A DNA stretch of 64,000 bases from Thalia democratica (Eukaryota): the NCBI GenBank assembly GCA_965202585.1, contig OZ241829.1:58652001-58716000 (forward strand). Direction: 5' to 3'. A program made the translations under genes and the position numbers. This document shows, in pieces, positions 1-64,000 of the stretch (positions are counted from its first letter, which is position 1; every line of letters begins with the position of its first letter). The notes under the pieces were generated by a model. It made no database searches. It worked only from the letters and a program-made list of their open reading frames with translations, and was not told the DNA's origin.

Positions 1-2720
1 CAAATCTATTGAAAATACGGCATGCTTGTAAATTTTTTGTTACTACCTCTCAAACATTGTTTATAATGGTTTGTAAATTAATTGTAGTCTCAATGTTAAT
101 TAGTTTTGAAAAGGAAAGTACATCAAACTCAAAAGTATTTAACTCCAGAAAATTAAATATTAAGCTTTTATAGTCTATTTATAAAAGACGTACTTCATCG
201 ATAAAAGAACATTCGGGTAAACTTTGTTTGAACTAATTCCAAATGTTTTTTTTAACATAAAGACCATGTTGGCGTGTTGTTTTCTAGTTTAGGATATTGT
301 TGTATACCAATAATTTTTTTTAATGACTATATCAGTAGGTTTTAAACTTTTTAAAGTTAAAAAAAATGTAGTAGACTAAGTTTAGCAAGTTTAAATAACA
401 TGGTGGTTCTTTTTTTGTTTTTTTTAATATTTTCATTATTTCAGATAAAGTTTGTGTTGTTTATTTTAAAGTCAGTATAGGTAGCACTATTTTTATGACT
501 AATTAGAACACGACATTTGCTAAAATTAAACTTATCTACAGACTTTTGAGAAACTTTGTTAGATTGACAAAACAGTTTTGTGACACCAGCAAAAAGGTTA
601 TTGTTTATGACAGGATCAAATTTTAAAGCTATATCATTTATACATGTTATAAATAAAATTGGCTAATACCCCCTTCTTGAGGCAATTTACTGTTAGAGAT
701 TCTAAAAATGTTTTACTAATCACTTATTTAAACTCTATTATAGAAACTCTACTTATAGAAACTCTTTTAATCAAATAACTGGACTATTATCAATTTTGAA
801 CTCGGATAATGTTTTTGTCAACTTGAAATTAGAAACAGTCGAAAGTTTTTACGATATCTGTATAAGTTAATTGACTTACTGCTCATAAAGACGCAAAATA
901 ATAATGCAAGACATCTAATAAATGAAAACAAGATGCTTGTTTTGGAAAATAATCAAATTTAGTATTTTTAATAAACAATCAAGTATTTTCTAAGAAATTA
1001 TATGCTCGAAAACCTGCAAAACCTACTTGTTAAAAATATTGGTTTGTAATTAGAAGGGTTTTGTGTTCTTCTTTTTGTGTAATGGTATAACATAAGAATT
1101 TATTTACTGGTTTGGTATAGAAGATAAGAAATAGTTAGTGATAAATAAAATAGGAATAATTAATTCATTATATATGAAGGAATATTTTTTAGTTTTTTAT
1201 TATTTTATCTCTTCTTTAAAAAACTTAAATTTATCACCGTTGCTTTTAAAGAAAATTTGCACTTCATGAGTTTTTTATAACAAATTTAACTTTTGGTCTT
1301 CATAACCCTTACTAAAATATTTTTGAAAAAACTTATTCAATAAAAAAGCTGTGTCAGAAAATGATGCAATTTTTGCTTATTTAAACAATGAAGGAAAAAA
1401 GAAACTGACTTAAGCTTTGTATTTACAAAATTTTTTTGTATCTTGAAAAAATAGTTTTTCTTGTTCTATGTTGATAGTTTCCACAGCTTTTTGATATTTA
1501 GTGGATTTTTTTATCATTTGCATGTTAGATCTAAGTTGATGTTTAGTTTTTATCAAATAAGTATTGGTTTATCTAACTTTTTTTGTTATTAAAGTTTTTT
1601 TTTTATTTTACCCATATGCTTTAATGAAAAATAACTCAACACTTATAAATAGCCGATTGCTATAATTAATAAATACATCAGTAGCTTTTTTATTCTGGAT
1701 TTTGTACAAGAATAATATTATATGTTTTTAAAAGTTAAATAAAAGTAAAAAATAGTTTTTATATTAATCAACAAAACTCTAAACTAAAATAAAGATACGG
1801 TTTTCTATTACAAATAATATTTTTGTCGCTTTATAAAGTAAAAAAAAAGCAGTTTTAGGACTAACTTATTCATTATAAGTTGTTCATAGACTATTCATTT
1901 TAATTAAGTTATGAACAAACACTTTTGTATACCATTTTTATCTTAACTAACAGTTAGCCTTTTCTAGCACTTGCGTTTTAGCAACCTCAATTTGAATTAT
2001 TAAAACTCAGTAACTTGTGTCATACGAGTTAAAATAAATACTTTATTACGATATAATTCAAATTGTAAATATTCTTCAAGTAAAGTAATTCTTGTTAAAA
2101 GTAATTATTCATGTTGTGGTAACCACAAGATTCAGCTAAATAAAAATTTAGTTAACATATAATAAAGTTTTAACTTTTAAAGTAAAGTTTTAAAGTTGCA
2201 GGAGATGGAATAAATTTCACTGAAAAAAAAATTGTCTGATTTAGAAAAAAAATGTTTATTACAAGTTTACTAATACGTTTTTCAATAAAAAAGTATTTTT
2301 GCAGCATTGTAAGTCAAAAGCTAAACTACGTCTCTAAAACTCTCTACATTAACTACTTCTATAATCTATAATATCTATATTAGTTTTCAGTCGGTTTAAA
2401 TAATGAAGATAAATAAAAATATGTATCAATTCACAAATATTTTGTAAACAAAAAATGAATTTAGTTTTGCTTAAATGAGCAACAAAAGACTAGTTTACAT
2501 TTTCAATTATGTAACTTTAAAGTTCTCTACAAATATGCGTATGAAATTCAAAAAAAAATTTGTTTAAATAAAGTCACAGTAATCAGCTAGAAGAAATACA
2601 AAGCAAAATTTAAATCAGGATTCAAGGAGCAGCATATTTACAATGAGCTCGCAAAAAAAGCAGCTTATTTACAACTAAAAAAGTAACATCTAATAAAAAA
2701 ACTATAACGCAAAAAAAAAA

Positions 2721-5700
2721 TCATTCTATCCATTTTTTTCTTGTTAGTTTTGGAGAAGATTTGATGTTTTCCAAACTCGTCACTTTTGCAGTATTCTAAA
2801 GAATATAATCATTAATTTAAAAGAAATATTACTTTAAAAGTAAATTAGCTTACATTGTAATTAATTGGTGGTGAAGTATTTAAATATTCTAGCAAGCTTT
2901 CAGGCCTCTTTTGAGTAGAAAGCGGGGATTTTTGGTTCAGTGATATTGGCGAATCAGATTGCTGGTAGATTCCTAACAACTTTGCCGAAGCTGGTTTAAT
3001 TAACTGAAATGAATTTAATTAATCGTTAGGTAAGTATCGCATATAAAAAATGTACAAAATTCAGGCTTTGCATGAATGAGGTATATAATATACAAGGTAG
3101 AAGAATAATATGTTTATAAGAACAAACTTACTTTTTCATTTGTAACAACATGAGATGTGGTGCTTTTTAACTCAGAGTTTTTACTTGAACTTTGCGTATT
3201 TTCAATAAACCTTACTTTAGGCTTCCTGTAAGAATAAACTAATTAGCTATTAAGTATTAGAAACCATAGGTTGTAGGCGTCTTGGTTTTTAAAGATTATT
3301 TTTATATTTTTAACTGTATGTGAAACACTAACATAGAGTCGCATACATCAAGAGGTAGTTTACTCAGTGCTGAAGTAAGGTTGGAATCTGTGACAGCTAA
3401 AAAAATATATATGTTTAAATTAAAAATTATAGAATCATGTAGAAATCAACATAAGAAACAGTACAACTAACAGTTAGAGCTAGACAGAGATGTAGAGCTT
3501 TTTAATGAAGATTTCAACGAGCTTTGGTTCGTCGACTCATTGTTTAAAGCTGAACTATCACCCGGTTGCTGGCCCAATACCTGTATTTTCAGTTTACTTT
3601 ATTTAAATATAAAACGCCTTAGTATGTTTTTAACTACAAATATTAACAGAAATTTATATTTAGTAATGTTTTTAATACAAGTATTAGTCTTCAAATTTTT
3701 GTAGCTACGTAAAAAGTCTTTACTTGTGTGAAGAACTATTGTAAAAACTAACAATGAATCTATAATTTGTTGTAGTTTAGTAGAATCTAAAAATGCTACT
3801 AGAAATAAGTATGACATGAGACAGTTTTTTAATCACGTAAATCGCCTTATTTGTTAAAAGTGTTACTTTTCAAAAGCAATAAAATATCACTTACAGCTTA
3901 AATAACAACAAATGAATTAGAAACAACATGATAGTTTAGCAGCTAATTTCTAACATACCCTCCTAACATAGTGATCTAGCATTTTTCTCCTTTCTTCCCC
4001 ATTGCTAGACAGCTGCATAGAATTGCTACTTTCGCAATTGCTACTTGATTTACTGTTGCTCACAGACGTTTCACTGCTTTGCCTGATATTTATTATCGTG
4101 TTATAGTTGGTCGATAAAGTTATATTAAAATTATTTTGTTGTAAAGAACTGCCTCTCTTAATTAAATCTAACAAAAAATAACTTTTAAACGTTTCTTCTT
4201 GTATAAATCATCTCTCCCAGTACTTTTACTACAAGTTTATTCGTTTTTACAGCAGTAGGCTAATAATGAATCAACAGTTAAGAAAAAGCTAGTAGATTTT
4301 TGAGACTTAAACTTATAAATGTATCAATAATTTAAGAAATTGGTCATTTATAACTAACACATAAAAACCTACCTTATATAAAACTTATAGAAATTGAATG
4401 TTTAACATGAATTCACAATAAAGGGTAAATTGCTTACTAACAGTTATAAATATTTGTGTGATATTAGATGAAAAAGTGTATTATAAATATTTAATGACAA
4501 ACTTATCATTTGACAAAGAAATGTGAGTTTCAGATGATTGAATCGCATTCTTGAACATTGAAGTAAAATCAGGCAAGTTTTTCAGTAAATCCTCATCTGT
4601 TTTTGTCGATTGATGCCCGTAAAAATTACTTATGTCTTTATTTTCAACAGGAGTTTGTTTTTCCGTTTGTGATTTAGTTGGGGTCAAGGGCAAAACTAGT
4701 GGAGTTGATTCTTGAAGCTCTAAATCAAACATATTTTTATTATTTCACACAAAATTACAAAAACTTGAATTTATAATACTAAATAACACACAACCTATAC
4801 TAACAGTACATGTGCTCAACTAAAAAACCTAATGGTTATATACTTTTAAAGTTATTAAAAAATATATATTTGATTTTTAAATACTAATTCTCAACAATTC
4901 AATTAAACTACAAAACTATTAATTTTCTAAAACTAAAAAAATCTCCTAAAATGTCTTTGTCTAGCTCAGCGATTCTTAATCTGGGGTAAATTTACACTTG
5001 AGGGTAAATTCATTTGTTTAAGGGGGTAAATTTTTTTATTACAAATTATGTAATTAAGGGTTTATGAATTGTCTTTTTAATTTATAAGTTATTATTTATT
5101 TTAATGTCTTTAAAGTTAAATAAACTCCTAAAATAGTACATTTTTTTATATATAATAAGCTTGAAGCTCAAAGCTTTTCCTCAAAATGACTTAATATTCT
5201 AACATTTGGGGGTTAATTTGGTAATTACCTTCCAAAAAGGGGTTAAACATGAAAAAAAGGATAAGAACTACTGGTCTAGCTTATCATTAAAACAAGTAAT
5301 TCTCAAAATGTTTTTAAGCTGTGCCCAGTAAATCACAATAAGTGAAACTGTATCAAGAAGTGTTATGTAAGTTCGTGATTTAAAGCAGTGCTTCTTAAAT
5401 GGGGTTCCGCGGAACCTTAGGGTTCCGCGAAGCCTTTCGAAATTTAAAAAAAAAATATGAAAAAAAAAAAACATAAATCATAAAACTTCAAAAAAAATGG
5501 AACACATAAAATGGAAACTATATATAATTATAGAATCCGTTGATCTACTTAGTGTGTATCTAGCGGTATGACTTTTCATGGGTATTCATTATTGATAGGT
5601 GTCCTAGTTGCGCAAATTTTTGCAAATTTTTTGAATTTCTATTTTTAGTGACGTTATGAAAATACTGGTATTATCACTAAAGCAAACAATGTAGGAGCAA

Positions 5701-8700
5701 CCAAAACAAATTCTAAATGTTTACGCAATAAAAATAAATAAAAAATCTTTATCATAAACTTATTTCTGGTATATTATATTGTTACAAATGCTGTAAAAAT
5801 GTTTAAAAAGGTGTCTATTAGCTTGATTTAAAAATCAAAATGTATAAAAGCTAAATGGATACATTGTTTTTAACATAGAGAAAATTTGGCCACAAAACAT
5901 CTTCCTTCTTGTTTACAAGAAGTTCTCTCATCGTCAATTAAAACTGTTAATTTTATAAAGAAAAGTGATACAAAGGCCAGATGTTTCAAAAACCTTTGTG
6001 AAAGTTTAGATGCTGACCATCTGCGACTTCTTTATCACAATGAAGTTCGCTGGCTTTCGAAGGGGCGGACACTGGTTCGTCTCGTTGAATTAAAAGAGCA
6101 GGTGTTCACCTTTCTTAAAGATGAAGGCTCAGAATTAGTGAAGTTCTTTGAAGATGATGTTTTTTTGGCCAGGCTAGCTTATCTCACCGATATTTTCAAA
6201 GAATTGAACGTTTTGAACTTAAGCATGCAAGGGAAGCAAAATTCCATTTTTGTCATGACAGACAAGATTGAGGCGTTTAAAATAGAATTAACTTTTGGAA
6301 GAAAAAGGTTAGCAATGGTAATTTTGCGATGTTTCACCGATTTGATGAGGCCCATGAAAAATTTATAGAATTCAACTTCTCTGACGAAATATACAACCAC
6401 CTTGATCTTTTGTCTGTAAAGTTTCAACATTATTTTCCTAAATATTTTCGCATCGAAAACTTATGGATTTTGAATCTTTTTATGTGTGATATTGCTTCAG
6501 AAGAAGTGAATCTTCCTACAGATACAGAAAACGAATTGCTGCAACTATCTGAAGATAGCAATTTAAAATTGAGTTTCAAAGGGAAGGAGCTATTAGATTT
6601 TTGGATATGTGCAATTTCAGAGTACCCCGTCTTAGCAAAGCGTGCAGTAAAATTTATTTTACCATTCACCACCACTTACCTTTACGAGTCCGGCTTTTCG
6701 CATGTAACAAACATTAAAACGAAGCAAAGGAACTGTATGCTGACTCCAACCTTATCTGCCTGTCTCCGTCTCAGTCTATCCAAAATCCAGCCGCGCATTG
6801 TTAGTAAGAGATAAGTCAGGGTTTCCCAAAGTGGGCGATATCGCTGCTCTATATAGTTTCAATTCAAAAAGTCAATTTTATACTAAAAAACCCAAAAATA
6901 GATTGTTGTAATACTTTAAATCAGTGCTTCTGAACCTTTTTCTAGTGGCGGAACCCTTTTCCAAAGTTCAACTTTTCCGCGGAACCCCTAATTTTAATTT
7001 TACATAAAATGTTTAATATAGTATTTCCTGCAAAAAACTAAAGAATTTCAGTGAAAAACGAATTTTTTAGCAAAACTATATCATTGTTAGAAATCATACA
7101 AATTGTAATAGTATTAAGCCGAGTCAAAACTGAAGTGCGCCAGAGGCAATAGGTATTTTATGATTCTATAATAAATAAACAAAAACAAGCATGATTAATC
7201 AAACATAAAAATCTTTCCTTGCATATTAAAAACAAAATGAGAGCTACAAACAATAACATTATGAGTATGAACCTAATCGAATTCACAGACTACTGTAATA
7301 AACGGGTAAGATGCCTAACAAAAAATAAGTAAAAAACATTTAGTGCAAAACTTGAACTTATCTCTTACTAACAATGCGCGGCTGGATTTTGGATAGACTG
7401 AGACGGAGACAGGCAGATAAGGTTGGAGTCAGCATACAGTTCCTTTGCTTCGTTTTAATGTTTGTTACATGCGAAAAGCCGGGCTCGCAAAGGTAAGTGG
7501 TGGTGAATGGTAAAATAAATTTTACTGCACGCTTTGCTAAGACGGGGTACTCTGAAATTGCACATATCCAAAAATCTAATAGCTCCTTCCCTTTGAAACT
7601 CAATTTTAAATTGCTATCTTCAGATAGTTGCAGCAATTCGTTTTCTGTATCTGTAGGAAGATTCACTTCTTCTGAAGCAATATCACACATAAAAAGATTC
7701 AAAATCCATAAGTTTTCGATGCGAAAATATTTAGGAAAATAATGTTGAAACTTTACAGACAAAAGATCAAGGTGGTTGTATATTTCGTCAGAGAAGTTGA
7801 ATTCTATAAATTTTTCATGGGCCTCATCAAATCGGTGAAACATCGCAAAATTACCATTGCTAACCTTTTTCTTCCAAAAGTTAATTCTATTTTAAACGCC
7901 TCAATCTTGTCTGTCATGACAAAAATGGAATTTTGCTTCCCTTGCATGCTTAAGTTCAAAACGTTCAATTCTTTGAAAATATCGGTGAGATAAGCTAGCC
8001 TGGCCAAAAAAACATCATCTTCAAAGAACTTCACTAATTCTGAGCCTTCATCTTTAAGAAAGGTGAACACCTGCTCTTTTAATTCAACGAGACGAACCAG
8101 TGTCCGCCCCTTCGAAAGCCAGCGAACTTCATTGTGATAAAGAAGTCGCAGATGGTCAGCATCTAAACTTTCACAAAGGTTTTTGAAACATCTGGCCTTT
8201 GTATCACTTTTCTTTATAAAATTAACAGTTTTAATTGACGATGAGAGAACTTCTTGTAAACAAGAAGGAAGATGTTTTGTGGCCAAATTTTCTCTATGTT
8301 AAAAACAATGTATCCATTTAGCTTTTATACATTTTGATTTTTAAATCAAGCTAATAGACACCTTTTTAAACATTTTTACAGCATTTGTAACAATATAATA
8401 TACCAGAAATAAGTTTATGATAAAGATTTTTTATTTATTTTTATTGCGTAAACATTTAGAATTTGTTTTGGTTGCTCCTACATTGTTTGCTTTAGTGATA
8501 ATACCAGTATTTTCATAACGTCACTAAAAATAGAAATTCAAAAAATTTGCAAAAATTTGCGCAACTAGGACACCTATCAATAATGAATACCCATGAAAAG
8601 TCATACCGCTAGATACACACTAAGTAGATCAACGGATTCTATAATTATATATAGTTTCCATTTTATGTGTTCCATTTTTTTTGAAGTTTTATGATTTATG

Positions 8701-11700
8701 TTTTTTTTTTTCATATTTCTTTTTTAAATTTCGAAAGGCTTCGCGGAACCCCTGAGAGGCGTCTCGGAACCCTAAGGTTCCGCGGAACCCCATTTCAGAA
8801 GCACTGAATTATAGAGTAATAAGTTATTTTTCAAACTTTTTCTTTTCTGATTATAAATTCTGAGCTAAGAACACTTACTGTGTACAGGTAGGTATTTTGA
8901 GAAAAAATTACTTAGACTAATCACCCATGTCTGTAAGTACAATTTTTAAATCTTAACATTTTGTATGCACATTACACATAAAACTTTATTTACTATTTTC
9001 TATCCATATCAAATAATATCTTTTTTAAAAGTAGACCTGCTGTACTTGTTCTTTGTTTGTAAAAGAAGTAACACCTTTATAACTTGAACTCGTTTTAAAA
9101 AAAGTTGAGCTTCAACGTAAGGATTCTTAACTTCTATATGTATATTTAGTTTTTGTTTAAACTATGTATTGACATAACAATTTTTAATCATACAAAAGCT
9201 AATATAGTAACTAACAAAAGCTAAACTTCAATTGTATTGACTTACCGGAAAGTTTATTGTCTAGGTTAGTCAAAATACTCCTGGTTTTTTCATTAATCAA
9301 ACTGTCCACCGAGGTATAATGACGATTTTGACTTTTTTCTAACTTAACACTTTTTACGGAATATTTGTTTACTATAGAATCTACATTAGACTCATCTAAA
9401 TTTCTTGCTGGTGCATTCACAAAGGGTCTTCAAAGTTGAAATTAAAATGTTATTTTAGATAAACACGTCACATAAAACAGCTTATAATATTGTATATGTA
9501 TTTAGTGAACGAAAACTAAAAATAAGCTGTTTAACTGAATTAAATTACTAACTGTTGCAGCAAAGAAACATTTTCTTTGTTTTTAGGCGGTGACTCTTTT
9601 TGAGGTATTCTTATCATTACATGCTTTGTACTCGAATAACTCTGTTAAGTTTTGTTTATATTTATACCTAAATAATACTTTAATCTTTATAATTAATTGT
9701 GTCAGTTATATTTTTAAGAGTTAAAATTAACTGAAACAAAAACAAACTCTGGATACATCTGGACTTCCATCTTCAGTAAGTGAACTATCTCCCATTGCCT
9801 ATAAAATAAATGTTTATTATAGTTTTTAATTGTACCATATAAAATAAAATAAAAATTAAACAAGTAAACAACAAACGATTAACACTTATTAAAGTAAAAT
9901 GATGACAAAACTTTTATATTAACTAAAGCAGTTGTTCAAAAATTTTAACTTATATTTTACTTTATCTTACTAGAAAAATTAATTTATTGTACATAAAAGT
10001 TATGCTTTGATAATAAATTTATCTAGTCGGTTATGATTACTAAAGCTTTTTACTTCAAAGGTAGATAACATCATATTAAAGTAGTAAACATATTATTTTT
10101 TATTAAACATGTATTTTATACCTGAATAGTTTGGCTATAATGTGATTGAAGTAAGCTTTGAAATTTAGCTTTCATCTCATCTTTAATTATGCAAGTTTTT
10201 TGTTCTAGTCTGGAAAGTTGAATATTCTTTTATTAAATTACATAAAACTCATGATAGTTCATAGAAAAAAGTTATAGTAAGAAAAACAGTGTTAGCTTAA
10301 TTTTAAAACATATTAGTTGATTTTATACATTTTATTCTATGCACATATACTTTGATAACTTATAAGCTGAATACAGTTTAAAGGATATAATTACGAGAAT
10401 GCATTGTACCTAAGTGATAGAATCAAAAACTGGATAGTAGTACCAGTTAGTTTACAGTATCGTATCTTCAAAGAGTCAAATCAGGAAGTCTCGTAAATGC
10501 AAAATCGAACCGAACTAATTGTATTATACTAAGTATTAAGATGAATATTCTAGTTATTTATACTTTTAATATTACAAAACTTTTTTATAAGCTTAAATTT
10601 TTAACTAATGTCATGATGTCGTACTTTTGTACATACTTTTTTTGATAGGAGACTTCTATTTGATGGGTGGCGTTATTGAAGCCTATTTGCTGTTTGTTAA
10701 GATTGTCTTTGTGATTACCTAATAGATTTTCCAGCTCTTTTTTGTGAGATTCGATCAATTCTAAAACCTGTTAGCACCAATGTTTTAATAAAGTTTAGTT
10801 TACCTTAACGTTGAGTATTATAATCAATTTTTTAAACTGTATCAAAGTATTTCATGTTGTTTTCGAAATTAATAAAGTTAGTCAAAAATTACTATTGTTT
10901 TGTAATTTAAATAAGTCTTTAGACATTTATAGTTTTTATTTCGTGATTTCAACACTAAAACTTTTATATCAAGTTCAGCTAGTTTATAAGTTATACTAAC
11001 TTGTTTTTTATTATTTTCAATTATTTGAACTTCCCTTTCATCTGACACAAGTTTTGCTTTTTCTAACTCTTCAAGAACCTTTGTTTGTATACGTAAAAAA
11101 AAATTAAAAAGCAATATTATTTGTGATCTTATAAATAAAAAAAGCAATAAAACTCATTTAATTATTTAAACAATATAACAAAGAAAAATAAGTTCCCAAA
11201 TGAAACTAAGCTAAATATATTTCATTAACAAACTTTTTTATTGGCTTCAATTTCCATTTCATCTTGGAGTTTGGCCATAGCACTTTCGTGAGCTTTCATA
11301 TCCTCTTCCCTTTGAATTTGAATTTCTTCAACTTTATGCTGCAACTTACGCATCTTGTCTTCATTCTCATCCGCTTCCCTCGAATGTCTGCGGTTTTCAA
11401 TCTCTAACACCTCCACTCTTTCGCGCTCCAACTTTAATTTTTCCTGTTTAAAAATTGTCATAAAATATAGGAAGTTAAAGAAAAACATAAAACCAAACTA
11501 CTTTTTAACTTTGACAACTGTATACTTGAGTTTAAAAAATACCAACTCTGTATTCATCCACTTCCTTTTCGTGCTTTTCATTTTTTTCATTGATCATTTT
11601 GTTCCAATGCATTTCTTCTTTTACAAAAATTTTGCCTTGTTTCTGATCAAACAAACAGTTTAATTCATTTAGTGTATTTTTAAACTAGAAAGCTGTTATA

Positions 11701-14700
11701 AAAGTTAGTTATTCGACAAAATCAATTTTTTGAAAGATTGTATTAACATTTAGTAAGAAGTACGAAGTAAAAATAATTATACTACAACAAACAACTATAA
11801 TTACTTTATATTATGATTGTTAAATAAAGTAAGAAATTGTTTTTATATGTAACTAAAAAAATCAGCATACTTCAATGTCAAGGTGAGCATCAGCAAGCAA
11901 TTTCTTTAAGTTTTCAACATCTTCTTTTAAAGCTTCTTGCTCCTTCTCCAGTTTTTTAATATATTTATTTTTCGAATCTATTGACTTATGAATATGTGCT
12001 GCTTTATTCTAAAATTATAAAATAGCTATCATTAAATAAACTCTATAATACAACTTTTTGAATGAAAACTAAATAATTAAACCATAATTTATTGAAAATT
12101 CTAACAACTAATTTACTTTTTAAATTTTTGAGATTCTATTAAAACTTTACAACCAATGCAACAAATACTTTATAGAATTTTATAAATTATCCTAAGCATA
12201 AATATAAACAAAATCATTTTTGATCTTTTTTTGTAGTTTATAATGTCTAACAAAGCTGACTGTCTTATGATAACATATTGAAAAATATTGCATTATAGAA
12301 ATAAATTATTTGAAAGTTTCTAAATCAAAATGCATTTTACTTTTAAATTCTAATATCAAATCATTTTTTTATTAATGCGCATGGTGATTTTTTTATTTCA
12401 AATAAAACTTTATTCACTTGCATTGGCTGTCTTGTTGACTTAGCATCTATTAATTTCAATTTCATTTGATCCTTTATTAGTTTATTCATAATTATTGTCA
12501 ACTCTTTTTCCCTTGAACACATTTCCTTTAATTTTAAGATTTTTATTTTTTATTTTGAAGTTTAATAGCAACTGTAAACAAATTGTAAAAAATATCTATG
12601 CTAATTTACTTAAAGCAACCATAAGTAGTGTAAATTATTAAAGTAACTGCATATCAAAGAAAAACATTAAAGTGATTACACTTGTTTAAATTAAATATGT
12701 TTGATTACATTTTCCTAGTAAATAGATAGATGCATTTTAATGTATAAAGTTATAATTAGCACTTAATTTAATATATGATTTAAACTTGAACAAATTCTAT
12801 AAAAAAACTAAAATACGAAACATAATAATCTAATATAAGTTAAGTTGTTCGTTTCAAAATTAAAAGAAACGTTTTGTAATGTTTTAAAGCTCATGTACAG
12901 CTCTTAATAAGTATAAACAGTATTATTGTATTTACATCATTAATTTTTGAAATTTCAACATCCGTTGCCTCTTTTTCAGACTTTAAAAGAATAATATTCT
13001 CCACTAAGTTTTTCTCATGTGATTTCCAATTTCCTAACATTTGCATCAACATCTAAAAACAAGTTATAGTTTAAAACTTAATTAATTACTATGTGTCTCA
13101 AAACAATCTTTTTTTATAAACAAATTACTATACTTATAAAACAGCAATTCTAATTAATGATCTACCAGGTCCACAAATAAAGATACAGCTAGATCCACTT
13201 CTTTTTCAAAATAAAATAAATAACTTGTATTTTAAACTAAAAACTAATTGATAAAAAATGTTGATATTAGCAAAAAACAAATCAAACAAGCTTGACTACG
13301 CCTGAGTTTTTCAAAAGAGTTCAAACTAGCCAGAGTAGATTGAGTGTGTGGCAGCTCTGATATTTTTTTTTTTAATAAAAATACAGCCTACTTCTGTTTA
13401 ATATATGTACTTACATACCTTGTCTAATTGTTCGATCATAGTATCTTTTTTAGCCTCTACAGAATGGGCAACTGCCAGTTCTTGTTTTGTTTCCAAAATT
13501 TTATTTTGAAGAGAATGTATTTCTTGTTCACAATGCTTGCGTCTAAACCTATTTATAATTTTTATCTAGAAATCAGTTTTATTAATACAACTAAATAATA
13601 AAAAACCTTTCTTTTTCTAGAGTCTCATTCAAAATAGTAATTTCACTAGTAGATGTTACTAATTGATCTTTATTACTATTTGCACAGTGATTTGATTGAT
13701 TAGTGAGTTGTTTTGCTTGTTTAAGCATATCAAACATTTTTACAGCCATATCAGTATCAGTTTCAAGTAAGTTTTGCTTTTCATACCTGTGTTATAAATA
13801 TACTAAGATAAACATTTCACACTAAGCTAGTTTTTACTAGTAAGATAAAAACTTAAGTTTGTAAAATATAAAAAGAAAATAATAACAAAAATCTGGTGCA
13901 ATAACCTTAAACACTTATTAACTCGTGTACATTTAAAATTAGTAAACCATTTACTTGAGTTTAAAATTAGGCTAACAAAAAACACAAAATCGAAACTAAA
14001 TTAGCTCAATATTTCCAATTGTGTAATAAAAACTTTTCTGATACTTATCTATTACAAAAACCTATATTCTATAGATGTTAAAAATTATTAACATCCACTT
14101 TTTGATGATAAGTGTACATCAAAATTTATTTTGGTATAAATTTAAGTATTCAAAAAATAAAAATATCAAACAATACTAAGACCTTAGTTGGTTGACATCA
14201 GTGTCAATGTTTTCAATTCCTAACATGCTCTCTGTTAAACATGTATTAAAAATTATTCAATATAACAAGCTACTATTAACATTATAAAAACATTTGTTAA
14301 ACAAAAATTTTGCACTTGATTGGTTTTACTTTGAAATTACACAATGTAACCTAATTGCATCTTAAGCAGTTGTGACTTTACTTATTGAGTAAATAACTAT
14401 TCATATAGTTTTTCACTAAGAACCTTGAATTAAATGTAGTATATAAGCTTACCGTCTACATTAGAGGGATTCAAATATGTTTTAAGATGGTTCCTAAATT
14501 TTTTCATTTCAGCTATTGGTGGTGAGTCAACTATTTTTTTAGGTTTATGATCATTGTCTTTTTTTGGCTTTGTGTGTTTTTCCTTTTGTTGATTAAAATT
14601 GATTTTCTGTTAAAAGTAGCTTTATTTACTGCTATAGTGTGGCTCTTATATTTTTGACATATAAAAAATAGTAAATGTATCTAAATATTCTTTATTTACT

Positions 14701-17514
14701 TAAACAAATAAATTTAATTTCTTACACTTTTTTCTTTAGTAATTTTCTTGAAAATATTCCGTTTTTCCATAGAAAGAGGCTTAGTGACTTTAGCAGCAGA
14801 AGATTTTGTCTGTTTAATTTTTTTAGGTGATTTTCTATTTTTAATGACTTCTTTAATTTTGCTTTTGTTGTTTGTCATTTTTTTAAGAGCAATCTGACTG
14901 TCTTCAGTATAAATTTCTTTTTCAACATGGTTAATAAATTCATCTAAGTCTGAGGGCAGCACAAATTCATTATTACTTGTAACTCCATTAGTAGGTAACT
15001 CTGGACGACTGGTATCATAACTTTGTATACTACTTTGCAGTTTTTTTGCTGCAAAATTATTTTTTGTTATAAAAGCTTTTTATTCTAAATACCTTATTTC
15101 AAAAAAAGTTTTAAAAAATGGTATTGGAAAATTAAAATATAGTATAAATTTTATAAGCTAGAATGCCTTGACTTTTTTAGAACATGTTTTTATCCAACTC
15201 TGTTTTCATTATTTTTCTTCATAAATTTAAAAACTTTATCAAACCTTGCTTAGTTACTATTACAAGTAAACTTTTAAAATAAATCTATTACTTAATAATC
15301 TTATGTGCTTAAGACTTTTCCTTTACTGTGCCAAGATTTTCATGAGTCAGAAAAACAGTAATTTAAAGCCTTTTGAGGGGTAATTTTTTTAAATAACTTG
15401 ATCAAAACTTGTAAAGTTTTAACCAAGTCTGTTAATTTATCTGTGTTAATTTTTTTAACAAAGTGAAACAAATTTCAGTTAGATAAAGAAAAGTACTGTG
15501 AAAACTGTTGTTATCATTGTAAATTTAACTTGTTTTGTTAGGAACTGTGTTAACACATTATTAGCTATTAAATTTTAATATTAGTATCTTTATCTTTAGC
15601 TACTCAAAAACTAAAAAAAAAAGAGTTAAAACTACTTCAATCTCTTGTATTAGACTAAAACTAATTCTATAAAGAGTCAATAAAAAATAAGAAAATATTT
15701 CATAAAGTAAAGAATTCTTATGACATATACAACACTTATTTGATTATGCATGGTTTGACAAAATGTAATTTTATACTCATAACTTTAATATTATTATACT
15801 TTATTATACTACAAAGAAAATTTAAAGCAAACAGTTGTTGTTTATATTACTAAAAAATTGGTAAAGCATTACTTTTAAACAAAAAATTTAAAATCAAGAG
15901 AGATTTTGTGAATTTTTATGATTTTTAACTATATCCAGAGAAATTCAATATTTTTTCACAAAATTACAAACACCCAAGAAAATCAGGTGTAGTGAAACCT
16001 TGTATTAAACTTGATAGAACTTACTTTGAAACTATTTTTCATTTTTATGCAATATTTTATTATATTCTTTACAGAAACAAGACAAAACTATATACATAAA
16101 TTACAAAATTATATTGTATATAATGGTTAAAATAACAAAATAAACAAATACCAGTTTTAGAAGCTTGAAGACTTTCAGTAGCTAAGTCTTCATAATCATC
16201 AATGATACAATTATTAAAACAACCAATGGAAGTTGAAAGTGTTCTGGAAAATTGTTGGTTATATATAGTGGCATCTCGCTGAAGTTGCACACTTTCAGGG
16301 CTTGAATCTTGCAAGTCAACAAAAGATATACAACTTGTTTTACTGGGAGACATGCTAGCTTTCATTTCCATTTCTCTTTTTAAACTTGCTGTTAAGGATT
16401 CTTGTAGAAGCTTAATAGATTCATTAGCACTTTCATTCAGTTGGTTTGTTATGTTGTTATTATCATTAGAACTTATACTGCAAATGTTTTAGTTACATTA
16501 AGTGTTATAATAGACTTTATATTTTATTTTTTACAAGTTGCAAACACAAAATACAGTAATTACCTCGGATGATGTTGCAACAATATCAAGATGATATTTT
16601 ATTATATTTGCTTTTTTAACCATATTTTTAATCTAAAAACTTATACTTTATAAATATATATAAACAAAACTAAACTTATTTATCATAAACTAATAAAACT
16701 TACCAGTTTAATCACTTTTATTTTACAATATAAAGCAATTATATAATTACAACAATTTATACTGATAACGATATTATAAAATAAAATTATCAAATATTTT
16801 AGCTTATAATAAATAAATTTAGTTCTTGCTATGTATTTAAATAGCTCGTTTTAAACAAAGTATCTTTTTAGATTAAACACTTTAGGCTTAAAAGATTGAT
16901 TTTTAGCCTAGAATTATGGTTAAAAAATACTTCAACTTCAATATAATTTCAGGTTAATACTAGTGCGACTTCATCCTAGGTAATTACCCAAAATACTACA
17001 CTTTTGCAATAAATAATCAGGATTGTCACTTTTTTATCAAAACTCAGAACATTTGGCTAATAATTGCTGGAGTAAGTATATTGATTTATAGTAACAAAAA
17101 TTAAACTATTTTTGTAAAAAAAAACTTTTGAAATTATTTAAAATAATCAATTTAGCTTAATCTTATTATTAATCATAGTAAAAAAGGACAAATGACAATG
17201 AGAATATTTTTTAAGTTGTGACATAAGATATATTTTTAAAGTAAACTAATTCTAAATCAATAAAAAAATAAAACAATTTTGCTTTAAATTTAAATAAAAT
17301 ATTACAATTATTTTAAGTAAAAGTTTAGAAACAACATTTTCAAATGTTGTATAAAGAGGAAGAAAAATTTTTCAAACTGATTTTAAAACACATAAACCAT
17401 TAAATACCTTATAAAACTTTTGTTTGTACAGTTGTCACCTTCTTGTTTAGAGCTTTTGTCCTCAGTTAGGTCAGAAACATTTAAGCTATCATTCATGACA
17501 GATGTGCTATCCAT
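2721..17514 (-). CDS. CNTROB: Centrobin (daughter-centriole coiled-coil protein), multi-exon, roughly 1100 aa
   Basis: Phase-consistent GT-AG exons read manually on the minus strand: 17514-17408, 16477-16152, 15048-14726, 14606-14453, 14231-14183, 13786-13607, 13548-13419, 13052-12936, 12008-11871, 11684-11547, 11443-11234, 11078-11001, 10767-10637, 10209-10122, 9798-9748, 9641-9553, 9427-9246, 4719-4503. Further exons lie at about 4167-3959, 3580-3472, about 3396-3345, 3225-3132, 3003-2854 and 2795-2721 (stop TGA); junction phases around 4.5-4.2 kb and 3.4-3.2 kb are unresolved. Exon 7 encodes RRKHCEQEIHSLQNKILETKQELAVAHSVEAKKDTMIEQLDK, closely matching the recalled vertebrate centrobin segment RRKHCERHIQSLQ...LAVAVAADRKKDTMIEQLDK. 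Exon 14 (KFQSLLQSHY) resembles centrobin RLQAMLQAHW. Confidence 0.85.
4967..5273. mobile_element. hAT-type MITE (307 bp) in centrobin intron
   Basis: Imperfect TIRs (CAGCGATTCTTAAT / reverse complement CAGTAGTTCTTATC), perfect 8-bp TSD GTCTAGCT at 4959-4966 and 5274-5281, and subterminal GGGGTAAA motifs. Confidence 0.85.
5386..6816 (+). mobile_element. hAT (Buster/Charlie-like) defective element, 5' part; left arm of inverted duplication
   Basis: TIR CAGTGCTTCTTAA at 5386 with subterminal GGGTTCCG/CGGAACC repeats. Near-identical reverse complement of 7356-8806. Truncated at 6816 by the terminus of a different hAT. Confidence 0.9.
5856..6814 (+). pseudogene. Disrupted Buster/ZBED5/FAM200-like hAT transposase, C-terminal half
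   Basis: WIHCF*HRE (CxxH motif with a TAA stop at 5871-5873), HNEVRWLSKG, YLTDIF and a C-terminal dimerisation-like region (LPFTTTYLYESGFS...R). A one-base frameshift near 6295 splits it into the 160-aa and 161-aa ORFs. The N-terminal half is absent. Confidence 0.85.
6817..6844 (+). mobile_element. 28-bp terminal stub of a second hAT family
   Basis: CAGGGTTTCCCAAAGTGGGCGATATCGC resembles the termini at 32708 and 55064. It is preceded by AGATAAGT (central TA, Buster-type target). No matching second end is seen. Confidence 0.6.
6922..8806 (-). mobile_element. hAT (Buster/Charlie-like) defective element, 1885 bp, both TIRs present; includes the right arm 7356-8806
   Basis: 13-bp identical TIRs CAGTGCTTCTGAA at 6922 and at 8806 (reverse complement). 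The flanks CTTTAAAT and AATTATAG do not match each other. Confidence 0.9.
7358..8316 (-). pseudogene. Second copy of the disrupted hAT transposase
   Basis: Same stop (8299-8301) and same frameshift as the left copy. The translations differ only at YESG versus CEPG. Confidence 0.85.
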
Positions 17515-18989
17515 TTAGAATTGTGCAACAAATTTTTATTCCTAAGATGTATTATTAGTCAATTTTTACTATTATTATTAATCTAGTTTTTTTTTAATTT
17601 CTTTAAAATTAAAATTAAAACCTTTTTGTGAATTTCTTATGTGATAAGAAAAAAAAAGTGAGATAATTTAAAAAAACTAAATACAGTTTATACCCAAGAA
17701 CTACTTTTGTACAATATATAAAATCCAAGTAAACTTCATAAGTTCGATATAATCTTCTTATTGAAGGAAAGCTAAAGGAAAATTTTGAGTTTTTGTTGTG
17801 ACTTATTAATTATTCTCTACACTAATCATTTAACATAGGTGTTAGCATTAAATTTTTTATTTTAACAAATCTAAAAAAAATTAAAAATTCTGATAGAAAA
17901 AGATAGCAGTGCGGAGTATAATATTAGTCTAATGAACTTAACAAAGTAATTTTTTATATACTTAATAAATTCTATCATTTGATGGTTTTGTAAAGAATAA
18001 AAATTGCAAAGGAATGCTACTTTCAACTGTTATTAAACTGTTACAGCTATTTGGAAAATTCAAAACATAAATTACCCTAATTGAAATATTGTTAGAACCG
18101 CCAGTTTTCTTTTTGTTAATTGCATAACATAATGAAATGTAAGTACATCAACGACATTTGCATATCTAAACAGAAAAAAAAATACTTTTTACGATATTAA
18201 ATTCTTTAGTATTAAACTTTTTTAACAATATATTTTTAAAGTTATAATAAATTTCATGAAAAATGCTTTAAAAAAATTAGTTTTACTTTATAATAGACTA
18301 CCACTTTTTGGTATCTATTAATATATTCTTAAAAGTTAAGTACTTATTTTCTTTAAATTTTTGATAAGAAAAGAAACTTTGTTTAAGTAATTTAATCTAA
18401 TTTAAAATTACAACAATTTAAGTGTCTTTACTTTTTTATTTTACTTCCTTTTAGTAATTAAAAAAGTTTTATCACTGTTTCTGACTTTAATTTTTAATTA
18501 ATATTTAATTAGTACTCATAAAAATGTACATAAGAACTTATTTCAATAAAATAGTGTTATCTATTTTAGTTGTTACCAATCTAGATAGATTTGATTGTAA
18601 CTGTAATATGATAAGTTTTATATTTTTTAGCAGATTTATAAGTTATATTTACATTTTAAATTAAAAAACCCAACAAAAAGTAAAACACATTTTTCAAACT
18701 ATTCTCTTACATCAATCTTGAACTAATTTGTAGCATTAAGCCAATATTACATTGTTAAACTATATAAATGGAACATTTATTAAGTAATTTTAAAAGGTTG
18801 TAAATTTAATAAATTTTCGGTGACTTATTTTAAAGTGTTTTTAATATATATAAGCTCATTTTTTGACCAATTTATTATTATTTATTTTTTTAATATCGTT
18901 AAAATTTAGAGCAAGTTTTTAAATTTTTATACATATTAACCAATTTTCACTTAACCTTTATCATTTATTAGTTTGATAACTATTTTTTG

Positions 18990-20260
18990 TGGCATTACAC
19001 AATTTCTATTCAAATTCAAATAAAATTACGTTTGATAGTTTTATTTCTGATTATTTTGAATAATTCTGCTTAATTAATTTAATCCTGGAGAATTTTAAAT
19101 CTAAATAAATTTCAACCAATGAAATTTTAACCTGTTTAATTTTCGTCTAAATTTATTTCATTCTAATCACTTACAATCCAAATTATCTCCAACCTGGTAA
19201 CTCTAAATAAAGTCATTTTTGTTTAAAATTATTTACCATTCGGTTATTTTTCATCCAAAATTTTCAATACGTCAATTCCCTTCCCACCCAAATTAATCTT
19301 AATCTGTTAAATTTAAACCTGACTAATTCGATGACCGCTAGGATGCTTTTAAAATCGGCGACCTTTAAATTTTTAGCTAATTTTTTTTTTTACCTTGTGA
19401 AATATCGCAAAAACCCTGTTTGCAAATTTTCAGCTGATTTGAGGTAGCCAATATAAAGACTAATTTATATTTTCTTAAAACAACCCCAATACAAACTTTA
19501 TGGGACCGAAAAAATTAAACCTTTGAATCTTTAGTTAATTTTATTTTTACATTAGGAAAATTATCTTAAAAACACATTGTGCACAATTTAAGACGATTTA
19601 AAGAAAGTTTTATGTGGCATTTCTTGTTATTAGGCAAAAAAAACTTGAAATTCAAGGAAACTTAAAAAAATGAATAAAAATAACATAAAATCAAGAATTG
19701 CCTCAATAATACTTTATTTAAATCTTTCGATTTTTTTGGTCCCATATAGTTTGCATTGGTGGTGTTTTCAGAAAATGTAAATTAACCTCTATATTCGCTA
19801 CTTCAAAGCAGCTTAAAATTTGCACATAAAGTTTTTGCGATATTTCCCAAGGTTAAAAAAATTTCCTGCTGTAAATTCAAAGGTCGCCGATTTTATAAGC
19901 ACCCTAATGACTATACATATTATTCACATTTGTATCGGTTACAATTCGATTAATTTTTTTATCATCAAATATTTTCTATCATTTAAAAATTACTAAAATT
20001 TTCAAACAATTATCTAACTAAATAAGCTTTATATTAATTATTATTTAATAAATACAAATCTTTTTTGATCATTTGTTCAAATCATATTCGATTCTAAATT
20101 TTTTTTATCCAAGTTGTATCATGCAAATCAAGTTATACCTAATTCATTCTTATCTGAAAAACTCTATCCAAACTATAATCTATCAAATATTTTCATATTT
20201 AGGTTTATTTTCAACCGATAAGAGTTAGTTTAACTAAATCTTATTGTCGAACAAAGTAGA
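18990..20260. repeat. Degenerate short-period (about 15 bp) repeat tract interrupted by a MITE
   Basis: Loosely periodic units such as TTCATCCAAAATTTT and TCTATCAAATATTTT on both sides of 19339-19906. Periodicity was judged by eye only. Confidence 0.4.
19339..19906. mobile_element. Non-autonomous DNA transposon (MITE) with about 175-bp TIRs
   Basis: Left TAGGATGCTTTTAAAATCGGCGACCTTTAAATT matches the reverse complement of the right end (TAGGGTGCTTATAAAATCGGCGACCTTTGAATT), and similarity continues to ATGGGACC. TA at both tips; superfamily unresolved. Confidence 0.8.
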
Positions 20261-21154
20261 AAAGCAACAAAACAAAAAAACAATTCACTTAAAATTTTAC
20301 TGCAAAAAAACAACTTAATCTCATTATTTAAAGATAAAAAAATAACTATTGTAAGCATTTTTTTTATATATAAAAGTTAATGAATTTAGAAGCTGTAAGT
20401 TTCTATATTTATCATGTGTGTAAACATCTAGCATAATAAGTTAAACACAAAGTTTGAAAGTGTTCTAAATACGTATTGAACTATAAACTTTTATAAATCA
20501 CTAGGCAAATATTTTTTAATGAAATGTTAATTCATTGACTTTAGGCCTTATTTCTCATCACAGCAGCAAGCTCTTAATATTCAGAGTTCAATAATGAAAG
20601 TAGTTGCAGCAGTTCATTGAAAATTAATTAAGATTTTATTGTTGACGGATTTTTTTCACTTTTAGAACATTGTTTTTAAAATAAATTTTAAAATGTTTTA
20701 AGTTATAACATACATATCATGAATTAAAATTATCAGTTAGATAAATGATAAATAATTAACATTAAATATATAGATAAAAGTATTCAAGTATCTGCTTTAA
20801 TGTTATATTTATATATAAGTTGCATTTCTTTTTCTTTTTTTAAATAATGCAGCAGCTCATTACAACGAGCAAACATAAAACAAATCAAACATATGATGAA
20901 AAAGTAAGAGCGGTTATTCAAAAAGCTGAGATTAAACGCCTTAATTGTTTACTTTATTTTATTTGAGAGTCTAGCAAAAATAGTATATTATAGTTTTTAT
21001 ACTGTGTGCAAAACTCTAAATCAAAATTGATAATGCTTATATAAGTGAGAAAGCCCATTTTTTTATCAATTCAAGCGTGAAATCATAAACCAGTTTTACA
21101 TTTCATTTAACTTTTGACAAACAACTAAGTAAAATTAAATTTAAAAAGTTTAAA

Positions 21155-21362
21155 CAGGTCTACCGAGTCCAAAATTTCGGATTCGGCCGAGTCCGAATCT
21201 TACTTTGAAATTAGGGTTCGGCCGAATCCGAGTCTTATTTTGAAATTAAGGATTCGGCCGAATCCAAATTCGAGTCTTATTTTGAAATTATGATTCGGCC
21301 GAATCCGAATCCGAGTCCAAAAAGGCCGAATTCGTCCGAATCTTGGATTCGATAGATCACTA
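21155..21362. mobile_element. GC-rich MITE remnant with internal tandem units
   Basis: Three copies of about 36 bp of TTCGGCCGAATCCGAGTCTTATTTTGAAATTA plus CCGAAT(C) hexamers. The ends resemble each other (TCTACCGAGTCC / reverse complement TCTATCGAATCC). No clear TSD. Confidence 0.6.
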
Positions 21363-21620
21363 CTAAAAACCAATCATTTATAACTTGGTCATATCAAACT
21401 TGATCACATTAAACTCGATAATTTCAACTTAATCATTTTTTTTTTTTTTTCTTTGTTTAATAATAGTATATCACATATTAACAGATTTGCTTATGATAAA
21501 AAACAAAATTAAATAGTAAAGTCACTAGATTTAAGCGAGTAGTACTCTTTGTTTTAAATTTTAGATTTTGAAATATGAGCTGTTTTAAATTAGATTTATG
21601 CACACTTCTTAGCATATTAA

Positions 21621-22090
21621 AGTTTATTGCAAACAAATTACAAAATAGAAGTACTTTTCGGACACGCTCTTCAGTATTTTTTCGTGTCAAAACAAGCTGA
21701 AATAATGGTTTACTGATAAAAACTAATAAAACTAAGTATTTAAGAAAACAAATTAAATTTAACGCAATAGTAATAATTAACAAATTAAGGCAATCGTTTA
21801 ATCAGAAATAATATAAATGTAACACAACTTTACTAATCAACTAATTTAAGTTCAACGAATTAAACAAAATGGTCGAATAAACAAATTTCTTTTGTTTACA
21901 GAGATCTGGCTTTAAGCTTAAAATGTATATAGCTTCTAAAGTTTTTAGGTGAAATTCATTACGAGCAACTGATATTATTTTAAAGTTATCCACTTTATAG
22001 TTTTCGACACACTTAGGATTAGTAATCAGGTTAATACTGAAGAGCGTGTCCGAAAAGTACTTCTATTTTGTATTTTGTTTGCAATAAACT
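21621..22090. mobile_element. TTAA-flanked MITE with about 60-bp TIRs (Kolobok-like)
   Basis: TTAA at 21617-21620 and 22091-22094. Near-perfect TIR AGTTTATTGCAAACAAA(T/A)TACAAAATAGAAGTACTTTTCGGACACGCTCTTCAGTATT. AG...CT termini fit Kolobok rather than piggyBac (CC...GG). Confidence 0.75.
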
Positions 22091-23029
22091 TTAATGTAAA
22101 AAAAAATTGTGATTTTTATAATGGAAAAACCATTATTTCAACATTCTTAGCATATGTAAAAAAATAAGTAAGATATATTGTTGATGATTATTTCCTTGTT
22201 TTCAGTTAAAGAGTTTTTAAATAATTTGCTAATACAATACTTATATAATTTTAGATATTGTAGTTTCTAAAAATTTGATCGGCATGCCAGGGTCAAGACT
22301 TGACTTATTAAGTACAAAAATGTTGAAATTTAAAAATTAGACTAAATTAAGCTTCGTTTATAACGGCTTCGGTTTGTGTTAAAATTCGGAGAAACTGTCA
22401 TAAAAAATTAATGCAACTTGTTTTGGCAACTTTGTAATAATTACTTTAATTTACTTTTTGATTTCGCAGTTAAATTCAAGATATCATTGTATAATTTTAA
22501 CCCATTCAGTGTTTTGTATTTTTAAAATGTTATATAAATTGAAAAAGTTCTATTTCGTAATAAAAAGGCTTGAAAAAAACTTATTGATAACAAAAAGCTA
22601 GTCAACGTTTTTATTGTTTGTAAAAGTAGTAGAAAAAGCTTGAATTTAATAAACCAAAACTCTTAACAAAATAGTTTGTAAAGCTTTCTAAGTAAGTAAC
22701 TAATTGCTTTTAGAGTATTCTGGGTATATTTGTCTGTTCAGTTTTTTCCTTATAGTCTCCTTCTCAAAGCGTGATCTTTAGTTTTTAGAAATTTGTTTTA
22801 CTTCTTTAATGATGGTCAAAAAAGTTGAAAACAAGTAAAATACTTTGTTTAGGTCTTTAAACTTAAAACTGATAACATAAGATGAAACTGTTTGAACTAT
22901 CTTTAACTAACTAATACAAAAACTTTGACTACTGAAAATTAATAAACCATTATATTTAAAAATGAGCAGTAGTATTTCCGACAAAATTTATAACCTCTAG
23001 TAGTTAAGGTCTTATGCATACAACGATAA

Positions 23030-23225
23030 AAACTTAAAGTGATCAAGTTTATAATGATCAAATTTAATCTTGTCGAGTTTTAAAATATTTTGTTTAAAAT
23101 GGTAGAATTTAAATGATCGACTTTGAAATGATCTAGTTTAACATTATAAAGTTTAATTTGGTCGAGTTTAAAACGGTCGAATTAAAAATGTTGGATATTA
23201 AAATGTTTGCGAGTTAGAAATGATA
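23030..23225. repeat. Degenerate 15-bp tandem repeat (GGTCGAGTTTAAAAT-like)
   Basis: Repeated TGATCAAGTTTA / GGTCGAGTTTAAAAC units. A short inverted relative lies at about 21385-21435. Confidence 0.5.
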
Positions 23226-23967
23226 GTAAAGCTTTTTAAGTAGTCGCAGCTCAGTTTTAAATTGAAGATCACAAAAATTCCACTTATTGAACTTACAGCT
23301 ATTATTAGTTTTTTATTGCCTTCAGACAAATTCACTGTATATAGTACCAACCGATACTAAGTTATAAACTCCTGTTTCTTTTGACACTTATTACTTAATA
23401 AAGATAATTTCATAAACAGTGATAATTGTCTACTCGTATTTAAAACTTTTAAGTTGGATCTAAATCACTGAGCTTAATTTAATAGAAGTTTAGTAGTTAT
23501 TGAAATTTTTTTAGCTTAAATAATTATAAACATTATATAACTCTTTAACATACACTTAGATAATTAAGTATGAATGGTAGTACAAAGTTATAATTTAAAA
23601 AAGTATTATTAAAAAGTGTTTGTTAAGTAAAATATTGAAAAAATAAAATGTTTGGTAAAATTTATATTTCTAAAGTTGTTCTAATTGTAAAACCGTAGTA
23701 TGATAATCGGAATGAAGTTTTTGGTTTTTTTTTAATAGATAGTTTTTAGGCAAAAGTTTAAATTTAATGGAATAAACTAAAAACTAAAAGATTCAAAACC
23801 AATTATCTGAAGTCTGTAGAAAAATAAATCATCTACACAACTATTATTTACTTAAAAATAAATCAAGACAGTATATTTTTTTGCTATAAAGCATATCAGT
23901 TCTTTTATTTTTCGTGTAATTGCAGTTACTTATTTTACGCGATAAAGTACATAGTACTTAATAATGT

Positions 23968-26900
23968 TTACTCAAGATTCCTTGAAGTTCTTGTAGGAAT
24001 TTTTGGTAAAGGTTTTTTAATAATTCGTGACCAGGACTTTGAAGTACTTTGGGAGAGGTCAGAGTCTGATTGTAGTAAAACTCGTGAACCTACGCATCTT
24101 AAGTTTTTGGGTTTTGATACTTCCAATTCTGAAAGTATTAGATAAATTTGGTAAAATCAGTATACAATTTAACTAAACAAAACTGTATTGTATCAGTAGA
24201 GTGATACTATGGAAAAGTTATAAATAGCTTGCTTTTAATAGGTTGTTATTTATAATGAATGTGTGAATTAAAGTATCATACATGACTCTACTAACCAAAA
24301 ACTTTCTTATTCTACTTAAATCTCAATATGAAGTAAGGGTAGTTAAATTTTCTAGTTATCCAGCCAAACTCACAATTTTTTTTGTGGGATAGACTTTTTA
24401 AACGTCTTCGCGGACCGCGTGATTTCGCAAACTTATGCAACAAAAGTTTAAAACTTAATTAACACTACTGTTTACTGAAAATAAAATTAAAAACGTTTTT
24501 GAAAATGTTTGATATAAAAACTATAGACTTTTGTTTTTTGCATAAGTTGTTTTAACCTAAAGAATATGTTGCAGGTCAGGTAATTTTGTTTGATGAGCTA
24601 GATCTGGCTTGTGTGTGTCGTATATTGATCACCCCTATTATAAAGTTATTAAGGAAAGATTAAAAAATACTGTTTCATTTTACAATACACAGCTATAACT
24701 CAGCAACCAAATTTCTAAACCAAAGTACACCAAAAACACTCAGTTTTTAATAAAATGTTGATCGGAATTCGGAGCTTTATATATAAAAACTATATTAACA
24801 GTTTATCTTTTATTACAAAAACTTGTTAAAAGTAATGTATCCTACCTCTTATAACTTATTTGGAAAAATAAAAATATAAAACATAAAAACATCATTTCAT
24901 TTCAAAACTAACAAAATGTTGAACCAGATTAACTACAATACTTAAATTAATTATTAATCTTATAATTCAAATTTGCACAAAGCTTGATTTAGGCTAAATT
25001 TTCAAAAATTTGTTTCTAAAACCTTTTACAAAATCGTTGATTTTTTCTTTGTGTTCATTTTCAAATCTATCAATGTATGAATTTAAGCGATTGACAGTGT
25101 TTTTAACTTTGTTTACTGAAGCTTCAACAGTCCCCTGTTTAAGTAATACAGAATGATCAATTATACTAGTATAAATTAAAAAAAAACAAAGAAAAACACA
25201 TATTTCTATTAAAGAAACATATTAATCTTAGTTTTATACAGTAAAAGTTTTGAAAATACTAATTTTCTAAGCTTTCACAAATAAACTTCAAAAATTAGAA
25301 AAAAAGTTATACAAAATTTATATAATATGAATAAATTCAATTATGTTTTATTATTTAAACATTGTGAATTTTTGTATTATAATTTCACTTTAGTCTCTTC
25401 GTTATAAGTCTTTTAGTTTAAGTGGTTCAGGTTTTGATGCATGGGTCCAGTGTAGGACAATAAGCTTGCAATAATAATGCAATATATTAAATTTTTCTTT
25501 ATATTTAGAAACTAAACAAAACCTTAAACTCGTCAATCTTATTGATTGATTTTCTCATTTCATTTTGTGTTTGAGCTTCTAAGTTTACAGTGAATTCAAT
25601 CAGGCGATTAAAAGTCAGCTGTAATGTACAAATTTGCTGGGGCTTTGATGTCACCTCACGAATGTAGAACAGTAATTTATGAAAATCGTCTGAAAAACTT
25701 TAATTTACTAAACGTCAAGTTAGTTTGATAACATTTATGAGTTTATTCTGCAGTCAAAAGTTAGGTAAAGTTTAAAAGTAGGTTGAATAGTACAAATATT
25801 CAAAAAAATTTAGTGCTAAGTTTTGATAAGCGGAAGCCAAATTTCTTAATAAAATTTATTTTAAACGTTTATGTTAATATTAAGCCTTCAAAAAAGCCTA
25901 AAAATAAGCTTCTTTTTTTATGTTATAGTCAGTTTCAATTTATTAGCACTTTTTGATTAGAAAAAATACCTATAAAAACTTCTGATAGGGAGTATAGTCA
26001 AAAATTATTAACATTTTCTTTAAAACTATGTGAGACTTAATGGCATAGGGGGGTAATACTTTTTTCACAATTTAAATTTGTTATATATTTTTTTAATTAG
26101 CTAGAAGATGCTTTTTACAGATTTTAAAAATTAAAAATAATTTTTGAGATATAGCCGGTCAAAGTCGGAGGCAACAATAGATTCCTTATGGAGGGCTCAA
26201 ACTAAGACAAGCTGATTTATTTTCTTTCATAGAGTTAATAAAGAATTATAATTTATTATCTAAATAAAGTTTTCACAGATTATTTTTTGATTTTTTGCCT
26301 TTTAATATTATATGATTGTAACGCGAAAACTACTTAGTTAAACAAAAATACCTTCCAAAATAGAAATGCAATTGTTTGCGCCTACTACAATGTTCGTGTT
26401 TTCAACTACCAGACTGTGGTCCATTTTTAGCAGGGATCTTAATGCATCCCCACTTAGCAAAAGTTCTTCTCTGTGCTTCATGTCGTTTTGAAGCACATTT
26501 TTATTCACAAATAACAGCTCTAATTTTAAACTTTCTATCAATGTGTCCATTTCTGTCAACAGTGTCAACAAAGATGTTAGTAAGTTTTAGGATAATACTT
26601 AGGACTACTCTTAATTACAAGATATTAAGCTTATATTCATTAACATTAAAATTTTAGAAATAAAAAACGATTTTACATGCACTTATTGTTATGAACCATT
26701 TTATGTTTTAGTTAAAAGCACATGCATAAAACTTAAATTTTTATATTGGACAAAGATAAATTAAATTTAGTACTTTTCAATTTGATGTTTTTAAATTTAA
26801 CAGAGTATACTTTTTAACTATCTAAGATAACAACTTAACTTTAGCAAACTACCTCTCAGTCTGTTCTTATACTTTTTTTTATGCTGCTTTTTCTCCCAAA

Positions 26901-29900
26901 TTTTTTCGTCTTTGCATTGTAAATCTACGAAACTTTTTCGTTTTTCAGCTTTTACATTTGTATAAGACTGCTTAAGTTCGAGGTATATTGGCTCTAATAT
27001 ATCAATTTTCTCTTTAAGCACAACTTTTGTTTTCTGAAAACTAAGTTATATCAACAAAGCTTGGTTTTTGATTTGTTTGATTGCTTAACAGTACAAGTTC
27101 TAGTTTAGATAAAAGATTAAGTTACTTTTAATAACGTTACTAAATACTTAGATTCAACGCGCGTTTTCAAATATTTAAGCAACCTGCTTCACTTATTGTT
27201 ATAAATCTGATTTTTGTGCATAAATTTCTACAGCGATACTTAAAACAGTTTTATAAAATTTACAAAGAATTAAATAAAAACAAGTAATTTTATATTTTTT
27301 ATTCAACTAATAATGTTTCGCTGGTTGTTAGATATTAATAGCTCAACAGAGTCTGCTAAGATTAAAATGTAAAATAAGAAAACATGCAAAAAAAAATATG
27401 TATAATATGTTTTTATGTATTAAGTATATCTACTTTTAAATATGTATTTGTAACTTACAATTTAAAGTTATATAATTTAGTTTCTTTTAAAAAGACGACT
27501 AGTTAGTTTAGTTTCATTAATTATTTATATGTTAGGAAAGTAAATTTAAAGTTAGTTGAATAAAGTATTGATGTGCAAAAATAGTTGTTTTGATTTTCCA
27601 ACTGGCTTTGCTTAGTGGGATCTTTATGATTAAACGCTTTGTTATAAAAACTCTGATAACAGTAAATTATATAATGTTTACTTACAACAGTTTACAAAGA
27701 TTTTTATTTACGGACGACATAATAATCGTATAAATATGTTTAAATATACATATATGTGTACATAAAATATTAGAACTATATTGACAATTAATATTACAGA
27801 AAACTTCTCGGTAATGTACCCAAAGACTTGTATACATAATACATAGCTTGAAAAATTTTAATCAAAATCTAGATAACTTGCTGGCACTAACTAACTTTTG
27901 TAAAACAAAGTTCTTCAAAGATAAAATTGCATTAAGGTTAAATCGATTTCTCTTTTAGTTGTTTGTTTATACATATGTAAGGGTTATCAGAATTTTAGTA
28001 AGCATACTAAGTTTTACTTTACTACGCTTACGTTATAACAGCAAAAAAAGTAATTCTGCTGTAACATTTTTACAAAACCAAAACTTGCTATATTAAGTTT
28101 TTAAAAAACATCTTACATAAATAAATGTATTGTACAAAAAATTCTTACTTTTTCGTCGACAATTGAAACTTCTAAATTAGAAATATCTTTTTTAACTTCA
28201 TCCTTGTCCAGTAACAGTTTTTCTTCCTTTTTTGGAACAACTTCTTCAAGTCCACTAAGCTCATCTTGTATATTTTTTATTTCTTCCAGTAATAATTTAA
28301 GCTCCGAATTCGTCTCTTTTACTTTATCTCTAATAAGCTTGATTTACTATATTTTTGATTAATTGTCATAAAAACCTATTTAATAAAATGGCAAAGAGAA
28401 ATTTTTCAATCAGAAAAGATTACGTTTGATTTGTTTTAAACAACGCATAGCTTTTTTACACTAAATTATATGGTTTCTTAAAAACATTAGATCAATTTTT
28501 ACTTGGTGTTTTCGATATTTTCAGTTGATAGTGCTAATTTTTGATTAGCGTTTTCATCAAAGTTAGCAAGTATATATACTAAATTATCTTGTTCTTCTTT
28601 TGTATTAGTTCTGTAAATCATAGTTGTACATATTTAAAGCTTTATAGATAGTTAAAAAGAGTTTTTTAAAAGCTGTAATACATTTTGTAAAAACGATTAA
28701 CAAATAAGTTTAGTAATTTTTGTATACTACCTACTTAGCTCTGATGTTTATAGCTTTTAAAAAGTTTTGAAAGTACTTCACTAACTTACTAACGGTAAAA
28801 GTTATAACTCTCATAGAATTATCAATAAAATTTACAATTGTTGATATCTTAAATATAACCGAAAGTTTTTTCGTGCACCAGGTCATAGGACCAAACATTC
28901 TGAGCGCTTTTAATTGTCGTACTATAAACAGTATATTTAATTTTATTAACTTTATGCTCATTTCTTTCCTTACTACCGTAGACAATTATTACTGAAGCGG
29001 GTTATTTCAAATATAAAACAAATGCGAAAATTTCAGAACTACTTTCAAGAAAACAAAAATTACAAAATTTTAAAATGTTTACCAAAATTCTATTAAATTA
29101 TTGTTTTTTTCATCTTATAACCCCAACTAAACTAAAAATTCGTTCAGATTCTTAGCTGATGACGCTTACATCATAAAAGGTACTTTGAATTTTAAAAGAC
29201 TGTAAAAAGTAAGTGATGGCATACTTAAATTTTTCAAAATAAGACTGACTTTTTTGAAAGTGATTTACCCCTACACCCCTAATGAATTGAAATAAAATAT
29301 TAAAATTTTGCTAGTCTGTCAATTTGAAAGCTTCAATAGATGTAACGACATAAAGTACCTAGATTTTTTCTCCCAATCAAGCTCTTCTTGTCTCTTCTGA
29401 ATAATATCATTCCAGTTTTCATGAACTTTTGCAAGTTGATCAGTCTGAACTTTGTGCCGCTTTAGGAATCCTATATGGTTTTTCTCTAACATTTCTTCCT
29501 CTCTTTCTAAGTTTCTAATCTGTTCTTAAAAGATAAAAAATTATTCTTCCGTATAAAAATATTATATTTCTCTATTTAAATTTAGTAATGTTTAAGTTGT
29601 ATGTATACAATAAAATAAACAGAAAAGTAAATAAAAAGTTTAAAGTGTTAATGTAAGATTTAAAAAAACAAAATAAAGTCATTTAATAAGATAATAACAT
29701 ATCTAGGTCTATCCTAGGATTAAATTGTTCCAGTATTAATTTTTTATAAAATTATGCAACTGTTTATATCTTAAAATTAAATTATACGCGAATATCGAAA
29801 CTAATTTTTAAAATGAAAAAACAACAAAAGTTTAGTTGTAACTTCGAGTAAAGTAACCACAAAAAAATTCTTTTTAAGTAGGGTATACAAAATATAAAAA

Positions 29901-32900
29901 GATCTATAAAACGTACAGTTTTTAACACTTTCTTTAAGTAATTAATACTTTTTTTAACTAGATAAAGTACTCAAAAGCTTAGAATTAAAAACCTAAACCA
30001 AAACGACCCAAAGTTTTGTTTTACAGAATAGGATGTTTAATTTGCCCTAATCTCATTACAACGTTTTTTTTTTCTTCTACTATTTAAGTAAATTTATTTT
30101 GAATTAGTTACCTAAGACGTTTGTTCAGTTTTAATTTTTCAAAACTTTAACTGTTTAGTATTATAATAAAATATAAATCAACAATGGTAAAAACAATTTG
30201 TGTTTACTTTTTCATTCAAGTTGTACATTTTTTGCGTTTTCAATTTTAATTCGCGTTTCAAGGTAGATAATTTGTCATTTATTACTCCAGTGTAATGCCT
30301 TTTTTTCTTTAGAGAATCTAACCTAATACGGTTTCCTTGAATTTCTTCTTTAAGCAAACTATCAATTTCCTCGTTTTTCTTTTTTTGGTCGTTGATAGTA
30401 TTCTAAAAATTGGAAACTTTAAAACAAAGTAAATCAGAAGTAGTAATTTAAATTATGAAGTATACAGTTTAGCTTAAATTTCAAAACTTTAATTTAAAAT
30501 AAATAAAGTACAAATTGGAAATGTTATCCTTCGTAAGATAGGTTAAGCTTTTTTACCTTTAGCTCAAAACAAAGTCGATCATAATCTTTTTCATCGTTCG
30601 TTAATGCCATTTGTTCCTTTTTTATTGCAATTTTAAAATACTCAATTTTTTCCTCAGCACTCAGCATCTATTTAATTTTAACATAAGAAATTTTTGTATA
30701 AAACTCTAATAGTATTTGTAAACGAGTTAAAAGACTTAGACTGACTATTAAAGTATTTAAATGAATGAGAACCTAATTTAGAATTAAAACAATAAAAACT
30801 AATCTATTAAAAATAGAACTTGCTTACTCAAAAATTATCGTTATCAAAAATGAATAAAAAATTTATATGATGAGAAAATATACACAACTATCTTTAAAAA
30901 CTACAAGACTATAAGAGAATTATGTTTATTAGTATGTAAGTAATAAAATCATTAAAGTATGTAAAAAAAAGCTAAACTTTTATAATAAAGTTAATACTTA
31001 GATACCATACTGTTGTATAAACTTTCAAGTATTTACCTACGTATTTTTTAATGAAACTATATTTAGAAGTATCTAAACCTGCATATTAGTTTGTGTTTTA
31101 CGACTTGCTTAGAACTTGTGTCTTTTAAAAGATTTTTTTCGTTATAAATTTAGTGCGAGTAATTTGAAATAAAAGGCGTTTAAGTTTTATTCTAAAAGAC
31201 TGTTCTATGCTCCCTTGATATTTATTGAATTAAAATTTGACGAAATTCGGTAGATAACTTGTTCTTTTTGGTACAAACTACAAATTCTAAAAGTTTCAAA
31301 ATTTTATTTATATAATCAAAATATAGAGTTTTTGTTTTGCACGCAAACTTTTTACCAGCGTAGAAATAAAACTAAATTAATTCTTTTATAGTGATCATTT
31401 AAATTCAATGAAACCTAAAGTTTTTGAAATCGATTTTATAAAAAGAGTGTACCTACCGCATATTGAGTAAAAAGTTACGTAAACTCAGATTTTAAATACT
31501 AACACTTAGCTTTCTAGCTTTCAATTGCTGTATAATGAGGTCGTTTTCTTCTTTCAAACTTTTGTTTCTTTCATCACCGCTGCAACAGCTCAAATATATA
31601 TCTTCAAGTTTCTCCCGAATTGTATCATTTACTTCCTTATTTTCTTCTAACTGCAAAATATTCCACCCTGATTTAAATGTTTAAAAAAACGAGCTGGCTA
31701 ATTAAGAAGAATTTTTTTCTTGAATAATATAATGACAATAGTTTTTAAACTTAACAAGAGAGTAAACATGCCTATTGTCGTATATAATCTGATTTACATG
31801 AAAAAAAAATTTCAAATTAAAAACAAATAAGTTAAAGTTGCTTGTAAACAGGTAAAAAACAGATAATGTTAAACATTCAAGAAAGGTAGAATAATTAAAA
31901 ATTTATTTAGTTTATATATTATATTAAATCAGATAAAGTAACCGAACGCATATAGGTTACAATTGTTAGCCATAAAACAAAAACAACTAAATATTGTAAA
32001 AAAAGTACATTTCTACACTGACTTCTTTACAAAGAATACCTAGTTCTTGCTTAAAAATTATTTTTTCAAGTGCTAATTGTTTATGTCGGTCAATTAATTT
32101 CTTTCGAAGTAGTTTAATTTTTATTTTGTTTTGAAACCTCTGCACTATAGATTTTTCGTATTCTGTTCTAAAAATTATTGAAAACTTTAAATAGGATTTA
32201 CTTTTGTATTCAAGTTAAAGCAGTACAAATTAGATAGAACTTTTTATTTTACTAAAAATAACATTGCCAATAATTCAAAAACCTTAAAATGAACTAAAAA
32301 GCTATTTATATAAAAGATAGTTCAACGTTAGTGTTGTAAAAGTTTAAACGTATGAGGAGCAAATTTTTGAAAAATTCAAAAAACCGTTGAAAATTTACCT
32401 TTTCCTAGGTTTTTCAAAACAGTTTTTTTGCATGGTTTAGAACAAATTATTGTAAGCAGTTATTATTTGGTAGTGTATAAAGATTAGACTGAGAAAGTTG
32501 AAAAATTAATTATTTATAAACTGTGATTTTTTTAAACAGTGTTTTTTAGCGTATTAGTATGTTTCTTTTGTAAAGTCCCTATAAAATTTCCGACCTTTAT
32601 CCGTTATACCTCAAAATCTACCTTGACATTAAAAAACGGCAAAAACAATTGATAGGTTAAATGATAAGTTTTTAATAACACTATTATGTAAAGAATTTAT
32701 CTTAAAGCAGAGTTTCCAAAAGTGGCCCATATGGCCCTTGGGATCTATTTAGCCAGCCAGGGGGCCGTAAGCTGCAAAGGGGCTTTAAGGAGGTACTTAG
32801 GTACATTTCACGAGAAGTTTGGAAAATACACTAGGTACTATGGGGTTTCTAATGTATTAAGACGATCATGTTTTCAATTTTCTGTAAAAGGGACGTTTAT

Positions 32901-34562
32901 GAAAATGAGTTTTGGAAACCCTGCTCTAGATTCAGCTACAACAGTCAAAATGAACAGTATTAAAGTTTTAGTATAGCTATTCTTGGAGAAACTACAAACT
33001 CTTTTGCCCTCAATAATTTGAAAGCATTAAATGAACTAATGTATAGCATTAAAAACTAAACTTCACATTCGTTTTTAATAAAAAGTACTGGTTTAATTCA
33101 ATCTAAACAGAAAACAATACAATTGTTAGTCATATAAAGTAAAAAAAGATGTTATAGAACGACTACAGTTATTAAAGTAATAATTGTGGTTTATACGTAG
33201 TTTCTAAAATTCTCTAAAAATAGAAACAGAAAAACAAACGATGAATCAAAAAGCTTTTATATTAAAAGTATTAGTTTTAATAAAAAACTAAACTAGGGCA
33301 ATAGTATTTTACTATTCTATGAAAACAAGAGATAACAAAAACCATAAAAAATTTTAACTTATCTTTTTTTTTATAGCTATCTTAAATAAATCTTAAATAG
33401 TAAAACTTAAAATAATAAAAACTAACGCTAGTTCTTGAACTTTTATTTTAACCATAATTCGTTTATTCATTACATCTGAAATATCTTTGTTTAGGTTAAT
33501 GTAAGCTTGACGTTTCAAAAATAAAGTGTTCTTAAGATCCTCACATTGTAATCCAAGAGATAGTCTATCCTAGGTTTAAATAGATTTACTTTTATTTGAA
33601 ATTCTAAACAAAATCTATTTGATATTAAACAAAACTGGATAAATTATCAGAGGTGCTATCGAAACTTTAACTTTTTATAAGTTGACTTTGAAAATGTAAA
33701 AGTTTTTATATTACATTTTATAGCAAATTTTCAAAATGTTTAATGACTTTAATTGTTTTTTAACCTTTTTACCGCTTGGACTTTTCCTAAGACTTTGTTG
33801 GTTTATTTCATTTACTTTTCTCATTATATCAGTGTTATTCATCGTCACACTTCTTCTCACTACCATTTTCTATAATAATAGTAATAATAAAAATTGTACT
33901 TAAAACAGTAAAAATTAAGCTACATATATTGTTTTGCAACAAAAGTATTTCTAAGCTAACGAAAGATATCTTTACATTTTTGTTTGATATGTGACACAAT
34001 TTATTTAATTAAATACCAAATATTTTAAACAGTAATGCTGCTAGCTAAAAATTAACTAACTAACGGTAGAATCTGCAAGGTTAAAACTTTAATTTAACTT
34101 TTTTTTAATTTTTTTTTTTTTTTTCAGTTTTTAAATTGTTTTAATTAATGAATTTAACCGAATGTTTTCAAAGATTAGATTTCAAATTATAATGATAAGT
34201 ATTGATTAACAGTGTTCTTAGGTTTATCTTTAATGAAACTCAAAACTTACATTCTCTTCTTCGTATTTGTCTATTAATGGTTGTGCAGAATTTTTTAATG
34301 ACTCTGCTTTTATATTAACCGTTTCTAACTCCTCTATCATATTTCGTCTCTCTTGGTCAAGCTCTTGTAAAAACTTAATCAACTGTTCTAAATGTTCATT
34401 TGCTTCATCACCTGCAGAGAGTTAATTAACAAATTAAGTTTAGGTTCATTTTAATATATAACGAAAATGTATAAACTAACATATTCTCACTGTCTTATTA
34501 GTAAAGCCTAAATTAATAAGACCGTGTATTGCTTTTTTCCAATGAACGTTAACGCTCGCCAT
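23968..34562 (-). CDS. Uncharacterised coiled-coil protein, 14 exons, 675 aa
   Basis: All junctions GT-AG and phase-consistent: 34562-34481, 34411-34251, 33869-33765, 33569-33427, 32167-32040, 31667-31504, 30667-30557, 30402-30208, 29519-29359, 28329-28149, 27033-26853, 26552-26410, 25134-25023, 24128-23968 (sum 2028 nt, TAA stop). It starts MASVNVHWKKAIHGL, is E/K/L-rich and heptad-like throughout, and has a S/K/P/R-rich tail. A few donor and acceptor choices (exons 1, 9, 12) have alternatives. Confidence 0.8.
28858..28915. repeat. Dispersed repeat fragment shared with 56494-56545
   Basis: ACCGAAAG(G)TTTTTTCGT(G/C)CACCAGGTC(A/C)TAGGAC...TGAGCG occurs at both sites. Confidence 0.55.
32708..32923. 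mobile_element. hAT-type MITE (216 bp) in an intron of the coiled-coil gene
   Basis: TIRs CAGAGTTTCCAAAA / reverse complement CAGGGTTTCCAAAA (13 of 14). Flanks TCTTAAAG and CTCTAGAT both have a central TA but are not identical. Related to 55064. Confidence 0.75.
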
Positions 34563-34782
34563 ACTTAAAGTTTAAATGTTAAATTAATAGATAAGTACTG
34601 AAATATAAAACTAAAATGAGTTTAATAAAATTTTATTATTACGTCATATCATCAAACACTTGGCTATAAAAAAGTAAATTAATTTTTATAATTTCAATTT
34701 ACCGAAGCCTAGTAATGATAAGAAAAGTGAATTTGCACTTCAATATCATTATTTAAATAAGCTATTTACTTTGTAGATTAGC

Positions 34783-34853
34783 TATTCAAAATTTAAAGTT
34801 TGCTAATAGAGATCCTAGCGAAACATGTTCACTCGAATATATAATAACAAATT
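34783..34853. repeat. About 70-bp dispersed direct repeat shared with 41690-41765
   Basis: CTATTCAAAATTTAAAGT...TTGCTAATAGAGATC(C/T)TAGCG...GTTCACT(C/A)GAATATATAATAACAAATT occurs at both sites. Confidence 0.65.
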
Positions 34854-35534
34854 AAGCAATTTTGTAAATGAGGCAGTTTTATATAATCAAAATAAATAAT
34901 TTTATTGTTTTTTTTAATAAAATAATAAAAGCTTAAAATGGCAATTTTCAATTTTCTTTACTAAACTAATACTTTACTAAACTAAAAACATTTTCAACTT
35001 TTGTTAGTTTTCCGAAGTTATGTACTACAATAAAGTTGGTATTGAAACAGTAATAAGAAAACTACTTAACTTTTTTTACTAAAAATCTCACGTAAGACCT
35101 TTAAAGATAACTTTGTTTAATATTACGACAATGTTACCTTAATAGTCAGAATATTGATATGTGCTTTCTATAATAAGTTACTTAATTCGTGTAGGTAGGA
35201 TCATCTAATAACAAAAAAAGGTTTCTACACACTAAAAATATTCGTACATGTAGAAAATTCAGATGTTTTAAATAATGAAATTTTACTAAACTACTAAGTG
35301 CATTTCAATGAAGGATTATTTAGTTATTCAGATTAGTAATTTAAAAAACATCTTTGTTTTGTTAAGTACTGTACAAATTAAAACTAAATTAGTTTTAAAA
35401 CCTAAGCTATACAGAATTAAAATAAAACGTTAAATTTTCATATAACTTAAAATATTTACAAAGTCTAAAACTTTATATAGTGTAACAAATAATGTCACAT
35501 CACACAAGCTGACAAAAACTTTTGATTTACTTGT

Positions 35535-35569
35535 TAATAATAATAATAATAATAATAGTAATAATAATA
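35535..35569. repeat. (TAA)n microsatellite
   Basis: Direct reading of the sequence. Confidence 0.9.
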
Positions 35570-35576
35570 CGTTCGG

Positions 35577-36008
35577 ATACCAGACGTGAATTTAGCATTA
35601 CCACGGTCTCACTACTTTATAGTAGATCTTCAGGTACAATAATAAAACGACGATCTAAAGCACTTTATATATATAAAGATAAGAAGGTAGTTAGAGGTGG
35701 TTAGTAATACTCTGATAAGTATTTATAAGTAATAGTAGTTGTTAGGACAAAAGTCTAACTAAAATACAACTTAGTTAAGTATTTACGACGAAATAAAAAT
35801 AAAATGAATTAGATTTAAGGACGATTCAAAAAACATAAACTACAATGCAATAAATAAAATAAGATTAAATTAATTTATAGCAGCACGATCTGAAGTGGAG
35901 CATAGTGTAGCGAGCTCTGGTATATTTTAAATCGTCGTTTTATTATTGTACCTGAAGATCTACTATAAAGTAGTGAGACCGTGGTAGTACTAAATAAACG
36001 TTTGGTAT
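35577..36008. mobile_element. MITE-like element with about 80-bp inverted ends
   Basis: 35599-35654 (TACCACGGTCTCACTACTTTATAGTAGATCTTCAGGTACAATAATAAAACGACGAT) is the exact reverse complement of 35931-35986, with about 22 further imperfect bases outward. TSD not identified. Confidence 0.7.
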
Positions 36009-38030
36009 TGCTGTTATTATCGCTCACATTTGTGTTTGAGCACTTGATTTAATAGTTAAAGACAACAATTCTAAAGATATACTCAATACAAGATATAGGA
36101 TTTTTAGATACTCTAATGTATGGAAGCATTATTCTTTTTATTTTTTTTTTATAATTTAAAAGTAGTTCAAAAACTATTTTTCCCAGCCCTTTAAAAATAC
36201 TTAATAATTTCTTAAAAGTTACACATATATATCTTTTTATTATAAATAAAGTATAAAGAAATCCAAATGTTATAGTTTTTAAACATACTAATTACCCTGA
36301 ATAATTGTTATTACTATTTATGAATTCTATGAAAAAAATATTTTTTTAGCTAAAATGAGAACGGGTCACAAATGCTCGAAGCGTCTCTTTTGCACGAGCT
36401 TAAACTTTTTGTTATTATTAAGATTTTTTTTAAATATAATTTTATTCTTTAACTTGTTGTTTCCAATAAAAAGATAATTTGTTTATTCATTTATTATTGG
36501 AAATATTTGGCCAAAAAAGTATCAGTTCATGCAGAAGTGATACTCAGTGCATTTCTGAAACCAGCCCAGCTAAAATATAGAGGAAAATATCTAATTTACT
36601 TCAAAATTTAAATTTTTAGCTGATTAAAAAAGCCCTTTATATAACTTTGCACTTAAAAAAACCTTCTGACTTTCTGTACTATTTCACAAGCTTTTAACAA
36701 TCTAGTTTGTTTGAATCGATAAAACAGTCTTACTGTAATAAATGAAAATAAACTAAGTCTACTTAGTTGATTTTAAGCAAGTAAATCAGCTTTGCCAGAT
36801 ATGTTTTTATTGATCAATAACTTTTTTGCAGAAAGGTTTCAAAAACTGATAAAAGCTTAAAAATAATATTTAAAATATGAAGTTTTACCAAGTATTTGAC
36901 TCTTGATATAAACATTTTAAAGAAATATTTCGATGATAATCAAAGTTTTTTTCTTCTTTAAATGTTTTATACCTCAAGATCATTAATACACCAGCAAACA
37001 GTTTACTTTTAGTTCTATGTTTCCTACATCATTAAATTTTATCATGTCATAAGTAGATGCACTATTGCTTTTTACAATATAGCACTATTTTGACCTTGTA
37101 AAATATTCAGATCTCTAGTACTTATGAAGGAATGAAAAACACATGATCTTATTAACAACAATGCAACTATGATACTTTTTGAAACCTATATAAAACACGC
37201 TACACATTTTTTAAATGTATAGTTATACACTTTTCTTTATGTTTTCTAAAAATAGTAATAGTTTTATTTTTTTTAGCTTTTAGTCGAAATTTAAACAACT
37301 GACACCTATAAGTAAGCTACGATGTATACAAAACTTTTTGATAAAAGTTGAAAACTTAAATTTTATTTTGATAACTTCGAAAACAACTTTTTCTGACGGC
37401 ATTATAAAAATTAAAAAGTATAAGTTTCTTTGTTAGTACAGATAAACTTTCTCAGTTTTTACATATTTTGTAAACTATTAGTAATTGTTAATTTTTTGTT
37501 GTTGTGAGTTTGTTTTTTAAATACCAGATAGTACACAAAAAATTCTGTACGTAATGAAAACGATAAAAATATTGAATAAATAGTTTTAACATGTAAAATT
37601 ATTACACTTGTTTTTATTTCAACACAACAAAGTTACAACCCAGTCAAGCATCCTTTTACTTAAGCAACTAAATTAAATTCCAAAAAAAATACTTTTTAGG
37701 CAATTGAGTTTTAAAAACCTAGTATTGAATGCTAGTTTTTATGAATATTAAACATGTTTTTAGTAAGTCACGCACAGCAGTTATAAAACCAAGTATGTTC
37801 ATTCTTATTTTTATTTCTAACTACATTTAAATATTTTTTAAGCGAAGAAAATTCGTTCTTCCTAAAATGTTGATATTTCAATGCTAATATACACAAAAAT
37901 GATTGTATATATAGACAGTGAATTTTAAAAAGCAATGAAAGAGCTGATTTAAAGTTAAGTATTCTGTTATTACATGTTTTGGTTTTAATAAAACAAATAG
38001 AGAGGTCTCAAATACTGGAGGAGAAATAAT

Positions 38031-38214
38031 GAATTTATTGTTTCAAGAATTTATTTTACAAACTAAAATCGGTCAAAGACCTCGTCAGTGCTTAAATAAT
38101 TTTTATTCGTTCAATGAATAAGTGCAATTCTATTTGAATAAGAATTATTAAAGCACTGACAAGGTCTTTGACCGAAACTTAGTTTGTAAAATAAATTCTT
38201 GAAAGAATAAATTC
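38031..38214. repeat. Near-perfect hairpin/palindromic element (about 184 bp)
   Basis: Arms of about 80 bp (GAATTTATT(G/C)TTTCAAGAATTTATTTTACAAACTAA...CGGTCAAAGACCT(C/T)GTCAGTGCTT) around a short loop. Confidence 0.8.
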
Positions 38215-40344
38215 GTTAAGTATTCTGTCATAAACAATATTTCAACGGTTTTTTATATAATTTTCTTGACAAGATTTTTATTTATACAGGAAAATAAACC
38301 CCAGTCAGAATAAATTTTTTAATATATAAAATAAGTTTATTTAATTAGCTTTATCTTCCTACAATATACTAAACTTATATGTTTGAAAAAATACTTAGCT
38401 TTTATGAATAAAATTGGGTGAAAAATCTGTTTTTTGTAAAAAAAGCAATTATAGAAAAAATTTTAAACAATTTTCTCATAATTGATGAAAAAGTTGTGAC
38501 AAATCTCAAGCATATTAAATGTTTTTTTTAAATTAAATGTTATTTTTTTCTTTTTAAAAGAATTTTTATTTAGTTTTTCTTCCTTATATATAGTTTGATC
38601 CCTGTTTTTTGTTACAAACTAGTAATATCTATATACCATGGATTAAAATTGTTTATTTTCTTCTAAAACAAGGTTTATAAAATTTTAATGCTATAAGCTT
38701 TCACTTTTTATATAGTTATATCATCTATTTGTTATTTCAACTTAAACTTTCTTTTTTGTCCGAGTTTCACAAAACTAGTTTAAAATTAATAATGTATTTT
38801 CAGAATGTTTTTTTGATTAACCTTAGCAGATATTTTTTTTTTAACACGTATTTAAAATAATTGTTAATTAAGCAAGCAGAAATTTTAGTTGGCAAATTTA
38901 TAACATTATACTTACATAGCGCGTGTTTAAACATTTGTTTAATAGAATTCAATGTAACCGAGTATTAAGTTTTTTTTTTTCTTGATAGAAACTAGTTTTT
39001 TATATAAAACAGTAATAGTGCAAATTTAAATTTGTTTAGTTCTTTTTTATTGTTAATGAAAATTGGAAACTTTTTGTAATAAAACATTTTATACAAGTAT
39101 TTTTAGCATAAAAGAATTTAATAATGTACATATCTTTTTGTTATTTAAATAAAACGTGCCCTTTAAACTTCAGAATAAAATATTTCATGAGAGATATAGA
39201 AAAAGGTTTTACGTTGAAAGAGATGAGTTAGAGGCTACTTAGCAAAACACTAACAAATTAAACAATAGAATAACATGCTTGCAGAAAAAATAAATTTAAT
39301 TCAAACAAAATAATTTTTTTTTTTTTGTTCAGAATTTTAAAACAATTATTTTGTAACATTAATCAAAGTTTTGTTTTAATATTTTGAATTTTTAAACTGT
39401 TTTTTAATAGTTTTAATTTCTGATAGAAGTTTTTATTTTATCTTTTTCAAGTAAGCTCGTTACTTAAAATAATTAATGTTTAAAATTTTCAATGTATTTT
39501 CTAAACGAGGCCATTATCATTTGGAGGTAAAAAGAGTTTAATCTTATTCTTGATTAGCGAATAAAACTGCCTTACTTTATACAATAAACAAAATATTATA
39601 CTAATTTACTTAAGAGTTTACTGTTGTTATAAACTATTAAATAAAAAAAAATATAGCTGTAGGGAAAGTTATACTTAGAAGTTTTAACAAAAATTAGTTT
39701 TTTTATAAAAATCAAAACTTTAAAAACTTTGTTAACTACTTTTCTTAATGTCTATTTTTGATTAAATAAAGTTAATAGTAAAAAATCGTTGTTTTTATAG
39801 AAACGCTGTAGTCTAAATTAATGCTGTAGTTTGAAAGAGAATGTTTTAACTATCTTTTTATTTGTGAAATTAGATTTAAACTAAAATAAAACTTTGCCAA
39901 TGTTTAAAATGTTTTTTTTTCTATATAGCGGCATTAAAATCTATATATATCTATCTTATGCTTCCAGTACATTAAAGCGTCGCCCATAGGAAAGCAAAGT
40001 TGTATCGGTTTAAGTTCTTGATTCTAAAAATTTAGATTTCATTATCATAAAAAAAATTTTTAAGCTTCAATTTTTTTAAAGCTACAAAATTAACTTTGAA
40101 TTTCATGTTTTTTCAGTTAGATTAGCTTGTTTGCTTAAAAAGCTTGTAGAAATAAAAAAGAATTAAGATATAAACTTTCATTGTAATAACTAATATTTTA
40201 ATTTTTTTGATACTGTTTAAATAAAGAAAATAGAAGTTTTATTTTATAGTTCAGTTTTTTTTTTGTTTGACACGGTTCAAAAACTACAATAAAAAATTAA
40301 CTGCTCAGTATAGTCTTGTATTTATAACTTTAAAGTGAAGTAAG

Positions 40345-43300
40345 ATGTTCCTTCTACAAAATGTGGTTTATTTTTGTATTTTAATGGCTAAAGAAAGTTT
40401 TGAAGCGTCTCTGGCAACACAAGAAAGTAAGGTTTTACTTTTTATTTCATTGTCATTATATTTTTTGATATTAAAGTATTACGAACTATAAAGTTTATAA
40501 TACTGTATTTACCAATTAAGATTTTTCAATACAATAATTTTGATCTAAACTTAATTTTTGTCTTAAAATTTAATGTTTTTAGTGAAATGTATAAGTTATT
40601 TATTTTTCATAATTTTTTTAAGAAACTATTTTTAAAAACCTTACAAAATTTTCGACATATTTTTAAAGTTTTGAATAGTTTTAATTAGTAAAAACAAAGC
40701 TTAACTAATTACAAGTTTTAAAAATGTTATGATTAAGTAGAATAGTATCTAAGAGTTTATTATTGAAAGAAAAAATCATATAAGATATTAAAACCAAACA
40801 AAGTTGTAAATATTTTTATGATTTTAAAATAAATATCATTATTGTAATGAAAAAAATTGATTAAAATATGTCTAACTAAATTATATTTAATTAAAGTATG
40901 TTTGAATTTTTATTTTTGTTTCCATGCAGCGAGACTATCTATAAGAAAAATATTGTTATGTTTGATCGTTAGATAACATTGTTACTATAGGATTGATATA
41001 AAAAACTAACTTTAAATATAATAAAATCAGGGTATTAAGTTCACAAGAAATTTTATAAAATGTCAATAAAATGAAACTAAAATTGAGAACAATATAGAAG
41101 AAAAGATTATGACTAAATAAAAGTTTCTACTATAAAGCTATACTAATTCTTTTTGTTTAAACTTTTAAACTTTAAATTTTCTATTTAAAATGAAAATACT
41201 TGCAGATAATACTCTAAATAATTTTATTAAATTGTTAAAATTTTACAGTTTATTTTTTTATAGTTTAAGCTAAAAGCTGCTTTTTAAGTGTTTCAATGGA
41301 TTAGCTACAACAACGATAGTATTTTAAGCAATCACATGTTTATGATAACTCGATGACCGAGAGGTCTTTTTGTACACCGGGTCCTTAAACCTTTATTTTT
41401 TTGACAATTTTTGTTCTCATATTATATAAATTTATAGATCTTTGTTTTGAATAATAATATTATATATAGATTTTTATATCTTATTGTTTTTAATACTATT
41501 AATATTGTTATTGTTATTATTGATATTGTTAGTATTGTTATTGTTAATATTGTTGTTGTTATTGTTAATATCGTATTGTTATATTTATTATTTTTATTAT
41601 TATTTTTATTCTTATTATTATTATTACTGTTAAAAGTATTAATAATTATTGCTATAATTTTTATTAATATTATTATTATCTTTATTAACTATTCAAAATT
41701 TAAAGTTAATAGTTTGCTAATAGAGATCTTAGCGGAGCAAGTTCACTAGAATATATAATAACAAATTTACACAGTACTTTTTCTTTAAAAAACAAACACA
41801 TGTTATTTTCAGTAAACAAATATATACACCTTGTTTAGCTTTTATTCTTTGCATACAGTATTTTCTTATAGAGCTCCATTGAAGTGTGTTAACTTGTTAA
41901 CACACAGAAGCATGTGTTAGGTTGATAAACAAAGATTACTGTGTAAGTTTGTTATTATTAATAATAACAATTATCAATATTTTTATCATTTTTACTAAGA
42001 TTATTACTACTGTTATCATCACTAATATTATTATTATTTATTAGATGTACTTCCAAAATCATCAAATTTTTGTAAAATTTTCAAAAAAATTTCTACTCTA
42101 AATGAAAAAGTAAGATAATTTCATATTGAGGTGTTTAAAAAAATCATTAACTATTTTATTATTTAAATTTTGTTTTGTATTTGTAACACTTTTTTTATAA
42201 CAACATAAAGCTTTGCTTAAATCTGAAGAACAATTTACTAAACTTATTTTGATACATATCATGGTATTTAAAATAATTTGTTTATATTTCACAGACAAAT
42301 TAAAATGTGAAGGTTTCATTAGTGTTACTATAGAGCCAACTTTATTAAAAATTCCAAAAGGTAAAATATCATGTTCTTGGTATATTCAAGCATTACATCC
42401 GGAACAAACTGTTAGTTATATTTCGTGGCAAAATTTTAGATGACATAAACATTAAAACAAACATTCAAGTAAAATTTATCTTATCGTTATAAATGTCTTA
42501 TTAAGAAATATGTTTCAATATTGGAAAAACTAAAACTATTTGCACTATAACTGAACTTTAATTTTAATCCTATTAAATGTACTTATAGTTCAAAAATTTT
42601 CAAACATCTAATTTTTTTTTCTGGTGTGTATGGTTTTTAATCTGACTTAATAGGTGTTTATCGGTCGAAAACTCATGTTTTTTTAAATTGAAAAATATTT
42701 TGTAGATATAATCGCTTATTCATTATAGTAACTGTACTAGGGTTTTTAAGCATTCGTGCAATTAAAACATATTTATGAGCTGCATTCTTTGTTAAACCCA
42801 CAATAACAGATATCTGGCAAAAGCTAAAATAACTTTATTAATTTAAACTTGTGAGCATTTTTATACAAGCATAGCAATCAAAATTTAAAAATTTATAAGC
42901 ACTATAAGCTTACTAAAGTGTTTTCAAGTAACGAAAACTAGCTTTTAAAACGGTTTTAATGATATCCAGTAAATAATAAATATCTTCTAATATAGTTAAA
43001 ATTTTCAAAAGAAAATTATGATTGTAAGTTTCAATACCTTTTTCAATACCTTAGTCTTTTTTTACTAAAGTTGCATCAATAAAAAAACTAGTTTATATTT
43101 TATTACAATTCTTCTTATAAAAACTAACATATGTTTTAAGTCGTATATTTATAAAAATCTATAACTGACAGGGACTAAATATGAACAACACACGCTGTTA
43201 AATAATTTTCAAAGTTATTTGTTTTAATGCTTGCTTAACTCTTTAAACTAAAATACTTTCTCTGGTTTTTACATAGTAATATATTTATTATAGGAAAATT

Positions 43301-46300
43301 TTTAAGGTAATAAAAACTTTCTTTTTAATAAACACAAGTTACCAATCAAAGATAAAACTATCAGCAACTATTTTTGATCTTAAATGAAATACTTTTATCT
43401 ATTGTTTTTTATAATTATTCCATTTTAAAACTAGTTTCCTTTGATTTTTATATTAAGTTATCATACTTTATTTACTTTTTTTGCTAAGCCTTTATAAATT
43501 AAAGTATTTTTCTATATATAAGGTCACTCACTACATTTAAAATGCTAATAGAAATAATTCTGTGTAAATAAAGTTATTTGGAACTAATTTAATATATCTT
43601 AATATAAATTTATTTTTAACTTTTATTTGTAAATTATTATAAATATTAAGGTAAATAATAATTTGTAGTTGACGAATAAATAGTTAATATACAAACTTTA
43701 CAGTAACGTATTTAGCTTTATTTCAAATTGAAAAATACTTAAAAAGTGTAAACATTGAAAAATTTAAAGGTCATTTAATAACATTTTTGTTTTATACTGA
43801 TCTTAATAATTAAAAAACTTTCAAAATATGTTTTAGTTTTTATTACATTTTTATTTTTTTTTCACAATGACTTCAAAAAATAGAACTTGTAAAAGTTTAC
43901 TTATAAATTAAATCTAGAATCTTTTAAATCTTTTTTTTAATATATATAGAAAAAATAAACAATTATTAGAAATGCTTATTTTTTCTTTCTACCACGTTTT
44001 AGTGAGAATTTTACATTTTAATTTTAAAGAACTTGTGTTTTTTATCTCAAGATCTTTTTACAAATATTAATATGATGTAAGGTATTTTTCTTTTAAATAA
44101 TTTTCAAGCTTATTAAATCATCAAAATATTAAGGTTTAACTTTTAAATCTCTTTTCAATTGAAAAATTATAAGATTTAGTCAGAGAAGTATTTAGAATAA
44201 GCAAATAAGATTATTTATAGAAACTAAACTTGTATAAAGAATAATATTTTTTTCATTAAATCAGATTCTTTTTAACAATTTTTTTAATTTTAAATTTCAA
44301 TTGTTTAATTTACCTTTTGCTTAACTTTATGCTACTTACAGATTATGGATAAAATCTTAACGTTTGCAAAAAATATGCGGAACTATTTAAGAGAGCTGTT
44401 AAACATAAAACAATACTTTCTAGTAGTATCTTAAACATGTTTTACTTTTTCGAAAATTATTTGTCTGTTATCACTATAACTAACATCTATTTTTAACTAT
44501 CCTCTAATCTAAAAGCATTTGAACAATATTTTAATTATCAAAATTAAAAATTACATTATCAAAATACAGTCAAGTAGATAATTTCAAGAATAGAGTTATT
44601 TTAGAATACTAAACACATACATCTTATAAAAAAATACAAACTAATTTTAGAATACAAACTTTAATTAGTGATTGTACAAAATAAAAACTTTTATAAATAA
44701 ATCTTTTTAAAACTCTCTAGTCCTATAACCGAATTAATGAAAAGTTAATTAAAATAAAAAACTATAACAATACTTTTATTTGAGATTAAAAATTCAAATT
44801 TTATATACAAGCAATTAATATACTTTTACAAGTTATAATTAGATATTTTTTATTTTACAACAAAAGGGCTGATTAAAAGTTATTAATACAGCTTACCTAC
44901 TAACATTAAATTTGGTATATTATCATACTTATTTTTAGTTTTCACGATGTAATTTTAAGAAGTCTTTAAACTTCAACAGTCATAAAATGTTTAGTTGAAA
45001 TATTTTATATAAAAACTGACTAAATAAATGTTGTAAAACTTTTAACGTAAATTTTTTTTTTTTAGTTTTGCAATTATAGACTTAAAAGCATAACAAACTA
45101 TTTTTGTCTATTTTACAGTAAATGTTAAAAAATTGAAACTAGCTAAGTATTACAACTAAACGTTTCAAACTAATTTAAATTTTAGGGATTGGCAAATATA
45201 GTGCCCTACTTGGCTGGAATATATTTAGTAAGTAGCCAAAAAATTTAAATTAATTTATTAGTCTTTGTATTCAGTAAAAAAACTTTACAAATTTTTTAAT
45301 AAATCTTAATTTAAAATGTACTGACTAAATTTAACTACTTAAAACCTTATCTTTTTACAAAAATTATAAATTTTAACTTGTATAGTTTTTTTCAAGTATC
45401 GTATGCAAAAATATTTTCAAAACTAATTAGAAGTCACAGTTAAATTTGGAAAATAAATTTATAGTAGGATTAAACTTTATTTCTGAACTTTTTTTTTAAC
45501 CTATATTGCCACAAGTAAATAAGAATTTAAATACTTTGAAAACACAATCAAACAACTGTTTTAAGTGAGGAAAAGTTTACACTTTTTATAATACTTTAAT
45601 TACAAACAAGTCAGTAAATACTAAAACAAAAATTGTCGAAAAAAAAATATGTAAGATTATCTAATTTTAAAAGTTTTTTTCTAAAAGTATTAAAAATGTT
45701 GGTAAAATTTTGACTAAACTGCTTTTACAGCATGTTTAAAATAAAACTGATTTTTATTTTCTAAAAGTTTAATTTTATTTTACAAAACTAGATTAGTAAA
45801 TAAATATTTTTTATACCTTATTTTTTCGGCGTTAGTCCTTCATTAAATCTTTTAACTATTTTTTTAGTCAATTTATTTTGAGTTTAACAAGATTATCTAC
45901 TAAACGTTTAACATGAAAAAAAAAAAAATTGTCCACAGTAGTTTTTACAGACCTATTATAACCTAATCATTCAGAAAATAATACTTATTGTTATGGAGAT
46001 TCTATAAAAGTTATTTCTAAACCATTTATTTAAACGAATATTTTGTATAAGAGTTTTATTAATATTAAATGCTAGTTTTCAACGTTATGCTTTCATTGAC
46101 AAAAAGCTTAATTCTGTTGTTTAAACTCTCTAGTTTGTCTTTTAAATTATAAGCAAAATGTATATTTATTGCGCTCAATAAAATAATCAATAAAATTAGT
46201 TGCTCAGTCTTTATTTAGTTTAAAAAGCTAAAAAAACATATTGATGACTGCATACACTTACCTTCGTAAAAAGTATTACTTTAAAATATTGTCAACAAAA

Positions 46301-48015
46301 GCTTAAACAAAAATTTGATTTATTTACTTCAATATTAACAATCAAACTTAATAAATCAATTTAGCAGAGAACATAAGTTATTAGAACAATGCTAATAATT
46401 TTTTTTTTGAAAATAATTCTTTTACTTACAACAAGATTTATACAAAAAAAAAATTCAGTTTTCAAACATGCATTAGTTTTTTATAAAAAATTTTCAACAT
46501 TTTTAAGATATTCTCAAATGTATAAACATTATTACCATCTAACAAGTAAATAAGTTTAGCCTTTTGCCAAATAACTTGGTAATTTATTTGTATTATCTAA
46601 TTTCATTTACTAATGAAAATTACTTTCCTGTTATCTTTTAATAACTTTTTGTTAGATTGGAGTTTCTGTAGTAAATGTAACAGCGAATTTTCAAAATGGA
46701 GGAGATATCACCAGCAGAGCTTCCAGGCTATTAATAGAAGACGGAAAACAGCAAAACAATCGAGGACGTCATTTGAAGCTAACAGAATCTTACGTTAATA
46801 TAGAATCATTATCTTACCTTTTGATCCCGACCGTTAGTGTGAGCGACAGACTCTACATCGAATTTCTCGGAACTACCCATTCAGTTTATAGCTTTAATTT
46901 GCTTGTATATGCATGTGGAGGTACTGCCAAGCCAAATGTCCCGTTCATATCACCAAATTTCAGTAAATTCGATGATGTAGATCAAATAAAATGTCGATGG
47001 ACATTTAGTCCTTATCAAGGTCAAAAACGAAAAGCGAGAATTTTTCAGTTAAAGGTTTATTGTAAAATAATGTAGTATTTTAATATATATAATCATATAT
47101 ATACATATGCATTGTAAAAAAAAAAGGAATTTAGCAATGTAAAACATATAATTATATTGTAAAAATGAAGATTTATTAAGCTTTGTTTGAAAATATGTCA
47201 TCAAGTTTTCCTTTCGGACTTAGTCATTCCTAACCCAAAAAAAAAAGGTTTCACTCTAAAATGTCATTAAATATAAAACTAATAAAATTATTATTAAACA
47301 AAAATTTAAAACCAATTTAATACTACTGCAGATTAACGATTATGTTAACGACTTGTGTCTTAACATAAGTCGTCGGGAGGACGGCCTATTTTACAACATG
47401 TCGATGGTGCGAGTGCACAATCATACTAATGAAACTGAAAGCAAATACGATCCTGTGACGGACATTTCTGAGCCGGCAGTAATTCTGACCAGGTCCGTAA
47501 CATATTGCCAGCACGACAACTACACGTTGGGTTTCAGCAGCAGCAGAGTTGAGGTTGTGCACGACGTGCTGCACCCGCGCAAGCAGTACATTTTAAACGC
47601 TACTTTTTTCGAAGTAAAGTTTACCGAAAAAATTAAAACGAAAAAAAACAAAAAGTGGTTCTTTGAGTACATCAACTTGATAATTTTTATACCGGTCGCA
47701 ATTCTGGCCGGGTTCGTTCTTATATGTTATCAACAACGGCGTCATTTAGCTGAGAAAACTTTTAATGCCATGAAAAGTAACAGCTGCGATCGTAGTCAAG
47801 AAAGCACAAAGTTTATTGAAAACGGCTCCGAAAGAGCTGCGAAAAGTAAAATATGTAATAAGAGAAATTTCAAAGAAAATGGCAAGTTAGAAGGTAGCAA
47901 AGAAAATAGTCCGCGTTTGACATACATAAAAAATAAAACTATAATAAAATTAAACCAAAAACGCGATGAAAGCTCTCAGCAGTTAAGACCGCCTAAACGT
48001 GTCTCTTTTAAATGA
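40345..48015 (+). CDS. Predicted type-I membrane glycoprotein with two divergent CUB-like domains (about 426 aa)
   Basis: Exons 40345-40426 (signal-peptide-like MFLLQNVVYFCILMAKESFEAS), 42295-42410, 46656-47054 and 47332-48015 splice in phase. CUB-like motifs KCEG...CSWYIQALHPEQT|IGVSV and ACGG...FISPNF...KCRWTF. TM segment YINLIIFIPVAILAGFVLICY followed by QQRRH. Multiple N-x-S/T sites. Exon 1 assignment is less certain. Confidence 0.7.
41455..41690. repeat. Degenerate (ATT/GTT)n low-complexity tract
   Basis: Direct reading. A similar tract lies at 41950-42040. Confidence 0.85.
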
Positions 48016-48344
48016 TTTATATAACTAGTGACAAAAGTTTAAGTTTAATCGATTGTAGCAAATTATTAAATTAAAGCGTGGCGCCTAACAAAAAATAGAT
48101 TAGGAAAAAGTTTTTTTTCTGTAAAACTTTACTGTGATGATCGTAATGTTTTTAAACGTTGTGTTTGATTTTATGAAACTATCATAAACTATAAGTAAAG
48201 TTAACTTACAAATACAAAAGTTTTCGATTCGTTTTTGTAGTACATTTTTGATTTTTTATTGTTTAAATTAATTTAAGTCTAAAAAAAATCAAACCTTTGA
48301 ACCGACTACTACTATGTTTAATGTTTTTATAAATTTGTTAGAAT

Positions 48345-48401
48345 TTATTTCGGCCATCAGTTGCCTCGGATGCTGTTGTTGATGGTCGTGTAGTAAAGTT
48401 C
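48345..48401. repeat. Remnant related to the Penelope-like terminal repeats at 54905 and 55551
   Basis: TCGGATGCTGTTGTTGATGGTCGTGTAGTAAAGTTC matches the sequence downstream of both hammerhead-like motifs. Confidence 0.5.
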
Positions 48402-51400
48402 ATTATTTAACAAACTTGAACAGATAGAATATCACAAAATATTATGATTTAAAATTTAAAAAAACTATACTGATTTAAATATAGAAGTTGTTAAGTTTTG
48501 ATAATAAATTAAATATTTTAGAATAGTTTTTCCTTCAATCATTAAAAAAAAATTTTTTTTTGATTTTGCAACAAATTTTTATCAATAAATGATTTCATAT
48601 TTACTGTTTAGTATAAAGATTCGTTGCATTTAAATATAAATTGAACTTTGTAGTTTTAGCAGTTAAGCAATTATGACTAAAAAAATTTAAACCGTAACTA
48701 AATTATCACTTGGGTCCTGATAAAGGATCTAGAATTACATTTAATGTTTTAAAGTTTATTTCTAATCTAATAATATTTTTCTTATTGTATAATTTTTCTT
48801 GTTTAGTATTTTATGGAATGTTTTTCAAGTTTACTTGTATTTTTGTTTGATTAATTAGTTTCATGGGTATTTATTTTTTCGCTAAAAAAAACAGTAAAAT
48901 GAAATAAAAAATCAATTGCGATTAATTGGTATCTATGGATAAAGTATTTTGACTATTATTTCATACTTTAAAAATTATAGTTGTTTGTAAGTATTTAGAG
49001 TCATATGAAAAAATTTTGTCAAGTAAAAGGATTTTATTATTTTATTTGAAGTTATTATATTAATCTAGTTGTATGAAAGTAGTGTAGGTAAAAATAATCT
49101 TTTGTGTTTATCAACTTAACTTTAGCTTACAAATTAATTTGTTAAGTTTGAAAAAAAAATACAGTATTAAAAAAATTTTCTAGATGTTTACAGTTTTTTT
49201 TTTTTCATACACCAAACTTAAATAAGTTATTTACTTTTGTTATTTTTTCGAAAAAAGAGACTAAAATTAGGCATTCAATCTGTACAAAACAAATTAGAAA
49301 TGAATAATAAAACAAATTAATAATGCACACTTATTAATAACGTCTTTTTACATGACTATAATAGAAATGATTGCTTAAAAAAAAGAAAACTTCAGTATCA
49401 TGCTTAAAATAAATTTACAAGAAACATTTTTTTAACTTAGCGATTCAAAAACTTAGTTTTTGCAATTACCTAAGCTTTAGTTTCTCTAAAAACTGTTACA
49501 ACTTTGTTGTGTTATTTGTGCACATAAACTAAATCAAAATGTATAAAAGAGTTGTAAAGGTTTTATTTTAATTAGCCGTTACTAAGTCTGAAAGGTTATT
49601 TAAAAACTTAGTTTTGCCTATGATTTAAAATTATACTTAAAAAATTTTCTTTTATAGTTAAAGAAATATATATGTTTTATTTTCAAAACTTAACTTAGTT
49701 TAGGCATAGAAATATATTTTTAAGATTAAATATATTTTGAGCATTTATTTTTAATACTAATAACAATATTTAGTTTTTTTTGTTTTTTCTTGATTTTATC
49801 AAAACATATTAGAAAAATGCTTGCTGTTCTATTTTTGTATTTTGTAGTAAACTAACTGGTTTGTTTAAAAAGTATTTCTACTTTTACTTAAATTTGTTTC
49901 TATTTTACAGTGACAACTTTTTATAATTAGGTTCAAATAAAATTTCTGTGCAAAGTTAAATGTCTAAAGTTAAAATTTATAGTTAATTTTAAATTATGTC
50001 TGAAAACCTTTAATAAGGAAAGTTCGTTCTATGAAATTGTTTTTTTCAATAAAATCTATACAAACTTATATACAGCTAAACTGCAATACGGTTAAAAACA
50101 AAAATAAACTAAAGTAACATTATAAAAATATGACGTAAGTTAAAATAGAATTAAGTTGGAAAACTTAGAAAAAATGTACTCCTTAAGTACATTAACAATA
50201 GGTTTAGTACCTTAAATTTAAGTTTGTTTATCAATTATTTTTTGCAAAAATGAGTAAAATTGTATTTCAAACAATATACAAACAAACTTAAATAAATACA
50301 TTCATGTTTTGTAACAAAAACTAGATTGTAAATTGACGACTAAAAGTTTCTTTGGTTACAAATTACTGATGAGTTTCAAAAACAAAAAGTCCTAGGTCTC
50401 AATCTACTGAGAAATTAATAGCTTAATATGGCAACTATGCCATATGGTATGATTGTCTCTAAGCACATGTAAGTCCGTTATCGATTTTCAAAAGAGTTAA
50501 AGACTTTTTCATTGATTTACAAACATTTTTGAAACTTTTTTTTTTAGTTTAGTTTGTAAACCAGTTAAAACAGGTATTAGTTTTACGTAAATAATCTTAT
50601 ATTATATATTGTAGTATTATAATAGGATTCAGGGAAATACTATTTTAAATTTTTAAGCATGTGAACATTATAATTAATTTTTCATAAATAACTACTGAAA
50701 TAAATTCTAACAGTATTTTATCTATTAACCATCAGTATCCTTTCTTTTTTTTTCAGTGATAAACGTTTTGCTAAAATTAAGGAAGAAAGTAAAATAGTGT
50801 GTGCTACAATAGTTCACACTTAAATACTGAAAAAAAAAACAAAAAAGAACTGTCTTTTTTGAAAAATCCTAAGTCGCTAGTCGTTTGGCAAACTTTCACG
50901 AGATAAAAATTTCAGTATTAAAATCCAATAAGTGTGTTAAAACTTTAAAGCTTAAATTCCCGAGTAAGTGATAACCGATGTTGCAACTAAAATGATTACA
51001 AACAGTTCAATTATGTAATCACTGTCATTTATTGACAATTTAGATAAATAAATAATTTGTATGTGTTTATGTAAAAAAGCTAAATTATTTTTGCTAAGAT
51101 ATAGTTATAAAATTTTGTTATTACTGTTACTTTTTTTTGTACTGATCTGTTGTGCTGGGGCAGAGCAAACAAAATTAGATTCAATGAAGTCAATGTAGTT
51201 CTTATATAGTAATTCAAATACATACTCAAGGATCAATCAAGTGTTAAATGTTTGAGTTGTTTTTCTAAATGCTCTAAAAATTTAAATATATTCTTACCTT
51301 GATCTAAAAACAATGACAGCAAACAAATTATGATATAAAACATTTTGAACATAGACTACACAAACAGTAAAAAAATAAATCGGGTTGAGTTCTTATAGTT

Positions 51401-52019
51401 TCAAAGTGTAGGTAGACATGTTTAGAACAGTTTGATAGATTGATTAAGACTTTTTCTTCTACAAGCCTTAGCTATCTCAAATATTCAAAGCTGTATGTGA
51501 GCTGTAATTGGTTTTTTATTTCTTTTCAATTATAAACTTTAAATTTTATTAACAATACAATATTTCACTCGCTTAAAACTAGTCAAACGAGATCTTAAGT
51601 TGAATAAAATCTGTAATTTTTTTATAATAACATGCAGGAAGACATGCAGGCTAAGCTTGAAATAAAAGAAACTAAAAAAAATTAAAACAGAAACTGGATG
51701 AAATATAAATAAAACTTATTCTTAAAATTACTAATATATGAAAATCATAATGTTAAACTTTGAAAAATGTAAGCTACTTAATAATTTTATAATCTTAAAA
51801 CTCAAACAAATAAATAAAAAAGTGAGTATACTAACAATTAGCAGCCTTGCGAAATTTGTGAACAACTAACAAAGAAAACAATTCTTTAACTAGAGCATTA
51901 GGTTAAATTTACTTTTTTTTTAAAGTTTGACTATTGTATTGTGACGTAAATATACATTGGTTTAAATATTTGCTTGTACAAGTTAAAAAAAAGATATATT
52001 TATCAAAATGTTTTTAAAT

Positions 52020-52740
52020 TTTTAAATAAAACTTTTCATAGGTGCAGGTCCTGCAGATTCTCTGCGCTTTCCTTATATGCCTGATGTGGTGTAAAATTTC
52101 CCATTAAATGTTGTAGTTAGTATTGTTGAGTTTTATCTTCCAAATATATTTGGACAGTTCGGTTCCGTTTTCATTGTAAACTTTCATATCACTACTATGG
52201 CTATATCACCTTGTTTTGAAAGTTCCTCCAGTGCTCCCTACATATTGCTTTATTTCTTTTTTTGTCGTAACCGTAGCTTTATAGATAACGTTCTTCATTA
52301 GGCATTTTTTTTAGCGGGGATAAGTTCTTGTTTCTACAATTACATAGTGGCTTTTCTGTGTCAGTTATTTCAGTTTTTTTCTATATTTTTTAAAGTTTTT
52401 TTTAATTGTGTCCTTGAATTAACATTTTTATGTTGCTCATACAACTATACGCCAACTTACAGTTGTTTTTATTTATTAACTTGTTTAGACTGTTGTTATG
52501 ATTAAAATTCTTGTTGATTAAATCAAAAAAACACTTTTCCTATATTTGTTTTTACTGATTCGCAAAATGGTGGGTAAGTGGTTTTATTTCTTTTGACTAA
52601 TAATTTAAGTGAGTGTTGCTCTATTTAAGTTTTCAGAGACATTTTAAGGATGTTTTCCTTTTTCCTTGTACTTTTTAAAGTCTTTATTGTGCTTAATAAA
52701 ACCATTCATTTATTTAAGTGCCTTAACTAAGTGTTAAGCC
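52020..52740 (-). mobile_element. Degenerate Penelope-like retroelement fragment (RT C-terminus and GIY-YIG endonuclease)
   Basis: Minus-strand translation gives PPFCESVKTNIGKVFF, then CLMKNVIYKATVTTKKEIKQYVGSTGGTFKTR*YSH...TELSKYIWKIK...*WEIL...CRTCTYEK. These are typical PLE motifs, with in-frame stops. Confidence 0.85.
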
Positions 52741-52815
52741 CGACTAATTTTCAAATAGTTTAAGAAAATTACTAAAAAAACGAAACCTTGTTCAAAACGT
52801 TTTTATGCTTTAGGT

Positions 52816-53355
52816 CAGTGGTCGGCACGGTGTACACTGGTGCACACTAGTGTACATGAAATTTCTTTTAGTGTGCACGAGACTTTTTGGGTTTGTGAAA
52901 CTTATTTTGGGGTACATGGATTTTTTTTTGCGCAGAAACTAAATTAACGTTTTTTTTGAAATCTTTTTACAGCTAAGACATATTCAACCTTGATATCTAA
53001 TTGACCATTTTGTTGTCAATAAAACGACCATTTTTGTACTCTCCTAGTTCTATTCTGTTACATTATGTAAAAATTCTAGTTAGTATTTTAGACCTGGGTG
53101 ATACAAGTAAAATATTGTTGTAAAAATTAGATCATCGATATTAAAAGTTTATTGAAATGGATAGCGTAAACTGGTAAATTTAAAGTTAGCGTGTAAAATT
53201 AACTGGGTGTTACCGAATTATTAGTAAAAAAAAACGATTAAAAGTGTTTACATATTATTAAACACTAGCGGCGCTAAAGAATGAAAATTGGGGTGCACAG
53301 AATTTTAATTTTGTGATTTAGGGTTCACGGATTCGAAGTAGCGTGCCGACCCCTG
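52816..53355. mobile_element. hAT-type MITE (540 bp)
   Basis: TIRs CAGTGGTCGGCACG / reverse complement CAGGGGTCGGCACG, perfect 8-bp TSD CTTTAGGT at 52808-52815 and 53356-53363, and subterminal GTGCAC motifs. Confidence 0.9.
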
Positions 53356-54416
53356 CTTTAGGTGATGTAACGAAATACTATCTTACTAAATATTGAAATT
53401 TCAAAAAACTAACAAATTTCCTAAAATATTTTTAAAATCCTGATATTGTTACTGTTTAAAATATTGGATTTAATAAACTTTCGTCATTTTTCTTGTTTTG
53501 AAAAGTTACCATAATGCAGTCCTTCAGGTTTTTTTCATAGTATGTAAGCTTAAAAAAAATTCAAAAGTTGTATTTCAGAAAAAATAGATAAAAAGTCTAT
53601 TATGGTGAGATATTCTAACATGTCAGTTTTTATACAAAGTGGACAAAATGATATTCCGAAAGTTTGTAAATTATTTTTATAAAATACTATTTAAAAAAGC
53701 TTTATGTGTCTTCATTTTAAATTAGTTTAATTATTTTAGGATTTACTTGGTTGCTTGTGTGCTAAAAATAGTAGTGTTTTAAAATTTTAAGTACTACTAT
53801 CATCATATTTATTTAAATAACTTTTATTAGTTACAGCTTTATAAACTTATAAAAGTTTATAAAGTGTTTTAAGACTAATAAATATATTTTAGTATTTAAT
53901 TTAATTTGCTAATACATAAATGCAAATTTATTGATTCACAAATTTAATATTTTTAAAAACAATATTTTACTCAGTTAATCAACAAGGTTATTGAAAACCT
54001 TAGTTTCAATAAACTTCTAAAAATCAAAACAAAACGTTTATTGAGATTTTATGACTTAGCTAAATTTACAAGCTATATTTCAACACATAACAAAAAGCTA
54101 ATGAAATCTGGTGAAAAAGTCTAAAGCTACTAAGATAGTGTTTAACTTTTAAAGAAATTTGTCAACAAGCTATAATAAAGGTAAGTAAAACTTGCTAAGA
54201 AATACTAAAGAAACACTGAAATAACTGAATAAATTTGTAAATTTGTTTTTTGTATTTGAGATCAGCGTTTATTTAAGTTTACAAAAAAACTTTTAAGTCT
54301 GTGGCAAATCTTATAAAATTGGTAAATTTTTTTAATAAGCATGAATTCAAACTTTTAAATACTTGCTACTAAATTATTAAATCATTTTTCTAAGTGAGAT
54401 ACTTATATTTTTAAAA

Positions 54417-54900
54417 GGGTAGCTGTCAAATTTGCACGAGCGGAAAAAATTGCACGAGGAGACAATTTTGCATGGAGACATTTTTGCACGAGCTGTATTT
54501 TTTAATTTTTTATTAATTTTAGTTTACTTTTTTTTTTACTGTCACTGTTACCCCTAACCCTTACCCTCGGTCGGTAGCTTTATTTTTAATTTATTAATTT
54601 TATAATTTTTCTAGAAATTTGAACTAGTTATTGTTTATTTTCATTATCACTGATACCCCTAATCCTTACCCTCGGTCAGTAGCTTTTTTTTATTTTTGTT
54701 TTTTTATTAATTTATTTTTTATACATTTTTTCAGTTTTTTTACATTCGTGCAAAAATGTAATTTGTGCAAAATTGACCCTTGGTACAAAATTGTCTTCGT
54801 GCAATTTTGTGCCCTCTCGTGCAAATTTGTCTTCGTGCAAAAGTATCTTCGTGCAATTTAGTAACCTCGTGCAATTTTGTCTTCGTGAAATTTTAAAGTG
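54417..54900. mobile_element. Foldback-type element with modular inverted subrepeats
   Basis: Left TTGCACGA array and right TCGTGCAA array. The centre has two copies of TCACTG..ACCCCTAA.CCTTACCCTCGGTC(G/A)GTAGC. Exact ends and TSD are unclear. Confidence 0.7.
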
Positions 54901-54904
54901 TATA

Positions 54905-54990
54905 ATACGAACCTAACCACACGACCAACAACAACAGGATCCGACTTTTTCAATTACGACTGATTTCATTCTTATTAGGACTCATCAGAA
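54905..54990 (-). ncRNA. Decayed minimal type-I hammerhead-like motif in a Penelope-type terminal repeat
   Basis: The minus strand reads CTGATGA-GTCC-TAATAA-GAAT-GAAA-TCA-GTC. The core is intact; stems II and III are mutated. Confidence 0.5.
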
Positions 54991-55063
54991 AGGCAAAGTT
55001 GCAATAAACGAGATCAAACGAGAGTAATCTATAATCTCACAATAAACTGATAATGTCAAAGAC

Positions 55064-55460
55064 CAGGGTTTTCCAAAGTTGGCCATATGGCCCCTTGAGG
55101 GTCATTACACAAGTTTAGAGGGCCGTAGGTAGCGAAGGGGCCATAGGAGGTCCGTTAGTAGTAAAGGGGCCACTTTTGGGCCTTAAGGCCACAAACAGAA
55201 ACTTACACTAGGTGCTATAGGTTTGATGATGAAAGCAAAACAAGGTCTGAATGGTAGTTATAAACTTATACTAGATGTTATTGAAAAACTAAGAAATTTA
55301 GGGGCTATAAACTGTAAAAAGTGGAACCACAAGACCATAACTTAAAACTTACACTAGATATTCTAGAGCTTATGATAAAAAGCTACACATTAATAAAAAA
55401 AGTTTTTAGGCGTATTTAACGGTAGTTTTCTAAGAAATCTTGTCGGAGGGGGTCAAAGCT
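55064..55460. mobile_element. hAT-type non-autonomous element related to 32708; right end uncertain
   Basis: CAGGGTTTTCCAAAGTTGGCCATATGGCCCC terminus, GGGGCC subrepeats and ACTTACACTAG internal repeats. Confidence 0.55.
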
Positions 55461-55550
55461 TTTTTAATTTTTTTAGTTTTTGTTTCAGTCCATATTTGCT
55501 TAAGCCAGCTTGGTTAGATCTCAACAGCGGTTTCCTTCGACTATGCCCGC

Positions 55551-55630
55551 TTGATGAGTTCTAATAAGCACGAAACCGGTCGTAATTTTTCTCAGATGCT
55601 GCTGTTGTTGTTCGTGTAGTAAGGTCAATT
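55551..55630 (+). ncRNA. Decayed minimal type-I hammerhead-like motif in a Penelope-type terminal repeat
   Basis: TTGATGA-GTTC-TAATAA-GCAC-GAAA-CCG-GTC. It keeps the palindromic CCGG stem III and the GTC cleavage triplet, with a C>T change in the CUGAUGA core. Confidence 0.5.
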
Positions 55631-58600
55631 ATTTTTTATCGATGGCGCGAAACATATCAGTTTTGTTGATGATGGCTGAAATAAATACTAGTTATTTTAA
55701 AGCAAACACTATCAAACAATTGGAAGTTTTATCGAGATTCAATATATATATGTTTGGATAAAACATATTTTATAATAAAAAATTAAACAACGACTAATAA
55801 AAACCAATAGTGAAAAGGTTAAATCTGCATTGGATAAAGCTTAAAAAAAAAGAACATAGTATGTCAAATAGAGTCAGAAGATTAATAAAAAAAAATTATT
55901 TAATTTTTAATTCTTTTTTTATTTTTTGTAAAAACATACAACTTAGATTTCTAAAAAAGCTGTAAAACTAGTATTGCTAACCAAAGAGGTTTATTTAATT
56001 AGCTGTACGAAATATTACAAGAAAATTTTTACCAAAAATCAAAATAATTCAAACAGTTTACGATAAAAAAGGGTTATTACAAGTATTTCGTTTAAACAGC
56101 CTATTATAACGTTAAAAGCATTTTTAATATGCTTTAACTTAGATTCCTAAATGAAGAGTCGAAATTTCAAATTGTGAAATGGAGATACAAAGTATAAAAA
56201 ATAATAAAAGTTGGTTTACATTTGGTAAAAAACTAAATTAAAGTCCTTAGTAAGCAAAAAAAACTTTTTGGTGCTAGTTAAAAAAAAACTGTTCAAGGAA
56301 CTTTATAGAACATAAATAAATTAATCAAGTTTACTTACTAATTAAGGCCAGGAAGTCTTGCGACTAATTCTACTGTACATACTTAAAAGATACTAGTGAA
56401 TAGTGATAGTTTTGTTTGTGTATTAAAAAGGTATAAAGATTAAGTTGGTCCTGGACACGACGTTAAAAGGTATCCGTGGTGTGCAACTTGATTACCGAAA
56501 GGTTTTTTCGTCCACCAGGTCCTAGGACAAATGACTTGAGCGTCTTTTTTTGTTGTTCAAAAAAGTGTATAACGTAACTATAGCTTATTCAAGTTAAAAA
56601 TCAACAACATTTTATAACCAGTTAGTTTTACACTTGGGTTTATAAATATATTGCGCAAACAGTTAGTTTAACGTTGAATTATACAAGTTTAAATTGATCT
56701 TTATTGTAATTTTCTCCTCAAATACAAATTTGAAATTTTGACTTTTACTTTAAAAAAAAAACTAAGTTTTTAAAACTTCATAAATGTTCAAAAACCTATA
56801 AAATTTTAGCTTAATTAAATTTTTGTAAATACTGTTGATTTTTTTTATTCAGGAAGTAAAGATTAACAGCTAGCACAAAGTGATAATCTAAAAAGAATCG
56901 TAAACTTTAAGTTATTTAAAAAATGCTTTTGTATGTTTACGAATTGCATTATCAAGACATAAAATAAATAATGTACATAAACTAAGACGAACTTAGAAAC
57001 TTTAACATCTTACAATAATAATATATTTATTATAAATACATTTTTTGCTGTGCTTAAATTTACATAAACAGCTTTTATTAAAAAGAGGCACTTCTTTGCA
57101 CTATAAATTAGCCACCAAAATATAAACAAAATCTATTTCGTTTTATCGACCATAGAATGTTATTTAAAATTGAGATAGTTTAATGGTTTCACTAAAAATA
57201 ATGATATGTTTAGCTTTTAAGGTATTAATTTTAAAATGGTTCTAAAAATATGCAGAAATTTTATTACTTCAGTTTATCAGAAATTTATCAGTTTTAAAAA
57301 TTTTGTACTGTGTTAACTTCACGACAATAACTCTAAAACAAGGCAAAATTCAAGAAATCAGTCTTGAGTCTTGACCTAACAGCTTTATCACTTAAAAGTT
57401 TCTTTATTCTTTGTTTTGTTCTTTAAGTATATTTTATACAGAATTTAATAACAAACTGTTATAGTTAAATTAATTTATGTCATACTTTGAGTTAGGGTTC
57501 GTTAAATTGGTGATAGCCCGTATAAAAAATCGGACATTTTGGCTTTTTTTTAAGCAACCAAAGTTGAGAAAATATCTAATCTAATTATATACAAATATTT
57601 TATAAAAAAAGTTATGTTACTAAAACAGAGAAACCACAAGTAGTTCTATAAATGTTTCAAAATTTTAGTGATTAAAACCAGCGTTTTTTGTTATAAAAAA
57701 TGTGAAACAAAAAAAAATCTTAAATATTCAGTAAAGTTGTGTTTTTTTAAACAAAGTTTTTTTTGATCAAGTAAGAATAAAATCTTAGTTAAAGACAAAA
57801 ACTCGAAAAACTAAAAACAGCCAAAATCTAATAAAAAAACATTTAAAAACCCGAAAATTTAGCAGTTAATTTTGTACAATGAAAATTGTTATAATAATAT
57901 TTAAGTATATTTAGTTTTTGAATGACATTAATTTGAAAAAAAAATTGTTCAATTTTTGTCTACAGACTACAGTGTATAACAAATAAACAAAAACTTCAAA
58001 AGTTAATAACTTAACTATAAATTAAATTCTGTATAAAACATACTTAAAAATCAACGAATAATTTTTTTTATGTGTTTAAGTTGTTAAGTCAAGAAAAGTT
58101 CACAAGTTTCCTTTTATTTTTGATTGATTATTATATTCACTTCAGGGTTGTACTCAAAATATAAAGTAAAAAATCCCCCAAAATTGTTACAAATAAGGAT
58201 ATGAATTTATCACACACTAGAGTGTTAAACAACTAAAACTTTCAAACCAAAAAGCCAAACAAAAACCTGGGAAGTTTTTGTTATATCTAAGCATAACACT
58301 ATGTTTTTATCAATTTTTTTTTTACAAAATTAGATAAAGAAAAGTTTTTTTTTTTCAATTAATGAGCCATTATTCAAGTATTTTTTTTTACTTTATTTTA
58401 CTAAAAATAAGTAAATGGTTTGGTAAAGACTTTTAAATAACTGAGCTACACTTTATCAATTTTTTGAGCACTCTTTTGAGCTCTATTATTTTTACTATAA
58501 TTAAAATAAATTAAATTTAAGTATAACATAAAAAATACCGTTTAAAAGATATATGTAAACAAAAAAAAAGTTATAAAAATAAATTCATTAAGTGGTCAAA

Positions 58601-59089
58601 ACACATACTGTCTTGATTTTTTCTAAAGCACATTAGCTGAACAACCTGAGATTGACCAGTTAGACCATTTTATGTGGGAAAACCTTGAATTTAAATTTTT
58701 TGGCAGACAAAGCTTAAAAATTATGTTTGTACTTTTAGGTATAAAACTATAATCTTAAACAACTTTTACTTTTAAAATGATTAAATATAGACAATACAAT
58801 AAATACTATTTGTGTGTACTACTAGAGTTGTTTAGAAAAGTTTTTTAAAAATTGTAGATTTAAGTATACCTTTACTTATTCTGGTTTTGATTTTGTGTTA
58901 AGTTAAGATTTTAAAAGTTAATCTATGGGACTATTTTTATTACTTATTTCCTTTATTATACCTTTTAAACAGTCAAATATTGAAAATAATGAGTTATTTG
59001 AGTTTATATTCATATCTTTAATGTTTTAAACAATACTATTAATTGAAAATTTTGTGATTAGTTTTGGTAAAATTGAGTTTTAGTTATTA

Positions 59090-59467
59090 CATGGTGGCCA
59101 CTAAACCTTGAATTCTGAAAAAACCTGGAATTTTACAATTTCTGCCAAAAAACCTGGAATTTTGAACAAAACTCACTAAAAAGCCTAAGACTTACAAATT
59201 TTACATGCTAAGTAGTAAAATTTTGATTTGATGCAAAAAATCTATCATTTAGGTAAAAAAAACTTTGTCATCATCAAACTTTTTTTTATTAAAAAACATA
59301 TTTCAAGTAGCTTTACAGTATCTTTTTGATGCTGTTATGCAACTTAACACAGTTTTTAACCTTCAGCTTAACTTTAAACTTAAAATAAACTAAAAATGTA
59401 TTCTTTTAAAAACCTGAGAAATTTAGAAAACCTGGAAGAAATTTCTCAAAAACTAGTGGCCTCCCTG
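59090..59467. mobile_element. MITE with CAGGGTGGCCAC-type ends
   Basis: Left CATGGTGGCCACTA, right reverse complement CAGGGAGGCCACTA, and internal AAAACCTGGAA repeats. TTATTA lies on both sides but is weak evidence in AT-rich DNA. Confidence 0.7.
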
Positions 59468-60085
59468 TTATTATATTAGTCTTATTTTAAGCTGCAGTGT
59501 TTAAGCCTTATAAAAATAAAATGTTTGATAAAAGTTCATATGAGTATGAGTTTAGTACTCTTTCAGTTTTAAGTACAATAAAAGTGATTAACTAATGCTC
59601 CTCATAAGTTTAGGACACCATATTTTCTAAAATATATACTTTGACCCCTAAATGTGTTAAAAAAGGAGGATCAGCAAAGCTAATCAAGTAAAAAAAAGTC
59701 AAAAATTTTAAATGACATTAATCCTCAAGACACTTTAGTTAGATCATCATTGCTTAAATGACATTAAAAAAACACACATGTTACCAGATGCCCTGCTAAT
59801 GCTTAAATGTTAAGAAAAAAACTGAAAATTTCCTGTAAACATATTGATAAAGAACAAAATAGTGTGTGCACATAAATTATTAATAACCATTTTGAAACAC
59901 TATTTGAATTATTTGCTGACAATATAACAATAAAGGTTGCTATTCACTTATACTATCTAAGGCTATTTTGAAATTTTTGAAAACTCAGGCTAATTTTATT
60001 ATTTTTGAAATACTTAGTTTTGTTTAAACTTAAAAGTTGTTAAAATTATTTAGCTGTTATTTTATGATAGCTGGTGCTCTACCAA

Positions 60086-61309
60086 CAGGGTTGCCACTCA
60101 CTCAGAATTCATTAGGATTTTTTTCCTTGTTATTTTGAAAACTCTGGCTTACATAAGCTTGTTTGAGGATTTTTGTAAAACTAATGCTGTTTTGGAATTT
60201 CAAGGTAGTTTTAATGACTGTATAATCAGCTGTATTTTACATATAAATATAACTATTACTACAGGGTTGCCACTTACTAAGGCTAACTTAGGCTTGTTTT
60301 AGCTTTTAAATTGGTATTTTGTTAATCTCAGTCTCATTTAGTTTTCACAAAGTTTTTAGTAGTTATTTTATTTTTATAAGCTTATAAGATAATGTTTAGA
60401 CATGTGTAACATTATAGTTGACAACAGAATTGAAGTTTGATCAATAAAAAAAGTGTTACATGTTACACATTTAGACATTTTACACATTACAGTTGTACAT
60501 TATTTAGACTTCAAGTATATATTTTGTTTCAATTTTCTTTAAAGATTTCTTTTAAAATCAAGATTTATTATTATTTATATTAGTTGTATATGGTATTAAA
60601 ACTTGATTAAAAGTGAAAATTTTCAGTTTTTGGCCCTTATCTTCTCATTGACTCAAGATGAATTATGCTTGTTTGATGTAATTTAGGCTAGCTTTTGGTC
60701 ACTCAGACTGACTTTTTGCTTACTAAAAGTTGCAAATCTGTTATTTTTATAAATTTTTAAGTACTTTAGATTGATTAACAGTAAAGTTATTAGGCTTTTG
60801 ACTATCACTTAATTCTGGTAGTTTTATAAAATTGATATCTTTTATTGGATGAAGATTTTTTTGAGTGTTGGAATTTCAACTTATAATGTTAAACATAGAA
60901 CAAACTGTTTTGATAAAAAAGTTATTATTTATAGGGTTGCCACAAACTCAGGTTACTTGGGATAAGTCAGACAATTATCAAATTTATTTAAAAAAATAGG
61001 CCACCTCAGGCTAGTTTAAACCTTTTTTGAAAACTCAAGCTAAATGAAACTAGTTAAAACTTAATAACTCTAGCTGACGCAAGCTATCTTTTCTAGCTAG
61101 GTTGTTTTTCTTGAATTTTAGGCACATTTCTTATGACTTTAGAATGTTTTATTCTTAAAAAATAAATATTTTAGGTAATAAACCTTGATTAACAGTGTTT
61201 TTTTTTGATATTTTGCTCCATTCTACTTTTTAATTTTTTTTTTGTTAAATTGCTTTACTTTGTGGTCAATCAGGCTAACTTTTTTTTGTTTTAAGCAGTG
61301 GCGACCCTC
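60086..61309. mobile_element. Cluster of decayed AGGGTTGCCAC-ended MITEs
   Basis: AGGGTTGCCAC termini near 60086, 60262 and 60932, an inverse end GTGGCGACCCT near 61298-61308, and CTCAGGCTAA-like internal motifs. Confidence 0.55.
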
Positions 61310-62084
61310 TTTGTGTTGTTTGATATAATAAATTGTATATTTACTTACATTTTTCTTCAATCAATGTATATAGTTGTTATTTATATATTTTTAAACACTA
61401 AGTAATAAATAATATACGGATAAAGATATATATCAACTGGATAAGGATAAAGAATATGCGTATCTAGTCTCAAATCAGCATGTACACTTTTAAAATAAAT
61501 AATGATTTGTATTTTAAAAGTAGTTATGCTTTTATGCATGAATGTTTTATAATGTTTAGCAAACATATAACGTTAAAGCTTATATTTTAAGTCATGCTCA
61601 TAGGTAATCAAATTAAACTTAGCAATATAAAAGTCTAATGAAAAAGTACATAAAAAATTTAAAAGTGTTTTAATGAACTCTAGTTAATTTTTTACTGCTT
61701 TATAAAATAACATACCTGTTTGATTTTTTCAATATTGAGATAGATGTAAAAGAAACATTGAGAATCAAAAAGTATATTTTTTATTAATAGAGATTTGTTA
61801 ATTTTTCTTTTTATAGTTTAAACAGTTATATTTATAAACACAATGTAGATTAAGTAAAATCAGCTGGTATTATTATTCACAAAGTAAATTTTCTTTAAAA
61901 TTCAGTAACTATAAATAAATTGAAACATCTAAAAAATTACATTCTTATACGTTTTAAGTAGTTTTAAGTATTTAAGCTGTCAGTAAGTATTTAGCTAAGT
62001 TTAAAAGTTTTTAATTCATTTTTTAAATTAGTATTTGTACTTATGGTTTAAGTAAAGTTTTTGAAATTATTAAATTATTTCTTA

Positions 62085-62107
62085 TTTGTTTCTTTTTTTT
62101 TTTGCAG
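62085..62107 (+). promoter_or_regulatory. Strong 3' splice acceptor 20 nt upstream of the ZCCHC4 ATG (5'UTR intron or SL trans-splice site)
   Basis: Long T tract followed by GCAG, with AG at 62106-62107. Confidence 0.45.
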
Positions 62108-62127
62108 GATTAATTTTTTTTACAAAA

Positions 62128-63438
62128 ATGAAACAAAAAAAATTGCAGTATCAGCACAAATGTAAAAATATAGAAGTTGTTTTTAATAAAGACTGGTTTG
62201 AAGAGTCACCAAAGTGCCCACACGGACCAATGTTACTATTTGAAGAACTTGTTGTATCATCTAAGGGGATAAATAATACAAAAAGATATTATGCTTGTGC
62301 TGCTTCTAGAGACAGGAAGTTTTGTCCTTGCTATATCAAGGAAGCAGACTTTAAAAAAAATCAAAAAGTTTTTAAGCAAGACTTATGTAATCCTTGCTTG
62401 CCTTCTTATTTGGATGTACATAGTCTGAATGAAAAGTATTTTTGTTATAAAAGTCAAAAGTTTATTTTAAATTTTAATGCTATAACTTATCCTAATAACA
62501 GTCATATTAAAAAATTAAATGAGACTGAAATGCTAAACCCATCTAAAACATTTATTAAAGCTTCACAAGATAATAAGTTTAAAGCACAGTTTTTTCTGAA
62601 AAATAAGTGTCTTGAATTTTTATTAAATGAAATACAAAGACTTGGATATTCTCATGTACTATGTATGGGTATGCCAAGACTACATGAAGCTATCCAAACT
62701 TTAAAAAATCCGAGCCTGATAGATAGTTATTTCCTTGACATTGATGATAGATACTCAATGTTTTGGAGTTCCAACAAGTTTTCAAAGTTTAACATGTTTA
62801 ATCATTATTTTTTTAATGAAACAGACAAGCCAATGTTACAAAAATTTATAAAAAGCTCTAAACAACTTTTACTTGTAACAGATCCTCCTTTCGGTGGACT
62901 TGTTGAGTGTCTAAAAAATACATTTAGCTGGTTTAATGATATAAATAAATGTCAAACCATGCTGATATTTCCGTATTTTAACCATTCTAAAATTAAGGAA
63001 GTTCTTCCAGATTTTAACATGTGTGATTATGTTATAGAATATGACAATCACAAAAAGTACAAAGAAAAATCATCGCCTGTCAGAATTTTTACTAGTATTG
63101 ATCTAAAACTGATTAAGTTACCATTAGGTGAAGGATATAAGTTTTGTAAATATTGTGAAAAATATGTATTAAAAGAAAACTTGCATTGTAGTATTTGCAA
63201 TACATGCCCTTCTTTAAATGGGAAAACATATGTTCACTGTTTTAAGTGTGAGAAATGTGTTAAGCCTGGATTGAAGCATTGTAATAGTTGCAATCGTTGT
63301 CAGCCAGTAAAAGGACATCAATGTAGAGGAATAATTAAAAACAAATGCCATATATGTGGGAGTGAAAACCACAAAAGGAGAAATTGTCCTGAACGACACA
63401 ATATACCTCCAGTAAAAAAGATAAAACTTGATAATTAG
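62128..63438 (+). CDS. ZCCHC4: rRNA N6-adenosine methyltransferase ZCCHC4, single coding exon (436 aa from ATG 62128)
   Basis: N-terminal zinc finger PKCPHGPMLLF...YYACAASRD..C, CMGMPRLHE, methyltransferase motif LLVTDPPFGG, IFPYF and SPVRIFT, a Cys/His-rich region, and a terminal zinc knuckle CHICGSENHKRRNC. The ORF-track start at 62086 is a TTG inside the polypyrimidine tract. Confidence 0.93.
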   Translation: MKQKKLQYQHKCKNIEVVFNKDWFEESPKCPHGPMLLFEELVVSSKGINNTKRYYACAASRDRKFCPCYIKEADFKKNQKVFKQDLCNPCLPSYLDVHSLNEKYFCYKSQKFILNFNAITYPNNSHIKKLNETEMLNPSKTFIKASQDNKFKAQFFLKNKCLEFLLNEIQRLGYSHVLCMGMPRLHEAIQTLKNPSLIDSYFLDIDDRYSMFWSSNKFSKFNMFNHYFFNETDKPMLQKFIKSSKQLLLVTDPPFGGLVECLKNTFSWFNDINKCQTMLIFPYFNHSKIKEVLPDFNMCDYVIEYDNHKKYKEKSSPVRIFTSIDLKLIKLPLGEGYKFCKYCEKYVLKENLHCSICNTCPSLNGKTYVHCFKCEKCVKPGLKHCNSCNRCQPVKGHQCRGIIKNKCHICGSENHKRRNCPERHNIPPVKKIKLDN

Positions 63439-64000
63439 TTTCTTGTTATAATTTTTTAAGTTATAAATATGATTTTTTTTTTGCAAGTAAGTAAAAAATT
63501 TTTATAATAATTTTGAGCTATAACTAAAAACTTTTTTATAAATAGCTTTTTTTGTACAATCTCAAAATAAAACTTAAATAAATTGTAAAAAACACAATTT
63601 TTTATGTATTCATAATTACTAAGCCACAACTAGGAATCTTTTAATCAGTCCCCTAATAAAATTTTATAAAAAACTTAAGAGTTATAAAGTATTTTGAATG
63701 TGATGCTTTTTTATGAATATGTGTCTCTAATATTTATTTTAATTGTGTATATACTTAAATTAAAAAAAAAATGTGGTATTTATAAAACGAAAACTTCTGT
63801 ATAAAATATACTTAATTTAGTGCTCATAAGCTTGTTGTATCAAGATATAAAGCATATTGTTAATGTTCAAATAAAAAATGAAAAAAAAGTTAATTTCTGA
63901 AATATTAGATTTAAGTGAATCAAAAGTTAATGAGATTCTAGAAAAAAATAAAAATATTTCACTTTTTTTTTACAAAATATCAAGTTTATTTATTTTAAGA

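Follow-up and report, generated by a model that had tools for sequence, protein, structure and literature searches.

Exchanged target-site duplications in a closely linked inverted pair of hAT elements in Thalia democratica

Introduction

Among the described systems that most resemble the locus reported here is the Ds pair of rice OsRLG5-161, in which inverted copies of a hAT element lie about 1 kb apart, having arisen from the local re-insertion of one element (PMC3239180, PMC3429523). The segment between these transposons was inverted by homologous recombination in 33 of 300 plants, and deletions were the commonest heritable outcome (PMC3239180, PMC3429523). Inverted duplications of 5'-terminal transposon sequence are likewise found in maize, in the Ac/fAc composite insertions, Ac killer 1 and Mu killer, where they arise by aberrant transposition of hAT (or Mutator) elements; in each of them the duplication takes in the terminal repeat together with a portion of the transposase gene, and at the killer loci double-stranded RNA and siRNAs are made and the family is silenced (10.1101/2020.01.07.897926; PMC13635294). 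The palindromes of sex chromosomes have near-identical arms that are kept alike by conversion, and an intrachromatid crossover between such arms inverts the interior without other damage (PMC3723533, PMC8327919). A further likeness, by analogy only, is with the bacterial and phage invertible segments of the Hin, Gin and Fim type, in which DNA bounded by inverted repeats has two possible orientations.

The locus analysed here lies in a window of 64,000 nucleotides from Thalia democratica (assembly GCA_965202585.1, contig OZ241829.1, positions 58,652,001 to 58,716,000) and consists of an inverted structure that spans 3.4 kb. It differs from each of these systems in definite respects. The rice case is transgenic, with an active transposase and an inversion that was directly observed, whereas the Thalia locus is natural, belongs to an AT-rich genome and has its inversion deduced from sequence; in addition, one of its copies, unlike those of the rice pair, was shortened by a nested insertion and a deletion. 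Maize composite insertions are enclosed by one perfect 8-bp duplication, whereas the outer flanks of the Thalia structure (5378-5385 and 8807-8814) agree at only six of eight positions. The arms of sex-chromosome palindromes measure tens to hundreds of kilobases and bear genes, whereas those of Thalia are 1.4 kb of dead transposon. The Hin, Gin and Fim switches, finally, have short specific sites, an adjacent dedicated site-specific recombinase and a regulated promoter or gene, while the Thalia locus has neither a recombinase nor a regulated gene, and any flipping would need general homologous recombination. The locus represents an already familiar side product of hAT activity and recombination rather than a novel type of genetic switch.

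Anatomy of the Inverted Arms

Near-identical inverted arms around a 539-bp spacer had been noticed in the sequence-only reading of this DNA, and alignment of 5386-6816 (1431 bp, forward strand) with 7356-8806 (1451 bp, reverse strand) bears this out: the two are reverse complements of each other with an identity of 99.7%, separated by the 539 bp of 6817-7355. The left arm is a hAT copy cut short 2 bp beyond the stop codon of a transposase remnant; at its other end it retains the A-end terminal repeat. The right arm, together with 6922-7355, makes up what is, as assembled, a complete internally deleted element of 1885 bp (6922-8806). The latter stretch, hereafter the B part, is 434 bp of 3' non-coding sequence on the reverse strand that includes the B-end terminal repeat (at 6922); a single B part occurs at the locus, and family copies run unbroken through the 7355/7356 junction.

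The arms differ by four substitutions (pairs 5396/8796, 5452/8719, 6684/7488 and 6689/7483), one 21-bp indel, present at 8752-8772 on the right and missing from the left arm, and one 1-bp indel in a run of A. Polarised by comparison with 16 family copies, most of the derived changes fall on the left: a G to T change at 5396 in the terminal repeat, the loss of the 21 subterminal bp, and the substitutions at 5452 and 6684. All six differences fall within 77 bp of the outer end or 133 bp of the inner end of the arms, leaving the central 1221 bp without any; such clustering has a P of about 5e-5 on the assumption that all six are independent, and its support falls to roughly P 0.02 if the four outer changes represent a single repair event. 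Differences at the arm ends around an identical centre are the pattern expected of arm-to-arm recombination or conversion.

The hAT Element and Its Family

The element is a non-autonomous 1885-bp member of the hAT superfamily. It has both family termini, with a 13-nt terminal repeat starting CAGTG that is common to both ends, and the subterminal regions of its A and B ends differ. A second genomic copy, C6:14208118-14209988, matches it end to end at 97% and carries a perfect 8-bp duplication. The transposase remnant of the left arm (5886-6814, forward strand) is split into two overlapping frames, 5886-6368 and 6329-6814, and has its mirror image in the right arm (7358-8286, reverse strand). 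The hAT C-terminal dimerisation domain (Pfam PF05699) lies in the second frame, with scores of 24.0 and 22.0 bits for the two arms (curated cut-off 21.4), while the Pfam search of the first frame returned no match; the likeness of that first frame to a FAM200/GTF2IRD2-like domain (score 0.96) is a lead only. The classification as non-autonomous follows from the extent of this remnant, which amounts to only about 310 residues across the two frames, has lost the N-terminal half and has a first frame without Pfam match; the copy at the locus contains no intact RNase-H-like DDE catalytic core.

The family has about 1000 copies in the genome, where open frames reach 548 aa. The longest of the copies examined, L027, is degraded, copies are 7-10% diverged and rich in stop codons, and the family as a whole looks old and mostly degraded. 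The internal-deletion form common to both arms is rare, with one other copy in the genome. The sequence-only reading had proposed that the target-site duplications of the family be determined elsewhere in the genome, and the rule emerges from 28 sampled copies, among which 23 have a perfect 8-bp duplication: the target consensus is nTnTAnAn, with TA always at positions 4-5, mostly T at position 2 and mostly A at position 7.

A Nested Second Transposon in the Spacer

The length of the spacer was given correctly in that earlier reading, which overlooked that the point of truncation of the left copy is the exact terminus of a second transposon, so that the spacer contains more than host DNA and the end of the element. 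This 28-bp remnant of a left terminus (6817-6844, forward strand) begins exactly where the arm homology ends, and it is identical at 28 of 28 positions to copies of a family, TE2, whose flank differs in each copy. The first 21 nt of the terminus have 4371 genomic matches at no more than two mismatches (control, 0), and full copies measure 2.8-3.3 kb and have 8-bp duplications; TE2 is a very abundant hAT-like family, distinct from that of the arms. The octamer immediately before the remnant, AGATAAGT (6809-6816, forward strand), is native sequence of the arm element and was the target of the nested TE2; its central TA is shared by every duplication of the two families. Because arm homology stops precisely at the TE2 terminus, one of the copies appears to have been shortened by a nested insertion and then by a deletion.

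Between this remnant and the octamer adjoining the B end lies a unique stretch of 68-69 bp (6845-6913, reverse strand), for which the genome search gave no other match past the first 30 query bases. We infer that it is host DNA which once followed the right-hand copy of the first target octamer and is now inverted. Outside the structure, the right flank past 8814 is unique in the genome and the left flank matches only an unrelated repeat; the assembly contains no alternative haplotig or paralogous empty site. The ORFs of at least 90 aa within positions 1-20000 are limited to the transposase remnants and two low-complexity frames, with no site-specific recombinase among them.

Exchanged Target-Site Octamers

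Beyond the A end of the left copy lies the octamer ATTTAAAG (t1, 5378-5385, forward strand), which fits nTnTAnAn, while the B end is adjoined by a second copy of t1 in reverse complement, CTTTAAAT (6914-6921, reverse strand). Beyond the A end of the right copy is a different octamer, AATTATAG (t2, 8807-8814, forward strand), presumably the surviving half of the duplication from a second insertion. The sequence-only reading had held that 6914-6921 is the exact reverse complement of 5378-5385, and so it is, at eight of eight positions, whereas the two flanks of the complete copy as assembled, 6914-6921 and 8807-8814, agree at four. Agreement at all eight positions between two independent family targets has a chance of about 0.003, compared with about 0.15 for agreement at six or more. 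The inner six bases of t1 are palindromic, and direct comparison of 5378-5385 with 6914-6921, without flipping, also gives six of eight; the orientation call from the octamer alone consequently rests on its two outer bases, together with the facing of the B end.

Given the complete match after a flip, its low probability by chance and the near-constant perfection of duplications in the family, it is very probable that the DNA between the arms was inverted in the past. An inversion of the spacer, with arm recombination or aberrant transposition as its cause, had been proposed before, and both the restoration of a perfect duplication by the flip (8/8, against 4/8 as assembled) and the confinement of all arm differences to the arm ends speak for it; the two mechanisms cannot be told apart from the sequence.

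Evolutionary History of the Locus

How did the two halves of one duplication come to lie beside different copies and in opposite orientation? The answer that we favour, and to which we assign an even chance, is that the locus is a fixed scar, built stepwise by the formation of an inverted pair, a nested insertion, a deletion and a crossover flip. The 1885-bp non-autonomous element would have inserted at ATTTAAAG, duplicating the octamer, after which a second copy of the same element would have entered AATTATAG, a short distance downstream and in opposite orientation with the B ends facing, through the local re-insertion that is usual for hAT elements during replication. A TE2 member would then have inserted into one copy at AGATAAGT, immediately past the transposase stop codon, and a deletion, probably by imprecise excision or failed gap repair, would have left 28 bp of TE2 and removed the 434-bp B part of the host copy, the inner octamer and some of the DNA between the copies. 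At some time after the second insertion, an intrachromatid crossover in the 1.4-kb inverted arms would have flipped the intervening DNA, with the consequence that the octamer at the sole surviving B end reads as the reverse complement of its partner, while gene conversion would have gone on exchanging sequence between the arms. The crossover, the extent of the lost DNA and the order of these events are our reconstruction; the anatomy of the arms, the duplication rule of the family, the nested terminus and the relations of the octamers were directly observed. There is precedent for the flip: among regenerated rice plants with a pair of inverted Ds elements separated by 1.1 kb, homologous recombination had turned round the DNA between the transposons in 11% (PMC3239180), and simple inversion is the product of an intrachromatid crossover in palindromes (PMC3723533). 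This history requires five events, and the inner octamer expected from the second insertion is no longer there for comparison.

One event fewer is needed if a single aberrant transposition made the assembled arrangement directly, with no later crossover, which we regard as possible but rather doubtful. Once a single element at t1 had been replicated, its B end on one sister chromatid and its A end on the other would have been cut and would have entered the nearby t2 together, a reaction called sister-chromatid transposition in the Ac/Ds literature and hybrid element insertion for P elements. The outcome would be a pair of inverted copies whose intervening segment was inverted from the start, with the nested insertion and the deletion coming afterwards. 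On paper the product reads left flank, t1, element, inverted t2, inverted host DNA, inverted t1, inverted element, t2 and right flank, which fits the arm anatomy and the octamers once the centre-left part is deleted, and sister-chromatid transposition of Ac/Ds with resulting inverted duplications is documented (10.1101/2020.01.07.897926; PMC3239180). However, the documented cases joined the ends of two separate nearby elements instead of sister copies of one, the diagnostic inner t2 is deleted at the locus, leaving nothing specific for this route, and the clustered arm differences indicate a later arm-to-arm recombination that would suffice by itself to flip the spacer. The final sequence predicted by crossover and by sister-chromatid transposition is identical. 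An artefact of assembly, in which the inverted repeat was misresolved and the true spacer has the opposite orientation, with the left copy complete and the right one truncated, seems unlikely: the clean duplication does belong to the flipped form, and each junction is surrounded by more than 120 bp in which the two orientations do not differ, so that only molecules longer than about 2 kb separate them, but by usual practice a 3.4-kb structure is spanned by any modern long read and a chromosome-sized contig suggests a long-read assembly. Very improbable is coincidence, that is, two independent insertions with unrelated octamers whose duplications decayed or never formed. Partial matches are indeed common among AT-rich targets with a fixed central TA, as the chance of six or more agreements shows, but a match at all eight positions is not, in the assembled sequence no duplication flanks the complete copy, in contrast to the great majority of its sampled relatives, and the near-identical arms have the same rare deletion form.

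The locus could instead be a working element, either a segment still flipping at an appreciable rate or a source of hairpin RNA, although we find this improbable. Inverted Ds pairs 1.1 kb apart often flip (PMC3239180), and each Thalia arm contains, in inverted orientation, the 5' terminal repeat and part of the transposase gene, which is the architecture of the maize killer loci. If transcription began at the element's own 5' end and ran across the spacer into the opposite arm, the product would be a 1.4-kb double-stranded RNA, and the palindrome would then be a natural killer locus silencing the roughly 1000 family copies through small RNAs, a reading that we hold to be slightly less probable still; a spacer flip that was still ongoing might change the arm reached by read-through. 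Were this true, the locus would be a non-plant equivalent of the Mu killer and Ac killer loci of maize, generated via the same aberrant hAT transposition. Against a working element, neither a recombinase gene nor any other long ORF lies nearby, and in a family that looks so old there is possibly nothing left to silence.

Two further arrangements were considered and rejected. Movement of the whole A-to-A palindrome as a single macrotransposon is contradicted by the outer flanks, which agree at only six of eight positions (chance about 0.15) while the arms are 99.7% alike. Duplication by sister-chromatid transposition of TE2 itself would have duplicated or inverted everything up to TE2 and left two TE2 copies, and no arm bounded by a terminus of the first family is expected from it on paper.

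Significance and Other Inverted Pairs

The locus constitutes a clean, datable natural example of the evolution of a closely linked inverted hAT pair, in which local re-insertion, nested insertion, deletion of the centre, arm-to-arm conversion and inversion of the intervening DNA are on display, all of them stages already known experimentally from plant Ac/Ds. Exchanged target-site duplications can be used to detect small past inversions in assemblies, and they carry a warning for annotation, in that an element that looks complete yet lacks a duplication may turn out to be one half of a recombined pair. By itself the locus opens no new question; it would gain in interest only if the hairpin were expressed or the orientation polymorphic.

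Convergent A ends at C2:14362117/14364641 were considered as a second example, but they belong to a pair of 195-bp MITEs that are independent of each other and are each flanked by a separate duplication. A second close inverted pair of the same hAT family does occur at L059, with the B ends facing and with deletions in the centre, indicating that local inverted re-insertion recurs in the genome of Thalia democratica.

Anatomy of the inverted pair

The window is AT-rich (G+C ~25%); the assembly from which it comes totals 802 Mb, and the contig that holds it is the size of a chromosome. The left arm of the structure (5386-6816, 1431 bp) and its right arm (7356-8806, 1451 bp) are inverted copies of each other around a spacer of 539 bp (6817-7355), and in global alignment they differ by four substitutions, one 21-bp indel (8752-8772, absent in the left arm) and a 1-bp indel in an A-run. 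Both element termini are present in 6922-8806, the complete copy as assembled, yet its flanking octamers, CTTTAAAT (6914-6921) and AATTATAG (8807-8814), agree at only 4/8 positions; the octamer preceding the left arm, ATTTAAAG (5378-5385), is the reverse complement of CTTTAAAT. Alignment and octamer comparison thus reproduce the inverted arms, the spacer and the octamer relationship that the sequence-only reading had described. A search of the genome assembly for a second haplotype of the locus found none. At 4950-5285 of the window, the left flank is part of another dispersed repeat, whose end is separated from the hAT insertion site by ~100 bp; of 993 candidate copies of this repeat, at least 40 were scored, with identities of 74-77%.

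That the elements belong to the hAT superfamily is shown by the length and consensus of their target duplications, their terminal repeats and the hAT C-terminal dimerisation domain, which scores above the Pfam cut-off in the second reading frame of each arm. In the ESM Atlas, the first frame is like the FAM200/GTF2IRD2-like domain of Charlie-type hAT transposases, a similarity to be taken as a lead only. Because the catalytic core is missing from the copy at this locus, that copy is non-autonomous. If we call the two termini the A end and the B end, the genome has ~1000 A-type termini of this family; most copies are ~2.3 kb long and 7-10% diverged, and the 1885-bp form, without ~470 bp present in those copies, is confined to this locus and a single site on a different chromosome (97% identity). 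A perfect 8-bp duplication flanks 23 of 28 sampled copies, always with a central TA and with the classical hAT consensus nTnTAnAn.

A nested transposon at the truncation point

The position at which the arm homology ends is not random: the terminal repeat of a second, hAT-like family starts at 6817, right after a native octamer, AGATAAGT, a terminus that the sequence-only reading had missed. With ≤2 mismatches allowed, the first 21 nt of this family have 4371 genomic matches and the reversed control has 0; full copies of the family, such as those at two other loci of the genome (L056, 76-2834; L058, 39-3379), measure 2.8-3.3 kb and are flanked by 8-bp duplications. At 28/28 positions the local 28 nt (6817-6844) are identical to these copies, and the flanks outside the copies all differ. 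Since this terminus lies exactly at the truncation point, the seemingly truncated copy was shortened by nested insertion and then deletion. The second family is reduced here to the 28 nt, followed by 68 bp unique in the genome, the inverted octamer and the B end; besides nearly the whole intruder, the deletion would have removed DNA alongside it and, on that side, the B part of 434 bp. The second family is very abundant (at least 4371 left termini), and the terminal repeat at its left end is followed at once by a perfect palindrome of 14 bp; the local remnant breaks off within this palindrome.

Origin of the probable inversion

How did the complete copy acquire discordant flanks? Three first-family termini are present, and the octamer next to each is intact and conforms to the target consensus. 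Turning the B side round makes the octamer of the only B end identical to that of the left A end, so these two termini entered together as a single element; the octamer of the right A end differs and therefore assigns that end to a second insertion. The spacer inversion previously proposed is supported by this comparison, the octamers agreeing at 8/8 positions once turned round versus 4/8 as assembled: from the position frequencies of the sampled duplications, a chance agreement of two unrelated targets has P ~0.003 at 8/8 and P ~0.15 at ≥6/8. Misassembly of the 3.4-kb structure is unlikely.

The history would start most simply from two closely linked copies in opposite orientation whose B ends face each other, as local re-insertion of a hAT element during replication is expected to produce; in rice, such a local inverted pair arose from a single Ds at 1% frequency (PMC3429523). 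A crossover between the inverted arms would then invert the intervening DNA, as in the crossover-type inversion seen in 33/300 plants for a rice Ds pair 1.1 kb apart (PMC3239180). Alternatively, a one-step reaction joining one end from each sister chromatid may have produced the locus, and this route, worked through on paper, arranges the parts in the same order. Either route would be compatible with the nested insertion and deletion, and because both end in the same sequence, the sequence by itself cannot choose between them.

All six arm differences lie ≤77 bp from the outer end or ≤133 bp from the inner end, leaving 1221 bp (5463-6683) identical between the arms; an identical gap this long has P ~5e-5, assuming six independent and uniformly placed changes. 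Such clustering would be expected if conversion homogenises the arm interior. The arms of sex-chromosome palindromes undergo conversion, and resolution as a crossover inverts the DNA between them (PMC3723533). However, a single repair event at the terminus could account for the four outer changes, and support for arm conversion would then be much weaker. Polarised against 16 relatives, the left arm holds most derived states, including a terminal-repeat change and the 21-bp deletion, an excess that does not separate the two inversion routes.

The locus works like the rice inverted Ds pair and has an architecture similar to that of the maize loci Ac killer and Mu killer. It lacks a perfect outer duplication, the one testable mark of the maize-type composite insertion. 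As for the invertible segment suggested earlier, the locus shows no hallmark of a programmed switch: neither a recombinase nor short recombination sites nor a regulated gene is present. The locus is a natural new instance of an already known kind of rearrangement.

Related copies elsewhere in the genome

Another locus, L059 (G000:C1:68262500-68266800), contains at 753-3373 an unusual inverted first-family pair with B ends facing. Three identically oriented occurrences of the octamer CTCTAGAT are found there: one precedes the A end of a 2.0-kb copy that has lost the last 40 bp of its B end, and the other two bracket a 555-bp internal-deletion derivative in the opposite orientation, one ahead of its B end and one behind its A end. 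The arms (508 bp) are 96% alike, each being only ~89% like other family copies. This arrangement points to an element that re-inserted within its own target duplication, and to later deletions in the centre; local inverted hAT pairs and their decay therefore recur in this genome.

Convergent A ends on contig C2 were rejected as a further inverted pair: they belong to two independent ~195-bp MITE derivatives of the family (L060, G000:C2:14361000-14366000, at 1118-1313 and 3479-3671), in opposite orientation and 2.2 kb apart, each with its own perfect 8-bp duplication. First-family copies with near-identical match coordinates and scores, ~140-240 kb apart, form pairs on C8 (30692638-30694163 and 30834082-30835607) and C1 (102826781-102829336 and 103064885-103067422) of G000, probably inside segmental duplications. 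The unplaced contig C400 (23161-24964) has the same first-family copy, with the same target octamer, as C8:43320419-43322222, and is probably a retained haplotig of this chromosome-8 site.
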